From assembly GCF_004010195.1 (NCBI RefSeq), contig NC_057756.1, positions 3,267,824 to 3,328,988 on the forward strand: DNA of 61,165 nucleotides, written 5' to 3'. The notes beneath the pieces were generated by a model, which saw only the letters and a list, made by a program, of their open reading frames with translations, did not search any database and was not told where the DNA came from. The first letter of the stretch is position 1. Each line of letters opens with the position of its first letter. The position numbers and the translations under genes were made by a program. This DNA comes from Chiloscyllium plagiosum. Taxonomy: Eukaryota. Below, one piece after another: positions 1 through 61,165 of the stretch.

Positions 1-101
1 GGTGCAGATACGTCGGAGGCAGAGGAATTAAGGATATGGGATAGCATTTTTGCAGAAGAGTGGGTGGGAAGAGGTTTAATCCAGGTAGCTGTGCGAGTTG
101 G
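1..101 (-). mobile_element. Penelope-like element RT C-terminal (thumb) fragment, cut by window edge
   Basis: Minus-strand translation NSHSYLD*TSSHPLFCKNAIPYP*FLCLRRIC matches the PLE 'YLdy.SsHP...K.aIPysQflRlRRIC' motif; contains stops. Confidence 0.75.
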
Positions 102-2960
102 ACCACTCTCATCCACTATACTTATTTCCTGTTGCTCCTTCCAAGGGGAGTAACTTCACATTTTTCCACATTAAAATCGATTTCCCAGCTTTCAGCCCAG
201 GTTCTGAAGCTTATCAATGCCAATTTGTAACCTGAAACATCCTCGTGCATTGTCCACAACTCCACCGAGCTTCGTGTCATCTGCAAAATTGCTAACTCAT
301 CCTTCTACGCCCTCTTCAGGTCAAGTATGAGAATGATAAACAGCAGTGGTACGAAATTAGATAATTGCACGAGTAACTGAGCTCCGGGATAAACGTTTAC
401 AATTCACCATGATCCTCGGTAGGCTTTCAGCTAGCCACTTTCTGATCCTAACCTCTAAATCACCTTCAATCTCTTGCCTCTGTAACTTGGAGAATAGTCC
501 ACCGTGGGAAAGCTTATCAAACACCTTATTGAAATCCACAAAAACCACACCAACTGCTTTATGCTCATCCACTTGTTTGGTCAACGTGTAAAACAATGCA
601 CTAAGTTTTGTGAGGCACGACCTACCATTCACAAACTGTGTTGACTATTCCCGAATCAATTCATTCCTCACTTGATGATTCAAAATCCTGTCTCTTAATA
701 CCTTTTCCAAAATTGATCCACAATTGATGTAAGGCTCACTTTTCTATAAAGGTCAATTTTGTCAGCACTCCCCTTCTTCAGCATGGGATCATTTGTTTTT
801 CACCCAGTCTTCTGGCACAATGTACGCAGACAATGACTACATAATGATCAAAGCCAAAGGCTCTGCAATCTCCTCCGTTGCCTCCCAGAAAATCCTTGAA
901 TGAATCCTATCCGGCCAATGGGACTTAGCTATTATCACACTTTACAGAATTTCTAACGCGTCCTCTTTATGAACCTCAATGCCATCTAACATAGTAGCCT
1001 GCATTTTAGTATTCTCCTCGACAGCATTATTTTATTCTGGCTTGAGTACCGATGAAAATATTGTTTTATTGCTTCTCCTAGCTGTGCAGATTCCATGCTT
1101 CACTTCCCAGTACTGTCCTTGATTGGCCCTAATCTTAATTTAGTCATTCTTTTGTTCCTGATATACTTATAGAAAGCTTTAGGTATTTCCTTGATGCTAT
1201 TTGCCATCTCCGTTTCATCTCCCCTCCCCGCTCTTCTGAGTTCAGTTCTTATATTTTTTTCCTGGTTTGCTTGTAACTCTTAAGTGTCGTAACTGAGCCA
1301 TCACGTCTCATTCAAACATAAGCCTCAATCTTCCCCTTTATAAGAGTTTCAATTCCTGACTAATCCACGACTCTCTCACGCGACCACTTCTTCCCTGCCT
1401 GACACTTAAATGCTTATCAAGGACACGTCATAAGTGTTCCTTAAATAAGCACCAAATTTCAATTGTTCCCATCCCCTGCAGTTTCCTTCTTCATCGTATG
1501 CATCATTATTGTTACCTAATCGCATCATGATTGTCTTTCCCCAGTTATAATTCTTTTTCTGCGCTATGTACCGAGCCCTTTCCATCATAAAAATAAACAT
1601 AACCGAATTGCGGTCATGATCACCATAATGTTCACTGACCTCGAAATATAACATTTGGCTTGGTTTATTATCCAGTGCCAAATCCAATTTGGCCTCTTCC
1701 ATTGTTGAACGAAGACTGTGCCAACTAAATTATTCGAACTTCAGTATTTCCAGTCAATATTTGGAAAGTTAACGACACCCATAACAACTATCCTGTTACT
1801 GTAGCTCCTATCCAGAACACGTTTTTCAATCATTTCCCCTGCATCTCTGGAAGTATTTGGAAGCTGAAAGAAAACCCCCAACCAGCTGACGTCTCTTTCC
1901 CTGTTTCTAAGCTCAGCCCATTATTCGACGAGTTCTCAAACGTGCTTTCTACCACTATAATAATGTCTTTGAAGAACAATGCCACTCCAAGCCTTTTCAT
2001 CGCCTTTTGCATTCTTACTCAAACATCTAAATCACAGAACCTGAAATAACAATTACTGTCCCTGTCCCATCAATTTTTTTCCGAAATGGTCACAGCATCA
2101 AAGTTGCAGCAATCATGCTATAAGTTCAACAATCTTATTCCGGATTCTCCTGGCATTTAAGTAGACACACCTCAAACGACCTTCCTGCTTGTCGGTGCAC
2201 TCTTGCGACCTTGACCTTATATTTCTTATCACTCTGAAATTCCTTGATAGGGAAATTACAATTTCCATTCACGTCCCCTTGCTGAATGAGTTTAAACCAT
2301 CAAGAAGAACATTAGCATAAACCACCGCCCCTCCCCCAGGTTATTGGTACTCCTCTGGTGCTGGTGAACTCGGTCTTGTTTGTAGTGGGCCTACCTACCC
2401 CAGAATGAGCCTCGACTATCCAGATCTCCAAATCCCACACACCTGAGCTATATTTTTAACCACGTGTTCAACACCTCTCTCTCCCTATTCCTCACCTCAT
2501 TAGCACGTAACACGTGCAACAAACCGGAGACAATAGCTCTGATTGTTCTCGCTGCAAACGTCAACCCTAACATCCTGAATTTCTGGCTTAAGTCACCATT
2601 CCTTTTTCTACATATGTCATTAGTGTCCATGCATCCCACGAATTGTGGCTGCATCCATTTCCTCTCAATTATCCCAAAAACACGATTGAAGATATCAGGA
2701 ACCCTTAACCTGCGAGACAACACACAAACCGTAATTCTCTGTCCATTTAACTACCTCCTCCCCAATTACTAATGCTCTGTTCCTCTCTCCCTTTCCCTAT
2801 TGAAAAACAGGGACAGATTCTGGGCCAGAGTCATGTACACCATAGCTTACTTTCGATAAGTCGTCCCTGCGAATAGTATCCAAAATGTTATACTTGTTAT
2901 TCAGGGCAAAAACGACAGAGGATTACAGCACTCTCTGCCGGTTCTCTTTCCATCATTTAC
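102..2960 (-). mobile_element. Decayed CR1 LINE: ORF2 (endonuclease + RT) and ORF1 SGNH-esterase region
   Basis: ORF 357-632 GRSCLTKL...VFVDFNKVFDKLSHGGL...IRKWL (RT); ORF 1406-1702 LDL...DHDRNSV (APE endonuclease end); ORF 2448-2723 DTNDI...VSGLL (CR1 ORF1 esterase); many stops and frameshifts. Confidence 0.9.
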
Positions 2961-4484
2961 GACTTATTTATAAAAAACAAAAAGCGAAAAAATAAGCTTT
3001 TTAAAGTGACAGCATTATCTGAACACAAAATCTACTTTGGAAAACAGCAGTTCCATTTAACGTTCGATATTTCATTTAACATAAACAATGCATACCTACA
3101 CATCCTTTCAATTAGCAAACACTGTTCAAGATTAGTGATTGCAAGCCAAACTTGTCTGTTCTGTTATACAGAATTTTGCAGTAGCAATTAAAAGGCAGAC
3201 ATTTGATATTATTATACCTAAATGACAACAATCTATATTCAGTTGCACTGCTTTCGGAATTTCAGTGACAATCACGGTCAGGAAACGTCATGTAAAGTTG
3301 TTTGCACGTACCAATGTTCTCCCCCACTGAAACGCCATTCACTTGCCTTGCCTTGTCTCGAAGGAAAAGGCGCGCCTCTGCATCTTTTCGAATATAATAA
3401 ATCAAAACTTTACACGTGCAATCTTAGCAGATTTTTTTTTCCTTTCCAGACCATTAACTCTATGGCAGTCCCAATCTATGTTAGGAAAGTTAAAATCCTC
3501 TTCCATTATCATCCTATTATTCTTGTATATAGCTGCGATCAAATTATACATTTTCTTCTCAATTTCCCATTGATTACTCAGCAGTCTGCCACACAATCCT
3601 AATAGAACAAATATGTCTCTCTTTATTTTTCAGTTCTATTCAAATAACTTAAATGGATCATTCTCTGGAATATCCTCCCAAAATACAGCTATCTACTCAA
3701 CACCTTGCTCTTTTGCCACTATTTCTCAAATTCATTGAACATCTGTGCCCTTGAATTTTACTCTGCCAGTCTCGACCATCACTGAACCACGTCTCTTTAA
3801 ACCTTATGATTCCCCAGTCGCATGTTCCCAAAAATACCCTAAATTATTCTGCCTTACAGTCATGCCCCTTGCATAGAAATAAACGCAGTCAAAATTATGA
3901 GTACTAACTCGTTCCCTTCTTTGCACATGCCTGTTTTCACTGTTTAACTTACTCCTTTTCCTAACTGCACCAGGTTCTGACTAATCTATTTTGACCTTAT
4001 CGCTGTGTCTTCAAATGTTCTCCCACTTTTCTACGAGCAGCTCTCGCAAATCTATCCGCCTGTTTCTTCATCCCTTTCCAATTGACGTGCAACCCTGCTT
4101 TGCTTTACAGGTCACTTCCACCTGAAAACATTTTCCAATGGTCCAAAAATGCAAATCTTTCTCCACTGCACCAGCTCTGCAGTGATGCATTCACTTGACC
4201 TGTCCACTGAGGCATCCTTTACCCCAACATCAGGGACACAACACACCTCTCCCACGTCCCAGCATTGGAGAAAGAAACGTCTCTCTCTTCTTCTGACTGG
4301 AGAGTCCCTTACCATAATCGATCATTTGCTACTTGATATGCTACACGTTACTGTAGAACCAGTATCGGTCCAGAAACTTTGCTGTCGGTGTTACATTTTG
4401 CTTATAGTCCGAAAGGAGGCTACTTGCTTGGGTTGGAAATAGCCACTTTAAACTCCTGCATTATCTGGCTTACTCTCCCAGCTG

Positions 4485-4573
4485 AAAATGTGTTGCTGGA
4501 AAAGCGCAGCAGGTCAGGCAGCATCCAGGGAACAGGAGAAGCGACGTTTCGGGCATAAGCCCTTCTTCAGGAA
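4485..4573 (-). mobile_element. ~90-bp PLE pseudo-LTR fragment with a hammerhead motif, inserted in CR1
   Basis: Flanked by direct repeat TACTCTCCCAGCTG (4471-4484 / 4574-4587); same sequence as at 21739, 37998 and 60350. Confidence 0.8.
4543..4570 (-). ncRNA. Minimal type-I hammerhead ribozyme motif (type A)
   Basis: Minus strand CTGAAGA-a-GGGC-ttat-GCCC-GAAAC-GTC: CUGANGA core, 4-bp helix II, GAAA, GUC triplet. Confidence 0.7.
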
Positions 4574-5444
4574 TACTCTCCCAGCTGTCCTAGAGTTAAC
4601 ACATCTACCCGACTGTACCTATTGTTTTACTACTTACTTGAAATTATCATGCTAGCTCCTAAAATTATCATCACAACTCGTAGCTCCTCTTTATTGCCAC
4701 CAACTGCCGGGCCATTTTCTGCAAGTAATTCGATTAGATTCACAACAAAACACCTTGCCTGCAGACATGATCATTAGCAACTTTGCACTTCACCCCAATC
4801 TCCCACACCCAACAGAAAGGTCACGTCATTGGACTATGGTCCATCTTTGCTCCTCAACAATCTGCAGACTTATAAATAAACACAACCTTATACGCAAGGG
4901 CACTGCTCTTGGGTAACTTTGTATTCATAGTTTACATTTTCTTTTTTAAAAAAGACAGATCGTAATGAAGCCGATATTCAAGCAAAAAAAACGCAATGCT
5001 ACTCATTATTGTAGATATACTAACGAAAACCAGCAATATTACAATTCAAGAAAACAATTTGGTTGCTCCTCTGCTGCGAGCTCTAATCCTGCTTTCGCCA
5101 AAGTTCAGCCAGGAATTTCACTGTTTATTCATTTTCTTTGAAAGAACTTCGATGACCCTGAAATACTACCATTAACTTCAGAAGTGAATTCATCTATTAA
5201 TACGTGATAACATTAATATATAGAACACTAGCTGTTTTATTAGTGTAACAGAAATGCTTACAGTACCTGCCAGCGAACTTCTTCCTTCACTGCTGCTTCT
5301 TTTTTTCGTTTGCATAACCCTCTTGATTGACTGACCCACTGACTAATAACTTATAAATAAAAGGTAAAGGTGAGAGACTTAGAATAACCGGTACCAATTC
5401 ATGATATACATTTACGTACAACACTTTATCCATATTTCATATAA

Positions 5445-6272
5445 CTGGCGACTTCAATCAAGCCAATCCCGGAAAGGTGTTGCGCAAGTAACACCAGTAC
5501 ATTACATGCCCCACCAGGGGCTCGAACATTTTAGACCACTGCTGTACCATTGTGCAACATGCCTACCGCTCCATTCCACACGCTCTTCGCGGAAACTCCG
5601 ATCACAATGCCGTGTTTCTTCACCCATCTTACAGGCAAAAGCTCAAGCAATGGTCACCCACAACAAGATTTCTTTGACGTTTCATGTGGATTCACTGGTT
5701 ACAACGGCCCAACAACGTCTATTCTTCCTCAGTTGGCTGTGGAAGTTGGGCATGACGGCAAATACTCTTGCCAACGTTTACAGGTGTGTCATCGAGACCA
5801 TTCTGTCTGGAAATATCACTACCTCTATGAAATCCATACTATTCAAGATCGGAGATGGTTACAAAGTGTAGTGAACTCGGCGAGGACAATCACAAAGGCC
5901 CAGCTCCCATCCGCAGAATCCACCTACCAGGCTCGCTCTCATGGAAAGCCCACCAGTATTCTGAAAGATCGATCACACCCTGTCAAACCTTTTTTTTGTC
6001 TATCACCTCTATCTTCGGGGAAAAGTTCCAGGAGCCTGAACACACGCAGCAGCCAGTTTCGAAACGGTTTCTAACATACTGTCGTCAGAATACTGATAAC
6101 ATTCACAAAATCGTAACATTCGCCTGTACCTGTGTTTTTGGATTTGCCGCTGTTAACCCATTATTTACTTATATGTTCTACTACACTTATCCTCTGCCTG
6201 TATTGCTCGCAAGACAAAGCTTTAACAGTGCCTCGATGCACGTGATAACAAATTCAGTTCAATTCAATTCAA
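5445..6272 (+). mobile_element. Rex1/Babar-type LINE, internally deleted (endonuclease piece fused to C-terminus and 3' UTR)
   Basis: GDFNQAN...PTRG...ILDHC...NSDHNAVF endonuclease motifs at 5445-5640; then AQQRLFFLSWLWKLG...YRCVIETILSGNIT and RSLNTRSSQFRNGF (Rex1 C-terminus); (AATTC)n tail near 6251-6272. Confidence 0.8.
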
Positions 6273-8299
6273 ATATCCCTCCTTTGCATTCTTCATTTCT
6301 GACAGGAGATTCAACACATAGTTCAGTTGCTTCAGATTTCAGTTTGACTGGCATCTGAATTTCTGCGTACATCCTCAGCACATATGGACTTGACTTCTGT
6401 GATACATGTAAAATGCATGTTTGACATTGCGGACAATGGTGACTCCCAGAACTGTCGGTTTATAGATATCTCTATTTCAGTATAAATGCACATCATGTTC
6501 ACTTCCACTAAGTATTGCCTCCCGACTGCTGACTCCACAATTCACTTGTGAAAACAACGCCACAAATACAATTCTATTAATCAACTTGATTGCTTATCTA
6601 AAGCTCAAAAATTTAGTTCATTATCTTACTTAAAGTTCATCAAATACCATTTTTTCAATTCTTTTTCTTCAAAATCTTTCATTTACTAAGTCCGTTCATG
6701 CCAAATGTTCAATGGGGATATTTAGGTGTATCTTTCTTTTCTCCACAAGCAAACGTATCCAATGCTCTTTAAAAAGGAATCAAACAAAGAATTACAATTC
6801 AAACAGAATTCCATTGCCTCCTTAATCTTTCTCTGGCTGTGCTTATCTCCTCCACTCCTCTGCCCCTCACCCTCTCCATTTCCACTGTCTCTCTCGGGTT
6901 CTTTGTAGGGTATGGGAATCATTGGGTTAATGGTCCGGCTTCCACTAAATTGCTGTTTCAGCTTCTTTAAGTGTAATGTGTATCGGAAAAGCATATCACG
7001 CTTCTCCAAAACTCCAGAAGATAGATCATTACACTTTTCTGACTGGCTCTGGAGTTTGTAGACATGCTTAAACAACGGGCTTTAAATTCTTCAGTTTATT
7101 TGTTTCACTTTTTAAAAATATGTGATTCATGACCCAATTTGTGGTCAATTGTCTCTTCGAATGTGTGTTGGTGGATGTTATTTCAATCTTTATCTTTACT
7201 TTGGGCTTCAACCAGACGCATTGGCCGAAACAGTGAATAGTTATGCTAATGTGGCAGAGGATTCAAATCATGCTTCCTGCCCCGAAAAGGTTTTAATCTC
7301 AACCTTTCAACCATTGGGCGTAATCCTTTCATCGTTCGAACAATGCTTGGGTCAGCTCGAACATCATCTAATCAGATTACTGGACGTGCCCGGCCGTATC
7401 AGATGCGCAAATGTTAAACAGGTTATGAGTCGCCATTAATGGTGCTGACAGACTCTGGCATGGGAGAAGGGCTTGAAGCCAATAATACATTATTGAACTT
7501 GTGTACATGTTACTAACGAAAGCATGTGTACATTGGATTCAATGATTGTCAGACATAGCTTCATGGAGTCTTTGAATCATAAAATGTCAGTGCATGAAAA
7601 CAAAACCTTTTTTTCAGTCGTAACTATGAGAGTCATTAAAACGTCCATTTTCCAAAGTAACTTCACATGAGTTGACTCGGAGCATTGTCTGTCATGGCAC
7701 TTCAAGGGATTTTTAAAATACTTCTGATAGTGTGAAATGACACTTTCCTCCAGAATAATTTCAAGCAATGACCTCCAGATATACACATTTTTAATCCACC
7801 GGTAAACCACCTGCCATTGCCTTAAATTGTTGGCGCACTCACTCATTGCTGCTTTCAGCTAATTCGCAGCTTTCAATGCCATGTTGACAGAAACAAAACA
7901 AAAGTTATACCGATCTAATAATCTATACCTCTTATATTTTAAATGCATCATAATTTAAGCCATTCTTTCTCAATGGAGGAAACCTTGCTCGGATCAGTTT
8001 CTCATACAGGTAAATCTCGACAACACAGGAAACAACATGTGATATATTCTTTACATTCGCTCCGTGTAATCACGTGTATGTTGTCGATCTAAACTTCAGG
8101 CAGTACTGTAGCTCTGTCTGAAAATATCACTGTTTAAGATGCAAAATAACGACTCTGCAGTTATATTTAACGTCATAGTTAATAATGGAAGTACCTATAT
8201 ATAACGTCTTTGACAAGCACACAATACGTAACCTGGAACCTTATGCATTTAAGAAACAGTGAAGCTGCAAACCACATCGCTAATCATTGCGCAAGAATT

Positions 8300-10480
8300 G
8301 AGACAAAGATATCTACAGCACATTAAAAGGGCCACTAAACCCATTGAGTCAGCGCCAGTAAGAAGCAGAAAATGAATTATTTCTATTCAGATTTTTCAAC
8401 TTCAAAAGTGAACATTTATGCTTTTCTTAAATGATATGAGAATTTCTACCTCCATCACCCTTCTCAGCAATAAGCTCAACATTGCTATCTCTCCCTGAGG
8501 AAAAAGAAAAACGCACGTTTTCATATCCCACTTTAAGTGTCGTACTCATTTGCTCTGGTCCATATGCCAAGCACTAAATTATTACCAAGAACGATTGTTT
8601 TTCCCGTCTACCCGGCCTATGTCCTCAATGAATTGTATTCATCCCTACATACAGCCCCACCCCAATTCACCTGTGCTCCATGGAATTTCAATTATGTCAA
8701 TCCAATCTCTCTTCATTACTAAAACTCTCCAGCCCAGTCAATGTTAGGTAAATCTCCTCTGCATCTTCTTCGGTACAAAGACAAACATTCTAAAGTAAAA
8801 CTTCACAACTGCACACGGTATATTTACGTTGGGAAAACAGCATTTTAAACCTTTAGTTTTAATCATGGGTCGTCTTTATTCTTGAACTTCCCACAACTTA
8901 TTGCTTATTCCATTGCTGTTTTACTCCTCGCAGCATGTATTACTTAACACTTTTGACAATTAAATTTTATTTTCTTTTGAGTTACCTTTCAGAGCATAAC
9001 ATCTGTCTGCTTAAGTAGTCTAAGATCTTTATCGCACATTTTCAGCTTACCATAAACTTTAATTTTATCTTCAAACGTCCTATTCATATCACCTATATTA
9101 TTGATGGACAAGGCAAACAACATGGGACAGAGAACAGAAACTTTCAGTAGTCCACTGGGTGGAGATGCCCAGTCAGGAAAGTAATCTTTGACTGCCACAC
9201 TCTGCCTGGTGTCACGAAGAACAAATCTTCATCCAATTATATAAATTGGCCAGTATGCCATGGTTACTAACTTCATCACAAGTATCCCAAATTTAATTTG
9301 CAGGTCTTGACCAAAATCCAACTATACTGCATTCACGGTACTGTTTTCATGCGATAAACTCGTCATTTTAATGAAGAGCTCAAGAAATTGCTGAAACTTG
9401 GTTTTCACTTGACAATTTCATGCTGACTATCACTGAATACACGTTTTCTTTCAAATGGTGATTATGTTACACACTTCTTTTCCATTCTTTTTGCTACTTT
9501 GCATAGCTGCATCATGTATGCAGATCACATCCTACTTTGTAATGTCATCTACGGCCTTTGGGTCTTGTAGTTAGATTCACCATGAGTTGTATCATTTCTG
9601 CTATTATCCTGTGACAATGACGTGCTTTTAAAATGCATTTTGAGTTTGCTCTTTGATGATACCCGTCTTTTCTTTTTCATGTCTTTGCTTTCTGATGCTT
9701 GTTTTAAGGCATCTTTTCTGTCTTATATAACTGAATCACGTTTCGTCGCCTGAACACTCGGTTTCAAATATTTATTTTGGTGTTATTATTGTGTTAATTT
9801 TCTCGTTCGACAAAGTCTTTGGATTGCTTTGCTCTCTGGAATTTTCCTCTTCACAAGAACACTTTGCTCCTGCAACGTTTGTATCTCTTTTTAAAACTTC
9901 TGGTAATAGATTATGCATATCGCGTGTTGTTTCATTCCATGACTACCTTAAAACCTATGAGTAAAACTGATATCACTGTAAACTTTCTCAAGTGATTGAA
10001 CTGCGACATCCTGGGTTTGTACAATAAAATGTCTAGCATTGCTTCTAATTTTGTTCGAACTTTCAAATGTTTCTTCGCAGGTTTCCTGTTTACATCTTAT
10101 GGACCCACTCCACTTATCCTCTCCACGAGCCCTTCACTATTTTTGAATTATAGTTAACTTGAGTGCATTTAAATTTTTCCTCTTGTATATGAATACTTCT
10201 TCGAAATTTGTGGCATCTCTGACTTATTTTCTCTTCCTGATTGACTGATGTCCTAATTTATGCTTCCATCAATATGATTTGTCTTCTTTTATTCAGTACA
10301 TTTATCTCATTGCACCTCAATTCTTCAAACGTCGATGAGGCGAGCACTGCTGATTGCTATCATTGTTTTCTTGATTCATACTGCAACCCTTCTTCCACAA
10401 AAGGACAGCAGTGTTCCACGAACGTAAGTTCTTCTTTTCTGCACAAATGGTTTGCCCTGAATTCCAACACTTAGTAACAC
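8300..10480 (-). mobile_element. Highly decayed CR1-clade LINE
   Basis: ORF 8989-9198 DWASPPSGLLKVSVLCPMLFALSINNI...FEDKIK resembles SGVPQGSVLGP.LF..YIND...FADDTK; boundaries vague. Confidence 0.6.
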
Positions 10481-10519
10481 CTCAGTTTGATTTTTAATAT
10501 CAAACATTCAGGAATGGAT

Positions 10520-11530
10520 ATCAAGAATAAGTAAGATTCGGTCTCTTGACCAAAAAAAGAGAAGATACAGACTCTTTTAGAGCACAATGGCAGCAAAACT
10601 TTATTATGTTGTTATTAAGGAAGTAATGAAAATTAATACTAGAGATGTGTAATGTGTTTTTTCGACAAGAAGATTTTTCAAGTCCTTTCATCATAAGCTG
10701 CAGTAGAAGAAGTCACATCAATTCAGGTTGACACTGGCATGTTGGACAAGCAATTGGTTTGGTTATAGAATCAGAGTATAGTTATGGATTTGTACTTATC
10801 CGTTCGGAATTGATTGACTTATGGTGATCCGCCAGAATCAGAGATGCTATTTACGAAAATTGTTGCAATTGTAGGTAGTGTGAAAAACTGTCAGTGTATA
10901 TAGCAGATATTTAAGCAGATAGAGAGTAAAGTGGAGAAATGCAAATTCGAGATTAATATGAAGAGCCGTGTTTGGGAGGTCACATGCTAGTGAAGAGTAT
11001 TCAGGAAAATACATGACCCCAAGACTGTTGTTGTGTAGAGAAGTCCTGCACTACAACTCAAAGGTTCACTTAATGTGACAACACAAATTGCATAAATTGG
11101 TGAATCAGGAGTATGGCAAGCTTGTTTTCATCACTTGGTGCATTATATATAAAAGTTGTAAGTCACATTGGCCCTGCTTAAGTTTTTATTTAATTCATTT
11201 TTGGAACATTTTGTACAGTGTCAATCACCACAGAATAGGAAGGATGTGGGCACTTTGTGGAGAGTTCAAAAATGTTTTATAAAGACGTTGCCTTGACTGG
11301 AGTTTAAAAGCTATCAGAAGAGATGGAAAAAAATTAACTGTTTTGGCTACAGTGTTAGACGCTGAGGGGTGTATTAATAGAAATAAGTAAACTTGTGCTT
11401 TGCATGAAAAGTTTGCACAGTCGGAGGTTTTTCTCAGAGTGGAACCACCAAATATTCAAGAAATGGTTCAAATGGGGACAGTGGAACAAGATGTCTGAGG
11501 CAACCTTTGCATGCAGAAGTGGTAGATGCC
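10520..11530 (+). mobile_element. Highly decayed CR1 RT/3' fragment
   Basis: Residual CR1 ORF2 C-terminal similarity, e.g. IHFWNILYSVNHHRIGRMWAL corresponding to the RPHLEYCVQFWSP region. Confidence 0.5.
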
Positions 11531-12519
11531 AAAATGAAGAAAGCATATCTTCCCAAATGTGTCCTTCCTTCTTTTCTTCTCATTTATTTCCCCTTATCGC
11601 AATGAAATCTACCAGATTTTCTATTTGATTTCATATAGATTCAAATGTAATGATACTGAATGCTTCACGGCAAATTTAGAAGTGCATGTTCTACATTGAA
11701 ATATTGTAGACATGGTTCATGCATGAATATTTGGAAGCCATCATGAAATTGCAACAGCCGTTCAGATTTTCCACATTTCTATTTTTGAATATGTGTTCGT
11801 TGTTACCGTTATTGAGATACATTTAATCCGTAGCAGGTTGTGGAAGTATATCTGGCATTGCAGCGATTTTTGTTTTTACAACAGAGAAAGGTCACTTCGC
11901 TACATTGGAGGACAAGCATACACATGCCTATTGATGAAGAAAAAGATGGTCATCAGTGATAACAAGAAATGGATACTTTACACGTACTCAGATTTCTACA
12001 ATTCATTTACAGGTTCGCAATTGCTGACAAAGGATGAAGGTAAATATTACAGCAAGGATTCAGATTGAAAAAAGTGCTTGTGAAATACGACATCACTCAA
12101 TTAAGAACACGTGTGAAGTTTTATTTTAATGGACATTAAAATTGGAAGTATTATACAACGGGCTGACAGCAATTCACAATTGGAAAGTGTGCAGATTCCT
12201 TGACATTTTCCAAAACATATTGCTCAGAAAGTCATTTATTAGTGATATCAATAGTTTTTTAAAAAAACTTAAGTCTATTAATCTTTTCTGACAGTGATCC
12301 GAAAACTGATTGAGCTACATGAAATTGCAGGTGATATGAAATATGTTATATAGTCATTGTCTTTCCAAAAAAGAAATATTGTTTGTAAGGATTATTGGGG
12401 AAAAAACTCAGACATAGAGTTAAATCAAAAATGATCAAATAGCAAATGCAAAAAAAAAAATATAAGGATGTAAATGATTGCAATTGAAAAAAAAAATCAC
12501 ATTACGCTACGTTATCATC

Positions 12520-12670
12520 CATCGAGTTCATTTGGAAGTACTATCTTTCGGAGATCTACTTCTTCATCAGGTGGCTGTGGAACAGTGCCATAAGACACAG
12601 AATTTATCGCAAAATCTTATAGAGTCATGACTTAGTCCACCTCAGTCGAACACCGGTTTCTCCACGTTAT
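12520..12670 (-). mobile_element. PLE terminal fragment with a degenerate hammerhead motif (type D)
   Basis: Minus strand cac-CTGATGA-agaagtagatctcc-GAAAG-ata-gta at ~12540-12573; related to 34335-34445. Confidence 0.55.
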
Positions 12671-12849
12671 GTTTGCAGCGTACAAGATAAGAATCAAATG
12701 TGTCTTGCAGGTGTGCAAGAGTCTCGTATATCGTATATCATAGCTACACGCTTCAAAAATAATAACAAGATGACGCAGAATGAGAAATGATTTGAGGCAA
12801 GATAATCATGCTTCGGAGATCTATTTGAATTCTCCAGCGTTGAATAGTT

Positions 12850-13750
12850 AGAATACGTGAAATGGAGACTGTAGATATGGGCTGTTTATACTTGGAGAAG
12901 TTTTTGCAGAAGACTCACCTGAGAGAATATTTTGTAAAATTAGAGCACATTGAATTGAATGTACTGCATTTGAATGAATATAAAACTGCTTTGCAGGAAG
13001 GATACAAACAGTAGGAATGAACAGGTATCTTTTCTGAGTGACATGCAGTGGCTAGTGGGGTATCACACGGATCGGTGATAGAAGCTTTACTGTTCACAGA
13101 TTATGCTAATGACATGTTGAGGGAACTAAAGTGTCATATCTCGAAGCTTGCAGGTATCGCAAAGCTGGTGGGAGGGTTCTTGTGAAGAGGATGAAGATGT
13201 GCTTCATTGTGATTTGCACAACCTTAGTAAATGTGCCAATGCTTGGCAGATGCAGTATAATGTCGATAAAGATTAGGTTATCCACTTTGGAAAATATGAA
13301 GAGGTGATGCATAATTAACAAAAAGGTTATGTTTTAAGACGGGATGGGACTGCAAGGAAATATGAGTGCATTCACACTGCACTCACTGAAAATATGCATG
13401 CTGGCATAGCAGGTGTCAACACAGCACATGCTTTGCTTGTCTTCATAATAAGATTGTGAGAATGCAGGAGCAGGTACGTTTTGTAGTTAGTGTACAGGGT
13501 CTTGTGTGAAAATATGTGAAATGTTGCATGGAGTTTGGTCTCATTATCTGAGAATGAACGTTCTTGCTTAATAGGAATGGGGTAATGGTTTACAGCGTGA
13601 TTTCTGATAGCACATGACTTCTCTATAAGGAAAGACTGAGTTAATTAGTATTGTCTTTACTTGAGTTCAGAAGAATAAGAATGAATCTCAACGAAACCTA
13701 CAAAATTCTATACTCGGACAACTGGTCAGGTTTGTTGTCGGTCGGATATT
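12850..13750 (+). mobile_element. Decayed CR1 RT fragment
   Basis: agtggggtatcacacggatcggtgata = SGVSHGSVI (SGVPQGSVL); downstream W.M.YNVDK...IHFG-like sequence. Confidence 0.65.
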
Positions 13751-16700
13751 CCTGGTGAGTGTTGAAATCTGGATCCTTCTCAGACCTTTTATTTAAAGAA
13801 TCTTCTCATTAAAATACTCTGCGGGTTATTCAGTTGTCAACAGTTTTCCATATGTAAGTAGCCTCTATGTAACATACAGCATTCTTTTTTTAAGAAGTCT
13901 GAAGTTCAAATATTCCCCCTCACACTCCACACATTTGGGCAGCTGGTGTAAGGCCCTGCTAACACTTCAGATTACATGTCCTTTATATTGGATTCCACAA
14001 CAAGGAATGGCAGAGACCCAGCTTAAGTTTATAAATAAAACGTGTTAAACGATATGTATGATTTTGTTTCTCAATTGGCATCACTAATAAATGTCATACT
14101 TTTACCGATGTCGAAATTTGAATGGAAATATTCAGTCATGCGAGATGTCAGGCATGTAAAATTGAAACTTTTTTTGAAAGACGAGAATCAAAGAAAAGTC
14201 AGCTTCATAAGTTCATAAAGGACTGATCGCAGTCTGATCCGAGTGAGAATCTAGATCAAGATATGTAGAGGCAGCGATCAGAACAGGTGTGTTTTGCTCA
14301 CTCTATTTTTCCTCTTAGTTTGTAAAAAACTTTTTGGCAGAATAAACTGATGCCTTTGCTCACGTCTCCAACACAAAATAGTTCATTAATTAGTGATCGC
14401 TTCTAATTTAGCTATTTATATTAGGTCACTTGCAGATTAAAATACAAAGAAATACTGTTTTGCAAACAGGGTGACCATAGAGATCTCCCTTTACCAAATG
14501 AGAACAATGTCTAATTGAACAAAAGCGGGACCCAGGGATCGATTACCTTCAGTTAGAACTCATTCGAACGTTTCTGCTTCATGGTGGCAAAGTCTGTAGC
14601 GGGTATTTTTTTTTTTGCTGGAAAAAGTCCTGCCTCAAATTTGCTCAGTGATCATGGACAGGAGGGTTTGACTGCGGGCGAGGCTGGTAAAGGGATCCAC
14701 TACATGCTCTGACACGAACCGGAGTCCTTTAGTTTGTCCACCAGCAGTTTGCCATTCTTGCTTCCTTTGCGTATGAGAGTAGGGGACAGCAGGGAATGTA
14801 TACAATGTTCTCATACAGCGGTGAACACTTCCACAATTTAAATAAACATCCAGAGAAGGTCACCTCGCCTCCTAATCTGTTAAAATATAAGTGACAGAGA
14901 AGTCTCAAAATCTACTAAGTAAACACGTTTTTAAAACAAATTCTTTAACTCGAATAGTGAACATTAATCAACAACTGTTCTCAACTTTAAGCCCCTTTTC
15001 TATGAACTGCTTGTTATTTGCTTCCAAATCTATAACTCTAATTCCAATAAAAAAAAGTATTAAAATCGCGTTAACTTAATTTCAAAATCACAAAGCCGAT
15101 GTCCTCTCTGGTGTCCTTCTTATTTCGGCTGAAGCTCTCGCTGGATCACATTTTGACCTATACTGCAAAGATGTTTCGATAGTGCGTGCTTTGAATGCCA
15201 GTCTGCCTAGATGGCAGTCACTCTCTGTCAATGACAGTTACACTGTCTGACTTTCGAAATGCCTGCTTTTTTTTTCGCCCAAAATCATCTCATTGGTTCG
15301 GGATTGACATAAACAATGCATTCAAATTTGTTTGTGCTTCAGTATCGAGTGGCATAATTTAAATTGATTGGATAAATTGGAAATTGTTGTAAAAAAGCAA
15401 TTAACTCATGCATTTATTTCATAGCCAGATGTTACATATGTTCATTTTTCCAGTACACTCTGTGACTGCAAGTAAGTCACATGACATGTGCTTGCAAACT
15501 GTCAGCACAAATCAACATTCACTCCACCTTCAATATACCAATACGCCATGAACTTCATAACACCTTCTGCTGAAGAAAAAACCAAAACGCATCATAATGA
15601 AATGATGGCTTCTTTCTTTGTAAGTCTGAGCCATTACAATGAAAGGCACAGGGCATTAATCCAAGTTCACGTTAATTTTAGCACACATATCTATAATATT
15701 TCGTATCTATTGTATTTCATCTATACAGCAGTCCTTCGTACCTGCAGGCCATATGCTTGACGATTTCGTGCGGATGACCAAAACCCCAGCTAGTAGTGAA
15801 CAGAAGATAGTAGTGAATTATTAAGTGGCAAATTTGTTTCCCAGCAGGCTCTGGTCCCTGGTTCTGGAATATTCCACGTAATACGCTCGAACTGTGTTAA
15901 CTTGCCATAAACTGAAACTGTGGTAATTGAACTAACTGTTATGGCGGTCGCTCTGTAATTTATCCTTTAAATGCGCGATAATGTATCTTCAATCAGATTT
16001 TTATGACCTACAATATGTACAATTTGTAACTTAAAAGTCTGTAATATAAGAGTCCAAAGAAGTAGTCTCATTTGTTTTCATTAACTCGTTGCAAAAATGT
16101 AACAGGGTTGTGATTCGTGTACACAGGTGTATTAAATACATTAATCATCACACAAATAATAAAATGTTGTCGACCAGTATCAAACTCAATAAAACCTTTT
16201 CAATGGTCGAGTATTTTCTCTGGTCGTTGCTGAGTTTCTTTGGGAAGGCGCCAATGGGCCTTTCACTTCCAAAATTCTCTTCTTGTAGTTGTAAAGCTTG
16301 AGCTCCTATGTCGCTAGCACTGTTTGCTACTTTGAAAGGATTCAAGTATTTTGCTGCAGCTAAAATTTCTGCAGTGTTTAATACGGGTATTCAATTGTCA
16401 TATGCGTCCTGGCATTGCTGTGCTCACTGAAAGTTTGAATTGTTTTCAGAAAATCCGTCAGCATTGCCACTATGCTGCTGGAGTTTGAAACAAACTTCCC
16501 GTAGAATCTGCTTAGTTCGAAAAGTCGAAGCATGTATTTCTTCGATGTTAGTATTAGATATTCATTGATGATCTTCGACTTGGCTTTCATTCAGGTTGGC
16601 TGATGTTATATTCCAAGAACGTCACCTCTGCCTTCGCGAATTTGTTTTTCTTTAAGTTTGCTATCAGTTGTGCTTCTCATAGTCGTTCAAAGAGCTCGGC

Positions 16701-16759
16701 CAAATGTACCCATGTGTTTTGTCGATGAATCACTCAAGAACACTTCATTATCCAAATAG

Positions 16760-18202
16760 AGACATAGAGTCATAGAAATGTGCAGCATGGAAACAGACCC
16801 TTCGGTCCAACCCGTCGATGACGTTCAGATATCACAACACAATCTAGTCCCACTTGCCAGCACCCGGCCCATATCCCTCCAAATCTTTCCAATTCATATA
16901 CCCATCCAAATGCATTTTAAATGTTGAAATAGCCTTCACCACTTCCTTTAGCAGCCCATTCCATAGTTGTACCACCATCTGCGTGAAAATGTTGCCCCTT
17001 AGGTCCCTTTCATACCTTTCCTCTCTCACCCTAAACTATGTCTTCTAGTTCTGTAGTCCCCGACCCCAGGGAAAAAAGACTTTGTCTATCTATCCTCAGT
17101 TTCTCCCCATAGCTCAAATCATCCAACCCTAGCAACATCATTGTAAATCTTTTTTTGATCCCTTTCAAGTTTCACAATATCTTTCCGATAGGAAGGAGAC
17201 TAGAATAGCACGCAATATTCCAACATTGGCCTAACCAACTGTCCTGTACAGCCGCAACATGACGTCCTAATTCTTTTACTCAACACTCTTAGCAATAAAA
17301 TAAAACATACCAAACGCCTACTTCACAAACCTATGGTCCTGCGACTCCACTTTCAAGGAGATAGGAACTTGCAATCCAATGTCTCCTTGTTGAGCAAGTC
17401 TCTAGGACCTTACCATTAATTGTATAAATCCTTCTAAGATTTGCTTTCCCAAAATGCAGCACCTCGCATTTATCTGAATTAAACTCCATCTGCCACTTCT
17501 CGGCCCATTGGCCCATCTGTTGTAATCTAATGTAACCTTCTTCGCTGTCCACTACACCTCCAATTTTGATGTATTCTGCAAACTTACTCTCGATACCGCT
17601 TATGCTTGCATCCAAATCATTTATATAAATGACAAAGCGTTGAGGACCCAGCACCGATCCTTGTGGCACTCCACTGTTCACAGGCCTCCAGTCTAGAAAA
17701 CAACACTCCACCACCAACCTCTGTCTTCTACCTTTGAGCCAGTTCTGTATCCAAATAGTTAGTTCTCCCTCTATTCCGTGAGATGTAACCTTGCTAACCA
17801 GTCTCCCATGTGGGACCTTGCTTAACGCTTTACTGAAGTCCATACAGATCACATTTACCGCTCTGCCTTCATCAATCCCCGACGTTGCTTCTTCAAAAGC
17901 TCAATCACGTTTGTGAGACATGATTTCCCACGCACAAAACCATGCTGACTATCCCTCATCAGTCCATGCCTTTCCAAATACATGTACATATTGCGCCTCA
18001 TGATTGCCTCCAACAACTTTCCCACCACCGACGTCTGGCTCACTGGTCCATTGTTCCGTGATTTATCCTTACTATCCTTCTTAAAGAGTGGCACCACGTT
18101 AGCCAACCTTCAGTCTTTTGGCATTTGTGACTATAAATGATACAAATATCTCAGCAAAGGCTCAACAATTACTTCCCTGGCTTCCCATAGAGTTCTAGGG
18201 TA
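16760..18202 (-). mobile_element. CR1 LINE 3' portion (RT + 3' UTR), left arm of the palindrome
   Basis: ORFs 17855-18106 and 17331-17852: ANVVPLFKK, QHGFVRGKSCLTN, SGVPQGSVLGP, WQMEFNSDKCEVLHFG; (CTATGACT)n-type tail at ~16760. Confidence 0.93.
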
Positions 18203-19645
18203 CACCTAGAACTCTATGGGAAGCCAGGGAAGTAATTGTTGAGCCTTTGCTGAGATATTTGTATCATTTATAGTCACAAATGCCAAAAGACTGAAGGTTG
18301 GCTAACGTGGTGCCACTCTTTAAGAAGGATAGTAAGGATAAATCACGGAACAATGGACCAGTGAGCCAGACGTCGGTGGTGGGAAAGTTGTTGGAGGCAA
18401 TCATGAGGCGCAATATGTACATGTATTTGGAAAGGCATGGACTGATGAGGGATAGTCAGCATGGTTTTGTGCGTGGGAAATCATGTCTCACAAACGTGAT
18501 TGAGCTTTTGAAGAAGCAACGTCGGGGATTGATGAAGGCAGAGCGGTAAATGTGATCTGTATGGACTTCAGTAAAGCGTTAAGCAAGGTCCCACATGGGA
18601 GACTGGTTAGCAAGGTTACATCTCACGGAATAGAGGGAGAACTAACTATTTGGATACAGAACTGGCTCAAAGGTAGAAGACAGAGGTTGGTGGTGGAGTG
18701 TTGTTTTCTAGACTGGAGGCCTGTGAACAGTGGAGTGCCACAAGGATCGGTGCTGGGTCCTCAACGCTTTGTCATTTATATAAATGATTTGGATGCAAGC
18801 ATAAGCGGTATCGAGAGTAAGTTTGCAGAATACATCAAAATTGGAGGTGTAGTGGACAGCGAAGAAGGTTACATTAGATTACAACAGATGGGCCAATGGG
18901 CCGAGAAGTGGCAGATGGAGTTTAATTCAGATAAATGCGAGGTGCTGCATTTTGGGAAAGCAAATCTTAGAAGGATTTATACAATTAATGGTAAGGTCCT
19001 AGAGACTTGCTCAACAAGGAGACATTGGATTGCAAGTTCCTATCTCCTTGAAAGTGGAGTCGCAGGACCATAGGTTTGTGAAGTAGGCGTTTGGTATGTT
19101 TTATTTTATTGCTAAGAGTGTTGAGTAAAAGAATTAGGACGTCATGTTGCGGCTGTACAGGACAGTTGGTTAGGCCAATGTTGGAATATTGCGTGCTATT
19201 CTAGTCTCCTTCCTATCGGAAAGATATTGTGAAACTTGAAAGGGATCAAAAAAAGATTTACAATGATGTTGCTAGGGTTGGATGATTTGAGCTATGGGGA
19301 GAAACTGAGGATAGATAGACAAAGTCTTTTTTCCCTGGGGTCGGGGACTACAGAACTAGAAGACATAGTTTAGGGTGAGAGAGGAAAGGTATGAAAGGGA
19401 CCTAAGGGGCAACATTTTCACGCAGATGGTGGTACAACTATGGAATGGGCTGCTAAAGGAAGTGGTGAAGGCTATTTCAACATTTAAAATGCATTTGGAT
19501 GGGTATATGAATTGGAAAGATTTGGAGGGATATGGGCCGGGTGCTGGCAAGTGGGACTAGATTGTGTTGTGATATCTGAACGTCATCGACGGGTTGGACC
19601 GAAGGGTCTGTTTCCATGCTGCACATTTCTATGACTCTATGTCTC
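18203..19645 (+). mobile_element. Inverted duplicate of the same CR1 3' portion, right arm
   Basis: ORFs 18298-18549, 18552-19073 and 19375-19560 are identical to the left-arm ORFs. Confidence 0.93.
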
Positions 19646-19944
19646 TATTTGGATAATGAAGTGTTCTTGAGTGATTCATCGACAAAACACATGGGTACAT
19701 TTGGCCGAGCTCTTTGAACGACTATGAGAAGCACAACTGATAGCAAACTTAAAGAAAAACAAATTCGCGAAGGCAGAGGTGACGTTCTTGGAATATAACA
19801 TCAGCCAACCTGAATGAAAGCCAAGTCGAAGATCATCAATGAATATCTAATACTAACATCGAAGAAATACATGCTTCGACTTTTCGAACTAAGCAGATTC
19901 TACGGGAAGTTTGTTTCAAACTCCAGCAGCATAGTGGCAATGCT

Positions 19945-20069
19945 AAGCGGGCATTGGATAGGTATGTGGAGGATAGTGGGTTAGTATAGGTTAGGTGGGC
20001 TTGGATCGGCGCAACATCGAGAGCCAAAGGGCCTGTACTGCGCTGTATTCTTCTATGTTCTATGTTCTA
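19945..20069 (+). mobile_element. Short 5'-truncated CR1 3' end with (TTCTATG)n tail
   Basis: ...ggcgcaacatcgagagccaaagggcctgtactgcgctgtattcttctatgttctatgttcta; tail differs from the CR1 in the palindrome arms. Confidence 0.8.
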
Positions 20070-21738
20070 AAATTCTTTCACTTTCTCTGGTGAAGGTACC
20101 TGCCAATAACCACGATTTAAGTAAACGTTTATGACGGAACTGGCTTGTCCGACTTTCTGTCTACAGTCCAACAATCTTGTTATTGGGTATGCGTCAGAAT
20201 TTTTTTACAACGTCGACCTCCTGAGAGTCCACACGAAATCGATAAAACCCATCAGTTGTGTGAATGAACATGATCAATGAAGTCCACTCGCTCTTGCTCA
20301 GTTCAATGATGTCTTCGTTGATCATTGCATTCATTTTCTTCTGGGCCTGTGTGAGTTTGAAAGGATTAAGCCTATACAATCCTTAGTTCTTCTTCACAAT
20401 ATCATTTATCCTCGCCATCTTATTTCTGCATATGTTCTCTTACTACTGTAACCCACGTTTCAACTTTTTGTATTTGCTTTTGAGACAATAGTTCACCAAC
20501 CTAGCAGACTCCTCAAAGATTTCCTCATTGTTTAATATATTTTAAGGTACATCAAACTCCGCAACATCTGGATTTAATTGCTAAGTCTGCAGAGGAGTAA
20601 CGAAGACCTGTTTCTCCAGTTCCTTACCTCCATTTTAATAAGGGGCAACATATTTACAGGATATACGCAATGCAGTACTTTTGCCTATCTGGCACCTTTA
20701 CCAGATAGCTTGCCTAGTACATAGATCATAGAAGAGTACAGCACAGAACAGGCCCACCGATCCACGATGATTGCCGAGGATTATTCCTAATCTAAAATAG
20801 AGTAACCTAAGCTACTCACCCCTCAATTCACTGCTGTCCATGTGCATTTCCAGCAGTCGCTTCAATGTCCCTCATGACTCCGGTTTCCACCACCACCGCT
20901 GGTAAAGCATTCACCAGTTCCTCAACTCTCGGCATAAAGATCCTCCCTTCAATGCCTCCTCTGTACCTTCCTCCTAATATCTTAAAATTATCCCCCTGAT
21001 GCCACTCAGTCCTGCCCTGGGGGAAAGCCTCTCGCTGTTGAACCTAACCATGCCTCTCATTATTTTGTATACCTCCATCAGATCACCTCTCTTCCTTCTC
21101 CTTCTGGAGAGAAAAGTACGATTTTACTCAACCTCTCTTCGTAAGACATATCCTCCAGTTCAGGAAGTGTCCTGGTAAAACTTATTTGCACCCTCTCCAA
21201 ATCTCCTAATCTTTCCTACAATAGGGCGACAAGAAAAGGGCACAATATTCCAAGTGTGGTCTCCTCAGGGTATTGCAGGTCTACGGCAAAACGTTGCAGC
21301 TCTTAAACTCAATCCCTCGTTAATGAAAGTAACAACGCTATTGAATTTCTTTACAACCCTATCCACTTGGGTGGCAACTTCCAGGGATCTATGCACTTGT
21401 CCACCAAGATCCCTCTTTTCCTCCACCCTGTCAAGAATCCTATCTTTAATCCTATATTAAGCATTCAAGTTCTAACTTCCAAAATGCATCACTTCGCTTT
21501 TATCCATTTGAACTCGATCAGCCATTTCTCAGCCCTACCTATGTTAAGTTGCAGCCTGCAATAGTGTTTGATATCATTAAGGACACCTCCAACCTTTTTG
21601 TCATCGGCAATTTTACTAACACATCCCTCAACCTCTTCATCCAAGTCCTTCATAAAAACTCCAAAGAGCAGAGCCCCAAGAGCACAGCCCTGCGGGACAT
21701 CACTCACCAATGACCTCTCGGCAGAGTACATTCCATCT

Positions 21739-21870
21739 GAGCTGAAAATGTGTTGCTGGAAAAGCGCAGCAGGTCAGGCAGCATCCAAGGAACAGGAGTA
21801 TCGACGTTTCGGGCATAAGCCCTTCTTCAGCTCTGATCTCTAGCATCTGCAGCCCTCACTTTCTCCTCGA
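21739..21870. mobile_element. PLE pseudo-LTR fragment with hammerhead motif (type A, 21803-21830 minus) and an inverted second segment
   Basis: Flanked by diverged direct repeat AGAGTACATTCCATCT (21723-21738) / AGAATACATTCAATCT (21871-21886). Confidence 0.75.
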
Positions 21871-22423
21871 AGAATACATTCAATCTACAACTACACTCTG
21901 CCTCTGTCAGCCAACCAATTCTGAATCCAGACAGCCACATATCACTGTATCCCATGCCTCCTGACGCTGTGAATGAGCCTACCATGTGAAACATTATCAA
22001 ATGCCTTACTGAAGTCCATATACACCACATCCACAGCTCTGCCTTCATCGACCTGCCTTCTTACCACCTCAAAGAACTCAGGAAAATTGGTGATGTCTGA
22101 CCTGCCCCTCACAAAGTCATGCTGAGTGCCTTTAATCAGGCTATGCTTTTTCCAAATACTCATAAATCATATCCGTCAGAATACTTTCCAAAGCCTGACT
22201 GACTACAGATATAAGACTGACTGGTCTGTAATTGACAGGGATTTCCTTATTTGCCTTCACGAAAAGAGGAACAACATTCGCTACCCTACAATCCTCCAGT
22301 ACGACTCACGTCGAGAGTGAGGAAGCAAAGATCTTCTCCAGCGGTTTATCATCCTATTTCTCGCTTCCCGAAATAATCTAAGATAAATCTGGTCTGGCCC
22401 GGGGTCCTATCTATCTTATTTCT

Positions 22424-22745
22424 GGACGGCACGGTGGCACAGTGGTTAGCACTGCTGCCTCACAACGCCAGAGACCCGGGTTCAATTCCCGCCTCAGGCG
22501 ACTGACTGTGTGGAGTTTGCACGTTCTCCCCGTGTCTGCGTGGGTTTCCTCCGGGTGATCCGGTTTCCTCCCACAGTCCAAAGATGTGCAGGTCAGGTGA
22601 ATTGGCCATGCTAAATTGCCCGTAGTGTTAGGTAAGGGGTAAATGTAGGGGTATGGGTGGGTTGCGCTTCGGCAGGGCGGTGTGGACTTGTTGGGCCGAA
22701 AGGCCTGTTTCCACACTGTAAGTAATCTAATCTAATCTAAAAAAA
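22424..22745 (+). mobile_element. HE1-like tRNA-derived SINE (V-SINE), full length
   Basis: A box TGGCACAGTGG (22435-22445), B box GGTTCAATTCC (22479-22489), V-domain GGAGTTTGCACGTTCTCCCCGTGTCTGCGTGGGTTTCCTCC, CR1-like 3' end and (ATCTA)n tail. Confidence 0.92.
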
Positions 22746-25700
22746 TGTTCAGCACATGAATTTGATCTATTCAATCAGTTTCCTAGCTCCTCAAAGTTCT
22801 CATTTACAACATTATCCTTTCCTTATTGAAAAAAAAACTAACTTCGGCCTTCCCCTGTCTGCTCAGACTCTGCGCACGAGTTCCTTCTGCTATCCCCGAC
22901 CGACCTAACCTGTGTCTGATCATTCTCTTATTCCTCACCAATGAGTAAAATGCATTTGGGTTCTACCTAATACTTCCTGCGAAGTCATTTTCCTGCCCCT
23001 TCTTGCCTCTACTCAGCTTATTACTGAGCTACTTTCTGATAAGCCTGTAATCCTCTAAAGCTGTGCTAGATCCTTGCCTCCTCCAACTTATGAAATCTTC
23101 CTTCTTCCTTTGGACAAGAAGCTCCTCTGTTTTCATCGTCCAAGGCATCCTAATCTTAATCCTTCTTGCCTGTCTCAAGGGGGCAAATTTGTGCATCACT
23201 CACAATAACTGCTCCTTAAACGAACTCCACATGTCTGTTGTTCCCTTCCTGGGGATCAATTTTTCCCAATCTGTTTTTCCAAACACCTGTCTGAGAGCGT
23301 CATTATTTCCTTTTCCTAAAACAAATTTCTTCCCTTCGTCGCTGCTCCTTTCCCTCCCCAAGGCTATGGTTAATGTCAGGCAGTCGTGGTCAATGTCACG
23401 AAAGTGTTCTGCCACCGCTCGATCTGACCCTTGGACTGGCTGATTGCCGAGCACCAAATCCAATGTCGCCTCTCACTCGACGGCATATCTAGATACTGAG
23501 TACGAAAACTCTCCTGAACACACCTGACAAAAACGGCTTCATTTTAAACCAATTTGCGCCAAGAAGGTGCCAATCAATATTGGGACTGTTGAGTGACCCA
23601 TAATAACAACTTTGCTACATCTGCATTTTTGCAAAAATGCCTAATTATGCGTTCTTCAATCTCCTTACTGTTATTAGGGGGTCTGTGTAAAACCCCCAAT
23701 GAGGTGGCTGCTCCCTTTGCTCTTCCTAATATCTCCCCATACAGCATCAGTAAACAAACCTTCCACAACAACCTTCGTTTTGGAGCTGTGATACACTGTC
23801 TGATTAGCATTGCTGTACCCCCTCCTCTTTTTGCACCCTCCCTGTTCTTTTCCTACGTTCTAACCCATGGAACATCTATCAATCATTCCTACCCCTATGA
23901 AACCAATAACTCCATTATGGCCTCAACATTATAATCCCAAGCACTGATCCATGCTCTAAGTTGATCACTTTTAGTTCTGACACTCCTTACTGAATTTTAC
24001 CCGAGTTAACTTAGTTACTCAATTTGATAGGCATCACTAAACCTGTACTTGAAGTGATAATCTACCACTTGTAAAGAGAGTAATATGTCATCCTCATGGG
24101 AAAACGTCCGAGTTTCAGAGTTTTTATCTGAAACCTGCGTCATTCAATGTTCTGTCCTCTTCAGGTACTCTCTGACCCGCTTTAGTCTGTTACTCACCTC
24201 AGATACATAATGCAAGTGTGAGATCGCCGATTCAGTCTTTTAATTTTCTCATTAACCAATCTCAAAGGCCCTTTCATTTCATGTCCGAATATTAACTTGA
24301 AGTGAGGAAACTGACTAGATTCATTTGGGGCGACAAAGCTAATGGGCTCCCTTTACACCCGTCATTCAGGTAATCCATACAACACGATTTTACCATTGTC
24401 TGCAGGGTCTGATGCTACCTTTGTGATGCTCCCTGTGCTTCGGGATGGCACGAATTGATTTAAAGTGTTGTATGGCTGAGCTATCCATGGCTTACTTAAG
24501 CATCATAGAAGTAAAATTAGACAGATTGATCTGATTAAATATCTCTGGGTAGCCCATACGGCATGAAAAAACAATCTACTAACTCGTCTGAAACCCTGTT
24601 TTCCAGAAGACTTGTAATGGAATTCCCTCCGGAGATCTGGCACTCCCATCCATTACAGTTAACAAGTACTGGCTCCAACACTTTGTTTTAGGAAGGGAAT
24701 CTACACAAGCAAGCATACCTCGCATGAAAGATTCTTCGAAAGTGTGAATTGGCAACGAACGTGCTGGTGTTGTGATCGTTTGTGGCTTACATTAGGCATG
24801 CATGATACGTATGGTAAAAGTTAACTGCATCCTTGTTCATTATAGGCCAATAGGCATAATGTTATGCATTCGCCTGAGTCTTACCTACAACTAGTTGATC
24901 TCCTCAATGTAAATCAACTGCTACCCGTATGTTAGTGGCAACACAATCTGGTGCACTTCTGCCCATTTCTCCTCTGGACTAACCTGCTGTGGCCTTTATT
25001 TTCATCCTAGTATTCTATCTTTAAAACAATGACCTGCAGGAATATATTCAGACTGCTTTTCTGAGTATGCCTCGATATGTATATCTGTAATTGTCTCGTC
25101 TTTCTATGGAAGTCAACTAGCCTTTCTCGAATAAACAGGGCTATCCCTGTGCCTGTTCATGTTTTTCCTACACCTTTACTTCAAACAGGGTGCCCGCTAA
25201 CTGCACCTGAAATCCTTCATCTTTCTGTTTAGTTTAAATTTCATTCTGTGACTTATGAAGGTGAGATCTTGGTAATGTGCAGTCTGGAAAAGTTTCTGGG
25301 TATTTTTCTTTAACTTCCCATTTCCCTGTTCTTCCTTTGGCTTCTCCATCACAAGGCATATCTCTCCCAATTGGATCCTGCTAAGTAGATCCCAATAACA
25401 AGCTGCATTCCTGGAACTGACACTCTCTCAATCATTCCAACTGTTAGTTTCCCAGATTTGATTTTGCTCTCCCACCTGACCTTACACAGAAGAATTCCAA
25501 ATTTCTCTCCATCTATCCTAGAAATTATCACTCTCTTGGAAGACAGGTAAGGAGGTTTGCAAATAAATTCATCTCTTGTCATTAAAGACAGATTGGATCA
25601 TGTATCTCTCACAATTATAACTTCTTGTTCTTCACTCCCTGTTCTACCGGATTAAATTTTACCAAAGAACTGAAGTCATTATCAAGTCAAGCACTCAAGA

Positions 25701-27073
25701 TTGCCATGTCTCGACTGTCCAGTCTCCTGCAAATCTTCCCCTTTTCTTGGGGTGTCCTTTACTACTTTCACTGATGCCACTAACTTAGCCTCTTTTACAA
25801 TTGTCCGCCACAGTGCCTTTCTTTAACGACCAAAACTGTGACATAATGTGTTCCACTACAACACAGTAGAAGCACTTGAGGTCTTTCCCCGTTCATTCGC
25901 ACTCGTGGGCTTTTATTTTAAACTATGATAAACTATTGCCAAAGACTGTGATCGCAAATGTACATATTAATCTTCTTTATGCTGCCAGCTGATTCCCTCA
26001 CTTTATGCACTTCGTTCGATCGCATTCCGCTCCAATGCTAATATATGCACGAGGGTCAATCCGTTTTCAATTGTTATACTATTACTTTAATTATTTCGTC
26101 TGTGAACGTGCGCTTTTAGTTTCATTTTCACTGCTGTCTTTTCCTTTATCAATTTCTCACCTTGCATTTGATACTTTTCATCTGCACGAGGTCTGCATCT
26201 CTCTGGCTTGGCAAACTCCCTACCTGTTCGGTCGCTCTCTTTATCTCTTCTCTTTATCTCTTTTTTAAGATCACCGAAGTTTATCTGCAGCATCAGCTCT
26301 CGCTGCTAACTTTCCCAATAGAATTCGAATACACAGAGTGAAGCCACTGATTTCTACAATTTCTAAATTCTCCTTTCCTTTGCCATCTCTCTTTCAACAA
26401 ACTCCAAAGAGTATCTCCATGCGTTACCGTCTCTGTACACTTCCTATTCACATGATGACAATGATTTCGCAGCCACGTACTGGTGGAGAAATCCTCTCCA
26501 GTCAAAGTCTGATGATCTGTCTCTGTTAACGCCAGATTCTTTAACGTGTCTGCTTTGTTTTGCGTTTTTTCTCACTGTGAAACATATACCCACTCCTTCC
26601 AGCACTCACCTAGACCTGCAAAGTTTTGAAAAAATCTGAAATTAGTCAACCAACGTCAGACTATTTTAACATTACATCCTTTCGCCCTACATAGCTCCCA
26701 AATTTTGTTGCATGCCACTGAGAGATATTACTTTCTTTCGCCCATCCTGGTTCACAACTTCTGTTGCCTACCCCTGACAGAAAACAATACATACATCACT
26801 AAAGATACAGCAGAGACACTAAGTGCTCTGTATTTTCGCAATTAATTTATTAATTACACAGAAGCGTTTAACTGCGAGAAGTATGTCAATCATTGCCTTC
26901 CACTGCACCACTTCCACAGCTGGACCCAATAGTTATTCCCAAAGCGAATTGGCAGTGGCCAGGCTGAAACACCTTTTACCTTGGTGACTAAACCTATTGA
27001 TATAGAATGCTTTCTGCAGGATTATTCTGAGAAGGTCTGCAAAACAAAGGAATTCTCTCAGGCTGGTTTTAAA

Positions 27074-27272
27074 CACAGCAGTTCAGGCAGCATCCGAGAA
27101 GCAGTAAAATCGAGGTTACGGATGAAAGCCCTTCATCAGGAATATTCCTGATGAAGGGCTTTTGCCCGAAACTTCGATGGTACAGGTCCTCGGATGCAGC
27201 CTGAACTGCTGTGCTTTTCCAGCACCACTAATCCAGAATCTGGTTTCCACCATCTGCAGTCATTGTTTTGAC
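27074..27272. mobile_element. PLE terminal fragment as an imperfect palindrome with divergent hammerhead motifs (type B)
   Basis: Arms 27074-27143 / 27144-27213 centred on GGAAT|ATTCC; plus strand CTGATGA-a-GGGC-tttt-GCCC-GAAAC-TTC at 27148-27175. Confidence 0.75.
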
Positions 27273-27419
27273 TTCATTATAAACACGCGTGGGGGTCACG
27301 TGTTTGTTTTATTTAAAATTACCCTTGAACGTGAACCATTCCTAATATGTTGTCAAACTGCATGCTGTATTTAGTATCTGCAATATTTACAGATTTCCTA
27401 TAATGTCAACAATTCACAG

Positions 27420-28000
27420 AACTTGGGAGGTTATGTTCCGGCTGTACAGGGCATTGGTTCGGCCACTGTTGGAATATTACGTGTAATTATGGTCTCCTTC
27501 CTATCGCAAAGATGTTGTCAAACTTGAAAGGGTTCAGAAAAAAAGGATGTTGCCAGGGTTGGATGATTGAGTTATAGGGAGAAACTGAACAGGCTGTAGT
27601 GTCGGAGGCTGAGAGGTGACCTTATAGAGGTTTACAAAACTGTGAGGGACATGGATACAATAAATCGACAAAGTCTTTTCCCAGGGGTAGGGGAGTCCAG
27701 AACTAGAGGGCATAGGTTTAGGCTGAGAGGGGAAAGATATAAAAGAGACCTAAGGGGAAACATTTTCACAAAGAGGGTGTTGCATGTATTGAATGAGCTG
27801 CCAAAATTAATGGTAGACACTGGTACAATTGCAACATTTAAAAGCTATTCGGATGGGTATATGAATAGGCAGGGTTTGGATGGATATGTGCTGTGTGCTG
27901 GCAGGGGGGACTAGATTGGGTTGGGATATCTGGTTGGTATGGACAGGTAGGAGCAAAGGGATTGTTTTCATGTTGGACATCTCGATGACTCTGACTCTAT
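27420..28000 (+). mobile_element. CR1 LINE 3' end
   Basis: ORF 27642-27914 LFPGVGESRTRGHRFRLRGERYKRDLRGNIFTKRV...NELP; gactctgactctata tail. Confidence 0.9.
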
Positions 28001-28823
28001 AACTGACTGACTCATCAAAATTCACTCATTTAGCACTCATTGTAAAGACGTTTATCGATATTTGTTGTCTTCAATCATATACAACAATCTCCAGGATTAC
28101 ATAAAATAAACCACAGACTGTTGTACGAAATAAGGGAGGAAATAATCCGAAACCGGCAACAATTTCCAGTCTCTATCTGGGCTCATGAGATGTGCTGGAG
28201 GACTGAGGGAGAGCCAAAGTCATAACATTATTTTACAACAAAACAAGGATTATATCGACAATTAGCTCGAGGTTGGTCAAACAATGCTAAATGTTGGGAA
28301 ATTATTGAATGTAATTCAGAAGAATCTCATTAATCAGCGTTTGGTGAGAAGGGGATTGAATAGGAAAATCACCATAGATTTCTGATTTGGAGACCATCCC
28401 TGATAAATTCAAGCATTCATTAAATATTTGTGCAGATGACCAGGTATTCAGCTGACAGTAATATCTTTGGCAAAATCGGCTTCGACTTAGCCTACACTCT
28501 GATAATATTCCAAAAGGAGACTGAAGGTCAAGTTGATGACGTGAATTGGAGGCCTGAGAACAGGGATGCAACACATTAAGTGGTGCTGTGTCCCCTGCTT
28601 TTCCGAGCTCCTATAAAATATTTGGATCTGGATATAGAACGTATGCTTAGTGAATTTGAAGTTGACACCCACATTTGCGTTCCCATGGATGGCGATGAAG
28701 ATTATCCCAGACTACAACAGGTACTTCATAGGGGTATCAAATTATCTATGAAGAGGTCGTTACAGTTTCAGTTAGATAAATATGAGGTGTTGTGGTTCTG
28801 TCGCCGAGCTGGGAATTTGTGTT

Positions 28824-28863
28824 GCAGACGTTTCGTCCCCTGTCTAGGTGACATCCTCAGTGC
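28824..28863 (-). ncRNA. Minimal type-I hammerhead ribozyme motif (type C)
   Basis: GCA-CTGAGGA-t-GTCaCCT-agac-AGGgGAC-GAAAC-GTC-TGC: helix I GCA/TGC, helix II, intact core. Confidence 0.8.
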
Positions 28864-29570
28864 TGGAGAGCCTCCTGTGAAGCGCTTCTGTATTGTTTCC
28901 TTCGGTATTTATAGTGGTTTGTCTCTGCCACTTCCGGTTGTCAGTTCCAGCTGTCCGCTGCAGTGGCCGGTATATTAGGTCCAGGTCGATGTGTTTGTTG
29001 ATAGATTCTCTGGATGAATGCCTTGCCTCTGTGAATTCCCTGGCTGTTCTCTGTTTGGCTTGTCCTATAATAGTAGTGTTGTCCCCGACGAACTCATGTT
29101 GCTTGTCATCCGTGTTTGTGGCTACTAAGGATAGCTGGTCGTGTCGTTTCGTGGCTAGTTGGTGTTCATGCATACGGATCGATAGCTGTCTTCCTGTTTG
29201 TCCTATGTAGTGTTTTGTGCAGTCCTCGGATAAGATTTTGTACACTACGTTGGTTTTGCTCATGCTGGGTATCGGGTCCTTTGTCCATGACACGACCTGC
29301 TATCCTGAATAGCCACAAATGTGGATGACAAGCAACATGACTTCGACCGGGACAACACTACTATTATAGGGCAAGCCAAACAGAGAACAACCAGGGAATT
29401 CCTAGAGGCATGGCACGCATCCACAAATTCTGTCAACAAACACATCGACTTGGACGCAATATACCGGTCACTGCAGCGGACAGCTGGAACTGACAACCAG
29501 AAGCGGCAGAGACAAACCAGTATAAATGCCGGAGGAAACAACACAGGAGCGCTAGACAGGAGGATCCTAA

Positions 29571-29610
29571 GCACTGAGGATGTCACCGAGACAGGGGATG
29601 AAACGTCTGC
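29571..29610 (+). ncRNA. Minimal type-I hammerhead ribozyme motif (type C, second copy)
   Basis: GCA-CTGAGGA-tgtcaccgagacaggggat-GAAAC-GTC-TGC. Confidence 0.75.
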
Positions 29611-32600
29611 AACACAAATTCCCAGATCAGCGAACAGAACCACAACAACGAGCTCCCGAGCTACAAATCTCACAAACTTTGAATAAATATGAGGTGTTGC
29701 ACTTCATTAAGACAGGAATTATACAATTAATCGTTGGGCTCTTGGAAATAATGCGGAACAAAAAGAACTGGGGTGCAGTGAATGCTTCCTTTAAATTGAC
29801 GTTTCAGCGAGACAAGATGGTGAAAAGAGAATTGGCATGTTGTCTTTCAGGAATCAGCTCATTAATTACTGGGGTTTGGACAACTAGTTTTGCCAGTACA
29901 ACACATCAGTGATGTCACTTTAAGATTACTGCGATCAAAGACGTTTGTTTGAAATAAAGACTCGGAAGGGTTCACTAAAATAATGTACAAGCATGTTGCT
30001 AGTAATCTAAAGTGAAAGCTATAAGTAGAGGCTAAGTAGGCTGTGGCATTTTATTACTTTTCTTATAACTTCGGAGTTTTGAGGGGTGATGACGTGGAAG
30101 TTCAAATAATTATGAAGGTCATGGATAGGGTAAATAGACAAGGTATTATTCCCTGTATAACAGGGGTCAAACAAGAGTACATAGATTCAGGTGAGGGGGA
30201 AAAGCTTTGAAAGAGAACTGATGGGCAGTCTTTTCAAGAAGAGAGTGGAGCATGTATAGAACCGTCCGCCAGTGAAGAAGATGGAGGCAGGTGCAATGCA
30301 ACATCTAAAAGGAATCTGAATGGGACGTGTACAGAGAGATACAGTCTAAAAAAGTGACAAATCAGTTTAGATCAGTTTATGATCGGCATGGACAAATTGG
30401 ATGAAAGGATCCATCTCCATGCTGTATAACGCTAAGTATAACTGGCTGATGAACGACAACTTTGAGTGTGACTGGAAGCATGTGACCAGTAATGTTTTGC
30501 AGCGATTCATGCGGCTATCATTCCTTTTGTGTGATTATTAATGACTGAGACATGCATGTAGGAGGAATGATGACTATGTCTCAGCTGGCATACGCATAAA
30601 CGAAATTAGAATGCTAAGTATGAAAGAGGGTGGATTCAAAGAATAAGGGGACATGATTTGATTGATAAGATGGGCCACAAATTGGAAAATTGTTTCAAGC
30701 AGATACGCATGAAGAGCTGCTCTTCAGTAGGGAAAACAAGGGAAATGAATTCATGGAACAGGGAAGCACCAACGATTAGGTGAATATAAAGACGTTGTTA
30801 AGCAAAATGGTACAGGTAACTAAAATAGTATGAAGATGACTGCAATTCAGTTTCGGTACAGCGATTATGAGCAGGACGTTTCTGCTGAAATTGTATGAAA
30901 TATTTCAGAAGGTATTGCTGGTGTTTCATGTGCAATTCTTCAGTCCATACTTTTGGACATTTAAGCAAGGCAAATAGAAATCCAAGCAATGGAGAAGGTG
31001 CACATGAATTTTAACAGATTTTTGGCTGAATCATTTAGTTCTTTATAGCCATATTATACATAGTGATTTTGTTCATTATAGGCGAGGAAGGTTGGGAGCA
31101 GCATGGTTGGGATGCATGCAATTTCGAATGGTAGAGTTAGCGAAGACGGAGCCAAGTTGCGCCGTTGTTAAGGAAGAAATATTTATTGCACAACAGTTAG
31201 TGAAAGTGAAAACATGCTTAGATGAGACACGACTTGAATTTTTCATACAGTGACAGTGTAAATCTGGATGCAATTGGCGTGTCAGTGGTCAAAATTGCAT
31301 TTAATTAACGTGCACTGGTGCTGCAGGGACAACATATTTCCGTGGCCAAAGTGCTGGAAAGGGAATATAGAATATTTACGTGATTGTTTTCTTGGGGAAA
31401 AGTGTATGCACCAGAATGCTTTCCCCCCTCTCTGATCATGTTCACGTTCAAGCCACCAGAAGGTAATCATCCAGATATCTTACAGCAACCGTCAATTAAA
31501 TTCAATAAATTTCGGAATTTTTGGAATTTGTTTTAAATGAAAAGCAGAACAAAAGTTGCATGAATTTCGGGAACATTTGTTTTTAATTACTGTGATCCAA
31601 ATAACTCAATTTCAGATAATAGTAATGCAACTGAAATAAAGAAAAGATGTATATTTTATAAATAAATTTAACTGAAGCTGACTGAATACGATGACATGAC
31701 TTAGAGATTTTGTCAGTTAACCTCTATATTGTGTTGCACCTAAATGGAAATATATGCTTATATTCGTTTTTACACGGAGGTTACACAACAAGAAAGTTAA
31801 TTTAACATTTAACGCATGTTATGCATTTGTAAAGACTAATTATATAATACATGAAATTAATGGCATTTCCTCATCCATGAAATTCCAATACATTTCACTG
31901 ACTTAATTCTTTTTCTCCATTTACAAGAAATTAAAATATTGAGAGCGATAAACGACAGAAGTGGTGAGTGATGTAAAGTATTTTTTGTGTTTTCATGTGA
32001 AAGCGCTGATTTACTTGCAAGTATGTCTACGTGAGTCACCTTCATGTACAAATAAAACGAGTTGCAAAACAAATAAGCAGCATCAAAGGAAAGCTTTCAA
32101 CGTCGTTTGAGAAATAAGTGAAAAAAAAAACAAGAAGGACATCTCCAGAGAGTTTTACTAATGCTTTTGACTCATCATGGAATTTAATCATATGGAGTTC
32201 ATCCTTTGCTGGTCTTCTGCATTACGGATGTGAAAAAGTAAAACATATGACACTAGAAAATTAATGACTAGCAGCAATTATCTTAGATGATCACTAAGTT
32301 TTAAGATGTGAAGAGCTGACTACTGATAATCAATTTTTATTTACAAAACATGAAATAATTAATACAGCAACAGCTTGAAAAATATTCAAATAATTAATTT
32401 TAAAATAGAAAATTGAATCTTCGTTCAAATATGAGTGAGGTAGTCAGCATTCATATTGTAAATCAGGTTTATTTTCAGATCAAAGAATTTTATTGTATTT
32501 CATCTGCAGAACAAAGTATTTAGCAAATGCAATTTTAAAAAGTTATGGGGCATTTAACAATGACTTCACATAACACATCACATGAGGGTATCAAAGTTAG

Positions 32601-33924
32601 AAATGTTGATTTGTTTTGAATTTGTCATAAATGATAAAGAAAAGATTGCATGGGAGACATCATGTTGATATTTTTTAAATTCCTGATCTGGTGATCATTT
32701 TTGACACCTAAGTATTATTAATACTCTACCTATTATTGTTGTTACTATTGTTAATACAGTCATTATGAATAACTATACGTTCGGATCCGATTATGGAAAG
32801 TTTTGCAAAGGAGTCTAGTTCACAATAAACAACAGAAACAGTCCAGCACAGTGGAGTCAATAAAGAATTAAATTGCAAGTGAGACAATTGGAGTCAGAAG
32901 ATACATAACGGGAAAGGAAACTGAATCCTTTTGAATTACAGTTAAAAGCAGAGATAAATGAAAAGGAAAGGGAAAAAGGGAGAGAAGAAAGTGGAAGAGA
33001 CAGAAGGAAGGGATAAACAGACAAGGATTGAACTTCAGAAGTTGACACTTATACCAGAATGTTGGCATAAAAGAACAGAAGTGCAGGGTAAAGGTATCAT
33101 TAATTGGGAGTGTAGTGATGATGAGTAAAACCATCAAAGCCGAAGGCATGTTAGGGATATATGCAAACATGTCAAGAAGTAACCAAAATTTAAACAAAAT
33201 GTTGCAGAATCATTTTTCAGTTCCGTTGAGAAATTGGTGAACAGATAAACTGGCCAAAGACAGTGTGGTTAATGTTAATTTCGATCAAGAGTTTAGACCT
33301 GGCTAATGAGGTGTCAGATGAGGTGCTGACAGAATGTGAAAATTAAAACAGGTTATTTTGACTGCCTATGAATTTGTTCCAGAAGCGTGTTAAGAATAGT
33401 TCAGACATGTAAGAATGGAATCAGGTCAGACATATGTCGAGTTTCAAAGAATTAATGAGAGCAATGCGGAAAGGTCGGTGGAAACATGAAAGATAGAAAA
33501 GACATACCAGTCTCTTAGGGATGCTGTTCTTCCGAAGGAGTTCATATACTTACTTCCTCAAACTGTTCCTCAATATGAGTGACAGTAACTCATATTGAGG
33601 AACAGAAAGTTAAGTCAGCAAAAAAAAAATTGCATAGGGGGCGCATGAAAATTCATTAGTGCAGAAATCGAAATCAAGTTTACAAAAAAAAATAAAAAGG
33701 CACATAATGGGAAACAGGGAGAACCTTCGCTGACAAACAATACATAGATTACACTGGGAACAGTTTGCAAAATTTGAAAAGAAGAAACCTAAGAGGGTCG
33801 AAAATGGTTGAAAGACCTCAGATAGTTGCACTGCAGCAAGGTCTCAATAAGTCACTCTGCTAGTCTTTTTAAAAAAAGGCAGGTATAAATGAAAATGATG
33901 TGGATAAAACGACCAAACTATTGG

Positions 33925-34240
33925 TTAGATTACGCGTTAGATTAGATTAAATTACTTACAGTGTGGAAACAAGCCCTTCAGCACAAGTCCACACCGACTT
34001 GGTGAAGTGCAACCCACCCAGACCCATTCCCCTACATTTACCTCTTCACCTAACACTACGGGCAATTTAGCATGGCCAATTCACCTAACCTGCAAATTTT
34101 TGGATTGTGGGAAGGAACCGGAACACCCGGAGGAAACCCAAGCAGCCATGGAGAGAATGTGCAAACTCCAAACAGAGAGTTGCCTGAGGCTACGGCATTG
34201 TGAGGCAGCAGTGCTAACCACTGTGCCACCGTGCCGCCCA
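33925..34240 (-). mobile_element. HE1-like SINE with the B-box region deleted
   Basis: Reverse-complement homolog of 22424-22745; gcctcacaatgcc joins gtagcctcagg, skipping GGTTCAATTCC. Confidence 0.88.
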
Positions 34241-34334
34241 TGGGAGTAGTAAAGGCAGTGAAGTAAACCCCGTGAGTGGTCAAGGAGATAAAGGAGAGTG
34301 CAGAACCTTTTCAAGTGTTGGATATGATTCTGAG

Positions 34335-34445
34335 ATGCTGGTGTTGACTGGGGTGTACAAAGTAGAGAATCACACAACACCAGGTCAAAGTCCAACAGGT
34401 TTAATTGGAAGCACTAGCTTTATGAGCACTGTTCCTTCATCAGCT
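34335..34445 (-). mobile_element. PLE terminal fragment with degenerate hammerhead motif (type D)
   Basis: Minus strand CTGATGA-aggaacagtgctca-TAAAGCTA-gtg (GAAA mutated). Confidence 0.55.
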
Positions 34446-34659
34446 GTATAGAAAGACAGCATCAGTCCTTTTTAAAGACTTCAGCAGTGTTCTGAAGATA
34501 TTCTTATGTAGAACAGAGATAGTAGGTAAATAATTTACAATATTGAGTTACTAATAATAAGAGATGAAAGCATTTGCACTCCATCGAAAACATTTATGGA
34601 GAGGTAGTGATCTGTGGAATGATGAGAAGAGGAGTAATGTCTCCCCGTGACAGATAAGG

Positions 34660-35110
34660 TTTAGAACGTAGAACATTGCAGTGCAATACATGCGCTTCGA
34701 CCCTCGATGTTGACACGTAATTTCGATTCAATCTGAAGCATATTCCATTTCCATTCATATGCTTACCTAATGAACAAGTAAGTGTCCTTAAAGTTAGCAA
34801 CACTAAATTTGTTACAGGCATTGTGTTTCACGCCCCTACTATGATCTGAGTAAAGAAACTACTTCTGACCTCTATCCTACATTAATTTAAAGCTATGTCT
34901 CCTCGTGCTAGCCGTCTCGATTCGAAGAAAAAGCTTTTCATTGTCCAGTTTATCCAACCCACTGATGATATTATATGTCTCATTTAAGACAGCACTCAAC
35001 CTTCACTCTAAGGAAAACAGCCTCAGGTCCCTCAGCTTTTTCTCATAAGACCTTCCTTCTATACCTGTTAACATCCTAGTAAATCCTCACTGAACACTTA
35101 ATTCCTTTAA
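34660..35110 (-). mobile_element. CR1 3' end fragment
   Basis: tagaacgtagaacattgcag tail followed by decayed CR1 3' sequence. Confidence 0.65.
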
Positions 35111-35284
35111 TGCGTTGTATACCATGTGTGGAAAGAATACTCGATTCTCTAAGAATGCAGGTTCAGAATTTTTTACATAAACTACAGCAATTAGTGCGAC
35201 TATAGTGAAGAAGAGAAGGATATGGCAGATGAATGTGAGGCTAAAAAGGTAGTGTGGGGGTATCGATTTAGGCTTACAAACAAA

Positions 35285-36425
35285 ATATAGAATATAGAAC
35301 ATTACAGAAAAGTAAGGCCCTTCGGTCCTCAACTTTGCACCGCCCTGTGACACCAACCTGAAACCCATCTAGCCTTCACTATTCTGTTATTTACCATATG
35401 TCAATCCAATGTCCATTTTAATGAACATAAAGTTGACGAATCTACAACTGTTGCAGGCAGCGCGTTCCACCCGCTACTACACTCTGTAAAAATAAACTAT
35501 CACTGACATCTGTCCTGTATCGATCACTCGTGCTCGTCATCTCCACCCACGGAAAAAAGACTATCATCGTCCACCCGATCTAACCCACTGATTGTATTAT
35601 TTGTCTCAATTAAGTCACCTCTCAAATTTGTTCTCTCGAAAGCAGCAGCAAAAACCTCAAACTTTCCTCGAAAGACTTTCCCTCCATATCAGACAACATT
35701 CCAGTAAAGCTCATGTGAACCCTTTCCAAAGCTTCCACATTCTTCCATTAATGGACTGACCAGAACTGCACGCAATTCTCGACGTGCAGCCGCACCAGGC
35801 TTTTGTATCGCAGCAGCATGATCTTATGGTTCCAAAACTCGATCCGTCTACTAATAAAAACTAACACACCACGTGCCTTCTTTACATACCTATTAAATTG
35901 CGTGACAACTTTGAGGGTACATGGGCATCGAGATCTCTCTTATCATCTACACGACTAAGACCATGCATTTCGCCCAATTATCTGCATGCCCGTTACTCTT
36001 TCCAAAATGTATTATCTCACACTTTTGTGCATGACGTCTCACTTGCCAACTCTCAGCCCAGAATTTCAGCTTACCTTTGTCCCTCTGTAAACTACAATTT
36101 TTTTTTGAACTCTCCACAAAAGTACCGATCTTAGTGCCATCTGCAAATTTACCAACACACTCTTCTACGCTCTCTTCGTGGTCGTTTACAAAACTGACAA
36201 ACAGTCATGGACATAAGACAGATCCTCGAAGAACACCGCTTGTCACTGAACTCCAGGGTGGAGATTTCTCATCAACCACCACCCTGTGTCTTTTTTCTGC
36301 AAGCAAATTTCTCATCAAAATCGCTAAATCGTCCTCAATCCGATGTTTTTGTATTTTGTGCATGACCCTAACATAGGGAAAATGATCAAACGACTTATTG
36401 ATGTACATACGCACTACATCAAAGG
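35285..36425 (-). mobile_element. CR1 RT/3' fragment
   Basis: ORF 36205-36414 RVVVDEKSPPWSSVTSGVLRGSVLCP; atatagaatatagaac tail. Confidence 0.8.
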
Positions 36426-36449
36426 TTTTTTTTTTACTTTTTTAAGTTA

Positions 36450-37960
36450 TTGAGAGTTTGGGGGGTCGGGCACAGTTGACTTGTTTGTGAGGGATGGGTA
36501 GCACCTGAAATGAAGGGTGATAAATTTCTTAGCAGTTAGGTTCGCTAGTGTTGCAAGGGATGTCGAAAACTTGATTGGGAGTGGCATTGCGATCCTGAAA
36601 AACAGAGAGTCAACTCTGAGGCCCGATGGACAGATGGTTATCAGAAATAGGAGTTTCAAAAGATAAGTCGAACTGGAACACGACAAGGAGCAAGGAATGC
36701 CTGATGGATTAAATTCCATTTGTTTCATTGCATCAGTGCTTACATGTCAGGCCAATGAAGTTGGAGCGTAGATAGCTACGTGGGACTGGGGTTTTATAGC
36801 CATGACAAAAAGATGGATAACGGAAGGACGTGACTGACATCTTAATGTCCCAAGATCGCGATGCCTTGGTTGGGACAGAGGTGGTCGAAATAGGGGGTGG
36901 GTGTGAATGTTTTGAATAAAGCGTGTATCACAGCAGTTGTGAGAGAAAAAATGCTTGAAGAATAAGCTTTTGTGTGTTGAGCTAAGAAATAAGAAGGGAA
37001 CGTTGAACGTATGGGGATTGTAAAATAGGGACTTAAATAGTCAAAGTGACTTAGTGGAACTACTACGCAGGGAGATTGTGAAAACTTGCAGAAGCAATGG
37101 CAGTTGTCTTAGTAAGTGACCTTAATTTTCCGAATGCATGCTGTACCTTCCAGAGTGTTAAGGGGTTACATGGGAGGGGAATTTGTTAAGTTCGTCGAGG
37201 AAAGTTTCCTAAATAAGATTATAGGCGTTCTTAATCGGGAAGGGGAGAAACTCGACCTACTGTTTTGAAAGAGGACAGGACTCTTGACAGAGGAAAGAGT
37301 GGGATAGCAATGACGATAGTTCTATTAATCTAACAACAATTATGGAGAGGGATAAAACAGGTTCATAGATACACGTTCAAAATTGAGGCACAACAATCTC
37401 TTATGGACTTATACAGGAGCCAGCAGGTGTTGATTGGAGTAGTTTTCGTGCAGACAAGCGGGCCTCTAGAATGTCGGAGGCCTTTAAAAGTGAGGTAGCT
37501 AGAATTCAATGTCTAGATGTTCCTGTGAGGGTGAAGGGCAAGGTGTGAAGGATAGGTACCCATTGGGTGACAAGAGATATTGTGGATTTAACCAGAAATA
37601 AGAAGACAGCTTGGTTTAGCTGCAGGGATAGCTGGAGGTATAGAGGGAAGACAAGAGTTAACTGAAGAAGAAAATCAGGAGGATGAAAAGGTAGCAGGAG
37701 ATAGCCTTGGCAGAGAAGGTTATGGTGAATGCAAAGAGATCATCTGAGTATATTAACGGGAAAAAAATGCTACAGACATTATATGGCCCCTGAATTTCCA
37801 AAGTGCCCATGTTTGAGTACAACTCCAGGAGATGCACAAGTTTGCCTATGCTTATTGCCACCCTATGTTTACAAGGAGAAAAACATGAAGAAATGTGAAC
37901 TTGGGGAAGTTCGTTCTGATATCATGGAGACTGTTCATATCATAACTGGGGAGTATCTGC
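36450..37960 (+). mobile_element. Decayed CR1 (end of ORF1 + endonuclease region of ORF2)
   Basis: ANEVGA*IATWDWGFIAMT (ADELRAWI.TW..D..A.TETW), VELRNKKG, SDLNFP motifs. Confidence 0.7.
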
Positions 37961-37961
37961 A

Positions 37962-38372
37962 AAAGGAGAAAGTAAGGTCTGCAGATGCTTGAGATCAGAG
38001 CTGAAAATGTGTTGCTGGAAACGTGCAGTAGGTCAGGCAGCATCCAGGGAACAAGAGAATCGACGTTTCGGGCATACGCCCTTCTTCAGGAATGAGGAAA
38101 GTTTGTTCAGCAGGCTAAGATAAAAGGTAGAGAGGAGGGACTTGGGGGAAGGGCGTCGGAAATGCGATAAGTGGAAAGAGGTCAAGGTGAGGGTGATAGG
38201 TCAGACTGGGGTGGGGGCGGAGATGTCAGGAAGAAGATTGCAGGTTAGGAAGGCGGTGCTGAGTTCGATGGATTTGACTGAGACAAGGTTGGGGGAGGGG
38301 AAATGAGGAAACTGGTAAAATCCGAGTTCATCCCTTGGTGTTGGAGGGTTCCTAGGCGGAAGATGATGTCTT
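37962..38372 (-). mobile_element. PLE pseudo-LTR/3' region with hammerhead motif (type A, 38062-38089)
   Basis: Closely matches 60316-60657; minus CTGAAGA-a-GGGC-gtat-GCCC-GAAACGTC. Confidence 0.8.
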
Positions 38373-38374
38373 TC

Positions 38375-38532
38375 TACTGTGGAAGGAATCCAGAGCACCC
38401 GTCAGAAACCCACACAGCCATGGAGAGTCCGTGCAAACTCCACACAGGCAGTTGCCTAAAGGAGGATTTGAAACCAACTTCCAGGTTGACCACAGGGAGG
38501 CACTCCTGACAACAACTGAGCCACTGTGCGGT
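38375..38532 (-). mobile_element. Degenerate HE1-like SINE 5' fragment
   Basis: ctgtggaaggaatccagagcacccgtcagaaacccacacagccatggagagtccgtgcaaactccacac is the V-domain reverse complement. Confidence 0.7.
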
Positions 38533-40973
38533 CCCTCGTGGCTACGGTTACTTCATACTGACAATTACATGTCGAATGTAAATATGCAATTAACAGCACA
38601 GAAAACGTTTTTGCACATTACAAGTCGATAACATGAGCATCCATTAAAAATAAAATGCAACTACATTGTCTTATCTCTGCAAATCGTGATTATAATTGCA
38701 AAATCATACTGAGAAATGTAGTTTTGGTATTTCTTTCTCATGCGCTTAGTTGCTCCTAGCTTTGAGAATGTGCAATGTCTTATGCAGCTTCTCATTCAAT
38801 TAGTGCGCTATTTGCTCCAGGATTGATAAGCGATATATTAGGGAGCTTGATGGCTGCAAACCTAAATTTATTGCTCAGAGATAAGAACATTTTACATTTC
38901 ATGATGCCGAAAGGCATTCATTTGTCAAATATGCAGTGCATGCCCCGACCAGTCCAATCTGAGAATATGCTGAGAAAACACCATACAATTAATTGTCAGG
39001 CAGTGTAGATTACAATTAGAAATTACTTTGCTACCATTGTTACATAACCTAATTGGAAATCCTATTGGTTAATTAACATTGAATGGAATGCACTTTCAGA
39101 TATAAATACCACAATTTCAATTATTAACACGTGCCTTTTCCTGACTCTTAAAAAGCATTGTAACTTAATATGTAGCAGAATAAGAATTTCGTCATTTTGC
39201 ATGGGTTTCCAGCAATTCAGAAATGGAAGTGGGGCTTTTGAGTGTCTTCCTTTTTCTAATTACAAATGTTAATCCCCATCCTTGTGCATAGAACTTGTAC
39301 TTTGAGTTTTGTGTTGATAATAACTTTTCAGTGTTCTCAGTCTTGTACTCTGTTTTTTTAAACTTAAAGTTGATATTGAAGAACAACAGATCAAATATAT
39401 CGTGTATTAAATGCTTTTCAGTTCAGATATTCATGTCTAGTCGGCTTACTCAGCCACACTACCGTATCTTCATTTTGAAATGCAGAACTTACTGAACGAA
39501 AGTTGAAATTCACATCCCCTTCCTCACATTCTTCGAAATGCCGCCCATTATGGAGGAATTACAATTTACGAAAAGCATGATCTAGTTTGTTTTCCAGTTG
39601 CTTCAATGCACTTCATATGAACGAGTATTACAAAATATTAACGCTTTTGAATAACTTTCTATTACCTCATATTTTTTCTCAGCCACACCTTTAATTTGTG
39701 GGATTAATCTGCTTAAACTGCATTTTCAACATCTATCCAAGGAAAGAATCAATAACCTTCCAGGTCGTTCAATTATTCAGTTGCACATAACATAGTATCA
39801 TAATATTTGCACAACCCAGGCGTTTGATAAGCAATTAGTGAAGTATTGGAAATAAAGGAAATCGCATCAATGTGATGTGTCAGCACCAAATGTAGCGTCA
39901 CTTTTGAGTGAAAGCCCTATAATTGCTGTGGTGGTTATCAAGAGCAATATTATACGACACCATCATCAGTTAGAAAGTAATTTTCAGTTGCATTGAAAGA
40001 AACAGTCTCTTTGATCAGTTTAATGTCGCTAATTTATCGATAGATTCTCATGAGTCATTCAAAAATTCAAGCAAGTCTTACATCCGCTCTGCCGCACGAC
40101 AATGTTCTTAATAGTTCAATTGATTGACTAATCTGAGTATACGTTATCCTATACTCAGGTTGATTCATCTCTAGTTCTAATTTATTGAGTCGTGTCCGGG
40201 GCTTGCAGTTCATGATGCGGATGCACTAACAGCATGAACAGACAACACAGTTTTCACGAATCTGTTTTCAAAAACTCATAGTTCTGTAAAAGTGTTTGTA
40301 AAACAGTTCAATCGTATACTCAAAATTAAACACAGTAATTATCCACCATTTTAATCAACTAAATGTGCAATTTTTATTTTCGAGGTAAAAAATTCATATT
40401 CTTGCTTTAGTTGCTTTGACTTCCCAGAGTGATTGAATGTATAGCTGGAATCGTCATTTCTTTACATATAGAAAATTCTGCTTACACGTCAATTTCCAAG
40501 TTTCCTCCTCGTTTCATGATTGCAATTTATCTCCAGTTCAGTTGATGGGTTACAACTATCCATGTAAACGACCAAGGAATAGCTAACGATTTCTCCTTGC
40601 AACTGTTCACTACTTGTTGGAACCACATGATAAGTCATGTTTTGTGATCTGCCGAAACATCTTACAGAACTAATGTCCAGATATTCACTAAAATGGCATG
40701 ACAACATATTCGCCTCAAATTACCTTCGTTTAAAGTGAAAAAGCTGCAATATTCAATTACAGCGCTATTAATACTTAATTTCACATTGACCAGTGAGAGA
40801 CAAATGGTGTTATTGGACAAGCATATGTACGTACATGGAATAGTGTAGGTTAGATGGGCCTCAGATTGGTATGACAGATCGGTGCGACATCTGTAACTTA
40901 ATCCTTTCTTAGAATCAAAGGAGACACATGCACTTATGATATAAATAATTCAAAATGTCCAAGAGTCTGCTTC

Positions 40974-41091
40974 TCATAATCAATCTCTTGAGAAAGAAGA
41001 AGAAGAAGTCATAATCAATCTCTTGAGAAAGAAGAAGAAGAAGAAGAAGAAGAAGAAGAAGAAGAAGAAGAAGAAGAAGAAGAAGAAGAAG
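40974..41091 (+). repeat. (GAA)n microsatellite with a 35-bp tandem duplication of its 5' flank
   Basis: TCATAATCAATCTCTTGAGAAAGAAG... at 40974 and 41009; about 21 perfect GAA units in the second copy. Confidence 0.95.
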
Positions 41092-41720
41092 ACGATCCTG
41101 TGTTGTAATATTGATCTGAGCATAAAATTAAAAGTGATCATTTTGTACGATGGCTCGAGGTTTGAAACAAAAAAAATCCTGCTCTCATTTCCTTATAATC
41201 AGTGGATTAATCTAATGATTCGCTTGTCATCTTATTTCATTTCGATGACAGTTCTTTTGCATGTTACTCCTTACTGCATTGAAAGTTTGTTTTCCTTTTT
41301 TAACCTGCTATCATTCTAAGATTTATTTGTGTGCTCCTGCATTTTGCTCAAAGCGAACTGCTCTTACATGAATTACTTTTACAATTGGTACCTATCAGTA
41401 AGCTCGTGGTAACTCCAAATTTGAACGATAAGACGATTGCCCCCAACGTTTCAGGAGTTAGTTGCTTGTGCCAACATCAAAAAGTGGAATAGGGTATGAA
41501 GCAAACCATTTTTAGACTTCGAATTTGCAACTTTCCAAACAAAGATCTGGTACCATCTGATTTTGGCCCGATGATGGTCAGTGATCTACATTCTCTGCAA
41601 CTCATTTCAAAGTTATATATTTGCAAATGTGTTCAACCTCATTTTGGAACTGTACAATTTTAGAAGGTTGAGTCTGTCAGGACGTTGCTTAATTTCTAAC
41701 AGTATTCCATATATGTATAT

Positions 41721-44700
41721 TGTGACAAAGTTGTCCCTTTAGCAAGGTTAGGTTGTCACTGAGTTTGTTTTTCAGAAAGGTTGTAAAAGTCACAGCTTCC
41801 GAAAAAAATCTATGGTTGGATGGGTTTTAGCCTGACTCAGGCAGAACGCTTTCAAGTTTTAAGAAAACTTGTATAATGAGTGGGAAGCGGGCAGTAATTG
41901 GAGGTCGTTTTCTATTCATTGGTTTGGGTTATAATGCCGGTGTGTGTGTGTGCGTGTGAGAGAGAGAGCATGCATGTACACACGCAAAGAAGGCCATGGC
42001 ACCCTATCTCTCTCTCTGACTTCACTTCAATTATAAGTTGGCTTTCATTTTATGTTTTCTGCCAAAGATTTCTTATATGTATTTTGGAACAGCATCAGTG
42101 AATTGGGATATTATGTTGAGTTTTCGAATGGGATAAGTTATTCGATAGTCTGTTTTCTGGTCGTTATGTTTCCTTCAGTAATCTGTTAAATAAATTATCT
42201 TTTGTTTCAAGCTAAGTGTTCTGACCAGATGATTCTCTCCTCGGATATCTACTGCTTAAAATCAAATAACATTAATCAAAGTTCGTGTCTGAGATTCGTT
42301 CTTGAAATGTCTTGTGGAGTAGTACCTGATTCAAAACGGGCTGGGTGCTCTGTGCAGCATTTGTTTTGTAGGTCCAAATTGGGTTTAGCTTTATTAAAAC
42401 AACGGCAACGAGTGGTCGGGATTAGTTTCTCTTATTCTTGTTGTTGATTTGGTTGATTTAACCTATGCCTGGGATAGCAATGACTCTTTCTGTCACGAAC
42501 ACTTTTGGTAGAAGAAGGTACTTCGGGGATTTTAAGTTTTGTGGTGAAGGCCAAGCTGCAGGAGGTAGCAGGCAAGCTGAACTTGGAGTTGGCTCCTTCC
42601 ATGAGGAAACAAATATGACAGATAATTACACAAGTAGCTCAGTTTTTCAATTTGCTGCAAACACCGTCAAAATCTTTAGAGATGGCCAATGTTCAATTGC
42701 AAATTAAGCAGCTTGATTTGGACGCAAAGGACAAAGAAAGAACAGCAGAAATGCACCAATTTGAATTAGGATTATTAACAGAGGAAAGAGAAAAAGAAAA
42801 AAAATGACTTTAGCAGAAGAGACAGAAACAGAAATCGTTTGAACTTCTGAGATGGACAGGAAGATCAGCTGAAAAAGGATGCAGATGAAGGTTGAGGGTA
42901 AGCTTATTGTAAAATAGTGAGGATGACCGAAACCATCATCGTGAAAGTCCTGAACCTGATTACATATTTTAAAGAATGGTCTAATCTTGATGAGAAGTAG
43001 GTGCAATCCGTTTTCGTCTCAATTGAAAAGTGGCTGAACAAATGTGATGGCCGGTGAATATTTGCGTCTTTATGATTCAAACAAAAGTTGTTGCTAAAGC
43101 TAGTGATATTTTCCAGCAACACATTTTTAAGCTCCGATCCCCAGCATCTGCAGTCCTCAATTTCTCCTAGATATCTGAGGCATATGAATAAGTGAAGAAA
43201 TCCATGTTCAGTGCATATGGGCATGTGCCAGAAGACTACAGACAATGTTTCAGGAATCTAAAGATAGACCCTCTTAAACCCTACATTCTGTTTGGGAGGA
43301 AGCAAACAAAGTAATATTGACAGGTGGATAAGCACATGAAAATAGAGCAAAACTACGATGCTCTCGAGAGACCATTATTTTGATGGAGTTAAAAAAAAAA
43401 CTTCCTGAATTACTGAGAACGCATGTGGAAGAGCAGATGAGCAGCTGAAATGTCTGATGATTCTGAGCTGTTTCATAAAAGAATATTTGTCTTCCAGAAT
43501 CAATTTCAATCCGTGAAGGATAGAATTTGGAGAAAAGAGAAAACCCCACATTGAAAGGGAAATGTGCATCGCGGTGAATATCATAAGGATAACTTGCCAC
43601 ATATTAAAAAGGAAACCCATGAAACACACAGAGAATTAAAAAGTTCTGGTGCTTTCACTGCAATAAAGTATGTCACGTGAAATACAGTGCTGTTGGGTTC
43701 TTCGAAGCACTGGGAAGCCAATGTAGGAAAACAGGACAAGCCAGTGAATTCTGTTAGTGTGGTTAAGGAAAGCACAGTGGAGACTAGAAAGCTGCACAAG
43801 AATATGCAAGCATGTCGGAGGTTGATTAAGGCAGACATGCCAAATCTTCTTTTAAAAAGTATCTGCAAAGGTGAAGTGCATTCGCATAATTAGAAGGAGC
43901 AGATGAAGAGGTTACATTAATAAGAGACACAGGATCCTCTCAATCTGTCGTGTTGAACGTGAGGTGCTGTGCATTTGTGAAGGGCCATGTTCTAACTAGT
44001 AACAGGAATTCACTGTGAGACAAAAATCGCTCAATTATATGAAATGAAGATGGAATGTCCAGTAAAGAATTGAAAGTTAGTGGTATCGCCAAACCCTCAG
44101 CTCCAGGAATCGAATTTGTCCTTGCTGACGAAGTAGCTGGCTGACCCGTAGGAATGCTGCTTAATATAGTTGAAAAGCCAGTGGAATCTCAGGTAAGTCG
44201 ACAATTGCAATACGCAGATTTTGGAATGTTTCCTGACTGTGTGGTAACGAGGTCACAAAGTCATCCACTGAAAGGGGAGAACTTAAGCAGGTAATAATGT
44301 TGAAGCGGAATTTGCAGAGACTCTGATCAAATGGCTCGCGCAAACCAAGGGCTAGTTGATGACAAAGCAAACATCTTTAGCTTAGCTAAATTGATTGAGT
44401 TAAAGCAGGAAAATGAAGAGTCAAAGCAATTTTATCAAAGTACTACACAGAAAAGTAATTCAAATGTTTTCCTAACTGTTATTATTTCAAAAATAATGTC
44501 TTAATGAGGGAATGGAGAATTTCATATATGCAGGCAGATGAGAAAAGAGCAGAAATTCATCAAATCGTATTGCCAAATGGGGTATAAAAAAGGCGATGTC
44601 GCAACTAGCGGCATGAGCTACGTCTTGCGAGTCATTTAGCAGTGCAGAAAACAAAAGCTAAAATACGCAAACGTCTTTACTCGCGTGGACTGCACAAAAA

Positions 44701-47700
44701 TGTCATTGATTTTGGCAGACGTGTCATATCTGACAGATATTTTGAGAACCACAAGCTGTAACAAAACCTGCACCTCAAATACCCATTTCTGCATTTGGGA
44801 ACACTTAATTGATTGCATAGGTCTCCTCCCTCAAACATGAGTGGGATTCAATGTATGTTAACAATAATGGATATATTGGCAACATTTCCAGAGGGTGTCC
44901 CATTACGCAATATCACAGCTCAAAAGATCGTAGCGGTACTTACTCAGATATTTGATTTCGTAAGATCTATTAATAGAGGTACGATCAGAGCAAGGTGCAA
45001 ATTTCAGTTCAAAATTATTTAAGAAGATTATGTACTGTTCTGGAACAAAATAATTTAATCTACTGCGTACAATCCACAATTGCAGGGAATGCTAAAGTTG
45101 TCCTTGAAAATTAACAATCACTTTGAGGGCTTATAATTAATACTGTCCAGATGATTCTTGTAAGGGAGTTCCGTTTGTCCTTTCTGCGACCAGAAATTCA
45201 TCAACTTAATCGGCCAAATTCACTCCATTTTAATTAGGTTTTGTGTATGCAGTGAGAGGACAATTAAATTTGATTAAGGATAAAATATTAATTCAGATTT
45301 CACACACCACAGATCTGGAGCTTGTAGAAAATTTTAGGGAACGATTAAATGGAGCTGGGGATGTGGCCAGACAGCATTTTAAAGTATTGCAGCATACAGT
45401 GAAACAGGAAGCCAACAAGAAGCCAAAAATAACAATTAGGATTTTGATGTTACTTCCGTTGATAGATGAAAGTTTAAACACAAGATTTTGTGGACCTGAT
45501 CAAGTTGGAAGAATATTGAGTGAGGTGAACGACTTGATAGGGACTTCCAACAGAATGAAATCTCATAGAGTGTGTCATATGCATATGCTCAAAAAATACT
45601 TTGACAGGGAAGGAAATCAAAAGGAAAATGTTTTATTGATTACAACACAGAGGGAAAAAAAGAAAAATGCTCAGAGAATTCTAAACTACATATTCCTAAA
45701 ATTAAATTGGGCAATGGGAAAGTTGTCAAAATTAGGATCAACGATTGATTTACCTTCACGAGGAAGATCCACATTACCTGATAGAGTTATTACCATCACT
45801 TGGCGAGACATACGGAAATAAGCTGGGATGTATGAATGTAATTATGCATGTTATAGACTTTGGAGATGAGGCTCCGATTAAGTCAGATCCTTACAAGCAG
45901 AACCTTTAACATTGGCATTGGTTCAAAACGAGATCGAATGTATGCTCTATATGCCATTATTGAAGTGAATTGAAGTGACTGGAACAAACCTGATGTAATG
46001 GTGCCAAAATTATTTGCTATCGAACAGCTAGGTGTGGTAATCGTATTGTCAATTGAGTTGCAAAGACTGATGCTTATCTGATTCCCGATTTGGTGGACAG
46101 TATTGAGAAGGCACAGCAAGCAACTTAAATTAACATCAAACTTACTCAGCCACACTGACAGGAAACTTAGTCAGAAAGACCAAAGGCAACTTCGGCTTTT
46201 GTAACGCCGAATGGGCTAAACCAGTTTCGAGTCATGTCGCATGGCATGAAAATTGCAGCAGCGACATTTCAGAGACTACCAAATAAGGTCATTGTCAGTT
46301 TACCCAACTGTGTCATTTATATTGTTGTCCTGATGATTTGTAGTCATACATGGAAGGATCATTTGCAACATTTATCAGACGTATTCGATTGATTTTGAAA
46401 AGCAAGCTTGGTGGTAAAGCTGGCAAAATTTGACCTTTTTCTGAATCCAAGTTACCTCCCTGGGCCATGGTATTTTACACGGAAAAATTGCCCTACACGA
46501 TGCTCAAAGGCAATTGGGAAATTTCACACCATCATCAAAAAGAACAATAAACGGTTCCTGGGATTGAGTAGATTGTTCTAGGAAATTTGTAACAAATTTC
46601 AGCAGTGTGACTGATCCACTCACTGAATTGTTTAAGGAAGGGAAGAGGTCTAAATGGAAAACGGATTGTTAGAAGCCATTTCACAGCCTGAAAGTTGTGA
46701 TAACCACTGCCCCGGTATTAGCCACATCTAATCACGCAAAGCCATTCAAGGTGCATATCAGTGCAAGTGTTGTAGGTGTCAGTGCTGAGGTCTTGCAAGA
46801 AGAGGCAGAGAAGATAGAAGGACCTATCTGGTATTTCTCCAGGACGTTAAACATTCATCAGCAGAAGTATTCAATGATTGAGAAGGAGACTTGAGTTTGG
46901 TGTTGGCTTTACAACATGTCAGCGCATATCTGAGACAATTATATAAACAGATCATCATCCATTGAATTTGTGGAAAAATTTAAGGACAAGAATGCCAGAT
47001 TGTTGAGATGGACCTTGTTGTTACAGTCATTCAATTTAATAATTTTGCATGCAGCAGAACGATACAACGCAATTGCGGACGCAAGGCTTGAGTGAGAAAC
47101 TGAGGCATTAAGTGTGGGAGTACAAGAGACTAAAACAGAATGTAGTTGGTCATATGTGCATGTTTATGACAGTATAATGAGTATCTATGCTTCAGATGAC
47201 TGAAAAGAAATTGACGGGTTTTCAAAGTGAAGCGACATTTGGACAATGACTGGGACAACTGTGAAAAAGCTGTTACTTTAACAAGATTACGTTGTCCTTG
47301 CGTTTGTTTGTTTTTTCAGAGAAGTTATAAACGACATAGATACTGAAAAATCCGAGTTTGGGTGGATTCTAGGTTCAATTTGTTTACAGCTAATAGAGAA
47401 TACTTCAGGTTGAAGGGTTTCAAGCTTTTTAAAAGACTTATATACTGAAAGGGGATTGGCCAATTCTCGCAGCTCAGCTTTATTTGGTTTGGGTTTTTTT
47501 ATGCAGCAGTGTGTTTGTGGGAAGAAAGGCTGCAGGATCGACTCTTTCCCTCTCTCTCTCTCTCTCTCTCTGACTTCATTGCAGGAAGAACTGTGTTTTA
47601 TTTTGCCTTTTGTTCCAAGGGCTGTTTATGGGGATTGTTGCAAGCATTTTGGAACAGCATCATGAATTTGAGATAGTCTATTGAGTTTTCGAATAGGAGA

Positions 47701-47898
47701 AGGTATTCGGTTTTCTTTTCTCTGTTTTTTGTGTTTCATTCAGTAATTTGTTCAACAAATTCTGCTTTGTTTTAAACTAAGTAGAGTGACCAGCTCATTC
47801 TTTCCTGTAATATCTACTTTGCGGAAAAGAAAGTAGCAAAGTTAGTGTCTGGACTATCTTCTTGAAATATTTTGAGGGGTCTGGCCTGGTCCATAATA
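41721..47898 (+). mobile_element. Near full-length decayed Gypsy LTR retrotransposon with Gmr1-like order gag-PR-IN-RT-RH
   Basis: Diverged LTRs ~41721-42337 (TGTGACAAAG...) and ~47260-47898 (TGTGAAAAAG...); protease IRDTGSSQS at ~43920; integrase DCIGLLP / MLTIMDILATFPEGVPL / TAYNPQLQG at 44810-45090 and RFCGP at ~45485; RT SAFVTPNG at ~46190; RNase H YFSRTLNIHQQKYSMIEKET at 46697-46894. Confidence 0.88.
43109..43168 (+). mobile_element. Short PLE pseudo-LTR fragment inside Gypsy gag
   Basis: ttttccagcaacacatttttaagctccgatccccagcatctgcagtcctcaatttctcct is the reverse complement of the 60317-60375 sequence. Confidence 0.7.
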
Positions 47899-47919
47899 AT
47901 ATCACGCATATCATATTTT

Positions 47920-48250
47920 TAGTTCACAAATTAATGCCACATGACTCACAATATATCTGTAAATACAGTTGAGCTCATTATGATTTTCCTCTGGGAAGAT
48001 AACTAAATATTCTATCCTTACATTTTGAGAGCATCTTCATTGTCCATGGTACATAGAACGGCGTACAATTCAGATTCATCTGCACTTGGTTCTTCTCTTT
48101 GTGTTACAGCCATCAACAAATTCTCATTTCATTTTCGTTCTTGATCAAAGTTTTTAGCGTATTCATGTCATGCATGCTGCTTGCTTTATTCCTTTCAGAG
48201 TTATTATCATGTATTTCACCGAACTCTATTTCGTTTAAGTTTGATACAGC
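47920..48250 (-). mobile_element. Gypsy integrase-RT linker fragment
   Basis: Minus strand MAVTQREEPSADESE resembles LITTQRE at ~45640. Confidence 0.45.
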
Positions 48251-50812
48251 CAAGTAAACCTTTGGTTTAAAATTTTATCTACTACTGGAAATAACATTAA
48301 ATTGTTTCCTCTGGTGTTACAGCGAATTTTTCAGTTATCTTATTCCTATTTGATCTCGCCAACTCACCGTTTGGATTTAGATTTCAACAAAAAAAAGATA
48401 TATGTTTGAAATATGCAATCGGTGAACTTAACGATATCTCATTAACTGATTGCAGTCATCTTTTCACTTCATATCCAAAAGCTAAATCAACTCCACTGAT
48501 TTTTTTTTGTTTCTTAAGTTCATCGTTATTTACAAATTGAAGTTCAAATAGTTTTCTTTTTGTCTGGTTCATCTTGATTTTAACGATCAAGTTAGTTAGC
48601 ACAATTGGAAAACAACAGACGTTTCTGGATAATAAAAAGAGAAATAGAATTGTTCTATTTTGAAGCTATCCACAATTTAATCTGATTGCATGTCTGTGGT
48701 TTTTCAATATCGAGTAAAAAGAAGGAATAGCTCTTCTGCAATTCTACTTGGCGTGGTAGTGCGTGATGGAAAGCACTATGTAATCAATTAGACACATTCG
48801 TTATGGTAAATAAGCAATAATTTCCCAATTTGATTTTTGGTAGATGTCCTGCACAGTCCATGGCCCACAAATGAAGGAAAGATATTAAGGATGTGTGTTT
48901 TATACTTGCTTGTGTCCTTCTAATGGCTGATTTATATGACACACTGTCAAAATTTAACCACATTCCTATATACAACAGTTAAAAATATTTTGCATATTGG
49001 CTTCAGTTTTCCTTACTCCCAACTGAACGCCCTCCCTTGATTCATGAGCTGGTCGCAACACCTCTTTATTTAACCGACGGCTAATTTTACCCCTTTCTGT
49101 AAATGACCAGTCCATTTTTTTCTTCACCTTAACATGTAATATCTCCATCTCATCATCAAGGCATCATTTTCTCAAGGTAGAAACGTTGTGGGATGCACTT
49201 GGAGTCTACTTCTGTGTATGATTTTTCATGCAACGACTTTAGTGTTTTATTCATTTTGAGGTATTTCAGCAAAATTCGGTGAACTGAATATATTCACTTT
49301 GTACTCCGCCTGTACTTTCTTAACTCGACCATTTGATCAAAGATAGTCTCTGATAACTGAACAGCACTTCCATTTTCCTTTTGCCGACCCCTCCCGTTGC
49401 AGTCTTTGCTTTCTGACCACGTTACCACAGAGTACTGAACCAAATCCCAAAAGTTAAACCTTGCAAAACGTGTTACCTGATCTTTCCAATGTCTTTCCAT
49501 CCACAGTGGACATCAATCCCAGTTGTAATCCAGTTGTATCATGACTGAGGCCAAACTGCATTTTTGGAACCGAAATTTTCACCATTGCTCTTCCCATCAA
49601 TGCACCATTAACTTCGCCCTCAAAAATATTATTTCACATTATGGAAAACTGCCCTAACCACGATGTTTTCGACAAACGTTCACCTTTCCTGGCAATGCTT
49701 CTTCGAAATTACGTATCACTTCGTCTCTTATCATCATGTCTTGAATAGCTTTCGTATCTCTTAAAGATTTGCTTTCTTTCCCTGCTGCACCTGGCATACA
49801 TGAATAAACAATATTCATGCAAGCAGATTTTGCAAACAAAACAGTCACTTTCTTTTCAAGCAACCCTTGATTAGATTGTATAAACATCGACAGTTTTTTT
49901 TTCATTTTCACTGTCCTTTCGTTTACAACTTCAATAACGCTCGTTGTCTGTCATGTTTTCCCATGGATTTTCCCTAAAACATCAACAATACACGTTCACA
50001 GAGGCTACATTATTATAGTGAAAATACCTGTTTGTTTTTTCCTTCTCCAACTTAAACAACTCCAGGATACCAATTGGCACCTCCTTTCCTCGTCTTCCTA
50101 CACACGAAAGGCAGTAAATACAACTCTTTAAGCCACAGAATGATCAAACTTTATTTTCTCAAATTTCCTTGAAAATTTCTACATGACTTACATCGGGCAC
50201 GTGGACATAATATCTCACACAGAGTATGTGACCATATCTTACCATGCCTCAATACTTGGCATACAGACCTCGGGGAGGAAGATCACATTGGTCTGTCCAA
50301 TTGCAGTGGATTTTCTACACCGTGCAATGGCAGCTTGGGGGATAGCTGTCCAAGACTTCCAGAAATCCCTTTTACGCGTTGTAATTGCTACAATTCTCAT
50401 ATAAACAATACTTATTTAAACTAGATTGAAAAGCAAGAACATGCTGTTAATGACTCTTTTTTTCTCAATGTCAAGACAGGGGCTAATTTCACATGCATTC
50501 AGTGAAGGCATAAACAATTGTATGGAGTATAGCCTCTGTGTAGGCATGCATACAGTTGTCACTCGGTCGCTACAAGTGCATAACACAGGTTCACCTGGTT
50601 GTAGACGAATATCTAAAAGAACTCAATCGTCTTGTAATTTATTTCCACTCTGGCAGGGTGTGTCAAGGAGATGTGATGTATTGGTAGAGCGAGGATTATT
50701 TAAAAAAAAAACGCTCGTGTGATGGCGCCATAAAACTAAGTCCAGGTCGAAATTATAAAATTTCGCTGGTGGATACGTTGTTGAGGATCAAGGTTTTGAG
50801 TCTGATAGTGAC

Positions 50813-50829
50813 AGATAGATTGATAGATG

Positions 50830-50908
<79 letters not shown>

Positions 50909-50960
50909 GGGAAGATAAAGGGATTTGTGGATGGATGGATGGTTGGATAGATAGATAGTT
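50813..50960 (+). repeat. (GATA)n / (GATG)n microsatellite
   Basis: Perfect GATA run at ~50830-50908 with degenerate flanks. Confidence 0.97.
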
Positions 50961-51410
50961 ATTTGGATGTATAGGTGGATGGGTGGCTCGATGGATTGAT
51001 TAATTGTGACATTGAGAATTAATATGAATCCAAAATTCAGACCCTGATGGGGAGTCTCCGTGATGGGACTTCGAAAAGTTTTGAACTATTGTCGTTATGT
51101 TGATTGGATCATAGGTTTAAAAAAAAACAAGTTGACGATAATAAACAACTTCAGTGAGCAAACCGAGCAGTTTATTAAGCCATTTGCATTTATTATTCGT
51201 CTGCTGAGATATGGTACTTGAAACGAGAATAATGTGCATACTTTGCCCTTCCTCGTCAGCACGTCAGGATTCTCCTGCCGTGTTCTTTCACCTCCATCGA
51301 GGTGTAAGAATCGGTTTTTGATATAGTGAGATTGCAAGAAACATTTCATATTAATAATTTTCTGATTTTAGGCTTCAAAAAATTCATGAAAATGTTAATA
51401 TTTCCATTAA

Positions 51411-51846
51411 CCCCATGGGAGACTGATTAGCAAGGTTAGATCTCACGGAATAGAGGGAGAACTAGCTATTTGGATACAGAACTGGCTCAAAGGTAGAAGA
51501 CAGTGGGTGGTGGTGAAGGGTTGTTTTTTCTGACTGGAGGCCTGCGACCAGTGGAGTGACGTTCGGTGCTGTGTCCTCGATGTTTTGTCATTTACGTAAT
51601 TACTTTGGATATGAGCGTAAGAGGTGATAACAGTCGTGGTACAGTTAGTAATTTTACAGATGACATAAAAATTTGAGTTGTCGTGGTCAGTGAAGACGGC
51701 TATCTCAGATTACAACAGGATGTTGATCGGATGGGCCAATCGTCCGAGAAGTGGCAGATGAAATTTAATTTAGGTAAATGTGAGGTGCTGCATTTTGGGA
51801 AAGCAAATCTTAGCAGGAGTTATACGCTCGAAGAACAAAGAAACCT
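51411..51846 (+). mobile_element. CR1 RT fragment, same subfamily as the palindrome CR1
   Basis: Closely matches 18590-18980; ORF 51683-51892 EDGYLRLQQD...EKWQMKFNLGKCEVLHFGKANL. Confidence 0.9.
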
Positions 51847-54215
51847 TCTCTCATTCATTCAATGTCTCGAGCCCAACACATTCGTTCAATGAATCAAACT
51901 GCATTCTTTCATTCAATGAATCAAACTACACTCAATGATTCAACGAAACAAACAGAACATGTTAATTCAATCAGTAGAGCTTATCTCATTCATTCAATGT
52001 CTTGAGCTTAATGCCTTAATTCAATGAAACAAACAGTATTCATTCATTCATTGAATCTAGCTTCAATCATTCATTCAATGAATCAAATTGCTCGTTATAA
52101 TTGAATGAGCAGAGCTTCTCTCATATATTCCAATGACACGAGCTTAAGACATTTATTTAAACAATCACACTGCATTCTTTCATTCAATGTATCCAACGAA
52201 ATTCATTGATTCAATGAAAAAAGTTAACTCTTTCTCAGAAAGAAACAAACCGCGTCTTTCATTTTATGAAACAAACTTCATTCGTTCATTCAGTGGATCA
52301 AATGTCATTCATTAACTGAATGAAACAAACTGAACTCATTCATTTAATGAATCCAACTGCACTCATTTATGCAATGAAACAAACTGCACGTGGTAATTCA
52401 ATGAATAGATCTTTTCTCATTCATTCCATGAATCAAACTGCCGTCAAAGATTCAATGAAACAAACTGAACGTGCTAATCTAATGAGTAGAGCTTATCTCA
52501 TTCATTCAAATTATTGAGCTTAAAGCCTGCTTTCAATGACACAAACTGAATTCATTCATTGAATCAAACTGCATCATTTATTCACTGTAACAAACTGCAC
52601 ACAATCAGTCAATGAAACAAACAGTATTCATTGAATGAATCTAGCTTAACTCATTCATTCAATGTCTCGAGCTGAACGCCTTCATTCATTGAATCAAACT
52701 GCATTAATTAATTTACTGCATCAAAATGCACTCATTCATTCAATGAAACAAACTGCACGTGGAACTCACTGATTAGAGCTTATCACATCCGTTTAATATC
52801 GTGAGCTTAACCATTCATTCAATGAATGAAACTGCACTCAATCATTCAATGAAACAAACGGTATTCATTCATTGAATCTAGCTTAGCTCATCCATTCAAT
52901 GGCTTGAGCTTAACCAACGAGCTTAACTGAACGTTATAATTCAATGAGAAGAGCTTATCTCATTCATTCCAATGACTCGAGCTTAAGTCATTCATTCTTC
53001 AATCAAGATACATTCCTTCATCCAATGAATCAAACGATATTCATTGATTCGATGAAAAAAAGTTAACTCATACATAAAACGAATCAAACTGCATTCATTC
53101 ATTTCGTTCAATCATTCATTCAATCGTTCATTCTTTGGATCAAATATTATTCATTCACATAATGAAACACATTGAACTCATTCATTTAATGAATCTAAGT
53201 GCACTCATTTGTTCAATGAAATAAACTGCACGTGTTAATTCAATGAATAGAGCTTTTCTCATTCATTCTTTGAATCAAAGAGCACTCAACGATTCAATCA
53301 AACGAACTGAACCTGGTATTTTAATGAGTAGAGCTTATCTCATACATTCAATGTCTCGAGCTTCACGCCTTCATTCAATGTAACAAACTGCATTCATTCT
53401 TTGAAACAAACTGCATTAATTCATTTGCTGTACCAAACTGCACTCATTCATTCAATGAAACAAACTGCACATGTAAATTCACTAATTTAGAGCTTACCTC
53501 ATTTATTCTATACCTCGAGCTGAACGTATTCATTCAATGAAACAAACTGCATTCATTCATTGTAACTAACGTCAATCTTTCATTCAATGTATCAAACGTT
53601 ACACATTAATTCAATGAAACAAACTTAACTCAATCATTCAATGAATGAAACTGCATTACCTCCTTCAATGAATGAACCTGCACACAACCATTCAATGAAA
53701 CAAACTGTATCATTTCATTCACTGAATCTAGCTTATCGCATTCCTTCAATGTCTCGAGGTTAACGCCTTCATTCAATGAAACAAACTGCATTCTTTCATT
53801 CAATGACACAAAGTGCACGTGGTAATTCAATAAATAGAGCTTTTCTCATTCATTCCATGAATCAAACTGCCCTCAATGATTCAATGAAACAAACTGAACG
53901 TTAATTCAATGAGTAGAGCCTATCTCATTCATTCAGTGTATCGAGCTTAACGCCTTCTTTCAAGCCTACATTCATTCATTTAATCAAACTGCATCATTCA
54001 TTCATTGTAACAAACTGCACACAATCATTCAATGAAACAAAGTAAAAAGGTCAGTTCAATATGTAGAGCTTATCTCATTCACTCAATGTCTCGAGCTTAA
54101 CGTCTTCATTCAATATAACAAACTGTATTCATTCATTTGTGGAATCTAACTTAAATCATTCATTCAATGAATCACACGTTATACATTGATTCAATGAAAC
54201 AATGTATAACTCATG
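51847..54215 (+). repeat. Degenerate TTCA-rich satellite (~23-27-bp units) with a partial ~840-bp higher-order repeat
   Basis: Recurrent TGCAyTCATTCATTCAATGAAACAAAC and GAGCTTATCTCATTCATTCAATG units; landmarks CGTTATAAT at 52093/52932 and GTTAACTC at 52223/53062. Confidence 0.9.
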
Positions 54216-54219
54216 CATT

Positions 54220-56800
54220 TCCAAGTCAGAATGGTGAGTGTCTTTGAAGGGACATTGAAGGTGGTGGTGAAACAATATATTTACTGCCAATGTCCTTCCA
54301 TATGGAAGTGAGCGAGGGTTTGGAAGTACCTCTTTGACGATCATTGGTGGATTTCTGAAGTACATAATGAAGATAGTACATACTACTGCCACTGAACGAT
54401 GGTGGTCGAGGGAATCGATGTATTTAGATGCAATGCTTTATCAAGTGGGCAGCTTTGTCCTTTGTACTGGATGGCGGAAAGATTTGTGAGGGTTTTTTTA
54501 ATGGCTCTTCTCATCCAGTCAATTTAGGAGTCTTCCATCACACCCATGACTTCTGCTCTGTAGCTGGTAGACAGTCTTTGGATAGGCCAGAGGTGAATTA
54601 CTCCCCATGGCATTCCTAGCTTCGGACCTGCCTTATAGCCACTGCGTTTCTGTGGAGTCTTTGAGCAATGATAAACCCCAGGTTATTGATAGTGGGGGAT
54701 TCCATGATGGTAGCACCAATGAATGCCACAGGGCGGTAGTTAGATTGCTTTTTGTTGGTGACTATCATCGCCTGTCATTTGAGAGGCGCAGACGTTATTT
54801 GCCGCTTGTCAGCCCATGCTTGGCTGTAGTCTGTTCATGATGCATTTGGGCATGGACTAGTCCAGTATCTAAGGAGTCGTGAATTTTGATGGACATTATG
54901 CAAACATCAGCGAACATCCCCAATTTTGTCCTTGTGGTGTGGGGAAGGTCATTGAAGAAGCTGTTGATTATGGTTGAACCAATGATACCATTCTGATGAA
55001 ATACTGCAGAAATGTCCCAGGCCTGAAATGATTTATCTCCAAAAACCACGATCATCTTCGCATTTGTCAATTATGACTCTAGCTACGGAAGAGTTTGTTC
55101 CTTGATTCCCATTGATGTCAGTTTTGCGAGGCTCCTTTATACCACACCAGATAAAATGCGACCTTGATGTCAAGGTGTGTCGCTCCAAACTCAGGTCTGG
55201 AATTCAGGTATTTTGTCTACACTTGAACTAAGACTAAAGTGAGGTCAGCAGGTGAGTGGCGCTGGTGGAGAACAAACTGGGCGTCACTGCGCAGGTTATT
55301 GCTCAGAAGCTGCTGCTTGACAGCACTATTGATGAGATATCTCATCCCTTTACTGATGAGTGACAGTAGATTGATGGGGTAGTAATTGGACTGTTTGAAT
55401 TTATCCTGCTTTTTTTATACAGGTCATACTTAGTCAGTCTTCCACAGTTTTGTGTAGATAACAGTTTTGTAAATGTAGTAGAAAAGCTTGACTATGGAAT
55501 CCGCAAGATTCGGAGCACATGTCTTCGGTATTTCTGCCAGTATTAATGTTGGGGACCAGTTAACGAAACTGAGATTATTAGTACACTCTCCAATTCTGGT
55601 TGAAGATTGCTGCAAAAGCTTCAGCATTACGCTTACCACAGATGGGCTGAGCTATTCCATCTTTAAAGGTTGGGAAATTCGTAGAGCGTCCAATTTCAAT
55701 TAATTGTTTCATGATCCAATAGAATTCATGAATGGATGTTCAGCACTGCAATGCTTCAAAATGATCCGTTGGTTGGTTCGATGGTATAGCTCTGCCAGGA
55801 ACTTGCTGCTTTGTCGTATTATATGCATGTTGTCCTGTTTACTGGCTTCACCAGGTTGTTACCTCATATTGAGTAATGCCTGGTGCTGCTCCAGGCATGC
55901 CTTCCTGTATTCATCATGGAAAGTTGGTTGATCCCGTGGCTTGTTGGTAATCCTGAGTTGGAGGAGAATGTTTAGACTGCATGGGCAAAGTTTAACATCG
56001 AATAATATCAGCTTTTTGTGCAACAGGTTTACTTGGAAGCAGTAACTTTCAAAGCTGATGAAGAAACAGTGTTTCAAAAGCTCATGCTTCCACATATACC
56101 TGTTGGAGTATAAAACGGCATTCCATGATTTTGAACCTTGTTGATTTAAAGCTGGAGTGAGGGATATGCTCGGCAATGAAGTTTAGGATTGCTTTGGAGA
56201 ACAATTCTGCTTTTGTTTATAGCCCAGTCTTGTATTGCGAGATGTGTCCGAAATCTGCCCCATTTATCACAGAGATCGTGTCGTGCAACACGATGGAGGC
56301 TATTCTCAATATGAAGGACTGATTTCGTCTCCACGTGAACTGTCCAGTGGTCAGTGAAAACCACAGCTGCCATGGACAGACGCACCTGCAATTGGCTAAT
56401 TATGAAGAATGAGATGAAGTATGTTTCCCTCTTGTCTGTTCTTTCACAATCTGCCGGAGACCCAGCCGACCACATGTATTAATTTGGACACATCTGTTGC
56501 GATTTGTAGTCTAGCTGTCGGGTTATTCTTTGTCATGAACAAAGAAATGCACCATCCAGAGAACCTTTTTTTTTTCCTGGCCATCTTCAGTTTTTCCTTG
56601 CATGTTGTTCAATACGGAGGAGCTCTGTTTCATAAGTTGGGGGAAGAAACTATGTGGTAATCAGCTGGAGATATCCTTGCCTCTGGTTAACCTGAAGCTA
56701 CCAGAATTCATGCGGCTGAGAGTGAATGTTGATGATTCCCAGACCAACTTTACGAACAATAGGTTTCTTGAGAAGGCGCAAATGAAGGCAATCCTTCCGG
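54220..56800 (-). mobile_element. Decayed CR1-clade LINE ORF2 of a distinct family
   Basis: ORF 54795-55070 DISAVFHQNGIIGSTIINSFFNDLP...GMFADVC (GVPQGSVLGP...FINDLP...MFADDC); ORF 55430-55639 KTCAPNLADSIVKLF. Confidence 0.8.
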
Positions 56801-56829
56801 CTTTTGAAGTGGAATAAGTAAATCGATGA

Positions 56830-57130
56830 GAGTTAATGCTATTAAATCCCTACCACAATATGATCCATAACCGAGGTTACGTAAAGAAGTAGCCAACAAG
56901 ATATTGGATACGTTTGTGTTCATCCTCCTCGATCCTACAGAGCCTGTAATAGTTCCTACAGGCTGCATGACTGCTAATGTTACACCTCTGTTTTTTTTAA
57001 AAACAAAACGGTCGTGAGAAAATTGCGAAAACTGACGCCTCCAGTTGTAAAGTGACTGAGTTCATTTGAATAGAATCAGAGCAGCGGGCGGTGAACATGG
57101 ATTTTTGGAAGGGAAACCATACTTGATAAG
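56830..57130 (+). mobile_element. CR1 RT N-terminal fragment
   Basis: PRLRKEVANKILD...ANVTPLF corresponds to PRVLKEVA.EI...ANVTPLFKK. Confidence 0.65.
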
Positions 57131-58339
57131 TTGATTGGCAATATATGAGAATATAAATATTCGACTTGATGACTTGGAATAGCCAGCCTGAATTAAGACA
57201 CGTATATGTAAACGTATATTTAACAATTATAAAATTGTTGTTTAACACAAACCTGAAATTAAACAAGAATTTAGAAAGCAATAAACATAAGAGTTGACGA
57301 ATATTTCAAACGTACCTGGAATTGCCTTCCTTCAAATCGTGGACTTCCTTCCCTAACCACTTTGTACATCAAATTCGGTTATGGAGAACTGATACTGCAA
57401 AGACAATTACAAGTATTCTTAAGGCAACCTGCTACAGCTAAAAAAGAACTATTGTTCACTTCCTGCTGCTGCAATTCGATGTTAAATAATTTATTTCACT
57501 GATTTTGCCTTTGTCAGGTGCGTGTCTGTTGAACTTGATCACATTGGATCAGCTACTGTTTAGACGTTAAATCTCAATTATATTGTAGTGTTTTCCGACA
57601 GAGTAGTGAGCATCATTCTTCTTCCCTTTGCTTGCATTTTAACCATCGTTTGAGAATGAAGCATGCTTTGCTTCAAGACTAGATAGTTGAACATTCGAAT
57701 TGCATCATTGACACAACGCCTCACACCTGTCATTAAAAAATAAAATGATTTTTAAAAAGGCATCAGGCTATCATTTTGATGTACTTTGATGAGCTCTTGC
57801 CTGAACCATACCAAATTAACATCTCTTGCAGGATCCGATAATGTAATTCCAGGCTGGGGGTTTTAGGATTACTGTCAATAAAGACAGTGCGTGTTGCGTT
57901 TTCATTTTCCTGCCTGCATGTTCGGTTGGTTTAAACAAGATATTCATTGCGCAATCCGAGCTCATTGAATCACAAACATTTTCCTGCGGTTGAAGAAGTT
58001 ATTTTACGAGTTTTACAGGAGGTGAGCAAGGCAATTTTGGAATTTGCCTATCAGCTGGTGTTGCTTTTGTCTGTGAGATAGGGAGATATAATTTCAGAAA
58101 GAACTCATATTTACAATTCCCCGCATGTCCTCAAGAAAGGTTGTTCCTGAAACGTTGACTGCTCCATTTGCTGTTGCTGCATGGCTTGCCGTGCTCATTG
58201 CAGCGTCATGTTTATCGACTGTTGATTCCAACATCTGTAATTGTTTTTTCCTCTCTCTCTCTGATGATTTTTACAATTGTCAGAAAAGCAACCAAAATCA
58301 GTGATAACGGTTCCAGGTCAATTCTAAACGGAGCAGTTT

Positions 58340-59100
58340 GAGTTAGAGATATTTACCTAGGAAAATGATTAAAAATAAAATAAGGACAGCTCAAGGAGAA
58401 GGAATGACAAAGGAAAGGAAAACCTCCAGGGGAAGAAAGGATGAAATAAAAGCTTGTAAACTTGCAAATTTAAAAAAAAACTCAAAGTCGACTCATATTT
58501 GCGGAGGTAAAGGGGATTGGTCAGTCGTGTTAAGGACAATGATAAAGTGCAATCCCTCATCACAACCAAAGACTGTTGGCGTCTATTTCAACTTGTCTTA
58601 GCATTTCCTAAGTTTAAATAGAAGAACGTGTAAAACTTTTTCATTCCATTTGGTAAAATGTTTAAACATATGAAATGGCCAATCGTTATTAGTATTGTTG
58701 ATCCAAATCAAGTTAATACGTAGATCAATTGAGATATTTCCATCACTATCAGAGGATGTATCTGAGGAGCATGAGGAGATGAAAAAAAAACATGTTACAT
58801 TTTATGGAACAATGCGAAAAGCCTGAAGCCAACGTTTTCAAAATCTAAGGAGGGGAACTTCAAATGTAGGCTTTGTTTGAAATGATCGAAAATGTGATTT
58901 TAATATGTGCATACTGCTACAGAGAATAGGTTAAATATAGGACACTAATGAGCAGACAATTATTTTTGGAGGAGTTCAAAACTATCCTTGCTGAAATAAT
59001 GCGAACTCACATGAAAAGGCAAGGAGTTCAGACTTCGAAGTTAGCATCGCAAAAACAGGTGATTATGATTAGAATCAGAAATCAAAGACTGGATTCTACC
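58340..59100 (+). mobile_element. Highly decayed Gypsy gag fragment
   Basis: Similar to gag segments at 33200-33600 and 43000-43440 (aaatggcc..., ttatttttggaggagttcaaaactatcc...gaactcacatg). Confidence 0.5.
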
Positions 59101-59944
59101 TTACCATGTGCTTGACCCAATACTTTTGGCTCAACAATTTCGTTGTCATATTGCTTCCCAAATCTCGTACACATTATGTAGTTAGCTGGATGTGATGGTG
59201 TTGTGGCAGATTCACTCGAAGTTCGATAAACCAAATACCAGGAGATGCAGAAAATTCTTCACGGAATTAAACATTAATCTTGCAAACTTAAAGCCGGTTT
59301 GGCCAGCAAAATGTTTTTTTTTTCCTGACTGTCCACAATCTCTTTGTTCATCGGCAGTTTTTACAATGTTTTGTTCCGTTCTTATCGGATCACATGAGCA
59401 GAACCAATCATGCTGGCTTGGTTTGTCTTTTGAAACTAATCATCGTCTGCCACACTGGTTCCCTACATCTCACTAAACCTATCACATTATAATACCACCG
59501 TCTTCAGCATTAGCTCAACGAGAAGTAATTTAACCAGCCTATCACAATGCACTATTACTATCTGTTCATGGAGCCCTTTAGCAGTATCCTGAGGATGTAT
59601 TGCAACACTAAGTTTACGGCATAACGGCCAGAATAACTTCCAAATATCCCTCTTTGAGACCAACAGGTCTTACACAGGGAAAGCATGCAAGGAGGCAGGA
59701 TGCACAACTCTCAAATCGATCGATAGACCACAAAAGTGGGCAATAACAATTTCCACAGACAAAACCTCAAAGGGTTCTCCCTCCTCACCTGGATCCACAG
59801 GCCAAAACACTGCCTCACAGTAACGGACCAGGAAAAAGTACCAAAGACCTCACACAATCTTGTCATTCACGCAAAACATGCAAATTAGCCATGTACATCT
59901 GAACAATGCTTCAGCACCGCAGCAGACATCAGATCATTGATCTC

Positions 59945-60657
59945 GAGTTGCAGGGAATGAAGGTAGCGGCGCATGGCTGCAAGCGTGGAGCGGAGGATCC
60001 AGAGGGAGGTCCGTGGCTGGAGGCTTCGGATTTGTTGTAGGTACTGGTTGTCCTGGTTGGGTCCAAATTATGTTGGTCGGAAAGTAGTCCGGAGTCCGTG
60101 CGGGATCAGTCGGTTCCGTAGGCAGGTGCTGTGGAAGGAGATGTGGCTGTGGTAGCGAGTCTGTTTGAGAATGTGGCTGAAGAGCTTTTGTGCAGAGGAG
60201 ATGACTTGGGGTGTGCAGTGAGAGAGGGACTAACTGAAATCTTTGTAGAGGGTGGAAGAGAGCTTCAACAAGGAAGGCATCCTTGTAAGAGAAATCGCAG
60301 GAGGTTAAAATCTTTGAGGAGAAAGTGAGGTCTGCAGATGATGGAGATCAGAGCTGAAAATGTGTTGCTGGAACAGCGTAGCAGGTCAGGCAGCATCCAG
60401 GGAACAGGAGAATCGATGTTTCGGGCATAAGCCCTTCTTCAGGAATGAGGAAAGTGTGTCCAGCAGGCTAAGATAAAAGGTAGGGAGGAGGGACTTGGGG
60501 AGGGGCGTTGGAAATCCGATAGGTGGAAAGAGGTCAAGGTGAGGGTGATAGGTCAGACTGGGGTGGGGGCGGAGAGGTTAGTAAGAAGATTGCAGGTTAG
60601 GAAGGCGGTGCTGAGTTCGACGGATTTGACTGAGACAAGGTGGGGGTAGGGGAAATG
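59945..60657 (-). mobile_element. Penelope-like element: terminal repeat with hammerhead motif (60415-60442) followed by the ORF N-terminus
   Basis: Minus ATG at 60280: MPSLLKLSSTLYKDFS*SLSHCTPQVISSAQKLFSHILKQTRYHSHISFHSTCLRNRLIPHGL, resembling the PLE N-terminal 'H..FL..C....iP.GL' motif. Confidence 0.75.
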
Positions 60658-60667
60658 TTTTATATGC

Positions 60668-61165
60668 TGTTATGGACTCGGCCAGACCACTGAAAATATT
60701 CTTAAGCAGGCAGCCCAGACCATAGCTTTGTAATTTGTTTCGGTAAGTATACAATGAAAATTACCCAAATTAAGTTAGCGAAGTTGACAACCAGGTTTTA
60801 AAACAGACAAAATTTTATTCACAAAATTACACAATGAAAGACAGAGAACAGAATAAATAACCCCTACAGAACTCAGTCTATCCAAACTAGACTTAATTCA
60901 ATTGTTCTGAATATACACATTAGTCCAAATAAGCAAACTTCTGGGAAACTCAGATAAAAAAATGGAACAGATGCCTACCGGTTGAAGTTAGAAGGGCAGA
61001 GAGAGAGTTTGTTTCCACACAGCTCACTGTTGAACTCCCAACTAGTTCTGGACTGAACTAAACTGCTCAGCTAGAAAGCAGACCACTCCCCTTTCATTAT
61101 ACAGGTCACTTGTAAAACATAACCACTTTGGCCTGAAGTCACATCTGTTTACATATAAACAAAAA
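60668..61165 (-). mobile_element. Gypsy LTR (partial, runs off the window), related to the 47260-47898 LTR
   Basis: Starts TGTTATGGACTCGGCCAGACC; its reverse complement matches ...ggtctggcctggtccataata at 47878-47898. Confidence 0.75.

Follow-up and report, generated by a model that had tools for sequence, protein, structure and literature searches.

We find that the window (the whole stretch of DNA analysed here, 61,165 nucleotides) contains, in its assembled sequence, a perfect palindrome with arms of 1740 bp around a 5-nt loop, and that this looks like a rearrangement of a known kind: a DNA-repair scar of very recent date, or else a mistake of the assembly. On balance, the evidence tips slightly towards a rare, young and real allele, a reading that takes in a one-step origin driven by the adjoining CR1 insertion (CR1b). 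The narrower reading that we prefer, namely a real, very recent and rare repair scar made of an inverted duplication with an adjacent deletion and without function, has in our estimation just under an even chance of being correct. Nothing points to a function or a gene-silencing role, and we see no case for either.

Structure of the palindrome

The features of the locus are as follows.

15950..16756, minus strand: decayed Gypsy-type pol, downstream part (C-terminal part of RT to RNase H), in frames with many stops; 16460-16756 lie within the left arm
16460..18199, no strand: left arm, the original copy; it joins the left flank without a break, the Gypsy frame crossing 16459/16460
16757..18205, minus strand: CR1a, an old, decayed CR1-type LINE (3' half of ORF2, 3' UTR and short tandem tail), from RVT_1 and tblastn matches
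18200..18204, no strand: loop GTACA, native CR1a sequence, with a probable 1-3 bp of inverted microhomology at 18205-18207
18205..19944, no strand: right arm, the inverted copy (CR1a at 18205-19647, Gypsy at 19648-19944)
19944..19945, no strand: right junction, where the end of the copied arm is joined to CR1b with 1 bp of common sequence
19945..20068, plus strand: CR1b, 124 bp from the 3' end of a second CR1-type LINE, of very high copy number, with a TTCTATG tail; alignable with further CR1 3' ends of the window
20069..20700, minus strand: decayed Gypsy-type pol, upstream part (N-terminal part of RT up to YWQVP), from its frames

The palindrome exists in the assembled sequence as a preliminary description had it, with 1740-bp arms at 16460-18199 and 18205-19944, a 5-nt spacer (GTACA) at 18200-18204, and base pairing that stops at 16459/19945. 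That description had called the arms identical and suggested aligning one with the other; they prove to be 100% complementary, and zero mismatches over 1740 bp place their divergence at no more than 0.17% (95% bound). In each arm, CR1-type sequence takes up about 1443 bp and Gypsy-type pol about 297 bp, close to the 1440 and 300 bp given earlier. Since no other perfect inverted repeat in the window (spacers up to 50 nt considered) has arms longer than 19 bp, a chance origin is excluded. The window holds no N letters anywhere, and the junction sequences at 19944/19945 show no N, no insertion and no target-site duplication.

Elements composing the locus

CR1a sits inserted within the Gypsy pol and is truncated at the fold point. 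Its left-arm copy (16757-18199) matches the RVT_1 profile (E=2.3e-14), and a tblastn match with P0035 runs from 18205 to 16868 and covers residues 453-934 of ORF2 in a homologue of 936 aa, the element being cut at about ORF2 residue 453. The identity of the arms within so decayed a CR1 supports the earlier suggestion that the duplication is much younger than the element, and the internal deletion previously noted in the CR1 agrees with family contigs, which have additional letters at 18885, as expected from a short deletion. The further copy reported at 51411 was confirmed, although its identity is just 79% across 420 columns and reaches 93% in the best 117 bp, and 35 of the 1424 CR1a arm 21-mers are found elsewhere in the window. 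The CR1 family itself is very abundant, with 95%-alike contigs summing to a depth of 10^4 to 10^6 over CR1 bins. CR1b is probably young and possibly polymorphic between alleles; summed contig depth over its bins is 2.5-7.7 x 10^5, its letter at 19966 differs from nearly all family depth, and that at 20022 differs from 94-98% of it.

Just outside the left arm, at 16151-16390, the Gypsy relic gives a Pfam match to RT_RNaseH_2 (E=2.7e-10), and its downstream part (15950..16756) shares 55.7% DNA identity over 553 columns with a second Gypsy-type copy at 46521-47050. Some 42 codons (~126 bp) expected between the upstream part and 16756 are absent, whereas in the second copy the corresponding interval (46192-46317) is 42 codons long, and a motif search in six frames did not find the missing piece near the locus. 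This loss of 42 pol codons relative to the second copy, together with the shortening of CR1a, constitutes a deletion adjacent to the inverted duplication, and would have come with the fold-back event itself. The resumption of Gypsy pol at about 20069-20700, the CR1b tail at 19945-20068 and the deleted sequence were all absent from the preliminary description.

Fold point and proposed origin

The GTACA loop reads as native CR1 ORF2 when followed from the left arm: the minus strand across it gives VYPRTLWEARE and the plus strand GTPRTLW, and CR1 homologues have DKSPGPDx-[IV][YF]PR at the corresponding place. The inverted copy consequently adjoins the original with a non-duplicated native spacer, as in fold-back duplications. 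We place the inverted microhomology at the fold at 1-3 bp, a range that depends on the native codon before the V/I residue; among the homologues bearing the motif (46/120), this residue is G in 24, E in 18, D in 2, and R and A in 1 each. A search for the CR1-family DNA pattern at the fold gave 0 matches in metagenome contigs, and a comparison of the Gypsy piece with a phage collection likewise gave none, an uninformative outcome. An adapter or filler at the loop is ruled out by the native ORF2 frame across it. Intrastrand fold-back priming, suggested in the preliminary description, is supported by this native loop, which we count, with the clean fold point, in favour of a real fold-back event.

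The starting locus was one Gypsy relic bearing CR1a (minus strand) and then, about 126 bp on, CR1b (plus strand), from which the stretch between the fold point at 18207 and 19945 has been lost, with an exact inverted copy of 16460-18199 in its place. Under the repair-scar reading, a break or stalled fork would bare a 3' end within CR1a, which may then fold onto itself about the 5-nt loop, held by 1-3 bp of inverted microhomology, be extended by 1740 nt with its own strand as template, and be end-joined, through a single shared base pair, to the opposite end lying in CR1b. That the arm spans two nested and unrelated elements points to copying at the DNA level. Two further origins were ruled out: a Penelope-type fold-back insertion, by this same span, and a homology-mediated join between CR1a and CR1b, by the arm running 297 bp into Gypsy before the switch. 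The allele is probably private or rare, and heterozygous, and it should be short-lived because such palindromes break. A 5-nt spacer in yeast is reported to allow break formation almost as a perfect palindrome does (PMC8053094), a comparison by which the fragile site previously proposed here is reasonable, but only if the allele is real.

Similar rearrangements are known from other systems. In yeast, one end of a break can be extended by fold-back synthesis while its partner is end-joined, the insertions being mostly of 5-34 bp (Yu et al. 2024, PMC11724301), and human inv-dup-del fold-backs are described (Hermetz et al. 2014, PMC3907307) as having 2-8 bp of inverted microhomology and, in the germ line, spacers of 766-70,466 bp. 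The present locus resembles the fold-back duplications of these reports in its native loop, probable short inverted microhomology, self-templated copy, homology-free end capture and adjacent deletion. However, it differs from the local foldback inversions reported in yeast in the length of its copy (1740 bp against mostly 5-34 bp), and from the human cases, which are far larger and involve a dicentric intermediate, in its local resolution and in its 5-nt loop, the latter a point against a real allele. If real, it would represent a freshly formed and highly unstable palindrome in a vertebrate germ line, and a kilobase-scale fold-back repair with a minimal loop that would be useful for tracking the decay of such structures; if an artefact, it is a misassembly hiding at least ~126 bp and portions of two LINEs.

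Contigs and depth in other samples

Contigs and reads from 4 of the 24 listed runs (DNA runs X1, X2 and X5, and RNA run X21) were compared with 18150-22150, which covers one arm, the loop and the right flank; runs of organisms B and C (shares 0.06-0.10) were left out. The window's own 31-mer graph must branch at the outer end of the arm. In X1, record 6 has 788 nt at depth 8.5 and matches 19763-19944; in X2, record 13 has 789 nt at depth 9.35 and matches 19762-19944. Both continue for 606 letters beyond 19944 that are unlike the window from 19945 on, passing the outer end of the arm unbranched and with no entry to the right flank, while X5 has no listed piece there. Given that the required branch is missing in X1 and X2, the palindrome is probably not fixed in the species. 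Moreover, X1 is identical to the window at 1284/1284 letters (5 exact pieces) and carries the CR1b-Gypsy junction, its record 7 being exact over 20047-20841 and unbranched at 20069, so that a near-identical haplotype seemingly exists without the right junction. There is no bridge over either junction among the 24 pieces listed (187,720 others), loose ends at the loop do not figure among the 24 listed either (1513 others), and family contigs of X2 and X5 start matching at 19944, with other letters before it.

That an artefact is a serious alternative, as was originally cautioned, is borne out by these contigs of two DNA samples, and we give it a substantial probability, if one that falls noticeably short of even. 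A fold-back read from library preparation would have entered a contig and been joined onward where the assembly broke within the high-copy CR1b, with the arms equalised by polishing or consensus; the true locus would then comprise one arm, the remaining CR1a, a longer CR1b and the Gypsy piece now missing. Fold-backs are reported to make up ~0.55-0.6% of ONT genomic reads, often to be adapter-free and probably to arise during library preparation (Heinz, Meyerson, Li 2026, PMC12870357). The window shares with them a near-perfect palindrome, an adapter-free turn and absence from other data, and an artefact is further favoured by arms without any difference and by a second junction lying in a young, very high-copy repeat, where contigs would tend to break. 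However, artefact reads of this kind are described as palindromic about their middle and ending there, whereas the window continues gap-free into downstream DNA: the right junction resumes nearby, in the same Gypsy relic and in the correct orientation, with no N and no usable homology, which neither a palindromic read nor an overlap error would readily explain. The same report describes virtually no fold-back reads in PacBio HiFi data, a point that bears on the window only if it was built from HiFi reads. Also weighing against an artefact, Logan contigs are described as coming from a graph simplified with SPAdes-like heuristics, with rare variants dropped (10.1101/2024.07.30.605881), and X1 has depth holes at 19067, 20998 and 21149; short single-copy paths between very high-copy nodes nevertheless survived in X1 (records 1, 2 and 5), so the junction link need not have been pruned.

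Arm depth lies overall between 1x and 1.5x in the three DNA runs, with no bridging piece among those listed. A rough depth model, which leaves out likely paralogues (X1 records 3, 4 and 8; X2 records 9-12 and 14; X5 records 17, 18, 20-22 and 24), prefers a 1.5x arm dose over 1x in X1 (1.5-2.6 fold) and X5 (2.3-6 fold), a point against an artefact, whereas depth in X2 favours 1x. The model speaks against a homozygous 2x dose, as an artefact would predict, with values of 0.16-0.35 for X1 (on all five pieces), 0.015-0.23 for X2 and 0.2-0.56 for X5, but without the two pieces nearest the loop this no longer holds in X1 (0.9-1.2). We counted for a real allele the 1.5x preference in X1 and X5, together with a remainder of depth 3.7 in X1 (all minus other) whose letter at 19966, at a distance of 22 bp from the junction, is not that of the family; counted against it were the unbranched X1 and X2 contigs, the want of a bridging piece among those listed, and the X2 depth. 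An argument from single-copy depth to an artefact was dropped, X1 record 6 fitting a doubled arm (1.2 x 7.1 = 8.5) equally well. In X2, one contig of depth 11.9 lacks 1 nt at 18189 and is listed without a counterpart on the other arm, at 18215; it is compatible with both readings and was left uncounted.

The same data make it highly doubtful that the palindrome is old and common, its arms being held identical by arm-to-arm gene conversion. This hypothesis could accommodate identical arms in an old element, and also a letter unlike the window's that X5 carries at 19067, where it has the full depth of 23 on an arm contig whose flank reaches only 16.9, were both arms to have changed together. It fits poorly with the unbranched X1 and X2 contigs and with the depth model, which speaks against a 2x dose in X1, X2 and X5 alike once every piece used is included, and conversion is unlikely to remain perfect right up to the 5-nt loop and to both outer ends.

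A possible LINE-coupled origin in one step

The CR1b insertion may alternatively have caused the palindrome, a reading that we regard as improbable: target-primed reverse transcription at 20068/20069, yielding a 5'-truncated CR1b of 124 bp, would have been accompanied by resection of the reciprocal end, which folded in CR1a and was copied over 1740 nt before its ligation to the end of the cDNA. L1 sites are reported with small-hairpin inverted duplications formed on 2-bp homology (10.1101/2024.12.14.628481), and the layout here equals that of L1 insertions with a reciprocal-end inverted duplication, having a LINE 3' end on one side (tail at 20068), a small-hairpin duplication on the other (remodelled end at 19945) and a near-blunt join. 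CR1b is short, with an intact tail and no target-site duplication, and one X2 contig begins precisely at 20069, the first base beyond that tail, as would be expected if a CR1b-less allele exists. However, the published L1 cases, as described, retain a target-site duplication, whereas here there is none between the two breakpoints and at least ~126 bp have been lost instead. This origin also predicts the palindrome on every CR1b allele, yet contigs suggest CR1b without the duplication: X1 has CR1b and no branch at 19944 (contigs can lose a low-depth link), and X2, if heterozygous for CR1b, likewise has it without the branch, at 1x depth and with a non-window letter at 19861 at full depth. The departures of CR1b from its family at 19966 and 20022 weigh against it too. 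Correspondingly, we think it improbable that a CR1 insertion has made a heritable kilobase palindrome in a cartilaginous-fish-like genome, comparable to human L1 in cell clones and tumours; were CR1b causal, LINE-induced end remodelling would reach from L1 to CR1. No paper on CR1 retrotransposition with inverted duplication in a shark was found in the part of the literature covered.

RNA reads and the silencing hypothesis

The preliminary description also proposed a hairpin-RNA silencing locus, which did not find support. Perfect 1.74-kb arms would yield long dsRNA if read through, the CR1 family is very abundant, and family RNA reads are present in X21. Against this, X21 read depth is 0 at the locus-specific stretches 19758-19891 and 20160-20829, a result of low power (~2% of one single-cell poly(A) run, blind to small RNAs, from a sample that may be a non-carrier), and 688 of 691 reads fit partially only, 98% continuing into other sequence. 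None of the 24 listed runs is labelled as small RNA. No host-gene domain, and no flanking gene for read-through, was found in the 196 of 244 open frames of at least 62 aa that were scanned (short exons would escape). Moreover, the palindrome is probably not fixed among samples, its arm is a decayed copy with few recurring 21-mers (35/1424), and RNAi from long dsRNA is described as constrained outside oocytes in mammals (PMC11239679). A functional locus silencing the CR1 family in trans is consequently very hard to credit, and a transcribed palindrome allele acting as a nascent 'CR1 killer' harder still. The likeness to maize Mu killer lies in the inverted duplication of transposon coding sequence; there, read-through from a flanking gene, an active target and silencing in trans are described (PMC3440606), whereas here the duplicated copy is decayed.

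Structure of the palindrome and its surrounding elements

The 3.5-kb palindrome of the preliminary description was recovered exactly, with 1740-bp arms at 16460-18199 and 18205-19944, and alignment of arm against arm yields 0 mismatches on either side of the spacer GTACA, giving an upper bound on arm divergence of 0.17%. The window is rich in repeats and contains no N; its next-longest perfect inverted repeat has arms of only 19 bp. Despite the identity of the arms, the elements within them carry many stops and frameshifts. The relevant elements are:

16151-16390, minus strand: Gypsy RNase H domain (Pfam RT_RNaseH_2, E=2.7e-10)
From 16756 on into the RNase H, minus strand: downstream part of a decayed Gypsy-type pol (from frames)
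16757-18205, minus strand: CR1a, an old decayed CR1-type LINE (covers residues 453-934 of ORF2 in a 936-aa homologue, along with the 3' end)
19945-20068, plus strand: CR1b, the 124-bp 3' end of another CR1-type LINE, tail at 20068
~20700 to 20069, minus strand: upstream part of the decayed Gypsy-type pol (from frames), which stops after a YWQVP motif
45234-47080, plus strand: second decayed Gypsy-type pol (RVT_1 and RNase H matches)

CR1a, its inverted copy and CR1b are all sited between the two Gypsy pol halves. The second Gypsy-type copy (~56% DNA identity to the first) served solely to gauge what is missing from the first; 42 codons (46192-46317) separate the equivalent positions there, and hence ~126 bp of pol are absent at the palindrome. 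Some CR1 homologues with a named source are from cartilaginous fishes. Three close homologues of the vertebrate-type CR1 RT (P0001, P0036 and P0040; 76%, 63% and 57% identity) bear bacterial names and lie on contigs of 1.6-3 kb; these are probably host DNA within bacterial assemblies.

The loop (18200-18204) continues the native ORF2 frame when entered from the left arm (VYPRTLWEARE; homologue motif DKSPGPDx-[IV][YF]PR) but not when entered from the right, which marks the left arm together with the loop as the original sequence and the right arm as the copy. The fold point has 1-3 bp of inverted microhomology, given as a range because the residue preceding the motif varies among the 46 of 120 homologues that have it (G in 24, E in 18, D in 2, R in 1 and A in 1). 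At the right junction (19944/19945), contigs of the CR1b family begin to match at 19944, and so 1 bp is common to both sides. What the assembly shows is an inverted duplication flanked by a deletion, and since the arm covers two nested elements, copying took place at the DNA level.

Possible fold-back repair or assembly artefact

The best-supported single account, to which we would give slightly less than an even chance, is fold-back repair. A 3' end within CR1a would have snapped back with a 5-nt loop, been extended by 1740 nt using its own strand as template, and then been end-joined within CR1b with loss of the intervening sequence. The two junctions and the sequence loss are present in the assembly; that a break began the process, which enzymes acted and in what order, we infer. 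Fold-back synthesis at one end and end-joining at the other are described in yeast (PMC11724301), and 13 human fold-back junctions are listed with 2-8 bp of inverted microhomology, although the spacers there are at least 766 bp, in contrast to 5 nt here (PMC3907307). In the structural features compared, the assembled palindrome resembles such fold-back inverted duplications and, if real, would be a further case of an already known rearrangement type. A limited literature search for CR1 retrotransposition with inverted duplication in a shark found none.

That the palindrome might be a fragile site, as initially proposed, is reasonable, if the allele is real, by analogy with yeast, where a palindrome with a 5-bp spacer is reported to break nearly as often as a perfect one (PMC8053094). 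Such an allele would consequently be expected to persist only briefly and at low frequency; this agrees with its absence from X2, and perhaps from X1, two of three DNA samples (X1, X2 and X5, from two studies, of 24 runs listed) whose Logan contigs were compared with 18150-22150.

A 31-mer graph of the window itself makes a branch obligatory at the arm's outer end. Contigs from X1 (788 nt, depth 8.5, exact) and X2 (789 nt, depth 9.35, one difference) instead match to 19944 and continue with 606 letters unlike the right flank, which we infer to be the left flank; among the pieces listed, X5 has no comparable arm-end contig. In X1, five exact pieces equal the window at 1284/1284 letters and the CR1b-Gypsy junction (20047-20841) is present, and these together with the arm-end contig indicate that a haplotype near-identical to the window appears without the right junction. 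No piece bridging either junction occurs among the 24 listed; there are at least 187,720 further pieces and 1513 loose ends (the X1 and X5 counts being partial). SPAdes-like assemblers can prune short low-depth links beside high-depth nodes. X1 retains short single-copy paths of 134, 76 and 97 nt inside very high-copy CR1, and its depth is zero at 19067, 20998 and 21149. At 19966, a depth of 3.7 in X1 is left over once the family letter is discounted (16 in X2 and 168 in X5), and the X1 remainder may come from a junction piece, from a bubble or from a paralogue. Logan contigs are simplified by SPAdes-like heuristics (10.1101/2024.07.30.605881).

These unbranched contigs agree with a fold-back read built into the assembly, a substantial possibility that we hold at rather below an even chance, as do the identical arms and the position of the right junction inside a young, high-copy repeat. 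Fold-backs are put at ~0.55-0.6% of ONT genomic reads, often without adapter sequence, and are described as virtually absent from HiFi (PMC12870357). However, an artefact explains poorly why, with neither gap nor homology at the join, the sequence passes back into the correctly oriented DNA just downstream.

Arm depth was assessed with a rough dose model assuming read length and using the locus-like pieces among those listed (X1 5/8, X2 3/8, X5 2/8), the remainder being omitted as likely paralogues. Likelihoods for 1x : 1.5x : 2x were 1 : 1.5-2.2 : 0.16-0.35 in X1 (1 : 1.6-2.6 : 0.9-1.2 minus the two loop-nearest pieces), 1 : 0.15-0.5 : 0.015-0.23 in X2 and 1 : 2.3-6 : 0.2-0.56 in X5. Modelled depth therefore leans against a fixed palindrome; as to heterozygosity for it in X1, the model is neutral or slightly in favour.

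Alternatively, the insertion of CR1b may itself have triggered the fold-back in one step. Small-hairpin inverted duplications with 2-bp homology adjoining L1 insertions offer the closest published layout (10.1101/2024.12.14.628481), but this model requires CR1b and the palindrome always to occur together, which is contradicted by X1 and probably by X2, and we consider it improbable. LINE-coupled rearrangement was not adopted as a class for the palindrome. The X2 flank contig starts precisely at 20069, the first base beyond the CR1b tail, whereas X1 continues into the tail; this one contig end suggests that an allele without CR1b exists in X2, and the insertion is perhaps polymorphic.

Proposed hairpin-RNA silencing

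The proposal that the palindrome silences CR1 through hairpin RNA, in the manner of Mu killer, is very unlikely in our estimation. Mu killer depends on transcripts that read through into it out of a neighbouring gene, and the element it silences is an active one (PMC3440606). The supposed CR1 target is indeed a very abundant family for which RNA reads exist, yet the arm is itself a decayed copy, and only 35/1424 of its 21-mers recur elsewhere within the window. So abundant a family probably already yields much dsRNA, and in mammals, if not necessarily in sharks, Dicer is stated to constrain long-dsRNA RNAi outside oocytes (PMC11239679). In X21, a single-cell poly(A) run sampled at ~2% (low power, blind to small RNAs), 691 reads were placed on 18150-22150, 688 of them only partial fits, with depth 0 at the Gypsy bins 19758-19891 and 20160-20829. 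Pfam was run on 196 of 244 open frames that reach 62 aa, and its sole matches above cut-off were RT and RNase H, hence no flanking host-gene domain; short exons would escape such a scan, and the palindrome may thus be intronic. The silencing claim is consequently not upheld, and a Mu-killer-type locus was not adopted as a class.

Other repeats in the window

An imperfect inverted repeat at 28788-29647 (345-bp arms, 88%, 143-bp spacer) looks like a Penelope-type inverted insertion; a frame in its arm has a weak GIY-YIG match (E=0.034, under cut-off). A short spacer-less fold-back at 27071-27216 (73-bp arms, 84%) is built from a repeat found again at 4480, 21735, 37964 and 60317. The CR1 copy at 51411-51825 directly precedes a decayed 27-bp tandem array (51765-54202; ~77 copies in the main block, 60% matches). 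Finally, the segment 40974-41092 contains an exactly duplicated 35-bp unit beside an (AAG)21 run, and an (AGAT)24 run occupies 50813-50908.
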